Positions 1-64,000 of a DNA stretch of 64,000 bases are shown here, one piece after another. The notes under the pieces were generated by a model. It was given only the letters and a program-made list of their open reading frames with translations. It did not search any database and was not told where the DNA came from. Each line of letters begins with the position of its first letter. The stretch's first letter is position 1. The stretch covers positions 5,821,806-5,885,805 of the forward strand of contig NW_003526943.1 of assembly GCF_000181795.1 (NCBI RefSeq). The letters run 5' to 3'. The translations under genes were made by a program, and so were the position numbers. Source of the stretch: Trichinella spiralis. Its lineage: Eukaryota.

Positions 1-100
1 TATCGTTAAGAAATTTTTTCAAATTTATCGTTTTTCAAATCAAATCAAATCGCAAACTTATCGTCAAGAAAATATAAATAATAATAATAATAATAACTAA

Positions 101-618
101 CCTTTGCCTTCAATTTCAAATTTGGCAATGCACGAGGAACACCAAAACCAACATTTTCATAAGGAAAAAAAGTCCATTTTGATGTAACTAAATATTTTCA
201 AAATAAATAAATAAAAGTTGAATATGTATTTTTAAAAGTTAATCATAAAAAAATTAGATTAGATAATTCAAAACAGATGTAAAATTAAAAATGCACCTTC
301 AGATTCATCTGGCTCTTCATTCGTCTTCTTCTTTTCAGGAACAGGGTAACTTTCGACTCCTCTCTCAATTACTTCACCTGAGACAATAGACGAAAGCCCT
401 TCACACAACTGGCGCTCCACTACAAGCTTTCTCCACCCATCATAAACATCACCGCGCGTTGCTGAGCCTTGATCGTTGGTCTCCAGTTGTTCAAACGTAT
501 CACTACACTCACTACTTGGTGTAAATGAGCGCCCGTCATCCGAGTCGGAACTGTCTTCCGAGTTCGACAGAAGACGAATTTCGCATAAATTTTTATGCGC
601 AACGTCACGTTCGCTCAT
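101..618 (-). CDS. Partial spliced gene of unknown function, continues off the left edge
   Basis: Acceptor ttttgtttcag directly before ATG at 618. Exon 618-297 (MSERDVAHK...DESE) ends at G|gtgcat. Exon 188-101 (VTSKWTFFPYENVGFGVPRALPNLKLKAK) continues in frame and ends at AAG|gttagt. No recognised domain. Confidence 0.55.
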
Positions 619-1623
619 CTGAAACAAAATTTTACAAAACAATCGCAAATTAATAAAAACAGCGCGACCACGTCAAATTCTTCTATTTTTTTCGAAAAAC
701 CAATGCTGATAATACATTATTTACAAAATTACAAAACTTTAACGGACTTATAAAACCGTATTTATAACCATTTTCAATGCAGAATAGAATTATCAAATAA
801 AGTACAAGAGATGAAGCAAAACTGTACGATTTCAATAAAACCGAAACCAAGCATTAGCAACGTACTCAAGGAGAACATTGAAAAGTATCAGCATTGTAAA
901 GGTTACATTTACAACAAATGGAAAATAAGTTACATGCGCGAGACACGAAAATAATGTAAGAACAAAGTAAAACGTCGATCACGATGGAAATCCCCGAAAA
1001 AAATACTCAGCTACAGTCATTTGTGATTTGTAGGTTAGTGTATACGTTACTGTAAATTCTTAGTGGATGTAAATATAATACACTTTTTTATGTATTTTAA
1101 GTTAATAATTATCATTTAATGATTTTTTAGCTGTCTGTCGCCTGTTTTGGCATACAATTTTGATTAATTGATAGCTAATGGTTAAAAACTGAGAATGCGG
1201 TAGAAGATTTTTTTGAAATGTTTTTGATTTATTTTTAAATGTTGGAAAAAAAATTTTTTATCAGAGATATTCCGGCAGAAATTATTTATCTTACATTTAT
1301 TAGCATGTAGAGCAGTAGTTAAAATGAAAAGCAAACTTTTCAGGAAATATAGTGAAGTGGAAAGGAGTAAAATTTCTTCAATTGCTAGCGATGCTTCATT
1401 TTTTTCCATTTTAATTCTTGCGTATATTTCGCAGGCCACAAGTTCAATTAAGTTGAAACACGTGTGAAAAAAACATCATTTATAAAAATAATTTATTGCA
1501 ATGACATAATGAATGAGAGAAAAAATAATAAATTTCAAATATTAGAGAAATATTTTACATTAGAAATTATTATGATATGAATTGGCAAATCATATCATAT
1601 TTAAAATCTGTTTCTTAATACCA

Positions 1624-2199
1624 TCATTTAATTTGTTTGGGTTTGTCGTAAATGATCAATTCATTTTCTATGTTCAGTTCTTTACTTTTTCCAACAGAGG
1701 CAAATTCCATTTCATTCTTGTCGATTTTTTCACTTTTTTTCACTTCAACTTTCCCTGAAATCAACGATTCGGCTTGGATCGCCGTCTGCGAAATCTTAGC
1801 AGCGTTCATGTCAACCTCTTGCAAAGCGGTAATTTCCATATTGTCGACTGGTGGATTCTGCACCGCTGGCGTTGGTGGAACTGTATTTAATGTTTTCATA
1901 ATGGCGCATTTCAAATTTAGCTGGGCAACTTCGACAAAACTGGGGTCGTTAGTGCTTACATTGGACGACTTTTGAATCTCATTTACGCTTTTCGAGATTT
2001 CACTTTTCTTTTCTTCACATTCCTGACTTACGTGGTTCACACTTACTCCCTTCGATATCACGGCATGTAATACTTGAACGTCAGGTACCGGGTCTTGTTT
2101 TGTTTCCCCTTTGACTTTTTTGCAAATTCCGCAAGTGAACACGAAATAACTGACAACTACTAGCATGATAATTTCCACAACAACAACCAAAAAGAGCAT
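1624..2199 (-). CDS. Single-exon 191-aa protein with N-terminal hydrophobic anchor, unknown function
   Basis: ATG-started ORF with hydrophobic N-terminus (MLFLVVVVEIIMLVVVSYFVFTC) followed by a K/E/S-rich tail. Acceptor-like ttttgtag just upstream of the ATG. Confidence 0.5.
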   Translation of the reverse strand: MLFLVVVVEIIMLVVVSYFVFTCGICKKVKGETKQDPVPDVQVLHAVISKGVSVNHVSQECEEKKSEISKSVNEIQKSSNVSTNDPSFVEVAQLNLKCAIMKTLNTVPPTPAVQNPPVDNMEITALQEVDMNAAKISQTAIQAESLISGKVEVKKSEKIDKNEMEFASVGKSKELNIENELIIYDKPKQIK

Positions 2200-2375
2200 T
2201 GTGAAATATTGTCTACAAAAGGAATGAACTGAAATCGAAAAGGTTAAGAAAAATAAAATTATACATATTACAAAAGACCAATATTATGGCATAACAAATT
2301 TGATCTAATCAAATTAATGTCATCCATATTTTAGTCGTTTTTAGAAATTATTTCAACTTACAAAAATTTGCTACT

Positions 2376-2411
2376 CACACACACACGCAGAGAGAGAGAG
2401 AGAGAGAGAGA
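2376..2411. repeat. Compound (CA)n-(AG)n microsatellite
   Basis: cacacacacac gc agagagag... read directly, between two divergent genes. Confidence 0.95.
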
Positions 2412-2595
2412 CAACAGTGCGGTAAAATGACAAACAGAATTTAAATTTCAAATTCTTTATGAGAATGAGTAAAGTTTAAACGGTGGTATTTTAAAGTGGA
2501 AAAATTTTAAACTTTATCAGTAAAAGTTTAAAGTAATTTAAGCAAAGTATAAATTGTCAACTCGGTCATATTCGGCCACTTCGAGTGCTGAACAA

Positions 2596-3018
2596 ATGGG
2601 CAACAAAGGAACGTCTGAAGAATGGACCACGGTCAGTTGTTGCAAGTATTCGATTCGGGATGTGTCTGACAGCAAGTATTTTCGCATTCACATTATGGTG
2701 CCGGACATGGATCTATCGAAGTTGACAGTGAGCTGCACGGGACAGTTGTAAATAATTTTCCTCTCGTCTATGAACTTCATATATAAAAATCTATACTTTT
2801 CAAAAAAATTCATTTCTGTGCATATTTAATTTGAAATTTATTTTAGCCTCACTGTGGAAATTAAAAGTTCTGGTAAAAGACAGTGTACGTTCCAGTGTGA
2901 ATGTGTGATACCTCCAGAAGTGGACATTAAGAATGTGATGGCCAGTTGGATGCCTGAAATGGGCGTTCTTCAGTTGGAAGCTCCCTTGGAGAAGAAGAGC
3001 CATTGCAAACACCAATGA
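2596..3018 (+). CDS. Small heat-shock / alpha-crystallin-domain-like protein, 107 aa, 2 exons
   Basis: Exons 2596-2747 and 2847-3018 join in frame (TT|C). Product contains FRIHIMVPDMDLSKLTVS...IPPEVDIKNVMASWMPEMGVLQLEAP, matching the HSP20 pattern P.vD...v.as....GVL.leaP. Confidence 0.7.
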
Positions 3019-3481
3019 GCCATCATTTGGAAAAATGATCATTTAGAAAACATTTTCATTTTCATATCTTTTGTTCAAAATTATCATTGAAAAAGAAAAT
3101 TCAAGTTGCTGCATCTATTTAGCTTATGTCTATTTTTATGTGTTTTCTACGATTTATTTTAATGAAATTTATTTTATTACGATCAGTAATTGAAATAACA
3201 ATTTATATTAAACCCAATTCAAAAGTCCGTTTTTCTTATTATAACTATTAGAATAAAGGTGTGTCCGTTCTTCGGACTTGGGTGAATTTCCACATTTTTC
3301 AATGTTGGTTAATTCATCAGTGACCATTTCACAGTCCGTAAAAAATTTCCATTGTCTCCACTGTTGTTATAGTAACTTGTAACAACAACTAAAGCAATGG
3401 AAACATTTTTATTAAAAAAACCAAAAATGAATATATCTTTTAATGATAACAAACATGAGAGTGAAAAAATTGAGCGATGAA

Positions 3482-5062
3482 TCAAGAATAAAAATGAGCT
3501 AAAATGTGATTGACAGTGACAATGAGCAGGCTGGATAAAGCCCAAAGAAAGGAAAAGACAAGCCAAGCTTTGTGGCGAAATGGACTTGCCAAATTGGATG
3601 GCATCTGGTCGACCAGGTCGGCACGACTGCTTCTCAGACGCCACACAAGCCAAGTTGGTGTCACGTATTGGATGCCGACACCAGCGTAGCTGCCGGTGGC
3701 GGCGATCAGCGCTTCGACGTCGTCAGTGACCAGCGAAATGCACAAAGGCAACAGCACCACCAAAAACGGTACCACCAGACGTCTGAATGCCCAGCTCCAT
3801 TTGCCACACCAAGTTGACCGTTCGTTTTGGTCACTGTTCACCAGGTACTGCGTGGATGAAGTGGATGCGGAACCGTTGTCCGGACCGAACAACAATGTGT
3901 TAACGTTGTTGCGCAACGTGATTCCAATTATCGGATAATTGCTGCTGATGGTGAACACGGGAAAGAGCAATAAAAAGTATTTCACCAATGTCACCAGTGT
4001 CGAACGGTCGGCGTCCAATGTAGAATCGGTGGGCAGTTGGAAAAAGTCCAACACGTACACGTCGTGCAGACGACCGAACGACAGCACGGCAGTCACGGCC
4101 ATGGTCAAGTAGAACGAGAAAACAACCATGTAGACGATGCCAACGCGGCCTTGGAGCCGATCCTTCTGCTCAATTGGTGTCAGAATGGACGGCAAGCTGT
4201 GGTGGCACATGAACGAGTATACCGTGGTGCCGAACAAACTAGTGAATTGACTTGGGCGTGCAGGCACCGGATGTCCGTCAGCCGTGCCGGCGACCAAGCG
4301 TTGCACCGCCCAGCCGATCATGATGAAAAACGACGCCCAGCGCAGAAACGACGCCACAAATTGGAAATACTTCGTCCGGCCGATGCCGAAAAACACGAAC
4401 GGTCCTAGAAGCAGGCCAAAAGCCACCACCAGCATCCGGTAAACCGCGCCGCGGCTGAATTCCACATCCCCTCCGCTCCGACACGCCCAACTGGAGGACA
4501 CGTTGATCAGCGACTCATTGTCCGGATACGAACACACGGCATTCATCAACGCCTTCGGCACCACGACGCCATAGATGATCAAATCACCAAACAAATACAC
4601 GCCCATGCATACGTAAAAGAACAACCAACCACCACGACCAAGCACCAAACAAGCCATCCGGCCCAACTCCATGTTTTCCTTCAAGTCGAACTTTGCCTCC
4701 ATACCCAAATCCGACGAATCGTCAAGCGATTCTTGATGTCTCACCCGCTGCTGCTCATTGTGACCGCTGGCTATCGCTTCTGTTGTTGCTGTTGATGATG
4801 ATGATGATGGTGCTAGTGGTGGTTTCTCGTCTTGCGGCTTTTTCTCTTCGGACAAACAAGCTGAAGCAACCGACATCGCCTCGATCACAAAAGTCACGTT
4901 CATGTAACTGACGAATGCCAGTACAAGCATCGTGAACAAGCCGAGCGCATAGCCGGCATCTTGAAAAGAACGCGGCAAAGCCAACGCACCCGTGCCAACC
5001 AACAAGTTGCCCAAATAGACCATGCCAGTCAGAGCAGAATAATGAGCTACACTGGCTGCCAT
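3482..5062 (-). CDS. TMEM104: TMEM104-like amino-acid transporter family protein, intronless
   Basis: Uninterrupted multi-TM ORF with YSALTGMVYLGNLLVGTGALALP, YLFGDLIIYGVVVPKAL, YSFMCHHSLPS, FPVFTISSNYPIIGITLRNN and TGSYAGVGIQY motifs. First ATG at 5062. Confidence 0.9.
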   Translation of the reverse strand: MAASVAHYSALTGMVYLGNLLVGTGALALPRSFQDAGYALGLFTMLVLAFVSYMNVTFVIEAMSVASACLSEEKKPQDEKPPLAPSSSSSTATTEAIASGHNEQQRVRHQESLDDSSDLGMEAKFDLKENMELGRMACLVLGRGGWLFFYVCMGVYLFGDLIIYGVVVPKALMNAVCSYPDNESLINVSSSWACRSGGDVEFSRGAVYRMLVVAFGLLLGPFVFFGIGRTKYFQFVASFLRWASFFIMIGWAVQRLVAGTADGHPVPARPSQFTSLFGTTVYSFMCHHSLPSILTPIEQKDRLQGRVGIVYMVVFSFYLTMAVTAVLSFGRLHDVYVLDFFQLPTDSTLDADRSTLVTLVKYFLLLFPVFTISSNYPIIGITLRNNVNTLLFGPDNGSASTSSTQYLVNSDQNERSTWCGKWSWAFRRLVVPFLVVLLPLCISLVTDDVEALIAATGSYAGVGIQYVTPTWLVWRLRSSRADLVDQMPSNLASPFRHKAWLVFSFLWALSSLLIVTVNHILAHFYS

Positions 5063-7631
5063 CGTCAATTCAAACTATTAATTATCGATCAATTAATCAT
5101 TAACAATTCGAACAATAATAAATAACACGACTGTCTTGTTGTTCGTAAAGCGAAAATCTTTCTGTATAATGAAATTCAAAAAAATAAGAAATCACAACTA
5201 TTTTGTCAATTTTATTCTTCAAAAACTATTTTCATCTACCCATAATTCGCTTCAATTTAAAAAAATAATTTTTTTAATTAAACATGCCATACTGTATGTA
5301 AAAAACGCAGGCGCAAACACAATTACAGTATTCCAGGGGAATAAGTGGGATATGACTTTATCATTTACGCTTTGTATACAAAATGTTATTAACCACTGCG
5401 TAAATTTATAATAAACTAATAATCTAGACAACGTCTGCAAATCAAAAATGATTTTTCATTATCCCCTTTATCTTCCAGTGGCACTTTGATACTGAAATGT
5501 AACCGTAATTTTAGAAAAAAAAATTTAATTTATAAGCTTTAAATTATTAAGATAAATTATAAATCAACTGCGGAAATTAGTTTCGGCATTTCAAAATATA
5601 GAACCAATAAAATAACACTAGTACGTTTTAAGAAATCGAAAAGAATTTATTTATCCATGTTACAAAATACATATATTCAATTTCATGATAAATACAATAT
5701 GAAGATGGATGGATGCACAGAAATTTACTTGCCATTACTTTTACAAATCATATGAACAGTATTCATGCACGTTTTTTTGCTACGATAGAGCTTACCAATT
5801 TAAAGGAAGAAACTTAAATAACTCTCTTGTGTTGTTTTTTTGGATATATAAATATAGATAACTAAAAAGAAACATTAGCCTAATTTACAACAGTTTATTA
5901 TGATAATTATTTTCAAAGCTCAACTGACGATAAGAACAGCTCATAAACAATGATTAACGAATAAAATAAACAGACAGACCCGCTGACGTCACCTTTGAAA
6001 CATCCAAAAAATTAACTGAAACTTTTAACGGAAGCTGGAATGTGTCAAAATACAATAAATCTCGTGAATTTTGTTTCCCAAATGTTTGTTCTCATACAGA
6101 TCATTCCTGCATCACAAGTGACTGGAAGATGTATTCACTTATCGCCTACATTCAAGTCAACAGTAATTTTTTGAACCACTCAATATTTTTATAAACGTTA
6201 ATTATCATTTATTTATAAAAATACTATGAATGAAGAAATTTGAAGCATACTGCTTAACTCACATGCACAACAATAAAATCCAGAAACTATCATGTAAAAT
6301 AGTTTATAAAGAGAAATAATTAAATAAAAAGCAACAAGATGCGCGTATATAAAATTTTAAAATAAAAAATACCAAAAATATCAGAAAATACAATTTTTCA
6401 GCAGATATTACATAAAGCACTACCCATGTAAATATTCAGAAGTTCACATGTGCGTTCACACATCAAACAACTTCCGAAGAATTCTTCAGTCTTCAGTAAA
6501 ACTTAGTATAACAATTGAAGCGAATCACTGTAATACTAAAAGCTTATCAATTTCATCAAGATGATCCTGTTTAACTGAAAAAAATAAGGATGCGCATTAA
6601 TCAAAATCAAATTAAAATAATGACATTGTCTAAGTACTAAGCAAAACTACGCTGACAGAAATGTACATTTGCTTTCCAGCTGTAAGTTAGTCAATTAATG
6701 CAGTCGTGAAGCAATACACTGATATTAAGCTATACATGAAACTATATAATCGCTCTCATCTGACAAATATTACTTTTCAATCTTTGAGAACACTGTATAA
6801 TAAATTTACTGATATGTGACAATCAGTTTATCGGTTTTCCTGTTTTTCGTTATGCACCGTCAATTAAGAAGAAAACAGGAAAAAATAAAACGCTTCAACA
6901 ATAAAGTAAATTTACCAATGATGTTACAATCATGATACATTAAGATAAATTTCAATCAGCATAACAACTTTCAGAGCAAGCAGCTGAGCTTTTATTTTAT
7001 TCAGTGACAGTATGAATGACTGTAAATTCATAATAAGACTAACAAACTTGCTAAAAAAAATATGTATGAAATGCCAAAGAGCGATTTTATATAGAACATC
7101 AGATATGATAAACAAGCAAGTTTGTCAAAAAAAACTAATTAAAATAACATTTCATTCAAATTGTGCTATTATATAATGAAGAATGAGATATTTTTCAGAC
7201 ATTAAACATTTACACATTATCACTGAGAGCTATTTTCATTTTTCTTTTAAATAACAATATGGCAAAAAGAAAAAACTGTCTTGAACAAAAACTTCAAGGA
7301 CAGAAACCATCATACTGTGACGATGGAATAAAACCTACGGGTTATATAGTTACTTTATTAGTATAAGTACTATTATTATTTTTATGTTGTTTTTTATAGT
7401 AATTTCTTTGTTATTTATTTGATAACTACAATTTGGATTTTTCAAATAATTTGTAGTTCTAAAATAAATGAGGCAAAATGTAGTTTTTGAAGCTATATAC
7501 AGTATCTTATCTGCTGGTTTGTTGCAGTTTATATGCATATTATTTTTATTAATTTTATCAGGTTCACAAAATCCTATCTTTCGTTACATTTTTCTGGCTG
7601 ATTTTATGCTATTCATAGAAAAGAAATTCTT

Positions 7632-7703
7632 AGGTTCCACCGAGATTCGAACTCGGATTGCTGGATTCAAAGTCCAGAGTGCTAGCCGTTACACCATGGA
7701 ACC
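7632..7703 (-). tRNA. tRNA-Gln (anticodon TTG)
   Basis: Reverse complement GGTTCCATGGTGTAACGGCTAGCACTCTGGACTTTGAATCCAGCAATCCGAGTTCGAATCTCGGTGGAACCT folds as a 72-nt cloverleaf. TTTCTTTT terminator-like tract just downstream. Confidence 0.95.
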
Positions 7704-8417
7704 ACGATTCCTATTTTTTAATTTATATATATAAAGTAAATAACATTTATATTAATTTTCTTTTTTACTTTTTATTTGTGCTTACATTTGTCGCATATTG
7801 CAGAATTGATGAAAATGCTATTAATAAAATAAAAAAGACGCAGCATTAGCAATGAAAGCAACAATAACTGAAAACTTTCCACAAAAGTAACATCATTTAA
7901 AAATGAGAAAAACTAAAAGAAGGCAATAATTATTACAAAAAAACTATATTTGTAATGTCTGCTGCATTTTTTAAATTAAATTGACTACTGGTTACTCTTG
8001 TTACAACATTGTTATTAATAGGCTTGTGATTTTTCATGGAAACCAGTAATTTTTGCATTTGTTGAAAAGCTGGTTAATTTTTTACACATAGCTATTTGTA
8101 TTGATGACAATGACAAGTGATATGCAAATTAATGTAACGTTCCGATTCAAATGATTGTTTTACAGCGCTTTATAGTGTTATATTTTGCTGAGAGACCAAG
8201 TTTCAGTTTCTTGTTTACTGAATTTGTTATTGAAATTTTGATTCCTTAATTCAAATTATCAAAAAAGAATCATTTTATCATTATATCAAAAGCATAAAAT
8301 TGTTATACGCATTAATAGTTTCTCGTCATTCTTGTTTATAATTCATTGGTTCACATAATGTAAAAATTTGTTGAGATCACAGTACAAGAAGAAAGCTTTA
8401 TATGTTTTCTTTTACAT

Positions 8418-8489
8418 AGGTTCCACCGAGATTCGAACTCGGATTGCTGGATTCAAAGTCCAGAGTGCTAGCCGTTACACCATGGAACC
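8418..8489 (-). tRNA. tRNA-Gln (anticodon TTG), identical second copy
   Basis: Same 72-nt sequence as 7632-7703. Confidence 0.95.
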
Positions 8490-10297
8490 GTCAGTCTCTG
8501 TTGCCTAATGTTACATTAAGAAGAGATTAGAAAATATTGAAATACTGCAATGTAATAATTTTTTATATTATTTTTCTATTAGTAAAAATTTCATTATAGC
8601 TTCCCCACTGTCGAAAATTAGAAAACAGCTTTAGAATTCCATTATTTTTAAAATTTTAATGGCTAAAATTAAAATGGGCAAAGTTGAAACCATTTCTGGT
8701 TATTGTATTAGATCTCAGTGAGTCATCAACATCTGTACTGGTTAAGTAGATAATAATGAAAAATCTAGAATGTTAGATTTGTAAGGTCCTATTAACTACT
8801 GTAATCTATGAAAATAAGCTGAAAAATAGATCAACATAAAATCCCAATTAAAATGCGTAAATTCTGGGTATACGCTGCTGTATGCTGTATACTTTACACA
8901 ATAAAGTAGAAAATAAAAAAAAAACAAAAATATTTTTTGCAAATTTCATTTGTATTCTCTTCAATACATGTGAAAAGCTATTATTATTGAAATATTAAAG
9001 ATTTATTTCATATTACAGATATATATTTGATGGTATTAACTGAAAACATGCTGAAAATGCACTGGTATACACTCATCAGCAGTTTCCCGCTGAATCATTT
9101 AAAAGTATTTTTTGTTCCTCTTGAAATTTAACAGTGAGCATTAATTTAAAGCACACTAAAACAAAATCGTATGATCAATTTTATCATGCAATGCGCATTT
9201 ATTTAAGCCAAAGCTTTTGAATTATTGCAGAATATTATTAAACAATATAAATATAAATATATATATATCTGTTTTTAAGATTAAATGCAATGTTTAGTAA
9301 TAAATCAATTTATCGTAAAATAAATGAATAAATATTATTGTTTCGTCATATTCTGTCGCACATTTATGTTTTATTCAAAATTTAAAAGAAAAAATTTTCC
9401 AACAACCTGCTTTTCACTTTCTATTTGAGCGTGAAATAGAATAAATTGCTTTTTCTTCAAAAATATGCTTTTTGCATGCTTTAATTTGATTTTAATTTGT
9501 TTGTTGAAATAATAAAAGTTTAAATAAAATTTACCAATATATTGATTGGAGTATTTTGTTTACAAGTATTATCGTTTTGTCAACGCTTTGCCGCTGATTC
9601 ACGATGTTGTAGTCAGGATAAGGCAGCAACGATTTGTTTACACGTTGGCAACGTTCGCACCAGCCGACTGTCGTCACGATGGAAGAAAAGCAGTTTGGCG
9701 TGAATCAATTGTGAACGCTCAGAAGCATGCTATATTCTATTCGATCAACTGCTTTGAAACGAAGCTTCAATCGACATTGCGCTGTCACTTCAAGCGCAGC
9801 TCACCTTTATCTCAATATTCGATCAATCGCACCTGTTTAGACTGGCTTTTATTTAAATTAGCGAAGGTTTTACATTTGTTGGTCCCTGATCTGACGTTCC
9901 ACTGCCTGGCATCTTTGCTTTCCCACGCAATTCCCTTGTGATTTGGCATCTCGTCGTCTTCTGCTCCCGTTTCCGGTTTGTAGCCTGTTTGCTAACTTAA
10001 AATTATACTGTAGCCTGATCAGGACATGTTGACAGGAACCGGTTGCCAGAGACCGAAGCGTCACAATTGCACAAACAGCTTTGGCCGGCAAGCGGCCGGT
10101 CATAATTTAGCTCCCACCCAGCAACAAGGACACTTTTCTTGTTGAACCAATGTGAATTCCATTTTCGACTTCTCTTTGGGTCTTTTTTAAATCCCGTTGT
10201 TGTTGTGTTGTTTCATTAAATTATTATTATTATAAAAGCGGCAATGTTCTGACAAAGCTTTTTCAAATATTCATACACCTGATTGCACACTGTCAAC

Positions 10298-13200
10298 ATG
10301 GTCGGCATGAATCCTTGTTATTGTTGGAATCTTAAAGACGGTTGCATCACTGTTGGCATTTGGACATTGGTAAGTCAGTCAGTGAACTTTCATGTTTACT
10401 ATTTTGCACAAAATTGTTTACTTGTAAACAAGAGATTTCATTTTTCCAACATGATTCACATGTCATAATTTATCCCAATCTTTGTATATACATTGTTGAA
10501 CATTTTCATAAACAAATTTCATTGTTTGGCTTATTTTTTTATGCTAACTTAACTGAATTTTACCAAGTGTGTGATAAATTGAGCAAACAATAATAGTGAC
10601 GAAGCGTTAAGCCGAAATGAAGAAACAACAAAAACATGCAATTGCTTGATTATACTTCCGCATCTAGTTGGAAAATAATGAAGGGGTAGGGTTGGAGCAG
10701 AGGACAATTTATCTCAACTCAATACGAGTTGTTTGTTAAGGTAGATTTGTTTACAAGAACATGGTTACTTAGCAAGTTCAATTTACCGTGACAGAAGAAG
10801 AAAAACATGCTTCAAATGAGCAAATTTTTTTTCTAATAAACGCATGTCATCGTTATGCAAACACCAACAGCATTGCTTGATTTGTAATTTTATATTTTAC
10901 ATTTTTGACTTTTTGCATTATTCTTCAATTGTGCTGCCACTTGTTTAAATAAAATTATCCATTTGTCTTGTCAAAATTTAAGCTGATATTTCTTTTTAAA
11001 TTAATCCCCTTCTAGCTTTCAATTGAAAATTTTCACCTGAAACATGGAATCTGTTGTACAATAGAATTATAATTTCAGTATGATTATAATTTCACGCTGT
11101 TCAGAGTTTGTGGTTTAAATTCAAATTAGCGATGCATTGTTCATAGGACAATAATTTACCTCTCGCAGCATCATTAGGTAACTAATCTCTGCGTAATTAG
11201 CTGAAATTCTTTACCTGTTTTCAAATCATAATTTGAGTCAACTTTGAAATGAACGAATTTATATATCAAATATTTAAAAATACTTCTCTTTGCAACGGAT
11301 TTATTATTAATTACAAACAATTTAATTTAAAAGAATACCAAAAATTTGTTTTTTTCACTGTATGTTACGAATCACATTCCCTTATTTTTCTATTTTGTTC
11401 ATACAGTCATCAAAGTGTAGATGAAATCTGATAAAAAATGACAAAATTTGAAATGTTTGCTCAATTACAAACAAGACGAACGCTTGTAGTGGTCAAAAAT
11501 TCTGCGCTGGTGGACGAAGCGAGAATTTCTGATTTTTTTTTCCACCTCTCAATTTTATTGCAAAATTAAGCATGCATCATCAATGTGAGGGCTGTATGCT
11601 TGTGATAGTTTCACGCTGTGCTCTATTTGCTTTAAAATGTTGTGCTTGTTTTCAAAGCCAGCAGCTTGTGGACAGTCGTCAAAATTGATGACTCATACTG
11701 AGGCAAAGTTGGACAGGTTCTGCTTGATGCTGTTTGCAAAGGTAGACTATTGGACAATACAAACAGGATGCTTATTGCGAGTTTGCTTTATCGATTTTAT
11801 TGATGAAGCGGGTATCAAATTTTTCATTTCATCCCATATCTCCAATAATTTCTTTCTACTAGGTGGAAAATTTGATTTTAATGTAGCATCACTGTTAATT
11901 TAAATATGTCTTTTCATTAACACTCGTTGAAACTGAGCAAATGCAATCATATTTCATTATTTATATTCTACTGTAAATTTATAAAACTATGTGAAAGTGT
12001 TAAAGGCCTCTCATTTGTTGGAATAACGTTGACATCAAACAGAGACTAGTCAGTTAATTGTGCCGCATTTCGTGTAATGTCAAAAGGAGAATTATGGAGC
12101 TTGAAATGACAACGCGTTACCATAGCGACGATGCTTGAGAGAAGCTTAAAGTATACGCCACGATCTCAGCATTGTTGGTGCTTAATCATTCCCATTGCCA
12201 GGCCGAGGTCGTTTAGGTATTTTAAAAAGTTGGCCATGCAGTGGCTTGCCAGTGGAGGAGCCTTGTCCTTATTTTTATTTTGTATTTTCAAAAGTGGTAC
12301 AATGCACAGCTTGGAACGACGCGCGAAAAACCTTGTCCCAAATACCATCCGGAACATGTCCAATTTGCTTTGCATCAGTCAGAAAACAATAAAGTGATGG
12401 GGAATTAATTTTGAAAAATTGCTCATACACTTGAAATCAAAAATCATATCGACTCACTTGTCAGAAGTGTTTCCCTACTTTAAAGGCATTCAAATCAGAA
12501 CAACAATAGACAGACAAACAAACATTTTTTACCAAAAAAAATATAAGTAATAAACTAATGCTGAATAACGCTATTATTATTATTGTTATATTCGATATTA
12601 CTGCAGATTTTCAATAGATGCAATTCACTCTTGCATTTAATTTAAATTAAATTTCATTTCATTTAAACAGCAGATGCTGATTGAGAGAAGCATGAAAATT
12701 GTTTAATATGCATTGTTCCCTTCACTGCAATAATCAGATATATGATCATATTTATTCAGAAGTAAATTTCTATTTATTAATAAATATATTGAGTTGTAAT
12801 ATATAATTAATATTTACTGCACTAAAAGCTGAGGTTTTTAATTTTTAATGTAAAAATTATTTTTATTTTTATTACCGTAGTTTAAAAGGTGGCTTCAAAA
12901 TAATATTATGGTTAAACATTTATAAAAGAATGTATGTACTGTTTTTACATCGAAACTAATTTTAAAACTTTTATCAAAAATAAATAATAAAACTGCCTAC
13001 ACATTGATTCATTGCATATTATATCTCAGATTTAAGCTTATTAACATTACAATCTGGTTGCATGCGGATATTCTCAAGTGAAAATTAAGATGCAGTGTTA
13101 AACACAGAAACTTAAAAATAAGTAAAAAATTTTAGTTATCCAAATGTAGTTTATCACATACTGCCTATTGATGTATGATCAATTTTGATCAAAATTCCGC

Positions 13201-16200
13201 TTCATTATATGCAGTTATTAAATTAAATAATTAAATTAATGTGCAAATTTAGTTGCATGATCAATTGTTGAAAGTTTTATGTTAAAATTTTAATAAACAG
13301 CTCTATTTTTGCATCTGGAAATATGTTTTAAAAATATACACGTTTTTATATAACTTCAAACTGATTTTAGGTGTTTTCTTTCACTCAAATTGGTCTCTTC
13401 AGCTGGCAAACTTCAACACTTAACGGATGCAAGCACTTGCTTTACTATGTTTTAAACTCTTGCCAATTTTATTGCCCTTGCGTTCGAAGTGGAGATATTT
13501 ATGCAACCCAAAGGCTAATTCAGGGTAAACAGTTTTTCTGTAAAACGGACGGGACTGCTCATATTAGAATACCTTCTTCGGCGGGGACTGTTGTCTAGCT
13601 GTGCTTTGCTAGCTGTCGTACGTTTGCCACCTGAAAGTGGATCGAGATGAGTGAAATGGAAACATCACAACAGAAATTTAGCAAATTGCAAATCTGTTGT
13701 ATTGTAGATATGTTCTATCATTCAACTCGCCATCTTCTCGTGGCAATCGTATGTCATCAAATGGGAAAGGGACAAGACGGCTAATCGTCGTTTACCCTTT
13801 TATGGTACTCAGTCTTCATATGATTTTCGTTATTATGGTCCAGATTATTCTTCATTTTACGTAACTCCAGAAGAGCGATTTTACACCGGTAATCATAACT
13901 TAAATTCATTTCTCTTTTCCCTGTTTCTTTGGTGAGAAAAGCCATATTTGAAGTTTGCCAGCTGAAATGAGACCTGGGATTTTTGTTTGCATTTAAGAAT
14001 ATTGTTTTGCTTAGATGTATTCATTGTCCCAGGTGGCAATTTTCGGCTGGCAAACTTGGATCATTCGCTTATTGAAAGATAAGGCATCTAATGAACGTTA
14101 TACTCCAAATTTGGGAGCTTGGCGTCCAGAAGGTGAAAAATGGAAAGGCTATTTTGAACTAGCCTGGATGACTGATGAAGAACGGCGTTACTTTGGTTCC
14201 TTTAATTTCCAATTTGTTCCCCACTTTTTAAGGTTTATTCTAAAAAAACGTTGCTTATTATCCCAATTTTATTTTTAGGTTTGTTTGTCATTCAAATTTT
14301 GTGCTTGATCTCTGCTTTCTTTCTTCTATTTGGCTCAGTATCGCTCATTTATGGCATCCATACAGTAACACTTATTTGTATTATGTTAATTGTGAAATTA
14401 ATATACAACTTTTTGCAGAACTCGAAGCACCTCGTATGGCCATGGTTTCCGTGTGTGGTATCTTCGATACTTTGCTCAGTGGCTTACTGTATTACCTGGT
14501 GGGCTTCGGTAATTTAACCTGAATCCTATAATATGAACTATTTTGAAAATTACGTAGTCCTTTACTTCCAGGGAGTGGATAATTACTGGCTCATATTGAC
14601 CATTATAGAGTGGTTTTCAGTTATGATAAATGTAAAAAAGTATAATTTTTGTTTTCAGTTTAAAATATAATAGTAATTTTAGCTTTATGCACTTCTATGT
14701 GTCATTGTTCAGTATCGAAGAATTCTTCGAAACTATGACGAATATTCTGAAGAGCAAAAGGTACCTGTCGTAGTTTGGGATGATCAAAATCAGAAGGGAA
14801 ATTTCACTGAAACTAAACTTGGACGTAAGTTTACTGCTTACAATTGCTGCTGCTTGCTTTTCCTATTTTGTTTATCATTGCTTGCTGATGTATCTTGCGC
14901 AGATCAATAATTTTGTTATTATAATTAATAATTAATTTGAAAGTGTAAGAAAAGTAAAAATGGAAATGAATGAATGCAAGTTACAGCTACAGAATAGAAT
15001 TTTTATTTGTTATGTTTGCTATCTATTTTCCTTCTTGGCGCTATCTGCACTTTCGCTTTCAGCTGAGGCTTACTGGAATAAGACATTTGAAGAAGAACCT
15101 AAACCAGCTGTTAAAAGTAATGTTTCTGCTAAAGGACCATCACAGTTTATTGGGACACAATTTGGACAAAAGCAGATGCCCTACCATGCTCAAACTACTT
15201 CTGCTCTTGACGATCCTGGCCATGTGCTAGAACGTTACACGACAGAACCAGGAATTAAAGCGAACGACAGATATGATGCAAGATCATTTACAGCGTTGAA
15301 TGTTGCTACGGACGAAGTGGAATTACCTGCCAAAGAGAATCGTTCAGAAAATGATGTATTCACCCCGTCTGTGCCAATTGCCAAACGGCAAACAGAAGAT
15401 GAAATACTCAGGAGTAAATCAGTGGATGCACTGACAGCCCAACTCGAAGAAAGGGATCGTCGAAGTGTTCCGTATGTGTTTTCCTTATTAAAATATTAAA
15501 AATTGAACAGTAGTATAAATGAACATAAATGATTAAGTTTGTTGCATAATTTCAATTGATTATTATAAGTAGTAGTACTTGCAAATAACAAATAAACGGT
15601 ATGCATAATTAACAGTTTAAAACCTGAATAAATACATTTACATTGATCCTAAATTCTGTGCATTTGCGTTTTTATTTTATCAAACTGTTTTCTAAGCTGA
15701 GCACATGCCATCTGAAAATTAGTATTCATTTTTGCAGTTTTTGAATATTTATTAAATAAAAGTAATTTCTGAGATGACGAAAAAAGAATTGCATATTTTC
15801 AGGCACAGCAAATCTAAAGAATCAATAACAACACGTCACAGACATCGCAGTCACAGTCATCATCGTGGTGATCGTCGAGGAGATTATTATTCTGACGAAG
15901 AGACGGACATTGCTCGCTCTGTTGCTGGAAGTCGCAGTCGAATCAGTGAAACTGATACCGGTTACAGCTGCAGTGACGGTTCCAGAAGGAGCCGGCATCG
16001 TCGTCGTCATCACAGTCACGATGAAAGTGAACGTGGGCATCATCACCGTCATCGACGCCACCGGAGACCACGCGACGTAAAGCGGGATGACAGAGAGCGA
16101 AGTCACAGCAACAACAACAACAACAACAACAATGTTAGCAATGCTAATAACAGACAATCCAGTACAAACAGTTCGCCGGCAGCAGTACAAGCTGGACTTA

Positions 16201-16700
16201 TTGGAATGCCACTGCCAACTTACTCGCCTTATGAAATGGGCGCCGTTCGTTTAGATCCAAATTATGGATTGTCGCAAATGTTACCCAGCTATGCGTTGAA
16301 TCCGGCTTTTAATCAAGCGAATCTTTTGCAAGCGGTGAATCCATCGTACAGTCCGGTCGGTGGAATCCAAGTTTTGCCAACTGGCTTACCACACAATTCT
16401 TCCATTGGTGCCACGAATGCACATATTACTAAACCTATACCTGGTCAAACAGGCAGTCAGCCACAAAAATTTCAAATAAACTCAGAAATATTCATCAGCT
16501 ATAACAATGATCCTGCGAATCAAGCTTCGAGACCCTCTTCCCGACAGCAAGTCATTCAATTACAGCCAGTAGTTGGTGCTGCGAGTCTTGGTTCTAAGCA
16601 GCATTCGCCTGGTGTAGATTTTAATGAAACAATGGAACCTCGAAATTCTAGTGCTGCCGGCAGTGTTGATTCAAAAAGCACTGGTGCTACAGCTGTTTAA
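10298..16700 (+). CDS. Four-TM membrane protein (LAPTM/DUF4728-like N-terminus) with long disordered C-tail and three alternative exon 2 variants, ~636-645 aa
   Basis: Exon 1 10298-10369 (MVGMNPCYCWNLKDGCITVGIWTL). Exon 2 is 13371-13524, 13708-13888 or 14015-14195. Then 14279-14364, 14419-14508, 14572-14631, 14683-14824, 15063-15471 and 15803-16700. All junctions are GT-AG and in frame. Hydrophobic segments include LFVIQILCLISAFFLLFGSVSLIYG, LVWPWFPCVVSSILCSVAYCITWW and YWLILTIIEWFSVMINLYALLCVIV. The tail is H/R/S-rich then P/S-rich. Confidence 0.85.
13371..13524 (+). CDS. Alternative exon 2a (154 nt, Cys-rich loop)
   Basis: ttttag|GTG ... CAG G|gtaaac. Encodes VFSFTQIGLFSWQTSTLNGCKHLLYYVLNSCQFYCPCVRSGDIYATQRLIQ. 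Confidence 0.8.
13622..13666 (+). promoter_or_regulatory. Putative splicing selector b, complementary to 13370-13411
   Basis: gtttgcca-c-ctgaa-agt-ggatcga-ga-tgagtgaaa-t-ggaaacatc pairs in five helices (8+5+7+9+9 bp including G-U) with the start of exon 2a and the G of its acceptor AG. Confidence 0.75.
13708..13888 (+). CDS. Alternative exon 2b (181 nt, Tyr-rich loop)
   Basis: ttgtag|ATA ... ACC G|gtaatc. Encodes ICSIIQLAIFSWQSYVIKWERDKTANRRLPFYGTQSSYDFRYYGPDYSSFYVTPEERFYT. Not in the ORF track. Confidence 0.85.
13948..13974 (+). promoter_or_regulatory. Putative splicing selector c, complementary to 13392-13416
   Basis: ttgaagtttgccagctgaa (13948-13966) is the exact reverse complement of 13398-13416. 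After a 2-nt bulge, gagacc pairs with ggtctc (13392-13397). Confidence 0.8.
14015..14195 (+). CDS. Alternative exon 2c (181 nt)
   Basis: gcttag|ATG ... TTT G|gttcct (weak donor). Encodes MYSLSQVAIFGWQTWIIRLLKDKASNERYTPNLGAWRPEGEKWKGYFELAWMTDEERRYF. Confidence 0.8.
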
Positions 16701-17026
16701 AAACTGCTTATTTCTATTTTTTTATTTTGCTGTTTTGTACTATTTTTCTTACCAGAAAAACATTTATATAATAAAGTTTAACAACAAAATATCAAACATA
16801 TTTGAATTGAATTTTAAATATAATTAAATTTCATGGAAGCTGAAAAGCATTAGTTAAAAAATTTATTGAAAAAAGAAATGACCTACTTGCTTTGCTGCTT
16901 ACTATATCATCATTTCTTTTGTACTGTAAATGACTTATATATGCAAATTCCAAACTGGGAAAAAGGTCAGTCATTTAAGCACTAGCCAAGGCGAAATACT
17001 CTATTTATATTATTTGCACTGTAAAG

Positions 17027-17393
17027 ATGGCAAACGTACAGCAAAGCGCATGCGTAAGTTGTAATGTAAATTTCTCGGTTATTTTTATACTTCCTTTTAG
17101 ATATTTGAAGAATCTCGTGAAGTAATTCATCAAGTTCCTCAAGTTACTGTTGATAAGGACATATACACGCCAGAAAATCATGGAGATACCGCTATTCGTG
17201 TTATCTACTTTGCAATCATCTTTTTGATTTTCTTTTTCTTATTTTGGTTTTATGCTCCAGTTAGTGTTTATAGCAAAATTAAGTTCATCATTTTGCATAC
17301 AGTTTTTTTTTCTAGTTTATGCATGCAATCTTACAAAATGAAAGTGCTAAAACTGAACGTTTCAACCTGCCGTTAAACGATTTCCTAGTCTAA
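17027..17393 (+). CDS. Small single-pass membrane protein, 87 aa, 3 exons
   Basis: Exons 17027-17053 (|gtaagt), 17101-17259 (ttttag|, |gttagt) and 17316-17393, all phase 0. TM segment IRVIYFAIIFLIFFFLFWFYAP. Confidence 0.65.
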
Positions 17394-20300
17394 TTGCTGA
17401 TGAATAGAATTGAAACATTAAAATCATCAAAAGATTATTATAATACGTTCAACAAATGTATTGTTATTTTTGCTCCAATATATACATATGCATATACACA
17501 TATATATTTGTGCATTGTTAGCATTATGCTATCATATTTTATTGCACACATCTTTGAATGTTAAATGATTGTTGAAAAATGTTTGCAAATGAAACTTTGT
17601 TGTTTCAATGTTTAAATCAATAAATTTATTTGATTGCTTTATAAATATTTATCAGCAAAATTATTTAAAATTTAAAAATAAATGTAAAGGGAACTATTTT
17701 AATGCAGAAAAAATTTAACTTTAGAGGAAAAAGCGTTAGAAAATGCAAAAATTTTGCTAATTAGTTAATTACATTGCAGCGAATGATTTTCTGCTTTCAG
17801 GTTGCCTGCTTTTCACGGGTTGTCTCTTATTTTTCTTTCTGTAGCCTGCTTTCTCAGTCCGTTCACTTTATTCATAGTGAATAAGCTCATTGAGTATAAA
17901 ACTCTCTCAGGCTGTGGTAACTCATGCCTTTCACTATTCACACACTAACACAGAATATACTAGAACAATATTGACGGGGAGCGTTCTTTATAAAATCGTG
18001 CTCAGCTCTGTTGTCTCATTGACCTCTCTTGATAAAGGGTCAGCTAGCCATTGGCGTTTAGGACTTAGCATCTGTTTCTGCCATGGTATCTTAGAATGCT
18101 TGTTTCATTGTTTTTGCTCAATTACTGACTGAGCTGAAGATTTAGTGGCAATTAACGAATCAACCAATTATAGTTTAAGCTGTGTGAAGCGTTTTATTCG
18201 TAAATTATTTCTTGGAACTTATTGCCCAAGTTGTCCTGAATTAGGTGTCATTGGTTGCTGACCTATTTCCATAACTCTGGTCACTTGTAAACAAGTTGGA
18301 ACTTAAGCAGTAAAGAAATGAACTGCTACAATGTTAAAGCAGATGTTACAGCACAATTACAATAAATAATTAGTTCTAATTATTAGTCAACAGTTCCACA
18401 CTATAAAATACTAAGATATGTTTTGTCAGTTTTGATATTAGTCTTTACAGATTTGTCATGTAAAAGTTTTAAAGTGAAATAAATTAATATAACATAGCTT
18501 AAGGTTATAATAAAGATGAATATTCATCTTTATTTACAAATTACTTTTAATTCAAATTTAAAATGTCCATCAAAAGTGCTTTATTACTTATGCGTTTTAT
18601 TAGCAGTTTGTTGTTTATTATCAAAAAAACTAGTTCAAACGATATTTGTATAATTTGAAATAAAATAAAATAAAATGCATTTAAAAGTTAAAATATATTC
18701 ACATATATTTACATTCTGAAATATACAAAACATTGAGCAATCAATAAGTATATAACTCTTGAAAATCACACTCTTTTCTACAGTATACGTCAACTTGTTA
18801 TTTAACCTTTCATAATTTTGCGGATCATTATGTTGTTAAGTTCCGATTTTATTTATTGAATAACTGATGCTTTGTTGAGCTCGTGCTTTTAGTAAAATAA
18901 TTCAGTTTTGTTGCGCAACAATCTGCATCACCACGTTGTAAGCATGTTGGGTTTTATTATACATTGACTACAGTTTGATAGTTGAAAGCTAATGTTACGT
19001 GTTTGATTCTTGTTTACAACAAAATAGTGTATACAATGAAATAAAGAAATGAAGTGGTTTGAGTTTTTAAAATATTTTAAAGAAGTCTTATGATACCAGG
19101 TTTGTATAACTTGAATTTATGATTTGTAGGTTATCCTTGTTTAATTGTAAATTTGGAATTTTTCAACTATCATTAGGTTACATTGAGTGGTATCTGTATT
19201 GAACGAAATTTATTTATAATTATATGAAGTATATGTATAGTTAGTTTTAATATAAATAAATCTCAAGTTTTATGATTAATTTGGTTTCCTAAAAAATACT
19301 TTCATGTATTTAATAGTAAATGAATGTTTTAGATTAAGTATGGATAATTATATTATGTTTACATAATAGATGTTTAACTGTTAGATCAGTACGATGTAGT
19401 CTGATTTTTATATAATAGTTGGCATCAGTTTATCTGAAGGTTCTATCAATCGCTTGCTTTAAAGAACTTTGCTTTGTAATTATTCTTTTGAAGCAGTATA
19501 ATTTTTTCACAGAGTATCAAAAAGATCAGCTTCAAATAGTAACCGTGTAATTCGAATAAATTTGAAAATTTATTTTAAATATTACTTTTAAATAAAGTGT
19601 GCATAGTTGCGTATTTCTGAAATTATCATATGCATGTGAGGATGTTTAAAGAATTTTGAACCTTAAGTGAGTGAAGATTCAAGATGGCTGTTGCAATATA
19701 ACTTGTAATGTTTATATTCGAAATAGAAATCAGCAGGCATTTGTTTAGCTTTCATTAGTAATAAAAAGAAAGGGATTCAGTTTATGAGGAGCATTTGAGA
19801 AGAATTTTATATGGAATATTTGCAAACATTTTTTCAATGCATTGATAAGTAATGCGACAGTTTCTGGCAGAAATAAGAAAAGTAATTTTAACAGCAGTAA
19901 CATTATGTAATTAAATGAATTATAATGTATTGTTGTTGACTTTGAATAATTTTTCCATTGATGTTGATAAGCAAGTACGAATGGAATTTCACGATTCATC
20001 AGCAGATAAAGATGAGGTATTGCATGCATTGGTGATGATGTGTGTGGTTCTGATCAGTTGTTTTGAAAAGTGTTTTTTGCTAAAATTTTATCTTTATGAT
20101 AAGAAGAATAATGGAGATGGGGTGTATATTGAAAGAATTTTAATTGTTTGCTTTGATCACTTTTTATTTGTTTATGGTTTATTGAATGAAGAGAAGAAGC
20201 TTGTATGATTTATTGGTTATAAAATCCAATTCTTAATTTGAAAAGCATTTCATTGAAATGAAGCTTATATCTGCTATTTGAATGTTTTTTGAAAATTTAT

Positions 20301-20495
20301 TAGCATGTTGGTTTGTTGAAAGTATGTAAATTTCACTTACTCAAATTTGGAAGTGAATTTTCAACAAACAGTGACGCGAAACAGTTGACGAATACTTGTT
20401 GATGTTGGGGTTTTTTAACGTTTTGTTATTTATTAATTTAGTATGAAGTTATGTTATAATTTGATGGAAAAGCTCTAGTGTTCACGGTTGCTGGT

Positions 20496-23008
20496 ATGTT
20501 ATCATTATCGTCGTCATCAGCATCGTCGTCATCATCTGCATCGTCTTCACGTTCTTCATCCCCTTCACGGTCGTTTGAACTAGCGGACAGTGGTGGTGTT
20601 AGGCATGATGATTGCGCCGACGAAAAGCCGTTGGAGGAGAATTCACTGGAAGAGCTGTTGGAACGTCGACGTTGCATAATGGCCCTGTTGAACGGCTCAT
20701 CGCAGAATTCGACAGACGTTGGTGCAGCAACGATGCCTGAATGTCCTCAGCGGCCGGATGTCAGCGGACAGGCCGTTGCGGCGGGAGTTGAGTCATCGTC
20801 GTCGAGTGGAGTGGCGCCATGTCACCGGCACGGTGCCTTGGCCGAGGAACCGTTGTCGGGTTGCGTGAACGGCGACGTCTATTCGGACAGCGAATTGTAC
20901 CAGATGCTTGAACAAGGTTTGGAAGATTGTAAAAACGCCGGTCAACTAGTGGTGGATACGACCAGTCCGGCGCCGAAGAGGGCCAAGCTCGAAGAGCCGA
21001 AAGCTCTGGTGAAGAAGAAGCACGTGCTGCGTTGGAACGGCGCCGAATATTTCGAAGTGCTTCCGGACGGTTGGATCGAAATTACCCACAAATCCGGACT
21101 GCCGGTGTATTTGCACCGCGAGAGCAGGGTCTGCACCATGAGCCGGCCCTACTTCTTGGGTCCGGGCAGTGCCCGCAACCACGACGTGCCGTTGTCGTCC
21201 ATACCCTGCATGCTGCAGGTTAGGATGAAAAACGAGGCGGCCCAGAACAGGCAAGCCGCTCAGACGGTGGATGCTGATCTGGTAAAAAAGTTGAACATAC
21301 CCGAAACTTACGTGCAGACCATCGATGATTACAACAAGCGCAACGTCAGTGCGGAAGAGTTGCACGAGTATGCTAAAAAGATTTTCGACTTTGAAACAAT
21401 TGAAGGTAGATTTGTTTATTTGAATTTATTTTTTTGAAAAAAATATTATTTTCAAACAGTGAAGCGTTTCAAAAGTTGGGCTGATCATCGAGCTTATCAT
21501 AAAAAGTTGAAACGTGAAAAGAATGAGTTGCTCATGTCGGCTGTAATTACTGGTTACGAAGATGATTTCAGTGATGTTGTTGAACATCAGCAGCAGCAGC
21601 AGCATCAGCAACAACAACATCAACAACAGGTGAAGGAGAAAAACAGTGAAGTAGAGTGGGCGGCGTCCACTACCGGATGCGGTCAGCAGGAGAGCAGCAG
21701 CAATTTCAATTTGTCGTTGAGCAGCCGACCAAAATTACCGCCAAATGTGAAATTGATCACTGTGCCGAATTATAATAATAATCGATCGCTCAAAAAACAA
21801 TTTGTGCTCAATCCTCAAGGAAAAACAAGCATCGCTGTGCTTCACGAATACGTGCAAAAAGTTTTACGAGGTGAAAAAAGTTGATTTTTTCCCACGTTGT
21901 GTTCTGCTTTGTTTGTTTGTTTGTAATCACGTTTGTTTGTTTGTTTGGTAAAGGTCTGGTAAAATATGAATTCAGCGAGACGAGAAATGCGACCAATCCG
22001 TTCGCTGCAGTTGTGAAATTGATCACACCGAACACGAACACCGTCAAACAGACAGGCCCGAGCAATGGTCTGGGTGCCCAGGGGGCGGTGGCCGGCGATG
22101 GCGCCGCCGAAGCGACCGCCGCCGCCCCTTCGGAAATGACCGACTGGGTAACTATTGGCGTGGGCAATGGGAACAGCAAGAAGAACGCGAAGTTGGAAGC
22201 GGCACGCCAAGCGCTCAAGGTGCTCATACCGGGTGTGGATTTCAATTTGGACGGTCAGCCGGACTCGACTGGCGAACAGGACGAAGCGACAAAACTGTTC
22301 GACTTGATCGCCATCAACGATTCCAGGGTTCCTGAATTGTGCAGCAAAGCTGGCCAGCCAATGCCATTCATCATTTTGCAGGTGAGCAATCAATAATATC
22401 AATTAAATTAATTCATACACATAAATACATAGATGTTCAGTAATTTTCTTATTGAAATCTGTGTTCATTTATCAATTTTGAAGGAATGCATAAAGAGGAA
22501 TGCAAGTTTGAGTGCGTCGAAGATCAACATGAACATTGAACGGGTCAAGCATCAGTTGCACGCGTTCACGTTGAGCGTCGGCACGCAAGAGGTGCGTGTA
22601 CTTTGTATGAATAAAAAGGAAGGCAAGCAGAAAGCTTCGCAGGCGATGTTAGAACGTCTGCATCCGCACATCAAATCTTGGGGCGCTTTGATACGGCTGT
22701 ACGGTTACGGTGCGCAGCGTCAAATGAACGCCTCGCGTAAAGAGAAAGCCAACATTGTGAAAATGCAAGCGGAAAGTAAGCAGCAGCAGCAGCAGCAACA
22801 TCGCAGCGGCGCCACTGGCGACGATTGGTCCTCGGCGGATAAGGCCAAACTCTGGCAAAGTATCGAAAAAGGCATGATGAAAGTTTGGTTCAAGGAACAA
22901 GCCAATGGTCATTTGAAGCCGGGTCATTTTTTCTGGGACTACCAGCATCTGCCGTCGGCATCGACATCCACCGCAGCAACTGCTGATGCGCGCAGTGCTG
23001 CCAGTTAG
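20496..23008 (+). CDS. DGCR8: Microprocessor subunit Pasha/DGCR8
   Basis: Exons 20496-21405, 21460-21870, 21954-22381 and 22484-23008. WW region LPDGWIEITHKSGLPVYLHRESRVCTMSRPYFLG followed by HDVPLSSIPCM. Two dsRBDs (GKTSIAVLHEY...KKNAKLEAAR and NKKEGKQKASQAMLERLHPHIKSWGALIRLYG). Start codon uncertain. Confidence 0.93.
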
Positions 23009-23768
23009 CGACGACAGCAACGACATTTATTCCACTCGACCAGCAGAATAGAACGCTCAGTCGCCACCACCACCACCATCTATATCTGTCCATCCGGTCT
23101 ATCTGCTTTATCTTGTGAATTTTGTCTTTTCTTTCACTTGCTTCCACTGCCGCCAATGTTAAGCGCTTCTTCTTCTCACGTCGTTTCATTTTGTTTTCCT
23201 CTTCTTGCGCAAGTTTTTTTTTTCTTGAAAGTAACATCTCGGTTTGGTGCGTTTAAATTGTTTACCATATTTTCGCAGAAGAGATTTCAATAAACTTTTC
23301 GTCATTTTTCATATTTCTTCTCATATGGATACTTGCGAACTGTGAAAAACAACTGAATGAAAAAAAAGGAAATAATTATTTTACAATCGAATTGTACATC
23401 ACCAGAAATCGTCTAAAATTTAAATCTGTACTAAAAATTCATCATACATAGAAAATTTAAAATATTTCTTTACTCATTCAAATAAATATTCTTACTGACA
23501 ATACGGATGCAATTCTTAAAACTAATTAAACAAAACTTTCCATCTAAAAGTATTTCAAATTTCAACGCATGCGCTGCATATACATATACTCTCAGTAAAT
23601 AAAAAAGCAATAATATCGATGCTAACACGCAAACATGCATGTAATCGTCAAGTGATGAAATTATAAATGTGCAGTTAATAAAATAATATATTATAGTATA
23701 ATCGTGCAAATTTATGAGTGATCCTCTACAGTTGAATATGCCTGGATGTTTGAATGCAAAATTATCGT

Positions 23769-26569
23769 TCATTCAGTTTTACGACGACAAGTTGCGCGAT
23801 GAGTTGGCCAATGCTGTTGCTGGCATTCGACAGAACAATACGAAGTATTCCAACAGCAGTGATAAATTGCTTCATTTTCACAACTCCAACACTATAAAAG
23901 GAGAACCAAAATATTAAGAACTGCAGCATGCTTGATTATGAATTGCAGCATGCTTGATTATGAATTGCAGCATATTAAGCTTGATAACAAACCCATTGCT
24001 TCTTTTTCAATTCATTCAGCTGCCTTTGGTGACGATCAGAAAGTTTCTTCAATTCCGCTTTCAATTGTTGATTATAACGACTTTGCAGATCTTGACGTGA
24101 CTCTTCCAACTGCTTACTAAAACTTTCTTGCATTTCACGATCCTCACGTGCCTGTTCTCGCATAAATTTTTGTGTAAGCTGAAAATCAAAAAACAACAAA
24201 AAATACAGTATATTATAAAATTCCTCGGATTCAATCAAACCTTCTCTCTAATTGCATTGCGCAAACGATCACGCTCTTCATGATAAGACAATTGCCACGT
24301 ATCGTGCAGTTCTTTGATTAAACGCTTAAATTTCGGAGCATGTGGACAATTATGAGGTGGTAAATCTCGGATAATCTTAAATAGAAAATATAAACAATAC
24401 AGTAACTGAATAAAAAATGAGAGAATTATCGACTAACTGATTCATCGTAAAGTTGTGCTTGGGATACGTCTGAAGGTAACGCATGCATTTCATCGGTATA
24501 TTCTAAATGGGCATCGGACATTTCGACAGCTTCCTTAAATCAACTTCAGTTGTAATTGAAAAAGTACACAAAATGAATATACAAACTGCACCAAACATTT
24601 CTCTACTAACAATTGCAATAAACAATTTTCAAATCAATAATCTATACCTCGTTTGCTCCTTCTTCTGTTCCTTCTATTTCTGCTTCTACATTTTCTGAGT
24701 CTATCTAAAAAAACTTTCTTTTTATTTTTCGTAAAAAATAAATGTAACGGAAAGAGATACCTGCGCATAGACTGTCTGATAAACATCTGAAGCAATCTGT
24801 GCAATGTTGCTGCTAACTAAAACAAATATTATAAATATATAAATCCCCCATAATAACGATTCACGATTGACTCTATGAACATAACATAAGCATATAATTA
24901 AAAACTGTTTCATAATTTACATTCTTGATTTCGAAGCGTAAAAATTTCTCACATTAGACCTTTATCATATTATCTTACCAACTAATAAAACTTTTCACAG
25001 CAACCAACCTCTCCAAATAGAAAACAAATCTGATAAACCGCCTCAGATTTCATTTTGTAAACTATACAATTAATATACTTATAATTTTAATTATTCTACT
25101 TATCCCATCCGATATACCTAAAGTATGTGCTTTATTATATGATCTTTTCTACGTAATGAAATAATAAAAATTCAAATTGTGAAATGATAGAATATTTCGA
25201 ATTGCATAACAATTTTTATAAACATACTTCCATAAACAACGATGACATTGTGAAGCAGCAATTGGAAATCAAGCAAAAAATCTTTTGCATTATGATATTG
25301 GCCCGTTTCTAGCTTCTGCCTTATAGTTGATAAATCAACGTTTCTAGCAATCAACAAGTAATATTCATTGACGCCCACACTTTCATCTCTTGAAGGTAAA
25401 TTCAAAAGCACATTTCCGCTCTAAAAAATAATTGAAATAATAAAATATATAAGAAGTATTTCAAATTAAAAAAATGACACAACAATTATATGATGTAACA
25501 TCTAAAAAATAGGCCCGTTTGAACTTGAACATCACTAATCAAACAGTACAATAGAAACAGTTTAGATGGTTGAAATTGAAAACAGTTACTTATATATCAA
25601 AAACTTTATATTTCATTTGTCAATCGATAAATTTATAATATATTACTGTAGTGTTTGCAAGATCTAACATTGGTTCCAGATATTCTCGAAGAGACGTGGG
25701 ATCGACCTTCGGTTCCCTCAACATCATCTAAAAAAGGGCAATTAAACAGAAAAATCAATTATTATTGGAAACTAACCTGACACACTGGGCAAACAAATGC
25801 TTCAGTACTGTTTTCAGTTCCTCCAGATGCGCAGTTATTATGAAATACACGAAAACAACCATGACATGGCATGACAAATCCGCCTTCGTGACAGACATAG
25901 CAAAAGCAGTCATGTTCTCTAAATTCCTATAAAATCAATGTTCACTAAAATATAAGTATTAGAGAAAAGTATAATTTTCAATAAGAACTTTATTCAACTC
26001 AAAAATAGAAAACTGAATATAAATATAACCGTTAAACATAAAATAAATAAAGCAGTTTTACATATTCTATCTAAAGCTGTGCCAGCAGTGTAAAACAAAA
26101 TTTCATACATAGCTCATATTCAATCTTCTTATTATGAGATTTTTGTCATACAGAAAACATTTTGGCTGTATTTTAAAATATTAAAAATTTATATAAATGC
26201 AATTATTTATTATTTTTGTAGCAAAGAAATCCATGGTAACAATAATAATATACATGCAAGGGTGAAACTTAAATTTAAAAATAAAGTATTTGCAAAAATT
26301 AAAGCGTATGATGATTTTAACATACAGACCTCTGAATTATGAGTAGGAATTCTAAAAACTGAACTGTCATCTAATTCAAGAAACTTAGAATTCACGCAGT
26401 TCACTAGATTGCTTTCAGTTTCAGGGAAAGTCCATTGAAAGCTTTCTTCGGCTTTTGTCGAAATTGCGTTTAAAGTCGGTTCAATTGAATTTCCTTGAAG
26501 ATGATTAATTACTGCCCAAAGCTGACGAATAACATCAGGGGAAATAGTGTGACTGTACTCTGCCTCCAT
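23769..26569 (-). CDS. ZMYND11: ZMYND11/BS69-like chromatin reader (winged-helix-like N-terminus, PHD, bromodomain, coiled coil, MYND)
   Basis: About 10 exons. N-terminal [39 protein letters not shown]...CPVC (~25778-25927). Bromodomain DLSTIRQKL...[19 protein letters not shown] joined to [42 protein letters not shown]. Confidence 0.85.
23922..23973. repeat. 22-bp tandem repeat (about 2.4 copies) in the last intron of the ZMYND11-like gene
   Basis: tgcagcatgcttgattatgaat twice, then tgcagcat. Confidence 0.95.
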
Positions 26570-27282
26570 TAAGTTGCAAAACACAAAATCCAGCGACTTC
26601 AATGTTGCCACAGTAAGCACGATGAACCTTCTTTACTTACAGTAAGACTCAACTGAACATTGTATTTTTATTTTAAAAACACAAATTGACATTAAAAAAT
26701 TAATTTCGAATTAATTTTAAAGAAAATATTTTATAACAAATTAGTTATTAAATTATCATGATATTCATGTCATACTGTAGTTTAATTATCAAATTGAAGT
26801 GGTGAATTAAAATTGAATTCTACATAACGACTGTTTTTATATTGATTATTTGTTTTCAGTAACACCGATTTATATTTAGTACGATATATTACAATTTTCC
26901 ATTATAAGTTTAATTATTTTGTTAAAAATAAAAAATTTTCATCTTGCTGCATATTTCTGCTAGAAGCATTCATTTTAAATGTTTTCCATTTTTACTGTAT
27001 ACAAAAATATTTCAATTAATTAATTTTTGAATATAATACAGAAGCCTTTAACAGCATTTAGCAACTGTTTGTTACAGATGTGAAACCTCATTTAACACAT
27101 CATGTTCCATAATCTGCCGATGCACAAAATGACAACAGCTGTCTAATTAGTGTTAGCAGGAATTATCCAACTTCCACATAAAATTAAAATGCATCTTGAG
27201 TTGTTTATTTGATGTCATTACAAGAAAGCAAATTAACAACAAAATCTCAACGAACAGAACATGCATAATTTATATACATTCG

Positions 27283-28318
27283 TTAATTTATTTCAGATCC
27301 ATCCGAATTTGCTTGCTTTCTAGCATTTTTCAATCCCCGATTCTTTATTTCAGCTTCCAGGCGTTCCTTCGCCCTAACAACCTAAACTGACTTATTTTAA
27401 TACATAAAGTCAAACTCGAATGCAAACAACGTCAAATATCATTTGAAATACGAACTACAAAGTACCTTTGATTGCAGATAGAACGAACCACCTTTTGCTT
27501 TATCATTCATGGAAAACAAATGATTGTATCTTTTCTCTATTTCAGCTTCATCTAATTTTTCGGAAACATTTAAAATTTGTCTGGCTTCCTAAATTTGTAA
27601 ATCAAGTGTGTGCATAATTTAAAACGATTCACCAACTTCTAATGTCATTCCATGTTTGAGATTGCTGATAGCCTCGTTAGTAGCCTTTGCAGAGGAAGAA
27701 CCAGGTTTCGAAGCATATTTGGTTGCTAAAAAATAATAAAATGCGTAAAATCATGAATATAATGACATGAGAAATTAGAAATACTATATTCTGATTGCTT
27801 TCGTTTTGAACTGAATCGTACAATTCAAAAATAAATAAATACAATAATTCAAATTACCTGATAATTCTTCACGAAGTGCTCTAGACAATGCTCTACCGAA
27901 AACTTGAGATGCAATAATGATAATTTGTGCAATATAGCGGGGCAACTATAAATAACACAGCTTCTACAATGAAATCGGTTGAGAGAATCGCCGATTTCAA
28001 TTTTTATTACAACTAATACATTTGTTGCAAAACGTTCACCTTTATTACTATTCAAAATTAAAGCCTTTTAATTTTGACAAATTTCATTTTAAACTTGATC
28101 AACAAGAAATTATTCCGTCGAACAATAAGTGTTCAATTTTTTATAGTGAATTTTCCATCATATATGCTATATGTGAAATGAAGAATGCTCTAAAATACTT
28201 TTTAATTCTGCTAATGGAAAACAGCATAATTATTGCATTAGTCAATTTTTAAAATTTCTAAATAAAAGTAAACAAGAATAAAAAATGAATATTGAGAGAA
28301 ACTGTGCATTACCGACAT
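27283..28318 (-). CDS. PAM16: Mitochondrial import motor subunit PAM16/Tim16
   Basis: Spliced product [28 protein letters not shown]...[13 protein letters not shown]...[30 protein letters not shown]. The first coding micro-exon (ATGTCG|gtaatg at 28318-28313) is tentative. The coding body 27283-27945 is firm. Absent from the ORF track. Confidence 0.9.
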
Positions 28319-29285
28319 GAAAGCTTAAATTTCATGAATCGGAAGTTATTATTGAACCTTTTGAAAACGGGATATGAATTTTCTCGCCACACCGGCTTTC
28401 TACAAATACAAAATAGATGATAAGTTCAAAAAAATCTTTGTTTAATTAAAATTCATAATATGTAAAAATTTCTTTACGAGGAATTAAAGTTATAAACAGA
28501 TGACAATGTTGCCATAAACAATTGATAATGAAAAATACGCTTACATTTACTACTGTGATTGATCATAATCAAGTTTTACAGTACTGTAATACACTAAAAA
28601 CATAATGCAAAAAAGTGAAATGATATGAAAGTTATTTACAAACTACTTCAAGCAAAATACACTGCTTTTACAACATGGAACATGAGAAATTGCCAAGCCA
28701 TTATGCCAATGCCCTGAAAAGTCCAAAAAACGAAAGAACAACAGTAATTTCTATATTACATGAAAAATATATCTCTAATTAAATTCTTAAAAATTGACTA
28801 AAATTTTAATATCATATAATATAACATAAAAAATGAAATATATATATTTTATTTCAGAAACAATGTTGAAAAGAAGCCATTAACACTTGGTAAAAAGCAG
28901 AATAATTAAAAAGTTTTATCGAAACATATCTAAATAAATTTACAACTTAAAAATTTTTTTAAATGCAGTGTTTTTCAACCTATATGCAATAAATCAATAA
29001 GCAAAAACATTCTATCATTACACGTTATTTATTTTTGAAAATATTTTTCTACACTAATGTAACACTGCTGCATTTTTAAAAAGTTTTTCTTCATTTTATG
29101 ATCTACAGTAGTCCATACTGTTTGGACATTTTTGTAAGGCATATTTTGAGAAGATGAGCTGATAAAAGCCGTCATGATTTTATTTTCTAACTAATAGAAC
29201 CGATACTTTTGTTGTTATTAGTAGTTTCTTCTGTTATTTTTTCATAAATTTGCAACTTTTCTTCCTCTATTTTCTGTCATTAATT

Positions 29286-31245
29286 ATGGAAGACGACTGG
29301 CGAAGTCAGAGGCAGAGAGAGAAAGTTATTCAACATTTGTAAGCTGATTCTGATATTTATTATTACTTTTTGAAATGAACAGTTACTTATTCTCTTGTAC
29401 TACAAGGTTTAAATGCAGGTCAAAAGCTTTTTGGATGAATTACAATTATTGTTTTTCTCAAAAATGTTATTGTCTATTCTTTCTGTTGATCATGCTTTTT
29501 GTTTTTTCAGCTTATCTCCACACTTATTCCCTTCTAAAAATTTGTCTTATTTTTTAAACTTCCGATTTTAATAGTGAACATTGCAATTCATTTTATTGTT
29601 TATGTTTTATTCTTTCAAGATGTTATATTTCATATTTAAATAAAAGTAAATTAAATGTGCAACGTTGCACAGTATTACTTATTTACGCAGTATGGAAACG
29701 TGTAAATTAATGTTTATTAAATTCTTAAGAATCATACTATCATTCGTATTGGAATAGGTTATCTGCTGTTATTTTAAAATGTAATATTTTTGGAGAATAT
29801 CTGCAGAAAAAATTGCAGCAGTGGCATTGCAGTTACTAAAATGATAATAAACTATTTTGCAAAGAAAATTCAAAACATTACAACACACGATGTTGGCTGT
29901 ATTCTATTATAGATAGAAAATATAAAATCGCAACCATTTAGTTGTTGAATATGTATAAATTTTCTGCAGATTCCTTTAAAAATAGTTATAAATTTATTAA
30001 TGTATGAATGCTTTTGATAACATGTGCCTGACATGCTTATTTCTTGAAATTTTTTTTGATATGAAGCGGAAATAGGAAAAAGAAAATTAAAACATTATCT
30101 TGTAAATGATATTTAGAAGAACAGAATTGCAATTTAACAGACATATTAAAAATTGAAGTTAAAGATCTGTTTCATTAATAATTTTCCGGTTAAATTATGA
30201 TGATAGAGCGAAAAAAGTTATCAGTTAGCATTATTACTGGTTTTATTAGTTTGTAGAATGTGATATGTAATTAAAATTGCCATATCTGCTATCGCACGAG
30301 TAGACTGTAATTTTGGAAAGAATGCTCAAAGTCTGACCTCCAAAATTTGTTTTTACAGTATGAATAAAAAATTTTCAAGTAGTTTCATTTACAGTTGAAA
30401 GTATGATGAGTCAGTTATCGGAGGAAAATTTATATGAAAACATTTTGTTTTTAATGAAACGACAACGAAAATGATTAAATGGCATTTTGTGTTTGGTAGT
30501 TCATCGTATTTCAGATAATGAAAAGTTATATATTTAATGGATGATAGAAAGGTGAAATTTTAAGTAAAAATTTATTTACCACTTGAGTCAGAATGCTGTT
30601 TTGATTTTCTTTTCTTCTGTACATTTATACATTCAGTTGAAGGATGATAGAATTTTGTTTCTTATAGAGACAATGTGATCCGGAGCTGCACTGTTCCGTT
30701 GAATATTCCTGGCGATGCTCGACAAGTTGAAAATGCCATTTTTTTGAAAGCTAATAATCAGGTATGAGTAAATAAATAAGTGATTTTATTAAGCAAAAAT
30801 ATTTCCATCATGAAATATATTTCTGTTTCAGGAAGAATACATGCAATTCGTTTCGAAAATCATCTATCACGGTCTGTTGAAATGATTTCAAATTACTGGG
30901 GCTTTCTTAAGCGTAATGTGATGACATAATCCCAACGGCATCGTTCTGAAATATAATAATATAATGGATAAATTTGTATTGTCTAAAATAATGCATTGTA
31001 TATTTCGTTTACTATATTGTTCATTAGGTATTAGTGGTTTCGGTAGTGGATTGTGCGATCGGGGCGTCCCGATTAAATAAGTGAACAACGACATTGAGAC
31101 AGAATTGTATTTCAGCTAGCAGCGGTGCGGCGGCGATGAGTCAGCCACAACGCCACCAAGCTCCAGTAAATCAAGTGCCATACGGGAACATGCAACCCGG
31201 GACCCAGTTCAGACGGGCCGACATGCGGCCCATGCAACAGCCGAT

Positions 31246-31278
<33 letters not shown>

Positions 31279-32673
31279 ACAGCAACAAGTGCCCGGGCAG
31301 ATATATTCAGGGATGCGCGCCCCTCCCAACGCTGAAATGCAGCCCCGCCTGCTTCGACCGATGCATCAACCCAGCGTGGTCGGTATTTTATTAGCAGAAA
31401 TTTCAATTTTTAGAAAATTAATTTTTTGTTACAAAATCAAAAAAAAATAAAAATAAAAACCAAACAAACCTTTTTTACTGCTTAAGACGATGCATCACAT
31501 GCACCAACAGCAAGCACAGATGGGCCAGATGGGAATGACGCAGTCAGCTGGCATTGCTGCCGCTGCACAGCAGCAACCGCAGAATGTGGTCATGCTTCTC
31601 ACATCCGGAAATCCACCACGGCAAGCTGCATCTACTCCTTCTGCTGTTCAGCTACGTCAGCCGAACGACATTCAACAATGTAAGTAACAATAAAGTGGGG
31701 CACACTTATTTAAAACTGCATCCCCGCGAATCGATTACGATCGTTTGATTTGTTCAGAAAAAAATTGCTTATCTTCAAGCATGTAGCGAAAATTATTTGA
31801 AATTGTAGAGGGAATTGAAAAATGGAAAATTTTTATTAATATTTTTTTAAATTTTATTTTCTGCTCAGTGCTTACAGACTGACTGTAAAGTATTGAACCG
31901 TCTGGAACGTCGATATTTCTCGAACAATGAAAATGCAAAAATCACACCCAAATCTTATCATTTGATCATTTTGATGAAACATAATTTGCATGGATAAACG
32001 ACGATCCTGTTGTTGATGCGAGCAGTTGAAATGAAAATGATGTTTGTAAAGGAGATTTATTAAAATGAAAAAATTAATTAATTAATTAATTAGTTAATAG
32101 TCAAATAAACCCTCTTATAAATGGGAATTTATTTTCTTTTTAATATTTAATAAAGTATACAATTTTGTACAGTTTTTTCAGTTAAAAATTTTTGCTTGTG
32201 ATTGTATTCAAAAAGGAAAAAAAAATTTAACCCCTTTATAATAACTAGCTAGTGGAGTTTGAATGTTGTTTATCCGATTGGCTTGTAAGCCCGAGTGAGT
32301 CATTGGCGATTCGTCCGCCGGCTTGGTTGGTCGACTGACAAGAATGCTGCTCTCTTCTCAGTCGATTAACGGGCTCAAAAGCCGGACGGCTATTAGAATT
32401 TTCTTCTGTTCTTATTCCTCTCCGCTGTGAGAATGGAACTGTTTCTTTTATTTTTGTTTGTTTTATTATGAGATGAAATTATGATTATTAATTATTTTTT
32501 TTCTATATTTTAAACAGTCCTACAACAACTGCCTCCAGCGATTCGACAGCAAATTTTACAGTTGCCTCCTGAAGAACAAGCGGAACAGTTGAAAAAATTT
32601 TTCGAATCTAGACGTTGGCAGCAACAACAACAACAACAGTTACACCAACAGCAGCAAATACAGCAGCAACAGC

Positions 32674-32705
<32 letters not shown>

Positions 32706-35682
32706 ATACAGCAACAAATACAACATCAACAGCAGCAACAACAGCAGTTACAAGTACAGCAGCAGATACAACATCAAATGCATCACGTAGCTCAGAATCA
32801 GATGCATACACAGGCAGTTATTCAGCAACAACAACAACAACAACAACAGCAACAGCAACAACAACACGTAAGTTAGTAATATGACAACATGTAAATTTTT
32901 GTACCTTTATACTAGCTAACATTTTGTTGGTTAACTTCGGTGATTAGATATATAAATGCATTATTCCATTTTTTGAATAATTTAAAATTTTAACAATTAT
33001 AAATTTTACATTTTTTTACTTAGAATAAAAAAGATGTATCATTTCCATGTAGAAGGTGAAGTTTTTTGATTAAATTAATTAAATTCTTAATCAACTGAAA
33101 CAAGTTAAAATTATAGAAAATTTGCATATCTTGCAAACATTATTCAACGAAATTTTAACTCTACCAGCGAATGTTGTGAATTTTACATATGACAATGAAT
33201 TTAAAAGTAGATAAGCGAGTTTAAAATTTTTATTCAACGAAATAAGTGCACTTTTGATTTTTTAAAATATTTTTTTTATAAAATGATGTTGATAAATATT
33301 TCATTTATGCTTAGTAAGTGATCATTTATTTAGAAGAGGTTTGAAAGTTTTTTTACTGTAATTGTATTTAACCTGCTGCTTGTTTATTCAGAAATTTTCA
33401 AATCGACAGAATAAAAGAATTTCAAGTTTGATATTTACTTTTCTTTTCTTTTTCTTTTGTAATTAATTTTTACACGATGAATTCGATTTTATTTTATTTA
33501 TGGTGATGATTTTATTTTAAATAGCAACAGCAGTTCGCGAGCGTCAGACAACAGCAGCAGATGCAAATGTTGCAGCCGATGATGCAGCAGCCTGGTGCGG
33601 TTCGTTTTGCTGACCAGTCGACGACAATGTTGTACAGTCGTCCACCGGCCACTCCTGTCATGATACCTCAAACGCCGGCTCCAGTTCAGCAGCCTCCATC
33701 ACAGCCGGCACCAGTGACTCCCATGAGTGGACAGGCCGCATCTCCAAATGTCAACATCGGTACACCGTATCCGAGCTCATCTCCTGCCGGCGCTCACATG
33801 ATGGGTCCTTCGCCTGCGTATGCTGCCGAGACCTCGCCCGTTTGCCATCCAGCTGCTACACCTGGTCCCAAAACGTCACAAAGTATTACGATGGATTATT
33901 CTGTAATTGTTATTCAATGCTATTTTTATTACCAGTGAGTCCTGCTGCGAACAGTTTGCCACCGGAAAGTATTGGCGCAGAGCATTCGCCTTATAAAGAA
34001 AAAGTGAATGAATTGCTTGTCTATTTGGAACCACTGAAACGTTTAATAGAGCAGACGAAAGAATCTACTTCAGGTACAATCGTAAACAGTTTTCTTTGGA
34101 ATATTTATTTATATTATTTAACTTTTTTTGATTAAGATTCTAGTCAAACACAAAAGTTCCAACGGATGGTCGACATACTTGAAGGGCGAAAGTATGTGTA
34201 GTACTTTGAAATAAATGGCTCCAATAATAAATAAAATTCAGTTCACTTATCTTTTCTTATAACATGTTTTATACTTGTTTAAATTGAATCCTAATAGATA
34301 GCACAGACTGGTTGATGTAGTTTTAATTTGCATAAATTTCTCACAAATTATTTTCGGCAAATGGAAATGAAATCGCACTGAAACTATCGTATTTTTAATG
34401 AAAAATACTTTTTATAATAATTGTATTGGATAATTTTATATTTTGCATTATGATTTAAATTTTTTTTAATGAATTTGTTTTATTTGTTCAGTGATACGTC
34501 CATGGACGTGCTGTTAAAGTGCGAGGAGACTTTGAAAATGATTTGTCAAAAATCAGACATTATCAAGGTTTGATTGTTTATTTGTTTTTCATAACAGCTC
34601 GCTGTGAAGCGTTGATTTCTGATAGGTCAAAGATCGAAATATTAATCAACCGTTACTGGATGCTATCAGTGCTATAACTAAGCGAGAACGTCAAAAGATT
34701 GATCTTTACGAATATTTCAACTTTCCGCTTTATCAGTGTTCGTTGAAGAATACTTGGTATGCTCTTTATTAAATAAAATTTAAAAAACAATTTTAAGCTT
34801 TGTAAACAACGCGAATTGGTTGAAAAAATTATCTTTATATAATTTTTGAACTTAATAACTTAGTGTTGATACGTAAAGTATAGTACGTTACTGTTTTTAG
34901 TCCAGATTGTTTGAAAGGAAGCTGTGAAAACGAAACCGCCCAGACATCGAATGTCCAAGATTCTGACCAGATCAGCATACCATTGAATATACAACGTGAA
35001 ATTGGAAGCTTGGAATCCAAGTTTCGCGTAACAATAGATCCATCCCAGAGGCCTTTGCGATCTAGTTGCAAATTTATTTCTGTTTTGTGCGAACTGCGTA
35101 AGTCGTCATTTGACTTTATTTATTAAAAATTGTTTCAAATTTCTGTTATTTAAAATTAACCAATATTAGTATGATGATGTATTTTAAAATAGGTTTAAAA
35201 TTGTATTTATTTTTCAGTAGATATAACATTACCAAGTGTCCCACCTATTTATATTCGCATTCCGACGAACTACCCTCAGTCTCCTCCAAGATATGATTTG
35301 GAATGGAGCCAGTACTGTAAGCAGCATATTTATTTATAACCTTATGGAGACGTTTGTCTTACTAGGTGTTGTGTATAAATTTTACATTTACTATAAATTT
35401 CTTTATCTTTCTTATAGGCGATTCTCCATATTTGAATTCTATTCGAAAATCATTGGAATCTTTTTCCAGTGATACTGGTGCGCCTAACACTATAAGCGCT
35501 TTGTTGACAAACTGGGTGAGCAAGTTTTTCTTTGTCTGCTGTATGGTCTGTTAAACTATTTTTGACAAAATGTTAAATTTTTTACACATTATTTGAATTA
35601 CTTTTTACAAATTCATTCTTATTTTCTATTTTTAATTTATGTTGTTTAGGAAACTTGCGTTCGTGATGCCAGCTTTATATAA
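29286..35682 (+). CDS. MED15: Mediator subunit 15 (MDT-15/MED15)
   Basis: KIX domain over exons 1-3 (MEDDWRSQRQREKVIQHL...IPGDARQVENAIF...EEYMQFVSKII), then polyQ and P/S-rich exons. C-terminal YKEKVNELLVYLEPLKRLI, NQPLLDAI, IPLNIQREIGSL...VPPIYIRIPTNYPQSPP and TISALLTNWETCVR. TAA at 35680-35682. Confidence 0.92.
32619..32867 (+). repeat. CAA/CAG polyglutamine tract in MED15
   Basis: Long CAA/CAG runs within a coding exon. Confidence 0.95.
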
Positions 35683-36572
35683 TGTTGTATTAGTGAAAAT
35701 TGTTTTTTGCCAGATAATATGAAAGATTATTGTTGAAAAGCTAAACGTCTATGGGTTAGACTTTGTTTATTATACGGAATGTTGAATGGCACTCATTTGG
35801 GATTGTGGAGATGAGATTGATGGAAGTAAAACTTATTGCGTTGTTTAATTTCAGTGCAGAAAAAGTTTTTGAATAATGTGATGAAAAGTGAAAATCATTG
35901 GGATGTTGTGATTTTAATGAAAAAATTACAGAATCGTCAGTTATTGAACCCTTTTTAAAGTAAATATTATTGTAAAATTAATCAGTGAATCAATAATTTT
36001 GTTGATAGCACATAATTACAGAAACTGGGAAATGATGTGATACCTAAATTGCAAGACAGTCTGCCGTTGGTTGGCAAAGCATTAGTTACTAGCCATTGAA
36101 CTCCCATACCGTTAGCTTGCAATACATAACGTGAGAGTATTATTATTAGCAGCAGTAACTGTTGATAATGAATTAAAATGTCGACGTTTGACAACAGTTA
36201 TTAAGTTTGTTGGTTGTGCTGTTTATTGTCGATGATGCAATTTTATTATTTAATGGTAGTTGTTGCTGTCGGTCGTGGATAAATTTAATGCGTCATTTGA
36301 ATAAGTTTTTACAGATTTGTTGTTCATGCTATTATTATTCTGCCGGACAAGAAAATAACGGCAAGAGGCAGGGCAGATTAACAGCAGGAATGAGGTTCAC
36401 AAGTTAGAAATTGTTTTTAATATGTAAATTTAAAATGAATCGTATCAGTTATTCAAACAATCTTTTAAACAAAAATATAACAAAATTTTGTAATATTTAA
36501 ATATTAAAAAATTAAATTTATATATTGATAAGCGTTGCTGAATAAATTTAAATAATTAGACGTTAAAAATTT

Positions 36573-38178
36573 TCATGCATAAAGAGAAATATTTATCTTT
36601 CTCTTCGCTTGAACCTCCAATATTGCAGCTAAAAAGTGTTCGTGCGTAATTTGAACTTTGTTTTCACGCAGAGCAACCATTCCCTAAAATAATTTTAAAT
36701 AAAGGCGTAATCATGTATGAAAAGTTATAAATCATGAGCAGATGCTACCGCTTCGGTTACGACGGCTTTGCACTGCGCGCCATTGAAGTCATTGGTACAA
36801 CGGGCAAGCTCTTCGAAGTTGACTTTGGGGCTAAAACCAAATAAAACTTAACTGGAAGCAAATATGTTAATTTTGAATTAAATAATAAACAAAATTGCTG
36901 CAATTTACGAAACATTCATTTTCTGAGCGTGGATTTGCATTATTTGTACTCTAGCTTTCTCATTGGGCAATGGTAGTTCAACTTTACGATCAAAACGGCC
37001 GCTTCTCGTCAGCGCTGGATCTAAAACATCTGGTCGATTTGTTGCAGCAATGACTCGAATATTTTCGTTAACTTTAAAGCCGTCCATTTGTGTCAACAAT
37101 TCCAACATGGTGCGATGAACTTCGTGATCACTTCCACGCTCAGAATTGCGACGTTTTGATCCTGCAATTAAAACAATAATCAGTGCAATTTAATATTTTT
37201 AAATATTTATGTGAGCGTAAACCTATAGAATCTATTTCGTCGATGAACAGAACCGTTGGTGCTTTTTCTTTAGCTAGTCTGAAAGCTTCTCGGACCATCT
37301 TTCCTCCTTCTCCAATGTAGCGTTGCAGCAGCACCGTACCAGACAGTTTCAAAAACGTACATTTAGCATTTGATGCTAAAGCTCTTGCTAACAACGTTTT
37401 TCCAGTACCAGGCGGTCCGTACATCAGAACTCCTTTTGGTGGCTGCACTCGAAACGCTTCAAAGTATTCTTTATGGGTTATTGGATAAATCACCGCTTCG
37501 ATCATTTCCTGAATTTGATTATCCAAACCTCCAATGTCACAGAACTGTTGATTCGGTTGATTTATTACTTCCATTCCCTTAAAATTTGATATTGCATATG
37601 CATAGTTATTGTTGATGAATTATAATACTTTAATACGAGGATCATATTCAGAAGGCAATAAATCGACAAGTTTTAATCCATCTCTGGATATAGCAGCCAA
37701 ATCTCCAACTTTAAATACACCTGGCTGTATCAAGCCAGAATTTGGCAGCAGGTATTTGAGGCGAGTCAATGCATTGATCACGATTAGTTCAACTTGGTTC
37801 TGCTTACCAGCTACATCAACCTTGTCAGTATTTGTTATATTCTTTGCACCAACAACTTCTTTCACCTTCAGTATTTCAGAAATGGTACAAACAATGAACG
37901 GTAAGCGCTTGTATTTTTGAAGTTCACTTTGTATCATCTATAACGTTGTTAATAATATAAGAAATAAATATGCCACAATCACTGTTAATCAATAAAAGTA
38001 CTGTTGCTACCTTTATTGCTTGCTGATGGTCAAACAGTTCTTTCGCTAATGCATTAAGCTCTTTTTTCAATAAAAAAAACTTTGTTTCTGTTTTCTTAAT
38101 TTCTTTTAACAGTTCCAATCTGTTCATATTGAATACCTTTTTTTGTTTACTTTGTAAATACGTTGACAGAGGTATCAT
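36573..38178 (-). CDS. 26S proteasome AAA-ATPase, RPT5/PSMC3-like, divergent
   Basis: Six coding exons. [37 protein letters not shown], Walker A GPPGTGKT, Walker [29 protein letters not shown] and C-terminal HbYX motif LYA. Start at 38178 or 38127. Confidence 0.9.
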
Positions 38179-39185
38179 ATCGATTTCAAACCAAAAGTTT
38201 GCGATGGTTCAAAATGTGTCTCTGCTAAAACAAAAGTAGCATAAGAAAAGGTAAAACCATAAAAATTAATAAAGATAAAAGTAAAGCAATGACCACTCAC
38301 AGCTTGCTCGCTCTGCACTTAAACTTTATATCTAGAAACGAAAAGCAGCAATCAGTGATATGTTTTAAAGTTGGTTTAAAGTATATTGCATCTGTCTTTA
38401 GTTCAAAACTTTGAAATTTAAAGTTGCATTTAATCAAACAGTTTTTGAATAGCACAGCTTCTCGAATTATGATTGGTGTATTTGAAACACCAATCCAGAA
38501 ATCAGCAGTTCCTACATTATTTTAATTTGATCTAAATTAAGAAAAAATTTTTACGGCGTTTTTTACTGGTCGTAAAAAGCGTTATTTCATTGGACGTCTG
38601 CGCCAGAGGTTTTCTTGTTTAATAGTTTACTGATCCAAAATTTTGCAATGTGATTAATAGTGATGCTTTTCCTTTCCTTAGTTGAAATATTTCCATTTGT
38701 AATTTTCGTAACTTCGTAACTCAACAAGTGGTGAAGTTTTTAATATTTTTAAATTTAATTAAGTTTACTTTTATCACACTTTATGAAGTTCTATCATTAT
38801 TGAATGTGATGCATCACATTCACTTTTAAAATATAGTAATTGTTGTGAATTTTCAACTTTTAGATGACCAGTATATTCAAAAACATATATTTCAAAATAA
38901 ACAAAAATTTTTAATTATTTTATATATTATTTCATTATAATCATGATACGCCAAATGTAATAGAAATCACTAAGCAAACACAACAAACAAAAAATATGAA
39001 AAACAATAATTTTCATCGTTTATAATTCAACAACAACAACAGTAAGGAACACACAACAACAATAACAACATTAATGAAAACAAAACAGCGAACAATATTA
39101 ACAATACTAAAATGATCAAAAATGAAAAAAGCAGCAATACATTATAATATAAATAAAATGCAAAACTGCCATATGAAAAGCCGCA

Positions 39186-39700
39186 TTAAATCATCTAAGG
39201 CAACATGTAGATTAATGCTGCATGAACCCGCCCAATTGTTCAACTACCACAGTGATATTCATCCGTATACTGTTCATTGCGTTCTTGTTTTTTTCAGCAT
39301 AAACACTGCTTATTCTGTTTATCTTAAGCTAGTAGCGTTATACTTTTCTCATTTCCGTAGTCCAATGAACGCTTCTACAGTACCCTGTTCTGTGATCAGC
39401 AGCTGGAGCAGTTCATACAGCCAAAGATGTGGTTTTTTGCTTCCATTTTTAACTCATTATGCAAACCTTCCAAATGGTCATTGGTTCAAATATTGACGTG
39501 ATATAAATTCCAAAGCTGAAATCTTTCATAAGTCAAAAATTCCTGCTAAAAATATTGAAATAAAATTACTAAGTATTCTGACGTGTCAACTTAAAACAAA
39601 CAAACACCAGCATCAATTTACGGCAGAGAAAAAAATGTTGCTAGTAGCATTTTTATCTTTCTACTTGTTTCATTCCGTCTATTGTATCGAGCATCTGAGC
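39186..39700 (-). mobile_element. Degenerate MULE-type transposase C-terminal remnant
   Basis: Interrupted translation RKIKMLLA..., FQYF*QEFLTYERFQLWNLYHVNI*TNDHLEGLHN, GLYELLQLLITEQG and VYAEK...QYTDEY. Resembles the W-N...RTNNxxEGWHN motif of Mutator-like transposases and matches 45290-45530 and 46155-46342. Confidence 0.75.
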
Positions 39701-40038
39701 ATAACTTACTGACATTCCTATGTTCTGCTTGAAAGAATTGAATATGGCAGCTCATTATTTGAATAACGAACAGCACAGAAAAAATTATTGCTTAACTTCA
39801 TTTTAAATATGAAATATGAAGCTGCTCCCACGCTTTTTAAATCAATTTTATTCTTGCTCAAGCTGCATTCTTTGAGGCGGTTTCCTATCGGAAACATCTG
39901 CCATTATAAGAATGGTGAAAAGAACAGATAAAATTGTTTTGAAGAGGTGTTGTCACATCAAATCTCAAAAGTCACACCGCTCCCATTATTTCCTGTTGAA
40001 TTTTATTTTTCTTGTTCCGGTTGGCTAGTTCAATTCGG
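39350..40038. repeat. Left arm of a ~685-bp inverted duplication
   Basis: Reverse complement of 43270-43940, with scattered substitutions and one 17-nt indel. Confidence 0.95.
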
Positions 40039-41657
40039 CTAGCAAGCGGAAACATCTGCCACTGACAAAATAGTAAACAGAACAGAAGCAAACTATTTTC
40101 TACTGCCGTCGCTTGAAATATAAATCGATAGATTGCGCCCTATTAATTCAGTTTTTTCTTTCTTTTAGCTGGTTAACTGATAGTAGCTATGTATTTTTAA
40201 CTGTCATTCAAATAATCATTTTCTTGAGTTTCGTTGAATAAATAATGTCTGTGATGAAACTAGAGTAGAATATTTTCAGATTAGAAGATCAGTAAAATAT
40301 GAATAACTTTAACTTATTATAATTGTGTTTTTTGAATGTAAAAGTCAAATATGAAGTATTCATGTGAAGTGCACTTCATTTAAATATTAATTGAAACTTC
40401 TGCCACATTCTGATGAAATTCTTTTTTGCAAGTACTTCAGAAAACACCCAAAAAATTCAAAATTTTATTTTTATGATTGCTTTACTGTCAATGATAATTA
40501 TTTAATATAAAAAGAAATAAACAGTGAACAACAACGGAGAAATCGCTACATTGGTGAGTGCGTGTTCGCGCAGCAGTTTGCTGTTCGCTGCAATAAAAAC
40601 AATCTACAAACTGGAAATTTAGTAGACGCTAGAATTCAAGCAGCTCATCCAACGCTCAGATGCGCTGTTCAGCATCTTTGATGCAGGCGGAATGCTTGAA
40701 CCAAGCAATTCAAGCAAGGAATACAGGCAGCAACAAATGTAAGTCAATCTTTCCAAATTCTATTTCCAGTTCGTTGTATCTGTGATAGAGTTGTTCCAGT
40801 TGGTGGAAAAATCTAACCACATTCAACAGCTTCTACCCGTCAGCGCATGAGTCAGAATTTTTGAACGCTTGTTACATTGCCACATGCTGGTTTTTTATTA
40901 ACATTTAGGCGTCTGCCGGTGTACCTCCTTATGTTGCTTCAGCCGTCGGTCGTTGATATCCGCCGCATAGTCACAGAACAGCCTCATGAAGCTATTTAAC
41001 AGGATTCTTTGATCTTTGTAACAGAGACACTCATTTCAACCAGATATTCACCGGTGGAGCAAATGACGTAATCGAATACAATAATCGTAAATAATTGCTG
41101 TTTCCTATGTTTGATGTTCATAGTCTACTTTCACCATCCGCCCAATGCAGGAGAACGATGTGCAAAGCAGATTCAACGGATGCAAATGAACAGTTACCGT
41201 ATTCAGTTGCTCTTTCACAGATAACACTTCTTGGAGTATTTCTCTGAACTGGTCAGATCATCACTGATTCCATGGAACCGCTGACCTGATCTGCTACATA
41301 ATGGAGAAACGTCTTTATATATGTGTTCGCTGCTGAGGATGCCGTGAACTCTGTAATGTTCGATCGCCAGCCTCCATCGAATGTACGCAATATGAGTCAG
41401 TGAAACCAACTGAAAGAAAAGTAACACGGCCGAAAGAAGGCCGTCACAGAATATGAAAAATAATGGGCACAGAGCTGTATGACATAATGTAAGAGCGGAT
41501 TAAAAGACGTCAGAAGGTTGCTGATCACGCAGATCATCTAGAATATTATGTAACCAGAACATGGGCAGGAAGTAAAATAGAAGTAGATTTGCACTATTCT
41601 TCTCAGAGATGACTGTACTGAGGCGTGTCAGTGTGTTGAATACTGGATATCTTAGAT

Positions 41658-42120
41658 CAGGGGTGAGCAACTTTCTGGCTACTAGAGGCCACATTCAGCA
41701 TCCTTATTGTCATAACGGACGCAAGTGGGCCTAACCACACTGTCCATTGATGTCCAATGTGATTTGAAAATCTACCTACGACCGCGTTTACGCCAATTCC
41801 AAAACCATGGAATGAGATGCATAACAAGAAATATTTTGTTGTTGAAAATTTATTCAATTCAGCGTCGCTCTCCACGACCGCTGTTTCAGATGTTCAGTAT
41901 GTGCATGTGCGTGCGTGAGTGTGCGCGCTGCTGGATTAGTGACGCGTTGTTCTGTTGTGCGAATTTATTTTGTCCACTACCCACGCAATTTTTTCTGACC
42001 TTGATAACGTTCTGTCATTGGTCGTCCATATCTTACCGGTTTTCTTGTGCAATTGTTCATTGGTTGACAGTTTTGCACTGTGATTAGCTATAATACTCTT
42101 TATTTCATTGGTCAAAATAT
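41658..42120 (+). mobile_element. Solitary end of a hAT (Charlie/Buster-like) transposon
   Basis: CAGGGGTGAGCAACTTT...GAGGCCACATT terminus preceded by 8-mer tcttagat (central TA). Repeated tcattgg motifs follow. No matching opposite end seen, so the right boundary is approximate. Confidence 0.5.
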
Positions 42121-43269
42121 TTTCAACACTGACTTTTGTAACTTTATTTTGGTAATTTTTTATATTTTGAAATTTTATTAAGTTACTTTATTTCAAAAAT
42201 TATGAAGATTTATCATCAATAAATATGCTGGTTGGGCAAGCGATGCTATGGTTTTTATTTCACATTTTTTGCTTGTTCAAACTGTTAAGTCGAAGCGCCC
42301 AGAAACCAGAAGCATCAGGCATTGCGAGAGGACTGAACAGAAAATAAAAAGTTGTTTATCGCAGGCGTCACTTCAGATTTGAATTGTGAAACCACTTCCA
42401 TGTTTCTTCATAAAGAAAGGACATAGTGCTACAATGATTTTTTACATGGCGCACTCTGTATATTGTGAAAATAATGAATTAGTCAGTAAAGCATTCAAAT
42501 CACCAAATTAGTCGTCGCTTTAAATCTTAAATGTCAATACTCTTACGGATTTTAAAGTAATGTTTTTCAGTTGTTTGAACTGGTTAACTCAAACCCACTA
42601 CAATTAGCAGCACGAGCCACTGTGAGAATAATAGACAGAACAGAAAAATTCAACTTTTCAAATCAGCCGTCGCTCAAATCTGAAATGTCAAGTCACTCCC
42701 ACAGTTTTCAATGAAATTTTTTTAATTGTTCAAACTGGTGAGCTGCAACTTATTCTCAAATGTCATACAAATAATTATAGGATTTGACTTTTGCTAAAGA
42801 AATAATTTCTGTGATATACCTAATGAGAGAATTCTATTAGCACTTAATTTAAATATGCTAAAACGCTGTTCTGTTAACAAGAAGCATCAGATCGATTGGA
42901 TCCATAAGTGCTGTTATTAATCTGGAATGTTCAATTTTCCTCATCACTAAAGTAGTTCAGATTCAAAATGTTACAAAAGAATGCGTTTATTTATTACACA
43001 GATGTGGTAATGCAATGCAACTAAGGTGCTTGTAAACATTCATCAACGCCTGCTGCAAAAAATGCTTGCTCAAGCACACAAAAAATCATTGCTATTACTG
43101 CAAAGAATTAACATGCAACAGTTTGTTTCAACAGTTACAAATAAAAATAAATAGATACATAAAATTCTATCAAAGTACTTTGATAATGACACGTTAAAAA
43201 TGAATGGCGCAAGAAGAAAAGTTAAAGTTTCTTCATTCACAGGGCAGTCGAGATGAATTTCTTAGTCCT

Positions 43270-43940
43270 CCGCATTGAACTAGCCAACCGGAACAAGAAA
43301 AATAAAATTCAACAGGAAACAATGGGAGCGGTGTGACTTTTGAGATTTGATGTGACAACACCTCTTCAAAACAATTTTATCTGTTCTTTTCACCATTTTT
43401 ACAATGGCAGATGTTTCCGATAGGAAACCGCCTCAAATAATGCAACTTGAGCAAGAAAAAATTGATTTAAAAAGCGTGGGAGCAGCTTCATATTTCATAT
43501 TTAAAATGAAGTTAAGCAATAATTTTTTCTGTGCTGTTCGTTATTCAAATAATGAGCTGCCATATTCAATTCTTTCAAGCAGAACATAGGAATGTCAGTA
43601 AGTTATGCTCAGATGCTCGATACAATAGACGGAATGAAACAAGTAGAAAGATAAAAATGCTACTAGCAACATTTTTTTCTCTGCCGTAAATTGATGCTGG
43701 TGTTTGTTTGTTTTAAGTTGACACGTCAGAATACTTAGTAATTTTATTTCAATATTTTTAGCAGGAATTTTTGATCTATGAAAGACTTCAGCTTTGGGAT
43801 TTATATCATGTCAATATTTGAACCAATGACCATTTGGAAGGTTTGCATAATGAGTTCAAAATGAAAGCAACAAACCACGTCTTTGGATGTATGATCACAG
43901 AACAGGGTACTATAGAAGCGTTCATTGGACTACGGAAATG
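43270..43940. repeat. Right arm of the inverted duplication, containing a copy of the MULE remnant on the + strand
   Basis: Reverse complement of 39350-40038, lacking the 17-nt segment gcagctggagcagttca. Confidence 0.95.
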
Positions 43941-45128
43941 CAAAACTACTTGAGTGCATCAGAGCAGCAGCCAATAAAATTCACTGTGAAAAATTAAACG
44001 GAGTTCATTGGGGAAACCGAGTCTACCTCTTATATTTATTTAGTAATAACGCAATCTGAATAAAATAATCATATGTATATATATTAAAGATAGATTTTTA
44101 GGTATGCGCAAAGTTATACATACTTATCATTATAATGTATGATTATGTCATAGTAAGGTACTTATTCTTATAAAATCTGTTTTGTTTACAATTGATTACC
44201 ATCATTCAGTTTATTGAGAAAATACTGTTAGGGGTTAAATTGCTATTACCGTATGGGTTAAAATCTGAAGTGATGAAATGAAGCAGTATTAAAATAAGAT
44301 TAGCTTATCATGAATTTCTTCACAGTTGAGTGATCAGTTTATAAGGGTGGGGAATATTACATAAGAAATCTTTTCTGACAGGGACAATGCAGCTAGAATG
44401 ATTCTTTTAGGATAAGAATAGCGTGAAAATCCAAAATGATAATACAATTCATAATATTTTTTATCCAAAAATATACTTTTTCGTTACTGTAATTATGGAC
44501 CATCCAGTTATTACCTTTAATGCTTTTCAAATGTTCGTTGTTTTTACTATAATTTATAATAAGTAACAATGAAAATAATCTGGTGTGAGAAGTAGCAGCT
44601 GCAATTTTTCAAATTTATATCTATTATTTTTCTTTATACAGTGCGACCTGATTATCTGATCACACAATTTTGGGGGTCCTTCAGATAATCGAATTTTCAA
44701 ATAAACAATGTTTTCATTTTTTAGATGTATGCACATAATTAGAGCGTTTATGGCTGTTATCCTGAGTCGAACGCGGAATAGTAGACATTCTTTTTATTAT
44801 GAGATGTTATTTGTCCTTTACTCGCTTAAATTTAATGAACGTTTATTACTAAGGCGATTATATTTTTCAGCGCTACATTCAAAAATCACCAGGTTTACTT
44901 TGTGTCATATTCATCATTTTTCTTTGAACGAAGGTAGCTTCTTCTGTGCAGCGACATCACGCATGTAGGGATGGTCCCACTTGGTCCCACTTCTGTTCCC
45001 ATTCGGTTCCACTGTTCATTTATTGGTCGTTGACCTCGCTATCTTATTAGACCGTAAAGTCTTTGTCGTATTGGTTTTCCTTCTCTAATTGCTCACTGAT
45101 TCAAACCTTTCCCTTGTGATTAGCTGTA

Positions 45129-45138
45129 NNNNNNNNNN
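45129..45138. other. Assembly gap (10 N)
   Basis: Run of n in the sequence. Confidence 1.
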
Positions 45139-45289
45139 ATCTAAGTTGATCTTCAATTGTAGATAAAATATGAAATGAAAACTAAATATTGTTGCAAAAT
45201 GGTTATTTAAAATGAAATTCAAAACCGTCCAATTCATTTTCGTTTGGTATTTCCTTTGCGTTTAGTGCTTTGCGTTCCAGAGTTATTTT

Positions 45290-45530
45290 GCTTCCAGGTA
45301 CATAGGAAAGTCGGTAAGCTGGGATTGAAAACGCGATATCGCCAGGATGAAGAAACAAGAAGAAAAATCAAAATGCTCCTGGCCATCGCTTTCCTCCCTG
45401 TACCGCAAGTTGATACTGGTGTTAGCCTGCTTGAAACAGGCACTGTGGGTAATTTATTAGCCTTATTTCAATATTTTCGGCAGGAGTGGATGACTGATGA
45501 TAGGCTGCCGCTCTGGAATGTACATATTGC
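45290..45530 (+). mobile_element. MULE-type transposase fragment
   Basis: QVHRKVGKLGLKTRYRQDEETRRKIKMLLAIAFLPVPQVDTGVSLLE...FQYFRQEWMTDDRLPLWNVH. Confidence 0.85.
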
Positions 45531-45536
45531 ATAGTT

Positions 45537-45910
45537 ATGCTTTTGTCCAGTTATAGGCCAAAAATGAGATCAAGAAAATGGTGGTGGAGCCTTTTCAATA
45601 ATGCCCTGAACATAGCAGTGGTCGCTGCTTGGTGACTTCATTGTGAACTGCACGACGCTGACAGATCAGCGATGACACATTTGGCATTTAGAAGAGACAT
45701 TACAGCTCATTTCCTTCGAGCCAGGCTCCTACAGATCTCAAGGCCTGAGCCACGTAGCCACTTGCCACACAGTTTGCGAAGCTCACGTGGACATTTTTTG
45801 CAGTCAAGTACGCAGGGTCGATGCGCAGTTTGCAAAAAAACTGTAGAAATCAGTGTGTTCAGTGTGGCAAACGGCTGCATCCGATATGTTTCCCAGTATA
45901 TCATCAGTAA
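45537..45910 (+). mobile_element. piggyBac transposase C-terminal remnant (pseudogenised)
   Basis: MLLSSYRPKMRSRKWWWSLFNNALNIAVVAAW*LH...HLAFRRDI...QGRCAVCKK, then a frameshift to CRNQCVQCGKRLHPICFPVYH (Cys-rich domain). Palindrome gttcccacatgggaac lies downstream at ~46041. Confidence 0.85.
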
Positions 45911-46154
45911 CTGTGACTTATATCTGAGGTATCATAATACTATTGTGTAACTGTTTTTTCCACTATGTTTACTATTCAGGAGTGATGAACTGTAGAAATA
46001 AACCGTATACTGTTTTCATGCAGACACCGTAGTGTCCAATGTTCCCACATGGGAACGTGATAAAAAACAACCTTCTAATTATTTTTTCATAACCATTTTT
46101 CATTTATATCTTAGCTAACACTCACGAACTTAAATGGCTGCAAAATTAAGTATC

Positions 46155-46342
46155 CACTCCAACTGTTAATCAACCAGCTCCTTACAAGAAATCTTGCCGC
46201 AGGTTCAATTAGACAAATTAGTAGTAGGTACGCTGAAAAGCAACAACGGGTAATGATTTATACGCGTGAATACACCATCGGCAGCCGTACCTTGGAGCGA
46301 TTTCTTGAAGCTTTAATGTACCTCACGCCAGATCCGATTTAA
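46155..46342 (+). mobile_element. Continuation (C-terminus) of the MULE transposase after the piggyBac remnant
   Basis: LQLLINQLLTRNLAAGSIRQISSRYAEKQQRVMIYTREYTIGSRTLERFLEALMYLTPDPI*, similar to the decayed minus-strand copy at 39186-39345. Confidence 0.7.
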
Positions 46343-46416
46343 TGCCGCCTTCCAAGTGGTGGTTTTGTATTATATTTTATTATCAGTGTTGTTATTATCT
46401 GTTGTTTATTTGTCAC

Positions 46417-46520
46417 TTTATTCTTCATTGTTCTTATTATGTGTTACTTGCTGTTGTTGATTATTGACTTTATTCTTCATTGTTCTTATTATCTGGTATT
46501 TGCTGTTGTTCATTATTCAT
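46417..46520. repeat. ~51-bp imperfect tandem duplication in a TTG/TTA-rich tract
   Basis: ctttattcttcattgttcttattat...tgctgttgtt occurs twice. Confidence 0.85.
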
Positions 46521-47605
46521 GCAGTTCTCTGTTATTTACTATTGATATTGTTGTTGTTGAGCATTGGAAAGTAAATTTCCTTTAGAAAAATTGATTTCAA
46601 AAAATACTTAAACTTCATTTGCCTACCGTAATGAAACAAAGCAGTTTTTAAAATCATATTACAAATACTAATCACTAAAAGTGCAGAGTGGAAAAGTAAA
46701 TATTTAAAAGAAAAACAGTGAAAAAATTAAACTGTCAAATGGTGGCGTCACGAATCAAACACTAAAAGAGGTCAAAGGTTGCGTAATGAATAGTTATGTA
46801 ATTAAAAATTTGGACCAATGAAATGAAAATAATTTTAGCTAATCAAAGCAGAACAATTTTAATCAATGAAAAGTTTAGGCAATAGAACCAATGTTATTAC
46901 GCCAAAACTATGCAATGAGAAGCGATCCAATGAAAACTCGATTTGTCGCCAACCAATAGAACATTAGCACTGAAAATTTTACTTAGAGAGACTAAACCAT
47001 TTTATAAAAGTGAACATTGAGAAAACATTAATTATAAACTTTATACTGCATTACAAACTTTCAGATCATCATATTCACAGTACAATGCGATACTTGATAA
47101 AAAATGCGATGGTCATATTACTAAAAGCAAGGTGAATTCATTAAAAATAAAAAAAAATTTACTTACCAATTCTCATGCTTCTTGTATAAGTTTATTTAAA
47201 AATTATCATAAAAATAGCTGTACATTAGGCATTGGGTGAAAGTGTATACTGTAATTTAGGTTATTAAATCTTGAAGGTTATAAACAAAATTACAGTAATT
47301 TAGTGTTTACGTACTGTTGATTGTTTTCCGATCTGTATGTCTTATTTTTAATGAGAGTTTAAATTTTCTAACCTTGTCAATGCTTACATATAACTCTTCA
47401 AATACTTTCATCTTTAAACTTTCGTTTTGTTTTTTTTTTGTGAAGAAAATTAAAAATTTTTAAGTGAATGCATATAATTTGAATGAAATATAAGAACTTT
47501 GTGCACGCAGAGCGTACGAAAAACATTGCATTTTACATAATTTACTAGTATACTTTTTTCAGGTGAACACGTTTATATTACAACGGACAAGCAGCGTTTT
47601 CCACT

Positions 47606-48657
47606 ATGAAACTGAATTTGTTATTTGGTATTTCAGCATTGCGACTGCTTACATATACACACATATATTTTCATCGTGCTTTGCTTTATTTGAGGTGTCG
47701 AAAAAGACGAATTTGTTTTATCAGATGATAATGAATGCAGTTTGAAGTTGATTGATTTGAAAAATCATATTGACAAGAAATTTGACATTCCAGTTAGTAA
47801 CCAAAGACTGATTTGTCGAGGTCGCACCCTCGTTGGTGATGAGATGCTGCTAAATTCGTTTAACTTCAAGCCGGGAGAAAAAATTATGATCATGGGCAAC
47901 CGGCGAGATGATCCACGGTTGGTTCATTCAATGAATGTATTGCATGAAATTGAAAAGCACTCTATTGCGGGCTTTAGCAAGAAACTTAGGGAATTTACTG
48001 ATGAAGTGGATGGAATTGCAAAGGTGAGCAGCATAACGTCTGAAATATTTTTTTAAAGTTATCGTTACTGATTTAAAATGACTAAAACAATTTAAAATGT
48101 TCACGTATATATATATAACATATTTTAAGGGTTACCTTCCAGACAACCTTGTTGATCAAGCTGTGGATAAACTGACACATAAGTCACTTTTTCTTAACGA
48201 AGAATGCATGAAAGCTATGGAAAAGATGGACGCACTGTCTTTAGGAGATGCAAAACTAGAAAGTGCAAGGTTAAAGCGTAAAAGTTTAATCAATCAGATT
48301 CAAGTAAGCATTTTGCTTAAACTTTCTGATTGTTCTTGAAAAAAAACGAATTGTTTTTTACTCATATGGTTAGAAATGATCATTAGCAAAGCATGCATTG
48401 TTATTTTAAGTAGACTGGAAAGTTTCGTTTTTAATCATGTTAAACAAAAAGAATGACCCAATGCAAAAATTAGCGCATTCGTTTTTCTTTTTCTAAATTA
48501 TGTGAAGTTTAGAAACATGTTTTTTTTACAATTACATTGTATCTGCTTTGTTGAGGTTGAAATTTTGTTTTTCTTCGTTTAGAACATTTTGCAAAGCACC
48601 GACTATCAAATGCAGAATTTGCATGAATTTTTAGAAAGAAGACAGGAAGAAAAGTGA
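47606..48657 (+). CDS. BAG1: BAG family co-chaperone BAG1 (ubiquitin-like + BAG domain)
   Basis: Four coding exons. UBL DLKNHIDKKFDIPVSNQRLICRGRTL...KIMIMG. BAG domain KGYLP...EECMKAMEKMDALSL...ARLKRKSLINQIQ. TGA at 48655-48657. Confidence 0.88.
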
Positions 48658-48702
48658 AATTGTCCGTTTGCTGTGCACGTCTGTTGTTTCACTTTTCAAG
48701 TT

Positions 48703-51700
48703 TCACGAAGAATCACGCTTTTGTAATTCTTTGCATCTGCTGTTTGTTTGTAATGTTTGATAAATTTCCACCGCTGATCTGTAAAAGATATCCCTTTTTT
48801 ATTTTCAAATTTCAACTGTATATATATCGAACAAAGAAAGTAATCATACTTCTGTAGCAAGTCGGCGTTCAGTGCTCCTCTACCTGTAGTAGGAAAGTTG
48901 TTCAAAATGTGCATTGTTAAATGTCGTACTAATGCAGATGGATGATTCTGAAATGTTGACTGTGTTGTAATAAAAAATGTTTTCACGTTTCATTAAAAAA
49001 AATACTTTCAACTGTTGTAATTCGTCGAGTTTGCAAGCAATCGCTCCGCAGTGTTCCAAATCATCGACATTTGAAAAGTAGGGCTTTGCAAGCTGCTCTT
49101 CAGTGTCAAGCAGACATTCAAGATTTGGGTGAGACTGGAAAACAAAAGCCCATGTATGTATGTATATATGTATATATATTTTGCACGTTTGTTTGAAAAT
49201 CATGCTACAAAAAAATTAAGCCAATGAACAATGCTCACCATGAAATAGCTACGAATTGCCAGAAGACTTGCAATAAGTTCTGGCTCATTCATTTGATGAA
49301 ACGCCGATGCCATACGTTTGATATAAGCTGCCACGCGATTTTTAGAAATCTAACAAAATCAATTAATACACACATACACACACACACGATGATGAGGAAT
49401 AATCAGTTGATACTTTAAGCTCAAAAAGAAAAAGAGACAATCCTGCTGCATACCTCTTTACGACGTTTATTGATGATGACATCCGAACATTTCAGATATA
49501 ATTCAAACTGGCGGATAAACAACGCTGCAAACAACAAAGTAGAAGACATTAAATTCACGTAAGTCGAAGAACAAGAAAATTATTATATTCAATTTGTTTA
49601 TCGAAATAATTCATCAGACATTAAAATTTTCAATTTTTTTAAAAAATAGCATTTTATCAAAAATTTCTCCTCATCATAATGGATATTTTATTGATTCATG
49701 ATATTGATCAGTTGAGCATTCTTTGCATAATTTTTATACACCAAATGCATAAATAAATGAAGTGAAAAAATATTGCGCTTTTTCTCAAACGATATTTTAA
49801 AAATGTTACATTTTTTACACATGTTGAATAAAAAAAACATGAATTACAATTAAGCAAAAGTGAATGCATACCTCTTTGTTTTACGTTCATAATTTTTCGA
49901 AATAGCATATAGAGACAATTCTGGAAATAATAAGGATCCACATTCAAAGCTTGTCCTTCGTTAGACAGCAGTTGATAAACTGAATATATGCAATGCAATG
50001 CATCGATCACTCGAAGATTCTATTAAAAAAAACAAATCAAAAACGAACGATCACTACAAAATATTAAAAAATTATCTCATTTTTTAGGAACTAAAAATAA
50101 TAGTTAGCAATACAAAAAAATATTTTTTAAAAATGCAAATGAAAGCAAACCCCATTTTTCAAAATGGACTGCAAAGTAGAGAATAAACCATCGAAAAAGT
50201 CGACGTTGATCAAATGACCAAATTTTGATAGACCTTCAAGAACTGGCGATAAAACAACTGCTTCCGGATTCTTGCGTAAAATTCGAAAATAAATATTGAA
50301 TAAATGTTCCATGATTTTCGTATGCTAAATAGTAATGATGATAAAATCAAGTTTAAAAAAATGTTCAACAGAACAATATAATTTTTACATATTTCAGTAT
50401 GGCATTTTCTGTTTCGGATACGTCGATTTCCTTCAGTTCCATTTCCAATCGTCGAACACTACCATAATATTTACGCTGCTGACGACTCAGAGTTTTACTC
50501 GGAATTTTTTTTCTCGATGGACCATCTTCATCCGAATTTTCCCGTCTCACTTCCTAATTTTATTACAAAAATAAAACTGCCTTCAAATAATTCATTTAAT
50601 TTAAATCAATTTTTTGATACTTTAATTTTCAACTCAAGCAAAGCACGCAGCATTTCGGGTTTAGCGAGGTGGGGCTTTTTTCTGAGGAATTGATTCATTG
50701 CACGAACTGCATCCAACGAAACTGCCCCTCTACTATCGTCGATAAACAACTGTTTGAACGTACCACAAACTAAATCTCTAATCTGCAAAATACAAAATTA
50801 TATTCATTTTACGGTAATACAAATTTATTCATAACAACAATAATCATTCTTTATAAATGAATAATAAAACAAATTCTAATAAATACGATATGAAATTCTA
50901 ATAAAATAACAAAAAAAACACTAAAACATAAAAAAAGAAATTCTTACAACTTCATCTTTGCTGCACATAAATGGAACCAATACAAAAATGATGTTGTTCC
51001 TGTAATTGAAATGTGGATGCTTTAACAACAATTCGGAATAAAGCTTGAGGGAAAAAATTCCAAGTCGATATAAAACTGCAGAATCTGAGCCGTGTTTTAT
51101 TTCTAAAGAAATTGAAAATAAAATTACCTTTTCAATTAATTAAGAGTATAAACAAATAAATATGTTTTATGAAAAGATAAGAAAATAATATTAGCAGAGA
51201 TGAATAAATTTTTACTTGCGGCTAATTTTTCCAATAGTTGAAGATATTTCACATACAATTTCAGCAATATCTGTTCAAAGTTCCAAAGTTGTTTTGTCTC
51301 TTTCTTCATCTAAAAATTACCAAATAATTTTCATACAACTTTCACCAAAATTTGCCGTTATCAATTGTGCTATACCTTCTGACGCAGCTCTTTTTCCGTC
51401 GGCGATCTTATAGTATAGCCTGGAATGATGTCCAAAAACACTTGCAACAAAGAGGCCATCGCCAGTTTGCCAGTCGTGGCGAAATAAAGTGGATACGTTC
51501 GACCGGAAGCGATTTTCATTATTTCATTCAGTTGAGAGATCTGAAAATTTAATTTTTTTTCCTTTAAACTAAATTAATCGCTTACTTAAAACAAAGTCAC
51601 AAACATGCTGCTGAGGATTTTCAAGTACACGAGGGCAAATTGATGCAATTTTCATTTTGCATTCTTCCAACGCACGGCGCCTGTTCTGTCGAACACGAGC

Positions 51701-52324
51701 CAAACAAATCAACGGATCTTCGGCAATTGTCCGCTCGGTGGACGAATATCCCCCCACCTCAGCATCATCATCACCTGGATCATCGGGATCAACTTCCATT
51801 TCATCATCCTCACCTGATGATCCACTATTTTCCGTCTCGTCCATCGCGGCCACTTTGATCACCTTCCCAGACAATGTTTTCACAGGAAGCAGAGGTTTCA
51901 ATTTTGAATCATCATCCTCATACCTTGACCAAGGAATATGATCAATAGACAACTGATCGTCGTCATCTTCGTCGTCTGTAGTAGTAGTAGTGCTATTGGC
52001 GGTGGTTTCCTGTTCTTCATACTTTGGAATTTTGCTGTTGGCCAATTCTGGATCTATCATATCAAAGGGTAAAATGTCGTCTTCTTCTTCTGAATCTTCA
52101 TTTCTCGCTTGGCGCAGCTCGTTGGTCAACGCTATCCACTGTTGCAGACGTTCCCCATCGGCCACTTGACGGTGAACCGTTCGTCGCAAAAGTTTGTCCC
52201 GCTTGCGTAATTTTTTATCTTTAGCCAACTTTTTCAAATGACGACTTTCAACTTGCAGTTTCAACGAACTCAAACACTTCTTCCTGCTTTTCTTATTATT
52301 ACTTTTCTTACCACGTCTGGCCAT
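48703..52324 (-). CDS. NOC3L: Nucleolar complex protein 3 homolog
   Basis: Basic/acidic N-terminus, LLPVKT, KMKIASIC..VLENP, KHPHFNYRNNI, FIDDSRGAVSLDAVR, VLEGLSKFGHLINVDFFDGL and GQALNVDP..F motifs across many in-frame exons. Confidence 0.92.
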
Positions 52325-52549
52325 GATAAGTGATCTCAACTGAATCAACACTATGATAATAAACAAGTAATATATTTGATACACAAAAACGACAAGTCAA
52401 CATAAAGTAATCATCAACCAAAGCGACAGTACGCTTTTCACGATCGAACAACAAATATAGAAATGATTTAATCAAAAAAAACAAACAAACAAATCAATAA
52501 GTAGAAATATCAATTCATCTTTCTACCATGTTGTGAAATGATATCAATA

Positions 52550-53392
52550 TTAAATTCTTATACTTGACTCGTTGCACGTAGGCAAGTTGACAAGCTTCAC
52601 GTGCTGTTCAGCTTTGCACATTAACAAAAGTTGACAGATGATTGTGATTATGATGTTTGAAAACAAAAAGAAGTGAAAAGACCAACCTATTCTAAAATTC
52701 ACATGAAATGCAAAAAATAAAATATTTCAAATTTTCTCAATTACACCTACCTGAGCATTATTATATGACGACCAGCTACCTGCAACGCATTATCGCACAG
52801 CATCAAATTCTTCTGCACGTGGATACAGTAAGTTATTATGGTTAAGCAAGTACTCAAAGCTGAAAGTAATCAAATCAATCGGAACAATGATAATCTATCT
52901 ATTTTGTAAAAATCGTCAAACAGCCGCTTACATGTTAACGCAGTGAGCACATGGAGTATCCAAAGCAAACCCAAATTGGATGGTGAAAAGAACAAAAATA
53001 AACAAAAACAGGCAGCTGTAAAGCTAAACAGAGCGGCGAACCCTGCCCAAATTGAAGGCAAAATCCATATCAGTCTGCACTTTGGTGAACAGCGTAGAAA
53101 ACAATCCCGATAAGCTAAAATCAAACACGCATGCAATGCTTTGCAAATATTGGATGAAACACAATTTACTATTATACTGCACTGAAGTCGAATTGAGAAC
53201 ACTTTTGCTGGAAAAAATCAAACCCAAACTGGCGGTTTCATTGGCCGAATTATTATTGAAATAAACAAAAATATTGTCGAGAGTGAATGGATAAATTATG
53301 CAACCACAACACGTGAAAAAAAGGACGGAAACGAAAAGAAGAAAATTGAACTTTCCGTTCTTCGACTTTTCAATGGCACTGTTCGAGACCAT
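52550..53392 (-). CDS. Claudin/PMP22-like tetraspan membrane protein, 218 aa, 4 exons
   Basis: Exons 53392-53170, 53114-52932, 52859-52751 and 52691-52550 join in frame (657 nt). Four hydrophobic segments, N-glycosylation sequons in loop 1, IGWSF before TM4, C-terminus SIRI. Confidence 0.7.
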
Positions 53393-55346
53393 TTTGCATT
53401 CGACTATTTTCAAAACAAAAAATTTACTGCTGATACTCCATTCACATATTCTATTCTAAAATTAAATGAAACAATTGCAAAAAAAAAGAACAAATAAAAT
53501 TAATTGAAGAACTTAAATGAAATTCAAATGAAATGAACAGCAATAATCAAGCCAATTTAATAATTTTTTTCATTAAAACATAGATAACATAACTGAAAAA
53601 CTGTTCTCTGGAAATATTAGCGTTACAAAATGGTCAACAACTGGCAATATAAATAAAAAGCAAAACCGATAACATAAAATACGACATACAAATTTCACAC
53701 TTAACAAAATACCAGATATTAAACATGCAGTATATGGTACTTAAATTATACCTAATTACAATATTACAATATATATGTTCATTTAAAAATGTGTAGTGCA
53801 GAAAATTTTAGAATAAATCCTTTAATAAAAAGACAATGCAATTTAGAATATGATAGGGTTACAACTTCGTATAGAGGAATATATTCACAACGTCTAACTA
53901 ACTTTTTGATGTAAAATATTCGAAAATAAATTTTACCGAATTCGTTGTCAATCTGCAAAACTTTATACTAAAAATAAATGATAAAATTAATAAATACAGT
54001 AATGCTAATTTTCAAGAAGTGTTTTGCATGTCATACTGTATTTTGATCATTGGAATTTTATTAAACGATTATATGAAATAATTTAGTTGAATTAGTCATC
54101 CAATTGCTTATTCATGCAAATTTATACTTTCGTGGTTGCTGAAACAGCGAATTTTTGCTCCTATTTTTACCGTATTAAATTCAAATGTTAGTGCAGGAAT
54201 TTTTTTAAAGTTTCAAGTAGAACTGACTTGAACTGGTTTCTATTTAAAAAAATTATCAGAAACTGAATAATAACAACGAGCACTGAATGAACAATAAAGT
54301 GTACTGAATAAACATTGGAAAAGTTGGATATCTTGCAAAAGAATGCAAAATATAGTTGCGTTTTCAACGATTATGTTTGGAAAAGATTTGTTTCAAAGCA
54401 GTGATTATCAAATTTTAGTTCAGCTGAAGTTAAAAAAAACGTAATCTCTATTTACGGTGATACAAAAATTCATTTAAAAAATGCATTTTGTGGCAACAAT
54501 GTTGCAAATGTTCATAGTAAATTTATAAAGTATTCAACATCATATATTTATAAAGACAGCTTACAAATATGTTGAAATTTTAAAAATCACCGAACAAATC
54601 GATGTGAAATTTTAAAACATGCAGAGTATTAAATATGATGGTAGTAAGAAGTATTTGATGGTAAAATACTTCCAGTAATGCTTATGACTGTGTTTTTTAT
54701 TTTCATTGGAAGATTACTTAAAAATGATTAATTATAAAGTTAATAAAGATTTAAAATTAATTAAGCTAACTAATTATTTTTTAAAGCGAAGAAATTCATA
54801 TTTTTATATTTGTAAGATTGGTGAACATGTGCATATATCGAATGGCTTAGAATAGCTAATAATTTAAAATAATTGAAATTTAAAGCATTGCGTATTTTTT
54901 TATAGATTATTTTCAATTAGATTAAGCGTCAACAAAAGTGATGAAAATATTAATACTTTTATATACTGTAGTTTTTGGTAAGTTGGCAACTTCCATTCAT
55001 TTTTCATTTGCGAGTCGATTAAATTGCATGATTGAATTTATGTAGTTGAAATATTACTTTGTTTAATTTAAATAATTTAAAAAATCTTTTAAAAAGTAGT
55101 ATCTACTTTGAATAGCATCATTTCTCTCTTTAATTATTATTACGTTCAAGTTATAACGGTTTTTACATCGTGCAGTTTATGTAATTCATGTTCACTTTCT
55201 TATTAAAATTATAATAGCTGAAAAGTTTAGATTTTATGTTTTACAAAGAGGTTAAGGTGAAGCTTTTATTATGATCAGTGGAGACTTTGTCAAATGTTGT
55301 AGCAGTTATACTTCATGCAGTTAGTTAATAATGAAATTATAGGAAA

Positions 55347-58300
55347 ATGGAGAAAATGGAATCTGGTCAACAACAAGCGGAAGTTGATGCTGATGAAAAA
55401 CTGAATCAATATGTGGAAAATTGTGTTGAAGATGTTGCGAACCTCGAGAGTCAGATGTCATGCATGAAAGAATTGATTCCAGTTGTACAGGATGCTAGAT
55501 TGTAATCATTGTAATTAACTGTAGCTGTGAGCTAATTATAAGCTTATTGCTCTTTTTAAGCTTTGCCCGAAGATTGATAGAGAAGATTTCTGGCAAAGAA
55601 TTCCGTAAAGTAAGTTGAAAATAAATATAATTTTATTTAGATGTGAAATTTTTCATCAAATGAAATGAACTCAATTAGAATTGTTGACTTTAACATTTTT
55701 AAAAATATTTTCTAATCGTGAAAATTTTGGCGCTTCAGTATTAATTAAATAATAAATAAATACTATTTTTAATGGTTTAGTAATAGTTTTATTGGCTTAT
55801 AGGCTGGCTCTTTCAATAGCTGCTAATGTGGTTATTAATTTGTTGTTTTACAGTTGGCATAGCATATCTCTTAGCATGAATAGTATAACTTTTTGGTTTT
55901 TTCAAAATCTTTCAGTTTGAAAAGAGAAGAATTAAATGAATCCTATGTTAAGTTATCAGAGTGCGGTTTCTGTGATAAATTATAATATAACTTTTTTTCA
56001 AAATGAAGTATCTTTCTGTTATTTGCATATTTTCAACGGGTAAAATTTGGTGTAAAGGTTTCAAAGTACTATTCTTATTTTAGCCAGAAATGGAAAGTGA
56101 AATTGTGGAATTGATTTGGTTGCTTTTCAATTACGACACAGAATACTGTGTGCATAAATTTGACCGGTTCAATTTGGTGAAATTTTTGCCAAAACATAAA
56201 GACCTTGTCATTCAGTTGTAATTCACTGTTGTAACGAATTTCCGTTTTGAATCTTCATGAGTTTTCATTTAAGCTTTGCCATCGCAGCCCTGAGAATTGC
56301 AGGTATATTTGACCAATTTTCAGAAGATCTGTACACTGACTTTCGTTGGTCAGACGTTGATCTTAGGTATCCACTATTTAGTTGAATGATAATTTTTATT
56401 ATGCATAAACTTATATATACATTTTAGAATTATCCAGTATTATTTCAAGGGGTCACGCCTGTCTGAAACATTGAAGTTTTTAACTCGCCAACCGACTTCA
56501 GCGATTAAGCAGTTTCTGAATGAATCACCATTGAAGAAATTGCGAGGTGTTGAATGTAAATGCGGCGTGGAATCTCGGAATTTGGACATTTTCAATAATG
56601 AACAATACTACATGCAAATGGCACATGCTATATACGAGGAGAAAGTGCTTGTCGTTTACGGTCCAGGGGGGTGTGGAAAAAGCTGGCTACTCCGTTCCTT
56701 TGCTCACAGTGTTAAGCGATGCCGAGATTTAGTTGTTTTACAGCTAAGCGAACATATGGATGTGAAGGTCTGTCTAGTGTCAAGTTTTCTTTTAAAATAT
56801 GTTTTTTTTAAATTATTTTTGTTTACATGCTGTAAACATATTTAGGCTTGTTTCGGTGGTTACGTATGCACTGAAGTGCCGGGTGAGTTCTGTTGGCAGT
56901 TGGGAGCGATTGGTGAAGTGAGTGTGCTTTTGTCATTTTCTTTTCCCAAACGCATGTTACAATTGTGTGCATATTTTAAGGCTGCCAAAATGGGAAAGTG
57001 GTTACTTTTAGAAGATGTAGATTGTTCCCCGGTAGAACTATTGCATCAGTTAGGAGCGATGATTGAAAATCGCCAGCTATTGGTGGATAATTTAAATGGA
57101 AAATTTGAATTGCACAGCAATTTCAGACTCATTTTCACGTCAAGGTAATGAAAAACAAAAGAAAATTAATAAGTATAAAAATTAATTGTTTGTTTATTTG
57201 TTTATTTTGCTATAGTGCCGATTATGAAAATTTGCAAAGTAAAATTGGCGTTTTACACAAATATTGTCATTTTTTGGAAATGAAGCAGGTTAATTTTGCT
57301 GAACTTGCGAGTGTAAGTTCTGAAAAAGTAGTTTTGTAATTTTTTTACATTATTATTATTTTTTTAGGCTTTTTTTGAAGACAAAACGAAAAATGAAATG
57401 ATGAATCTTATTTTTTCAAATTTGTTGACACTACCTCTGGATGCTAAAGTATCTCCAGTTACACTGAGGTAATGTGACAAGAGAATTGAGATATTCAAAT
57501 TTGCAGTCAAGAATTAATGGATTTTCTACGTTTAAAGAAGTTTGTTGAAAATGCGCAGAAGATTGGAAAGCAACGCCGTCGATGCACTCACCGAGGCAAA
57601 ATTGAAAGACTGCTTCTTGGATTTGGACGATTGCTTTTTGGCATCTATTCAGTCGAAAGCCGTTCGCAGCAGTGTCAGAAGTGAACTGGCTGAAAAATTT
57701 GGCCAAAATGTAAGCTTCTGTTGAACAGCAGTGATGTGAATGAAATGTGTTTGTAAAAAAATTTAAAATGTTTAAGATTATGAAGTACGAAAAAACACGC
57801 CGTCCATTGGTGCAGTTGAAATCTGACGGCATAAATATTGGCCGAGTTTATTTGAAAAAGCACACTGAACATATGAAATGGTGATGAATTGTTTGCATTA
57901 TTGAAATTTAATTGAAAAAAATTAATTATTTAAGGAAGTATGAATTTTTTTACACAAGTCAAGCTTGCAGTTTGTTGGAAAAGTTAGCCAGGGCTGTGTC
58001 GTTGAGCGAACCATTTTTGCTTGTTGGTGAAACTGGCTGTGGCAAAACTGCAGCCGTTCAATTTCTCGCCGAACGATTAGGTATATTTATTTATTGCTTT
58101 ATGTTAATGTTGTCATTATTAATATTTTTGCATCACGCTATGTTTAAGGTGTTGAACTTACAATAATTAACATGGGTCAGCAGTCGGAAATTACCGATTT
58201 AATAGGCGGGTAAGCAAGCGTTTTTCTGTTGTTTTCAATGTGATTGTTGACTGCGTGTTCTGGTGAATAAAATTACTATTGTTTTCTTCAGGTTTCGTCC

Positions 58301-61300
58301 ATGCGGCCCAGAATTTTTCTTTAATGATTTGTTGAAACGATTTAACAGCGTGAAACTACTGCCCAACATAGGAAGGGAACGTCTGGCAGAATCTATAAAT
58401 GTTAATTTACTATTTCCCTGAAATATTAATATTCCGAGCTGAGAATATGTTATTTTTTTCAGCAAGATTTTCAGAAAAAGGAATGGAAAAATGTCGTATG
58501 TAAAATGGAATGGGCCGTTCGGTTTACCGTCGAGAAATGCCAACCCAACGACCCGTCTCTTCGCGATTTTTTGGATTATTTGCAAAAATTGGTCAAGAGT
58601 GCGGGCAAAATGAAGCACATTGCACCGTTTCGATACGTTAAGGCAAGCAAATTTGTCCACCACTTCGCTCTTGTTGTGGAACTGGGCAGTAAACAAATAA
58701 ACAAGCAAACAAAAAAAATTGTATTTTCAAAATTCAGGGTGCTTTGGCGAAGGCGGTGGAACTGGGCAAATGGCTGCTGATCGACGAGATCAACATGGCC
58801 TCACCCGAACTTTTGAACGCGTTGCACTTTTTGTTGGATTGTCGAGCTGGCGATCAAGTGTTGCTTGATCCGAGTCAGAAGGAAATGATCACCGTGCATG
58901 AAAATTTTCGACTTATTGCCTGCATGAATCCGGCGACGGATGTTGGCAAGCGGGAGCTTAATCCAGGCTTGCGCAGTAGGTGCGTTGTAGTGGAAGCGTT
59001 CGATTTATTTATTCTATTCTGTTATATCGAGTGTTCGTTTGTTCCATTTTTAATTTTTGCAGTTGTGACCAAATATGAATAAAATAATTGCCCGTGATTA
59101 TTAATTTTAGATTTACCGAGGTGTTCGTCGACGAGTTGGACAGTTTGGAAGACCTGCGTATGCTGACGAAAGCATATTTGGACAGAAATAAGCACTGGTC
59201 CATCACTGTTAACGTTATCGAATCTTTGGTGAAGTTTTTTGTTCAAATTAAATCAGTCAGCAGTGGTCTTTCTTCCGGTTTTCAATCTGCTAGTCCATGC
59301 TACACGTGAGCATTTCATTTTAATATACGATATAACTTGATTTGATTTTTTTCTTTCAGTTTGAGAACTTACTGTAGAGCGTTAATGGATGCGAGTGAAA
59401 ATCGCTTTCATTACACTTGGCGCTCTTTATACGAGGTGGGTAGTTTTTATTTATTTTTATTAATTCATATTTTTTGAGTTTTTTGTTATATTTTTAGGCA
59501 TTTTGTTTGAGTTTCTTGACAGAATTGGACGCGAGTTCATATGAAACAGTGAAGAAAATGATATTTGAATATACCGTTCGTAAATGCAGTTCAATACCTG
59601 ATTTGAAATCGTTGCTGTCCAGATGTAGCGTAATTAGTGATTCACGTTGCGTGTAATGTTGAATATATTGTTTTCCTTTACAAAATTATTTATTCACAAT
59701 GATGTCGATTGTGTAAATTGCAGTGCGATTTGTGGCTATCAACTTGTTCGTGGCAGTGCAGAAGTGAACGTTGATTCGTCTTATGTACTGACGGATACGG
59801 TAAAGAGAAACTTGGAAGATTTGTGTCGTGTAGTCAGTTCTAGGTATTGTGCTTTCAAGCTGTTTCATTTATATATGTATATATTTTTCGTATTATTTTA
59901 GGAAGTATCCTGTTTTATTGCAAGGCGAAACTTCGGTTGGTAAGACGAGTTTAATCAGCTATTTGGCAAATTGCACTGGAAATGTATGCATGCGCATTAA
60001 CAATCACCAAAATACGGATATCCAAGATTACGTGGGCAGTTATGTAAATAATGCATCTGGACAACTGGTGTTCGTCGAAGGTTATTATTTTTGATGGAAA
60101 TAAGAGAGAGAGAGTAAAATATATATGAAATTATTTTTCAGGACCTTTGGTCAAAGCGATGCGAAATGGACATTGGATAATTTTAGATGAACTAAATTTG
60201 GCTGATTCGGATGTATTGGAATCTTTGAATCGGGTAGGTTGAATTTTGTCATTTTCTTTTGTCTTTTTTTGTTTTAATTTTTTAATTGTTAATATAATTC
60301 AGGTTTTGGACGACAATCGCGAATTGTTCATCATGGAAACGCAGGAAGTTGTTAAAGCGCATCCCAACTTTCAGATCTTTGCCACGCAAAATCCCCCTGG
60401 CTTGTACGGAGGAAGGAAAAGTTTGTCCAGGGCATTTCGTAATCGATTTGTTCAAATGAATTTCGGTGAACTGCCCTATAATGAAATTGAAACAATATTG
60501 CAAATGCGATGTGGTTTGCCGTTGTCTTACGCGAGCAAAATGGTGGCAGTGATGAGAGAGTTGCAAGTACGTACAAAATTGTTAATATTCAAATTGAGTT
60601 GCGTTTTATTTACAATTTAAAAAAGAATAAAATTACATATGAATTGTTATTTGGTGATTAATAATAATTTTTGTCTTTATTTTTCACTTCAAGGCTAATC
60701 GATCAAGTTGCAGCATGTTCGCAGGACGAGAAGGATATATAACTTTGCGTGATCTGTTTCGGTGGGGTGATCGGTTTAAAAATGTTTCAGCACAACAAAA
60801 CGACTATATTCAGTATCTTGCCGAACAAGGTATACACCAACCAATCCATATCTGTTGAATTGATCATGTCGATTAAGATAAAAATTTATTCAGTTAATTC
60901 GGAGGAATTATTTATATGTAATTTTGTTTTTATATTTTTATTTTGAAATTTTTTCAAGGCTATTTTATTCTTGCTGGTCGTTGTCGACGATCTGAAGATG
61001 AAAAAGTGGTGATAGAAAATTTGGAGACTTGTTTCAAGGTGAAAATTGATTCGGATAAATTGTTTCACATCGACTCGCCATATTTCCCTCTCGGTCTGCT
61101 CGACATTCGCAACAGTATGCACAGTCGATTATTTATTTATTTGCTGCATCATCGGATGTTCGTGGTGAATTTGTATTTTTAAATTTAAAATTAAATTTCA
61201 GATGTGGAAGAATTCAAGCACATCTGTTGGACGAAATCGATTGTCCGATCAGCTGTACTGTTAGGTCAAGCTTTGCAATTCAACGAGCCCACTCTTCTTG

Positions 61301-64000
61301 TTGGCGATACAGGGTAAGTGATTTTTTGTTGTTTATTTTTTTTTGAGCATTTTTATAATTGTGTGTATGTGTGGATAATAAAATTTCAGTTGCGCCAAAA
61401 CAACTCTGTGCCAAATGTTTGCAAAAGCGAACAGCCGTTCCATGAATACGATAAATTGTCACATGTCAACCGAAGCAGCTGATTTTGTTGGAAGATTGGT
61501 TCCTGCGCCTCTTGAATGTCAGGAGGTAAAAATTGAACTCGATTTGTTTCCTTACCTTGTTGTCATTTATATTTTTCATTCATTTAATTTAACAGATAGA
61601 TTTGAAATTTGCCAGCCGTAATTTCGTGAATATGATAAGTGGTTTTTTATCTTTAGCGTATGAGTATGTTTTTTTATTGGTTGGATGGTCCGTTGGTGAA
61701 ATCGATGAAAAAAGGAGAATATTTTTTGATTGATGAAATTTCACTTGCCGAAGATGCGGTAATTGAACGTTTGAACAGCGTGCTCGAGCCGGAACGTACG
61801 TTGACCGTGTACGAGCGTATCGGCTGTGCACAGCCGAGGACGGTCCGCTCTGCTCCGGGCTTCAACGTCTTGGCGACGATGAATCCGGGCGGTGATTATG
61901 GCAAACGCGAGGTATGGCTTCATCTGGGCTGAATTCGCCCTTCCCCCCCCCCCCCCCACTTCCCTCCCCCTTTCATTGTTTAAATGGAAATTTTGAATTT
62001 TGTTCCAGTTGTCGCGAGCGTTGCGTAATCGCTTCACCGAAATTTGGTGCAAAACTACATCACTCCATGCTTGTGAAGAGCAAGAGGATATGGTTGAATT
62101 GTTGTCTCAGAATTTGCCAGTAGAAGATGACTTGCTCAGAAACGCACTGGCCAAATGTATGCTTGATTTCTTGCGGCAAATCGACTCTCGCATGCCAAAA
62201 GAGTTCAGTGAAACATATTGGAATTATATATATATATTTTTTTTTCTTTTTCTATGTGTTAATTTTGTAGATTTTCAATGCGGGATGTTATTGCCTGGTT
62301 GCAGTTCATCAAGGCGAATGTCGGAATGCTCGACGTGGCGTTGAGCATCGTTCACGGCGCTATAGCGACTGTAATTGATAGTTTTGGTAAATATTTGGGT
62401 TCTTATTTGAAATTAAAAAAAAGAACAGAAAAAAATTTCGAATAATATTCAACAAATACAACTTCAAGGTGCTAAAGGAGCTGCTGTTTCGGTTGAGGAG
62501 AGGAAAAAATTTGGCGATGACGTTTTCGAGCATTTGTTGAAATCTTTGGAATCACAGCTGGGTCGTGTAAATCGTAGCAAGCTATTAAACGCCCATATAA
62601 CGAATCACGAAGACCACTTGCAAATTGGATGCTTCACAGTAGCAAAAGGTGTGTTGAATTGTTTCTACTTTGTATGTGTGTGTGTTTGTTGAATTGTTGT
62701 CAATTTTTAAGGTAGTAAGCAGTGCTCAACTGAAACTACTGTCATTGATGCTTTTGGGATGCGTAGTTATGATTTTTTTCGACTTGCCCGAGCGCTCAGT
62801 GTTCAACGGCCAATTTTGATTCAGGGAAGTCCTGGTGTTGGTAAAAGTACGCTGGTGATGGAATTCGCAGCTTTGACTGGACACCGAATAATTCGTATCA
62901 ATTTATCCGAGCAAACGGTCAGTGAAAATTTTGTGCAAAATTCCATAAAACAAAATTTATTGTTGTTTGTTTGATTTCGATTATTTTACAGGATCTTTGC
63001 GATCTTTTCGGATCCGAATTTCCAATAATGAATGATAAAAGTAGGCAAATGTTTACTTGGTTGGACGGTCCGCTACTGGCTGCGGTGAAGAAGGGTCATT
63101 GGGTATTGTTGGACGAAGTGAGTAATTGATTAAATTTTTTCAATTACCACTTTAAAATGATGATGTTGTTGTGTAAAATGTGTGATTTTTATTTTTTTTC
63201 TTCAGATGAATCTCGCAAGCCAAACTGTTCTGGAAGGCTTGAACGCTTGTTTCGATCATCGCGGTGAGATCACTATCCCTGAATTGGGTAAAACGTTCTC
63301 GGTTGGTAGAACAGCTACCAGATTTTTCGCATGCCAAAATCCGTACAATCAAGGCGGAAATCGAAAAGCCTTGCCTAGATCGTTTGTTAGCCGTTTCACT
63401 CTCGTGAGCATTCATTATTTTAAATTTTACCCTTTGCCACTTGGTTTTTTATTTTGTTCTTTTGTTTTTTCATTTTTTTAACAGATCCATTTGAACAATT
63501 TGACCGAAACCGATCAGCTGGAGATTATGCGGCATAAATTCACCAATATTGAAGGACGTGTGTTGAAAAATATGGTCACTTTCAATAGCAAGGTTTGCCA
63601 TGATATTTGCTTGTTGTATTTTTTATAGTTGGTTTTCGTTTATTGTTCAACTTTTGTGTTTTGCAGTTGAATGTGATGGTACGACAGCAGGGTTTTGAAA
63701 GCTTTGCCAGTGGCAACGCGGAATTCAATTTGCGTGACTTGATCCGCTGGGGAAAACTGATTGTAAATATCAGTAATCAATTTTTTATCAGATTATTAAA
63801 ACGGAAAAATGATATTTTTCAGTCAATTACCGGCTTACCGTATGATAAACTTTTTTACACAGTATATGCTGTACGTATGCGGGATTATGAAGAACGTTCG
63901 AAGGTATAATGCAGCAGTGTTGAAAAACGAGCACATTTATTATTTATTTATTGTTGGCTTATTTTCAACTTTGAATTGAAATAACATAAAAGCAAGATGA
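55347..64000 (+). CDS. MDN1: Midasin/Rea1 AAA ATPase, 5' part, continues off the right edge
   Basis: Tandem AAA modules: GPGGCGKS/LLEDVD, GETGCGKT/IDEIN, GETSVGKT/LDELN, GDTGCAKT/IDEIS and GSPGVGKS/LDEMN. Also MNPATDVGKREL, QNPPGLYGGRK, MNPGGDYGKRE and EFNLRDLIRW. Start codon tentative. Confidence 0.95.

What the first reader, a model, noticed from the sequence alone, without database searches (positions are those of the whole stretch)
13370..13974. Competing RNA duplexes use a coding exon as the docking site for three-way exon choice
Seen: the first ~45 nt of exon 2a (13370-13416) are complementary to two separate intronic segments. Selector b (13622-13666, before exon 2b) gives ~38 bp and reaches the G of the 2a acceptor AG. 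Selector c (13948-13974, before exon 2c) gives 19 perfect bp plus 6 bp. Both need the same core TTCAGCTGGCAAAC (13398-13411), so only one can pair at a time. Established: competing docking/selector pairing governs mutually exclusive splicing in arthropod Dscam1-type clusters, where docking sites are typically intronic. Inference: pairing with b masks 2a and delivers the upstream intron to 2b, pairing with c loops out 2a and 2b, and no pairing leaves 2a. The same bases would then encode both protein (LFSWQT) and a splicing switch. I do not know a description of this in nematodes but cannot search.
Basis: partly seen in the sequence, partly recalled or inferred. Interest (0 to 1): 0.92.

Follow-up and report, generated by a model that had tools for sequence, protein, structure and literature searches.

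The report
Musical-chairs RNA switch for exon choice
In a Trichinella roundworm membrane-protein gene that uses one of three alternative exons, two intron stretches are each complementary both to their own exon and to the first exon, so they are predicted to cover two exons at a time and likely leave just one open for splicing.

Summary
The gene is the Trichinella orthologue of C. elegans W06F12.2. RNA contigs join exon 1 directly to 2a, 2b and 2c, and show no double-exon joints.

Both selectors pair with the 2a head (-50, -44 kcal/mol). Each pairs about as well with the head of its own exon (-44 to -50, -47), forming long hairpins around the 2b and 2c acceptors (z -7, -9). Exon paralogy does not explain the double fit (0 of 200 simulations each). 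Two blockers and three exon heads give three predicted states within about 5 kcal/mol, each freeing one head.

The shared 2a core keeps its synonymous bases in Trichuris suis (7 of 7, against 8 of 22 in the flanks; indirect). Another nematode carries a 17-bp pair around 2a, but with an intronic dock.

An exonic dock has precedent (Dscam1 Ubs6.1), and so does two-exon masking (ATE1). The three-exon combination, in a nematode, was not found in nine searches. The scan noted related intron-exon pairings on other DNA, not this gene. No mutational test exists.

The parts
10298..10369 (+). Exon 1 coding part (24 codons, phase-0 donor), followed by a 3001-nt intron
   Evidence: Joints 10369 to 13371 and 13708; exon-1 loose ends at all three acceptors; frame
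13371..13524 (+). Alternative exon 2a, 154 nt (3n+1), Cys-rich loop type; same length as C. elegans W06F12.2 exon 2a
   Evidence: PMC4165533 Table 1; 2a-type group 100/99 in the tree
13370..13416 (+). Exonic docking head of 2a (acceptor G plus codons 1-15); core 13391-13412 shared by both selectors
   Evidence: Duplexes; shifted-frame comparison with T. suis; no variant place
13605..13615 (+). Minor element b': 11-bp complement of the 2a core, occupies it in the state where both selectors are home; role unexplained
   Evidence: MFE helix 13400-13410:13605-13615; prefix folding
13617..13674 (+). Selector/blocker b: pairs either with the 2a head (13622-13666) or with the 2b acceptor region and head (13693-13753)
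13708..13888 (+). Alternative exon 2b, 181 nt (3n+1); its first 46 nt are the 3' arm of hairpin b (13612-13760)
13948..13980 (+). Selector/blocker c: pairs either with the 2a head (13948-13974) or with the 2c head (14026-14057); carries 2a-specific and 2c-specific ends
13988..14019 (+). 10-bp stem 13988-13997:14010-14019 that buries the 2c acceptor AG, at the top of hairpin c
14015..14195 (+). Alternative exon 2c, 181 nt (3n+1), weak donor gttcct
   Evidence: Exon 1 to 2c in X19 and X20; 2c to exon 3 joint in X10 and X18
14279..14364 (+). Common exon 3

Best explanation
Exons 2a, 2b and 2c are spliced as alternatives, and two intronic elements, each complementary to its own exon head and to the 2a head, are predicted to mask two of the three exon starts at any time and so likely leave one exon open. 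State A: both elements fold back on their own exons and 2a is used. State B: element b sits on 2a, element c on 2c, and 2b is used. State C: element c sits on 2a, element b on 2b, 2a and 2b are looped out, and 2c is used. Pairing with 2a would also bring the end of intron 1 next to the chosen acceptor. During transcription each element appears before its own exon head, so it would first catch 2a and could later be displaced; elongation rate or helicases would then set the ratio (inferred). Nonsense-mediated decay likely removes the residual double or zero inclusions. Shown: the exons, their joints, the complementarity and its excess over chance. Predicted: the folds and state energies. Inferred: the effect on splicing.
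For: (1) RNA: in all six RNA-like runs listed (3 studies, 4 organism codes) exon 1 joins 2a in 6 of 6, 2b in 6 of 6 and 2c in 2 of 6. No 2a-2b, 2b-2c or 2a-2c joint appears in 6 of 6. Two DNA runs span the stretch without joints. (2) Local hairpins: 13612-13760 -56.1 (z -7.2) and 13940-14066 -57.6 (z -8.8), 0 of 200 shuffles each; the 2a acceptor region has none (z -0.85). Of 9 acceptor windows of the gene only 2b and 2c stand out (z -7.5, -6.5; the other seven -0.8 to +1.7). (3) Double specificity exceeds paralogy: selector b gives -50.1 with 2a and -44.1 with 2b, whereas perfect complements of the 2b and 2a heads give only -33.2 and -27.6 across. Selector c gives -44.2 with 2a and -47.2 with 2c, against -37.7 and -40.8. 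Degraded own-head complements reach the observed 2a energy in 0 of 200 trials each. Synonymous recoding of the heads reaches the observed energy in 0-1 of 500. (4) Balanced states: ensemble energies -228.9, -228.0, -223.9; helix-only -118.6, -123.5, -118.9; the named head is the least paired in each state. (5) Prefix folding gives 2a:b, then b:2b, then 2a:c, then c:2c as the transcript grows. (6) Conservation: a T. suis gene model that reads 2a in a shifted frame keeps 7 of 7 degenerate third bases in the shared core against 8 of 22 in the flanks (Fisher p 0.004; 0.008 without one ambiguous codon). A Setaria model that reads through the 2b-2c intron contains FCQLN, where selector c translates as VCQLK. 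Contig L001 has a 17-bp perfect pair around exon 2a (longest in 300 shuffles: 10) whose 3' arm carries the same TTGCCAG motif 50-56 nt before the next acceptor.
Against: No pairing was observed in RNA and no mutation was tested. No compensatory change could be shown, because DNA of distant Trichinella or Trichuris introns was not obtainable. Among close relatives the deficit of variants in paired intron positions is not significant (1 of 124 against 16 of 401, p 0.06; inner introns only p 0.15). In L001 the partner is intronic, and pairing of the selector with exon heads is no better than chance (37 and 146 of 500 shuffles), so the exon-head version is not shown outside Trichinella. The 2c acceptor AG stays in its own 10-bp stem in all three predicted states, and the 2a acceptor is never fully open. 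State C is about 5 kcal/mol worse in the full ensemble, and unconstrained equilibrium folding gives almost only state A in one window. All double or zero inclusions are frameshifted, so their absence from contigs can be due to decay; C. elegans W06F12.2 fidelity is listed as NMD-dependent. Contigs drop rare forms, and their depth is no measure of isoform level.
Confidence: 0.65

Rival explanations
1. One reading: pairing of a selector with 2a masks 2a and delivers intron 1 to the downstream acceptor; the own-exon hairpins are secondary or rarely form, because the selector meets 2a first during transcription.
For: The 2a:b helix is predicted to form as soon as b emerges and to persist until about 13750. 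L001 uses a plain dock-selector pair with an intronic dock 37 nt after exon 1.
Against: The own-exon duplexes are as strong as the 2a duplexes and stronger than paralogy allows. Selector c has a 2c-specific end (13975-13980), and the hairpins extend over the acceptors.
Confidence: 0.15
2. Only the local hairpins matter: they weaken the 2b and 2c acceptors so that 2a can compete, RNA-binding proteins open them by tissue or stage, and decay enforces exclusivity. The fit to 2a is a by-product.
For: Local hairpins dominate unconstrained equilibrium folding of 13330-14110. All wrong combinations are frameshifted. C. elegans fidelity depends on NMD. Protein regulators of worm exon clusters are well known (recalled).
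Against: The fit to 2a exceeds what a perfect own-head complement gives. Selector c has 19 perfect bp with 2a and a G-U wobble at the same place with 2c. The synonymous bases conserved in T. suis 2a coincide with the shared core.
Confidence: 0.13
3. The hairpins serve another purpose (microRNA-like precursor, RNA-editing substrate, or control of intron retention and decay) or are inert inverted copies of exon heads.
For: Hairpin c has a 17-bp stem and weak, sub-threshold Rfam hits to miRNA models (22-26 bits against gathering scores of 83-211). The 2b-2c intron is retained in contigs of 4 of 6 RNA-like runs and carries a stop near 13931-13933.
Against: No Rfam family reaches its threshold. The two same-organism RNA runs show no other letters in the arms (weak, contigs only). 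The 2a versus 2b/2c split is pan-nematode, so inert copies would have decayed.
Confidence: 0.07

Closest known systems
Human ATE1 exons 7a/7b, elements R1/R3/R4 (PMC7797038; passages and section 14 read)
   Same: One element between the exons pairs with either of two similar sites at the alternative 3' splice sites, so only one is exposed; tested there by disruptive and compensatory mutations.
   Different: ATE1 has two exons and one blocker, and its sites are intronic, immediately upstream of the exons. Here there are three exons and two blockers, the targets are mostly coding exon heads, and both blockers share exon 2a.
Drosophila Dscam1 exon 6 balancer, Ubs6.1 with Dbs6.40/6.44/6.48 (PMC8791459, passages; PMC12962786, passages)
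   Same: A site inside the first variable exon pairs competitively with several downstream intronic elements, masks that exon's acceptor and favours distal exons.
   Different: The balancer is an auxiliary layer on top of an intronic docking site. The passages read do not describe Dbs elements folding back on their own exon. In Trichinella no intronic dock was found in intron 1 (best -31.6 and -21.8).
Dscam1 exon 6 docking site and selectors (described in PMC11802352 and PMC6071210, passages; the original 2005 paper not seen)
   Same: One selector before each downstream exon, a shared upstream partner, one pairing at a time. L001 matches this layout with an intronic dock.
   Different: The dock is intronic and every exon has a selector; default repression there comes from a protein (recalled), here it is predicted to come from the selector itself.
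C. elegans W06F12.2 exons 2a/2b (PMC4165533, Table 1 and passages)
   Same: Orthologous gene (Haemonchus cluster members carry the name). Validated mutually exclusive pair, 154 and 172 nt, 3n+1, NMD-dependent fidelity.
   Different: Two exons rather than three; the paper gives no RNA-structure mechanism ('secondary structure' occurs only in its reference list).

Membership tests
Mutually exclusive exon cluster from tandem duplication | Homologous tandem exons with the same phase | tested here: met
   All 3n+1, each alone gives an open frame, aligned heads share S-Q-F-WQ
Mutually exclusive exon cluster from tandem duplication | Each exon joined singly to the flanking common exons | tested here: met
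   Exon 1 to 2a 6 of 6, 2b 6 of 6, 2c 2 of 6; 2a to exon 3 in 3 of 6, 2b 6 of 6, 2c 2 of 6
Mutually exclusive exon cluster from tandem duplication | Double inclusion absent | tested here: inconclusive
   No such joint in 6 of 6 runs, but contigs drop rare forms and decay would hide them
Dscam1-type docking site/selector system | Several selectors complementary to one shared site, beyond chance | tested here: met
Dscam1-type docking site/selector system | Docking site lies in a flanking intron | tested here: not met
   The shared site is exon 2a; no strong partner in intron 1. Met in L001 only.
Dscam1-type docking site/selector system | Conservation with compensatory changes | tested here: inconclusive
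   Close relatives too similar (p 0.06); indirect conservation in T. suis, Setaria and L001; no covariation shown
ATE1-type competing masking of 3' splice sites | One element pairs alternatively over two alternative acceptor regions | tested here: met
   Predicted for both selectors, beyond chance and paralogy
ATE1-type competing masking of 3' splice sites | Loss of the element causes double inclusion; triple compensatory change restores choice | not testable with these tools
   Needs minigenes
Dscam1 balancer (Ubs6.1/Dbs) | Site in the first variable exon paired by several downstream intronic elements | tested here: met
Dscam1 balancer (Ubs6.1/Dbs) | Acts together with a separate intronic docking-selector set | tested here: not met
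   No separate dock found in intron 1
DUF4728/DUF7027-like multi-pass membrane proteins | Pfam gathering score reached | tested here: not met
   Best 23 bits against cut-off 27 among 5 proteins scanned; a resemblance only

The most novel reading that the evidence does not exclude
A protein-free 'n-1 blockers for n exons' logic: every downstream exon carries its own intronic blocker, the first exon's coding head is the shared decoy, and strand exchange during transcription leaves exactly one acceptor open. The blocker motif, complementary to the conserved Trp-Gln codons, would date to the base of the nematodes, with some lineages moving the decoy from the exon into intron 1. This would give a competing-duplex mechanism for a nematode exon cluster that can be tested directly at C. 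elegans W06F12.2.
Probability: 0.45. Interest if true: 0.85.

Novelty: new variant of a known kind. Interest (0 to 1): 0.7.

Why it matters
The docking/selector model leaves open how the exons that are not chosen are kept silent. Here the same short elements would do both jobs, silencing their own exon or being drawn away by the first exon, which extends the two-exon ATE1 logic to three exons in about 700 bases. Nine literature searches found no competing-duplex mechanism for a nematode exon cluster. The gene has a validated mutually exclusive pair in C. elegans, so a genetically tractable test exists. It is also a clear case of coding bases under a second, structural constraint, and the alternative exon swaps the loop after the first membrane segment of a conserved nematode membrane protein of unknown function.

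Tried and rejected
No genome is held for the window. Genome contigs gave 0 relatives among 134 pattern matches. All 20 runs holding the stretch were close relatives (share 0.64-1.00), so distant introns could not be read; no holder was on record as RNA, and six were guessed RNA, which their GT..AG joints bear out. Positions of cluster variants for organisms B and E were cut from the table; only counts were seen (2 differences in about 367 nt over 2a plus intron, against 57 in 2163 nt and 41 in 1437 nt of intron 1). The state energies for A and C used a mis-registered forced helix and were discarded; replace them. One search timed out and was rerun smaller. A predicted helix 13754-61:13928-35 is not trusted, since a variant at 13932 falls in it. 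Orthology of 2b versus 2c across clades is unresolved in the tree; only the 2a group is firm. The motif search of mis-model peptides found three hits among 182 proteins: Setaria P0041 in the expected intron, and two unnamed short proteins (P0161, P0171) that are not counted as support. Rfam gave nothing above threshold. The supplements of the T. spiralis small-RNA paper (PMC3212509) could not be read, so a microRNA from these hairpins is not excluded. PMC7430681 (passages) held nothing on exonic sites. No structure prediction or complex prediction was run.

Full report
Gene and exons. Exon 2b, used as a query, finds 20 proteins, all from Trichinella (98-100% identical) or Trichuris. The window's downstream coding sequence reads like the T. 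spiralis model P0012 (compared by eye). Orthologues occur in Plectus, ascarids, filariae, strongylids and Caenorhabditis, and two Haemonchus cluster members are named W06F12.2. The protein has hydrophobic segments at residues 15-36, 80-113 and 149-173 and a long polar tail; exon 2 (residues 25-84) supplies the end of the first segment and the loop after it. Pfam gives only sub-threshold DUF4728/DUF7027 hits. The exons are e1 10298-10369, 2a 13371-13524, 2b 13708-13888, 2c 14015-14195 and e3 14279-14364. Each alternative exon alone keeps the frame; zero, double or triple inclusion meets a stop by codon 34-107.

Alternative use. All six RNA-like runs listed were laid (3 studies, 4 organism codes). 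Exon 1 joins 2a and 2b in 4 of 4 runs as GT..AG joints. In the other two runs exon-1 letters appear as loose ends at all three acceptors, including 14014. The 2a to e3 joint is seen in 3 of 6 runs, 2b to e3 in 6 of 6 and 2c to e3 in 2 of 6. No joint links two alternative exons, but contigs show presence, not absence. Brugia malayi and Parascaris have three single-exon isoform models. C. elegans W06F12.2 is a validated pair of 154 and 172 nt with NMD-dependent fidelity (PMC4165533, Table 1 seen).

The observation. Both duplexes are as described: 38 bp for selector b, reaching 13370, and 19 + 6 bp for selector c. Neither energy is reached by any of 200 shuffles of the respective intron. The two selector windows are the best two partners of the 2a head among 1595 windows.

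What was missed. A matrix of selectors against exon heads shows that b pairs with 2b about as well as with 2a (-50.3 against -50.2; -44.1 against -50.1 with tighter bounds), and c pairs with 2c as well as with 2a (-47.2 against -44.2). Folded locally, these are hairpins of -56.1 and -57.6 kcal/mol (0 of 200 shuffles each) that enclose the 2b and 2c acceptors; nothing similar surrounds 2a or six other acceptors of the gene. Paralogy of the heads does not account for the double fit. A perfect complement of one head pairs with the other at only -28 to -41, weaker than all four observed values, and degraded own-head complements never reach the observed 2a energy (0 of 200 each). Selector c is a mosaic, with 2a-specific pairs near 13948-13950 and 13969-13971 and a 2c-specific end at 13975-13980, which could serve as toeholds (the toehold role is inference).

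Mechanism. Two blockers and three heads allow three states with one head free. Forced-state ensemble energies are -228.9 (2a free), -228.0 (2b free) and -223.9 (2c free), and the mean unpaired probability of the named head is highest in its own state. Helix-only energies are -118.6, -123.5 and -118.9. Folding growing prefixes gives the order 2a:b, b:2b, 2a:c, c:2c, so kinetics could set the ratio. These are predictions. Weak points: the 2c acceptor keeps a separate 10-bp stem in every state, an 11-nt element (13605-13615) can cover the 2a core when both selectors are home, and unconstrained folding of one window gives almost only the 2a state.

Conservation. In the four runs, 19 substitution places were listed. 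None lies in 2a, 2b, selector b (13617-13674) or selector c (13948-13997). The deficit in paired intron positions is not significant (1 of 124 against 16 of 401, p 0.06; the one change turns A-U into G-U). More distant evidence is indirect. A T. suis model translates 2a in a shifted frame, which exposes third codon positions: 7 of 7 degenerate positions are unchanged in the shared core against 8 of 22 outside (p 0.004). A Setaria model reads through the intron before its third exon and contains FCQLN where selector c reads VCQLK; back-translation is degenerate, so this is a hint. One metagenome contig, L001, holds a two-exon orthologue (154 and 172 nt). Its intron between the exons has a 17-bp perfect complement to a site 37 nt after exon 1 (-42.1, 0 of 500 shuffles), which would loop out 2a, and its arm contains the TTGCCAG motif shared with selector c. 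Its pairing with exon heads is not above chance. RNA pairing around 2a therefore recurs in a distant nematode, but with an intronic dock. No compensatory change was demonstrated.

Comparison. Human ATE1 uses one element that pairs at either of two acceptor regions, with mutational proof (PMC7797038; passages and section 14). The Trichinella cluster works like a union of the two: ATE1-type masking extended to three exons, with the first coding exon as shared partner and no intronic dock found. It fails the intronic-dock criterion for the classical Dscam system and is not filed there. Nine searches returned no description of this layout, nor of competing pairing in a nematode exon cluster; W06F12.2 appears in one paper only. 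The library lacks most subscription journals, and I read listings and passages, not whole texts. Inverted-repeat control of splicing at the C. elegans cholinergic locus is recalled, not checked, and does not concern an exon cluster of this kind. Earlier scan notes show no finding on this gene and two related ideas on other DNA.

Verdict. Observation confirmed; interpretation partly supported and revised; new variant of a known kind; interest 0.70; best explanation 0.65.

Noticed in passing
window 13889-14014: The 2b-2c intron is retained in contigs of 4 of 6 RNA-like runs (contig depth 118-328 against 20-59 in intron 1; depth is a poor measure) and absent in the two runs that show exon 1 joined to 2c. 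Retention brings a stop near 13931-13933. It may be a slow intermediate or an unproductive form.
   Followed up: partly
window 13567-13617: This intron piece, which includes element b', is translated in mis-annotated models and is nearly unchanged in T. pseudospiralis (17 of 17 residues), T. zimbabwensis (16) and T. papuae (15), suggesting a further constrained element.
   Followed up: partly
window 14196-14201: Exon 2c ends in a weak donor (gttcct); the 83-nt intron after it is often retained in contigs and in gene models.
   Followed up: no
L001 2116-2140 and 2496-2520: Intronic dock and selector pair around exon 2a in an unnamed nematode; the dock resembles an exon head (it contains the Trp-Gln codon motif), as if the decoy had moved into intron 1.
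   Followed up: partly
window 7632-7703 and 8418-8489, minus strand: Two tRNA-Gln(TTG) genes upstream of the gene.
   Followed up: no
public gene models P0001-P0017, P0043-P0045, P0080-P0100: Many Trichinella and other nematode models string two or three of the alternative exons together or read them in the wrong frame; the cluster is widely mis-annotated.
   Followed up: partly

What the first reader, a model, noticed from the sequence alone, without database searches (positions are those of the whole stretch)
13371..14195. Three tandem paralogous exons swap the first loop of a four-TM protein
Seen: the three exons start VFSFTQIGLFSWQ, ICSIIQLAIFSWQ and MYSLSQVAIFGWQ. Exons 2b and 2c end EERFYT and EERRYF. 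All are phase 0 to phase 1, with lengths 154, 181 and 181 (3n+1), so including none or two shifts the frame. The loops differ sharply: four Cys in 2a, Tyr-rich in 2b, Trp/charged in 2c. Inference: a mutually exclusive cassette giving three surface (extracellular or luminal) isoforms on one constant membrane body and tail, possibly stage- or tissue-specific. Automated annotation would probably report only one.
Basis: partly seen in the sequence, partly recalled or inferred. Interest (0 to 1): 0.78.

Follow-up and report, generated by a model that had tools for sequence, protein, structure and literature searches.

The report
Intron blockers choose among three exons
A roundworm membrane-protein gene has three interchangeable exons, of which only one at a time gives a full protein, and two short intron stretches between them are complementary to the exons' starts and are predicted to cover any two so that one stays free, likely a three-exon version of a splicing switch known from a human gene.

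Summary
The three exons are real: coordinates, phases and lengths (154/181/181) check out, and only single inclusion keeps the frame. Five of six single-inclusion joints were seen in public runs; the entry into 2c was not. The gene is from Trichinella. The cassette is conserved across nematodes and is likely the orthologue of C. elegans W06F12.2 exons 2a/2b, already shown to be mutually exclusive and NMD-dependent (PMC4165533). X (13611-13665) pairs with 2a or 2b. Y (13947-13975) pairs with 2a (19 perfect pairs, the longest two-armed perfect inverted repeat found in the window) or 2c, but not 2b. Three nested folds, 3.5-6 kcal/mol apart, each leave one exon free. Silent sites of the 2a arm appear fixed in Trichuris. 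A distant nematode has the same core in a 17-bp helix, but with an intronic partner. The pairing is predicted, not probed, and NMD alone could give exclusivity. Verdict: new variant of ATE1-type masking.

The parts
9976..10035 (+). 60-nt intron in the 5' untranslated leader
   Evidence: GT..AG joint in 3 of 4 runs
10298..10369 (+). e1, first coding exon part (24 codons, start of TM1), common donor
12233..12263 (+). Z: intron-1 site with the same antisense core; weak lead only
   Evidence: best intron-1 site for the three arms and the e1 donor; after local shuffling 3, 55, 4 and 0 of 100, and 26 of 158 control tiles also land here
13371..13524 (+). exon 2a (154 nt, four-Cys loop); nt 1-46 are the predicted target of X and Y
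   Evidence: clade with the Cys exon of other nematodes 99/99
13398..13416 (+). 2a arm of the perfect 19-bp inverted repeat with Y (FSWQ codons)
   Evidence: shifted-frame identity with Trichuris suis over 13391-13414
13611..13665 (+). X: antisense element in the 2a-2b intron, predicted to pair with the start of 2a or 2b
   Evidence: duplex -48.6 and -50.7 kcal/mol; 0 of 300 local shuffles each
13708..13888 (+). exon 2b (181 nt, Tyr-rich loop); nt 1-46 are the predicted target of X only
   Evidence: Y:2b not above chance, 124 of 300
13947..13975 (+). Y: antisense element in the 2b-2c intron, predicted to pair with 2a (19 bp perfect) or 2c (17 bp, one G-U); core 14 of 15 identical to X
14015..14195 (+). 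exon 2c (181 nt, Trp/charged loop, weak donor); 14041-14057 is the arm for Y
   Evidence: exit joint in 2 of 8 runs; 59-60 of 60 aa kept in the full-length Trichinella matches; clade with Trichuris and Romanomermis 98/95
14279..14364 (+). e3, common acceptor (TM2)
14419..14508 (+). e4 (TM3, PW motif)
14572..14631 (+). e5
14683..14824 (+). e6 (end of TM4, start of tail)
15063..15471 (+). e7 (tail, low-confidence in the model)
15803..16700 (+). e8 coding part to the stop (His/Arg/Ser-rich tail)

Best explanation
This is a three-exon cassette in a nematode four-helix membrane protein gene in which only single-exon inclusion keeps the frame, and two intronic elements complementary to the exons' first 46 coding bases are predicted to mask two exons at a time and so likely leave one free for splicing. 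X, between 2a and 2b, can bind 2a or 2b; Y, between 2b and 2c, can bind 2a or 2c but not 2b. The three nested combinations X:2b+Y:2c, X:2a+Y:2c and X:2b inside Y:2a free 2a, 2b and 2c in turn. Leaks (none, two or three exons, or a retained intron) carry early stops and would be removed by nonsense-mediated decay, as shown for the likely C. elegans orthologue. X and Y are likely copies of one element duplicated with an exon, so each added exon would bring its own blocker. Shown: exons, frames, five of six joints, complementarity above chance, conservation of the exons. Inferred: that the helices form in vivo, that they repress, the e1>2c joint, NMD in this species, the outward-facing loop.
For: The Y:2a 19-bp perfect repeat is the top helix in 10300-14400 and Y:2c is second. 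It is the longest perfect two-armed inverted repeat with arms under 3 kb apart in the 64 kb. Introns shuffled in 40-nt blocks against exon nt 1-46: 0 of 300 for five of six pairs, 124 of 300 for Y:2b; ten control targets 8-146 of 150. The sequences flanking the cassette show nothing (6 tests, 108-895 of 1000). The unconstrained MFE is the 2a-free state; the other two lie within 3.5-6.0 kcal/mol over five region limits, and the leaky X:2c state is 27-34 worse. In each state the freed exon is the least paired (0.50, 0.52, 0.33 unpaired against 0.14-0.23). Folds of growing transcripts switch partners. A mis-framed Trichuris suis model (P0033) matches the shifted frame of 2a at 8 straight codons, 13391-13414, which is the paired arm; the e3 control matches 9 of 28 with a longest run of 3. 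L002, a distant nematode, has the same TGCCAG core in its inter-exon intron inside a 17-bp perfect helix (shuffles reach at most 11 of 17 bp in 1000 tries), and the core can also pair with the downstream exon's FGWQ codons (19 of 400). Precedent for masking by one shared element: ATE1 (PMC7797038, passages).
Against: No structure probing or mutation; all pairing is computed. No compensatory change could be counted for the Trichinella helices: the relatives laid are about 99% alike, with no listed change in X or Y and only 7-8 in the other cassette intron bases, which by my rough estimate is not significant. Frame plus NMD already explains exclusivity at protein level, and C. elegans W06F12.2 is NMD-dependent, so any structure there is leaky. 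In L002 the main partner is intronic and loops out the first exon; pairing with the first exon is at chance (188 of 1000), pairing with the second is borderline (54 of 1000 by energy) and 10 kcal/mol worse, and whole-intron tests are not significant (27 and 23 of 300). X and Y have no such upstream partner here (100 and 39 of 100), so the architectures differ. X can pair with 2c in isolation (0 of 300), which would free two exons. A gap of 3.5-6 kcal/mol is large at equilibrium and counts as close only within model error. Longest-repeat control: 2 of 1000 shuffles and 8 of 126 same-size windows reach 19 when palindromes count. Silent-site conservation could reflect a protein-binding element. 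The use of 2c's acceptor is not shown.
Confidence: 0.6

Rival explanations
1. Ordinary cassette: splicing factors pick the exon, NMD removes errors, and the antisense elements are leftovers of an old local hairpin copied with the exons that do not affect splicing.
For: Every wrong combination has an early stop. W06F12.2 is NMD-dependent, and the C. elegans clusters described in that paper's introduction are controlled by RNA-binding proteins (PMC4165533, parts 1-2 of 4). No covariation was measurable in Trichinella.
Against: A neutral leftover should have decayed: 2a and 2c agree only in their first 14 residues, yet Y matches 2a at 19 of 19 bases across an intervening exon. Silent sites of the arm match Trichuris. 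The core lies in a 17-bp helix in L002.
Confidence: 0.2
2. The helices form but tune isoform ratios or activate the bound exon (Dscam docking/balancer logic) rather than enforce exclusivity; site Z in intron 1 may act as a docking site that swaps between the e1 donor and the free exon.
For: Intron-exon balancer pairings in Dscam1 shift choice without being the exclusivity device (PMC12962786 and PMC8791459, passages). Y binds inside the exon, not on the acceptor AG. Z is the best intron-1 site for all three arms and the e1 donor.
Against: X covers the first exon bases next to the acceptor. Two elements for three exons, with Y unable to bind 2b, gives exactly one free exon in each nested state. 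Z is a sticky GC-rich patch: 26 of 158 control tiles land on it.
Confidence: 0.15
3. Only 2a and 2b are true alternatives in this species; 2c is rarely entered and mostly appears in unproductive transcripts that keep the 2b-2c intron.
For: Contigs run unspliced from 2b through the intron into 2c in X1, X4 and X8. The 2c donor is far from consensus.
Against: 2c keeps 59-60 of 60 residues in the full-length Trichinella matches and forms a clade with Trichuris and Romanomermis exons. Its exit joint is seen in 2 runs. Contigs in X9 and X10 begin exactly at 14014, as contigs do at the two used acceptors (a weak hint). Three database models join e1-2c-e3 (models, not transcripts).
Confidence: 0.05

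Closest known systems
C. elegans W06F12.2 exons 2a/2b (PMC4165533, Table 1; parts 1-2 of 4 of the text read)
   Same: Homologous mutually exclusive exons at exon 2, 154 and 172 nt, both 3n+1, 154-nt exon first. The homologous exons in C. briggsae models (51 and 57 codons) and in L002 have exactly these lengths, and 2a here is 154 nt. Validated by RT-PCR; NMD-dependent.
   Different: Two exons there, three here. No RNA structure is mentioned in the parts read. The C. elegans sequence was not fetched, so orthology rests on position, order, phase and lengths.
Human ATE1 exons 7a/7b, R1R3/R3R4 (PMC7797038, abstract and passages)
   Same: An element between duplicated exons pairs with either of two homologous sites at the exon starts, hiding one; breaking it gives double inclusion.
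   Different: ATE1 targets are intronic, on the polypyrimidine tracts and splice sites; there is one blocker for two 3n exons. Here the targets are coding bases, two blockers with different ranges serve three exons, the frame adds an NMD backup, and nothing is tested.
Dscam1 docking/selector and balancer pairings (PMC6071210 part 1 and passages; PMC8791459 and PMC12962786 passages)
   Same: Competing long-range pairings in a duplicated-exon cluster; balancer pairs include intron-exon helices, one of which lowers inclusion of the bound exon.
   Different: One flanking docking site activates the chosen exon. Here the competing elements sit between the exons and are predicted to hide the unchosen ones; no flanking docking site passed controls.
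Pasiflora / DUF4728-DUF7027 tetraspan proteins (PMC4582180, passages)
   Same: Four long helices, no signal peptide seen, Cys-rich N-terminus, larger first loop, PW motif at TM3; weak Pfam and Atlas similarity.
   Different: Below Pfam cut-offs; the TM4 motif is only partly matched; 450-residue tail; the passages seen list no nematode orthologue. The link between DUF4728 and Pasiflora is recalled, not from a call.

Membership tests
Homologous mutually exclusive exon cluster | Tandem homologous exons of the same phase and similar length | tested here: met
Homologous mutually exclusive exon cluster | Each exon is spliced singly between the same flanking exons | tested here: inconclusive
   both joints seen for 2a and 2b; only the exit joint for 2c
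Homologous mutually exclusive exon cluster | No productive multi-inclusion or skipping | tested here: met
   all five wrong combinations stop by codon 107; no such joints listed, though contigs cannot show absence
Orthologue of C. elegans W06F12.2 cluster | Exon position, order, phase and lengths match | tested here: met
   154/172 nt in Table 1, in C. briggsae models and L002; Cys exon clade 99/99
Orthologue of C. elegans W06F12.2 cluster | Direct sequence match to the C. elegans gene | not tested
   no protein named as C. elegans was among the hits whose names were shown
ATE1-type competing masking structure | Inter-exon element complementary to homologous sites at both neighbouring exons | tested here: met
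   X:2a and X:2b, Y:2a and Y:2c, each 0 of 300
ATE1-type competing masking structure | Targets are intronic and overlap the polypyrimidine tract or 3' splice site | tested here: not met
   targets are exon nt 1-46
ATE1-type competing masking structure | Conservation with compensatory changes | tested here: inconclusive
   relatives too close; indirect silent-site and core conservation
ATE1-type competing masking structure | Disruption gives double inclusion and compensation restores it | not testable with these tools
   needs minigene or antisense tests
Dscam docking site-selector system | One flanking-intron docking site complementary to a selector at every exon | tested here: inconclusive
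   Z: 3, 55, 4 of 100 local shuffles and a sticky site; downstream intron negative
Pasiflora / DUF4728 | Pfam DUF4728 score at or above the 26.7-bit cut-off | tested here: not met
   18.4-18.7 bits for stored Trichinella isoform models
Pasiflora / DUF4728 | Four transmembrane helices with a larger first loop | tested here: met
   helices 12-55, 64-104, 113-133, 138-179 in the model of P0147, pLDDT mostly 87-98; hydropathy alone found only 2-3 segments
Pasiflora / DUF4728 | PW motif at the start of TM3 | tested here: met
   P112 W113 nearly invariant in 46 rows
Pasiflora / DUF4728 | VxSQYQ (Pasiflora1) or VxS (Pasiflora2) at the end of TM4 | tested here: not met
   V, Q and Y are present but S and the last Q are not (against PMC4582180)
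Pasiflora / DUF4728 | Localises to and builds occluding junctions | not testable with these tools
   no data

The most novel reading that the evidence does not exclude
A self-counting 'n exons, n-1 blockers' switch: antisense elements copied along with each duplicated exon bind the conserved coding codons of the paralogous exons, so that all but one exon are masked in every fold, with no docking site and no dedicated repressor. The same core has served exon choice in this gene across nematodes, rewired from an intron-intron loop-out in one lineage to intron-exon masking in another.
Probability: 0.4. Interest if true: 0.78.

Novelty: new variant of a known kind. Interest (0 to 1): 0.62.

Why it matters
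Docking-site models explain skipping on one side of the chosen exon and leave the other side to an unknown repressor (as PMC6071210 puts it). The masking mechanism shown for ATE1 covers two exons. Here, in 900 bases, is a candidate that would hide all unchosen exons of a trio by pairing alone, and that would grow automatically with each duplication. It is small enough for a complete disrupt-and-compensate test in a worm reporter, and the likely C. elegans orthologue is already a validated cluster. It would also put an RNA-level constraint on protein-coding codons. On the protein side, an unstudied nematode tetraspan keeps a four-Cys loop and one or two aromatic loops as alternatives from Trichinella to Caenorhabditis, which suggests distinct partners per isoform. 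Most database models of the gene are wrong (34 of 45 fetched).

Tried and rejected
No whole genome is held for this window, so there was no genome-wide control for inverted repeats at other cassettes. The run search listed no holder on record as RNA; the one RNA run was added by species label and gave only 149 reads. The e1>2c joint was not listed in 8 of 8 runs, and parts of the cassette introns had no cover in some runs; contigs drop rare variants and a filter removes records, so neither shows absence. No DNA control run was laid. Contig depths were not used to rank isoforms. Covariation from relatives failed because they were too close (7 substitution rows over 1006 bases). A fourth exon in intron 1 was sought by motif and none was found. 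Z as a docking site weakened under local-composition and tile controls. An upstream intronic partner for X or Y, as in L002, was not found. Intron read-through in mis-annotated proteins: 2 of 12 segments (Ancylostoma ceylanicum P0104, Setaria P0042) hold the translated core, against 0.13-0.15 expected in 315 residues; the motif was defined after I noticed these two, so it is a hint only. A 2a query found only 4 Trichinella proteins, so the in-frame Trichuris 2a was not available. The metagenome scan gave 2 loci of 139 pattern hits, one spliced (L001, no introns) and one genomic. Fold searches gave only generic helical bundles: no Foldseek match at E 0.001 or better, best Z 12.6 to a designed bundle, under the level the tool advises for bundles. 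Atlas hits scored 0.87 or less, leads only. Whether the third exon arose twice is unresolved: joining 2c with the clade III middle exon is borderline rejected (p-AU 0.043), two other groupings are not (0.445, 0.415; five rows, three of them outgroups and two long branches among them, were left out). Earlier findings: nothing by sequence or words. PMC5711460 on MRP structures is not held, and the WIREs review cited in PMC6071210 was not looked up; either could hold a closer precedent. No supplements were opened.

Full report
Observation. The three exons lie at the stated coordinates with AG before and GT after, phase 0 to phase 1, 154, 181 and 181 nt. With e1 (10298-10369) and six downstream exons each gives one open frame of 636, 645 or 645 codons. 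Skipping all, any two, or all three stops by codon 34-107, and so does retention of any of the three short introns. Their 5' ends are the top direct-repeat family of the region; beyond the first 14 residues only 2b and 2c still align well. Composition is as described.

Transcript evidence. Eight runs were laid: one raw RNA run (149 reads) and seven contig sets whose RNA status is a guess, though they hold GT..AG joints. Seen: e1>2a in 7 of 8, e1>2b in 8 of 8, 2a>e3 in 2, 2b>e3 in 7, 2c>e3 in 2, and all five downstream introns in the 4 runs. Not listed: e1>2c, and any joint between cassette exons. Contigs cannot show absence. In X9 and X10 a contig begins exactly at 14014, as contigs do at the two used acceptors; this is a weak hint that the 2c acceptor is used. 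Contigs also cross the cassette introns unspliced (2a-2b in X7, X8, X9, X10; 2b-2c in X1, X4, X8; 2c-e3 in X8, X9, X10). That may be pre-mRNA, retained introns or DNA; no DNA control was laid.

Identity and conservation. Protein hits name the genus Trichinella; 2c is 98-100% identical in the 15 best of 21 hits, including T. pseudospiralis, T. papuae and T. zimbabwensis. Of 45 Trichinella models, 11 are clean single-exon forms of all three kinds. Homologues span Trichuris, Romanomermis, Soboliphyme, Plectus, ascarids, filariae, strongylids, Caenorhabditis and tylenchs. A Setaria model shows three exons in a row and Caenorhabditis models two. In a tree of 32 exon peptides the four-Cys exon is one clade (99/99), and 2c groups with Trichuris and Romanomermis exons (98/95). 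How the other exons relate is unresolved. Table 1 of PMC4165533 (parts 1-2 of 4 read) lists C. elegans W06F12.2 exons 2a (154 nt) and 2b (172 nt), 3n+1, validated as mutually exclusive and NMD-dependent. The C. briggsae and L002 exons have exactly these lengths, so this is likely the orthologue; I did not have its sequence. It is the only paper in the library that holds that gene name. So the cassette is a known kind, here with a third exon.

Protein. A model of the stored 2a isoform P0147 on a 46-row alignment has four long confident helices in residues 12-179 and a low-confidence tail. The cassette (residues 25-75) covers the second half of helix 1, the loop and the lead into helix 2. Pfam DUF4728 and DUF7027 score below cut-off, the Atlas points to the same families at 0.87, and fold searches give generic bundles only. 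The PW motif of Pasiflora proteins is present but the TM4 motif is not complete. I call it Pasiflora-like, not a member. An outward-facing first loop is inferred from that topology and from the four conserved cysteines.

Bases 13398-13416 of 2a and 13948-13966 of the 2b-2c intron are a perfect 19-bp inverted repeat, the best helix in 4.1 kb and the longest two-armed perfect repeat within 3 kb spacing in the window. The same element, Y, pairs with 2c over 17 bp. A related element, X, in the 2a-2b intron (core 14 of 15 identical) pairs with the first 41-46 bases of 2a or of 2b at about -49 to -51 kcal/mol. Against introns shuffled in 40-nt blocks, five of six intron-exon pairs are unmatched in 300 shuffles and Y:2b is at chance; ten control targets are at chance or nearly so, the lowest 8 of 150. 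The flanking sequences show nothing. The looser longest-repeat control is less striking: 2 of 1000 shuffles and 8 of 126 windows reach 19 when palindromes count.

Mechanism (predicted). With X limited to 2a or 2b and Y to 2a or 2c, three nested folds exist: X:2b+Y:2c, X:2a+Y:2c, and X:2b inside Y:2a. They score -270.0, -266.9 and -266.5 kcal/mol, and the first is the unconstrained minimum. They stay within 3.5-6.0 kcal/mol over five region limits, while forcing X onto 2c costs 27-34. In each, the unbound exon has the most open start. Folds of growing transcripts move X from 2a towards 2b and Y from 2a to 2c, so elongation and splicing speed would set the ratio (inference). Errors would go to NMD. 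X:2c is significant in isolation and would free two exons; the model needs Y to win 2c, which its nearness favours.

Evolutionary tests. Close relatives were uninformative: no listed change in X or Y, 7-8 in the other cassette intron bases. A mis-framed T. suis model matches the shifted frame of 2a at eight straight codons, 13391-13414, which needs identical silent bases in the paired arm; the e3 control gives 9 of 28 with a longest run of 3. The same model implies that the Trichuris 2c arm reads like the 2a arm. This could also reflect a protein-binding element. L002, a genomic contig whose first exon sits next to Ditylenchus in the tree, has the same core in its inter-exon intron. There it is part of a 17-bp perfect helix, extended to about 60 nt, with the intron upstream of the first exon (shuffles reach at most 11 bp), which would loop that exon out. 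The core can also pair with the second exon's FGWQ codons, with an exon A-to-G difference matched by U-to-C in the intron relative to Y:2a (8 Watson-Crick pairs plus one G-U; 19 of 400), but that state is 10 kcal/mol worse, and pairing to the first exon is at chance. So structure at this cassette recurs, but its wiring differs. Two of 12 intron read-through segments carry the translated core (motif chosen after the fact).

Rivals. NMD with protein regulators and no role for the helices (0.2); helices that tune or activate, perhaps with site Z as a docking site (0.15; Z fails most controls); 2c not a real third choice (0.05).

Comparison with the literature. ATE1 uses one inter-exon element to hide either of two intronic 3' splice sites (PMC7797038, abstract and passages). 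Dscam1 uses an activating docking site plus balancer pairs, some intron-exon (PMC6071210 part 1 and passages; PMC8791459 and PMC12962786 passages). PMC4691838 (one passage) and the reviews PMC10790352 and PMC11802352 (passages) describe intronic docking systems; PMC13762713 (abstract) concerns two exons. Six searches on mechanism and organism listed no paper whose title or abstract start describes two inter-exon blockers aimed at coding bases of three exons, or such a structure in a nematode. The library lacks most subscription journals, PMC5711460 was not held, and no supplements were read, so a closer precedent may exist.

Verdict. The interest lies in the predicted two-blocker masking, a new variant of ATE1-type competing structure, well above chance in sequence but untested. 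Interest 0.62.

Noticed in passing
window 9976-10035: A 60-nt intron in the 5' leader of the gene, spliced in 3 of 4 runs; one T. sp. T8 model (P0142) translates this leader, likely a mis-annotation.
   Followed up: partly
window 12233-12263: Site Z in intron 1 pairs with the e1 donor region better than 100 of 100 local shuffles; it could mask that donor, but the site is sticky.
   Followed up: partly
window 13525-13707, 13889-14014, 14196-14278: Contigs cross these three introns unspliced in several runs; all give early stops. Unexplained: pre-mRNA, retention or DNA.
   Followed up: partly
window 13568-13617: GC-rich stretch just upstream of X whose mis-annotated translation keeps 15-17 of 17 residues in non-encapsulated Trichinella models; may be part of a larger structure.
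   Followed up: no
window 13988-14019: A predicted 10-bp hairpin covers the 2c acceptor AG in the minimum-energy fold.
   Followed up: no
window 15803-16140: His/Arg/Ser-rich block followed by an Asn run in the tail; a His/Arg-rich block is also in the tail of L001.
   Followed up: no
L002 2116-2162 and 2493-2553: Long intron-intron helix around the four-Cys exon in a distant nematode; a separate candidate switch worth its own test.
   Followed up: partly
L002 2600-2626 and 2882-2908: A 27-nt, 74% inverted repeat between the second cassette exon and the next constant exon.
   Followed up: no
window 45129-45138: Run of 10 N, an assembly gap.
   Followed up: no
window 17575-17590/19818-19833 and 31843-31859/34771-34787: AT-rich perfect inverted repeats of 16 and 17 bp with arms 2-3 kb apart; a 26-nt palindrome at 18509-18534.
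   Followed up: no
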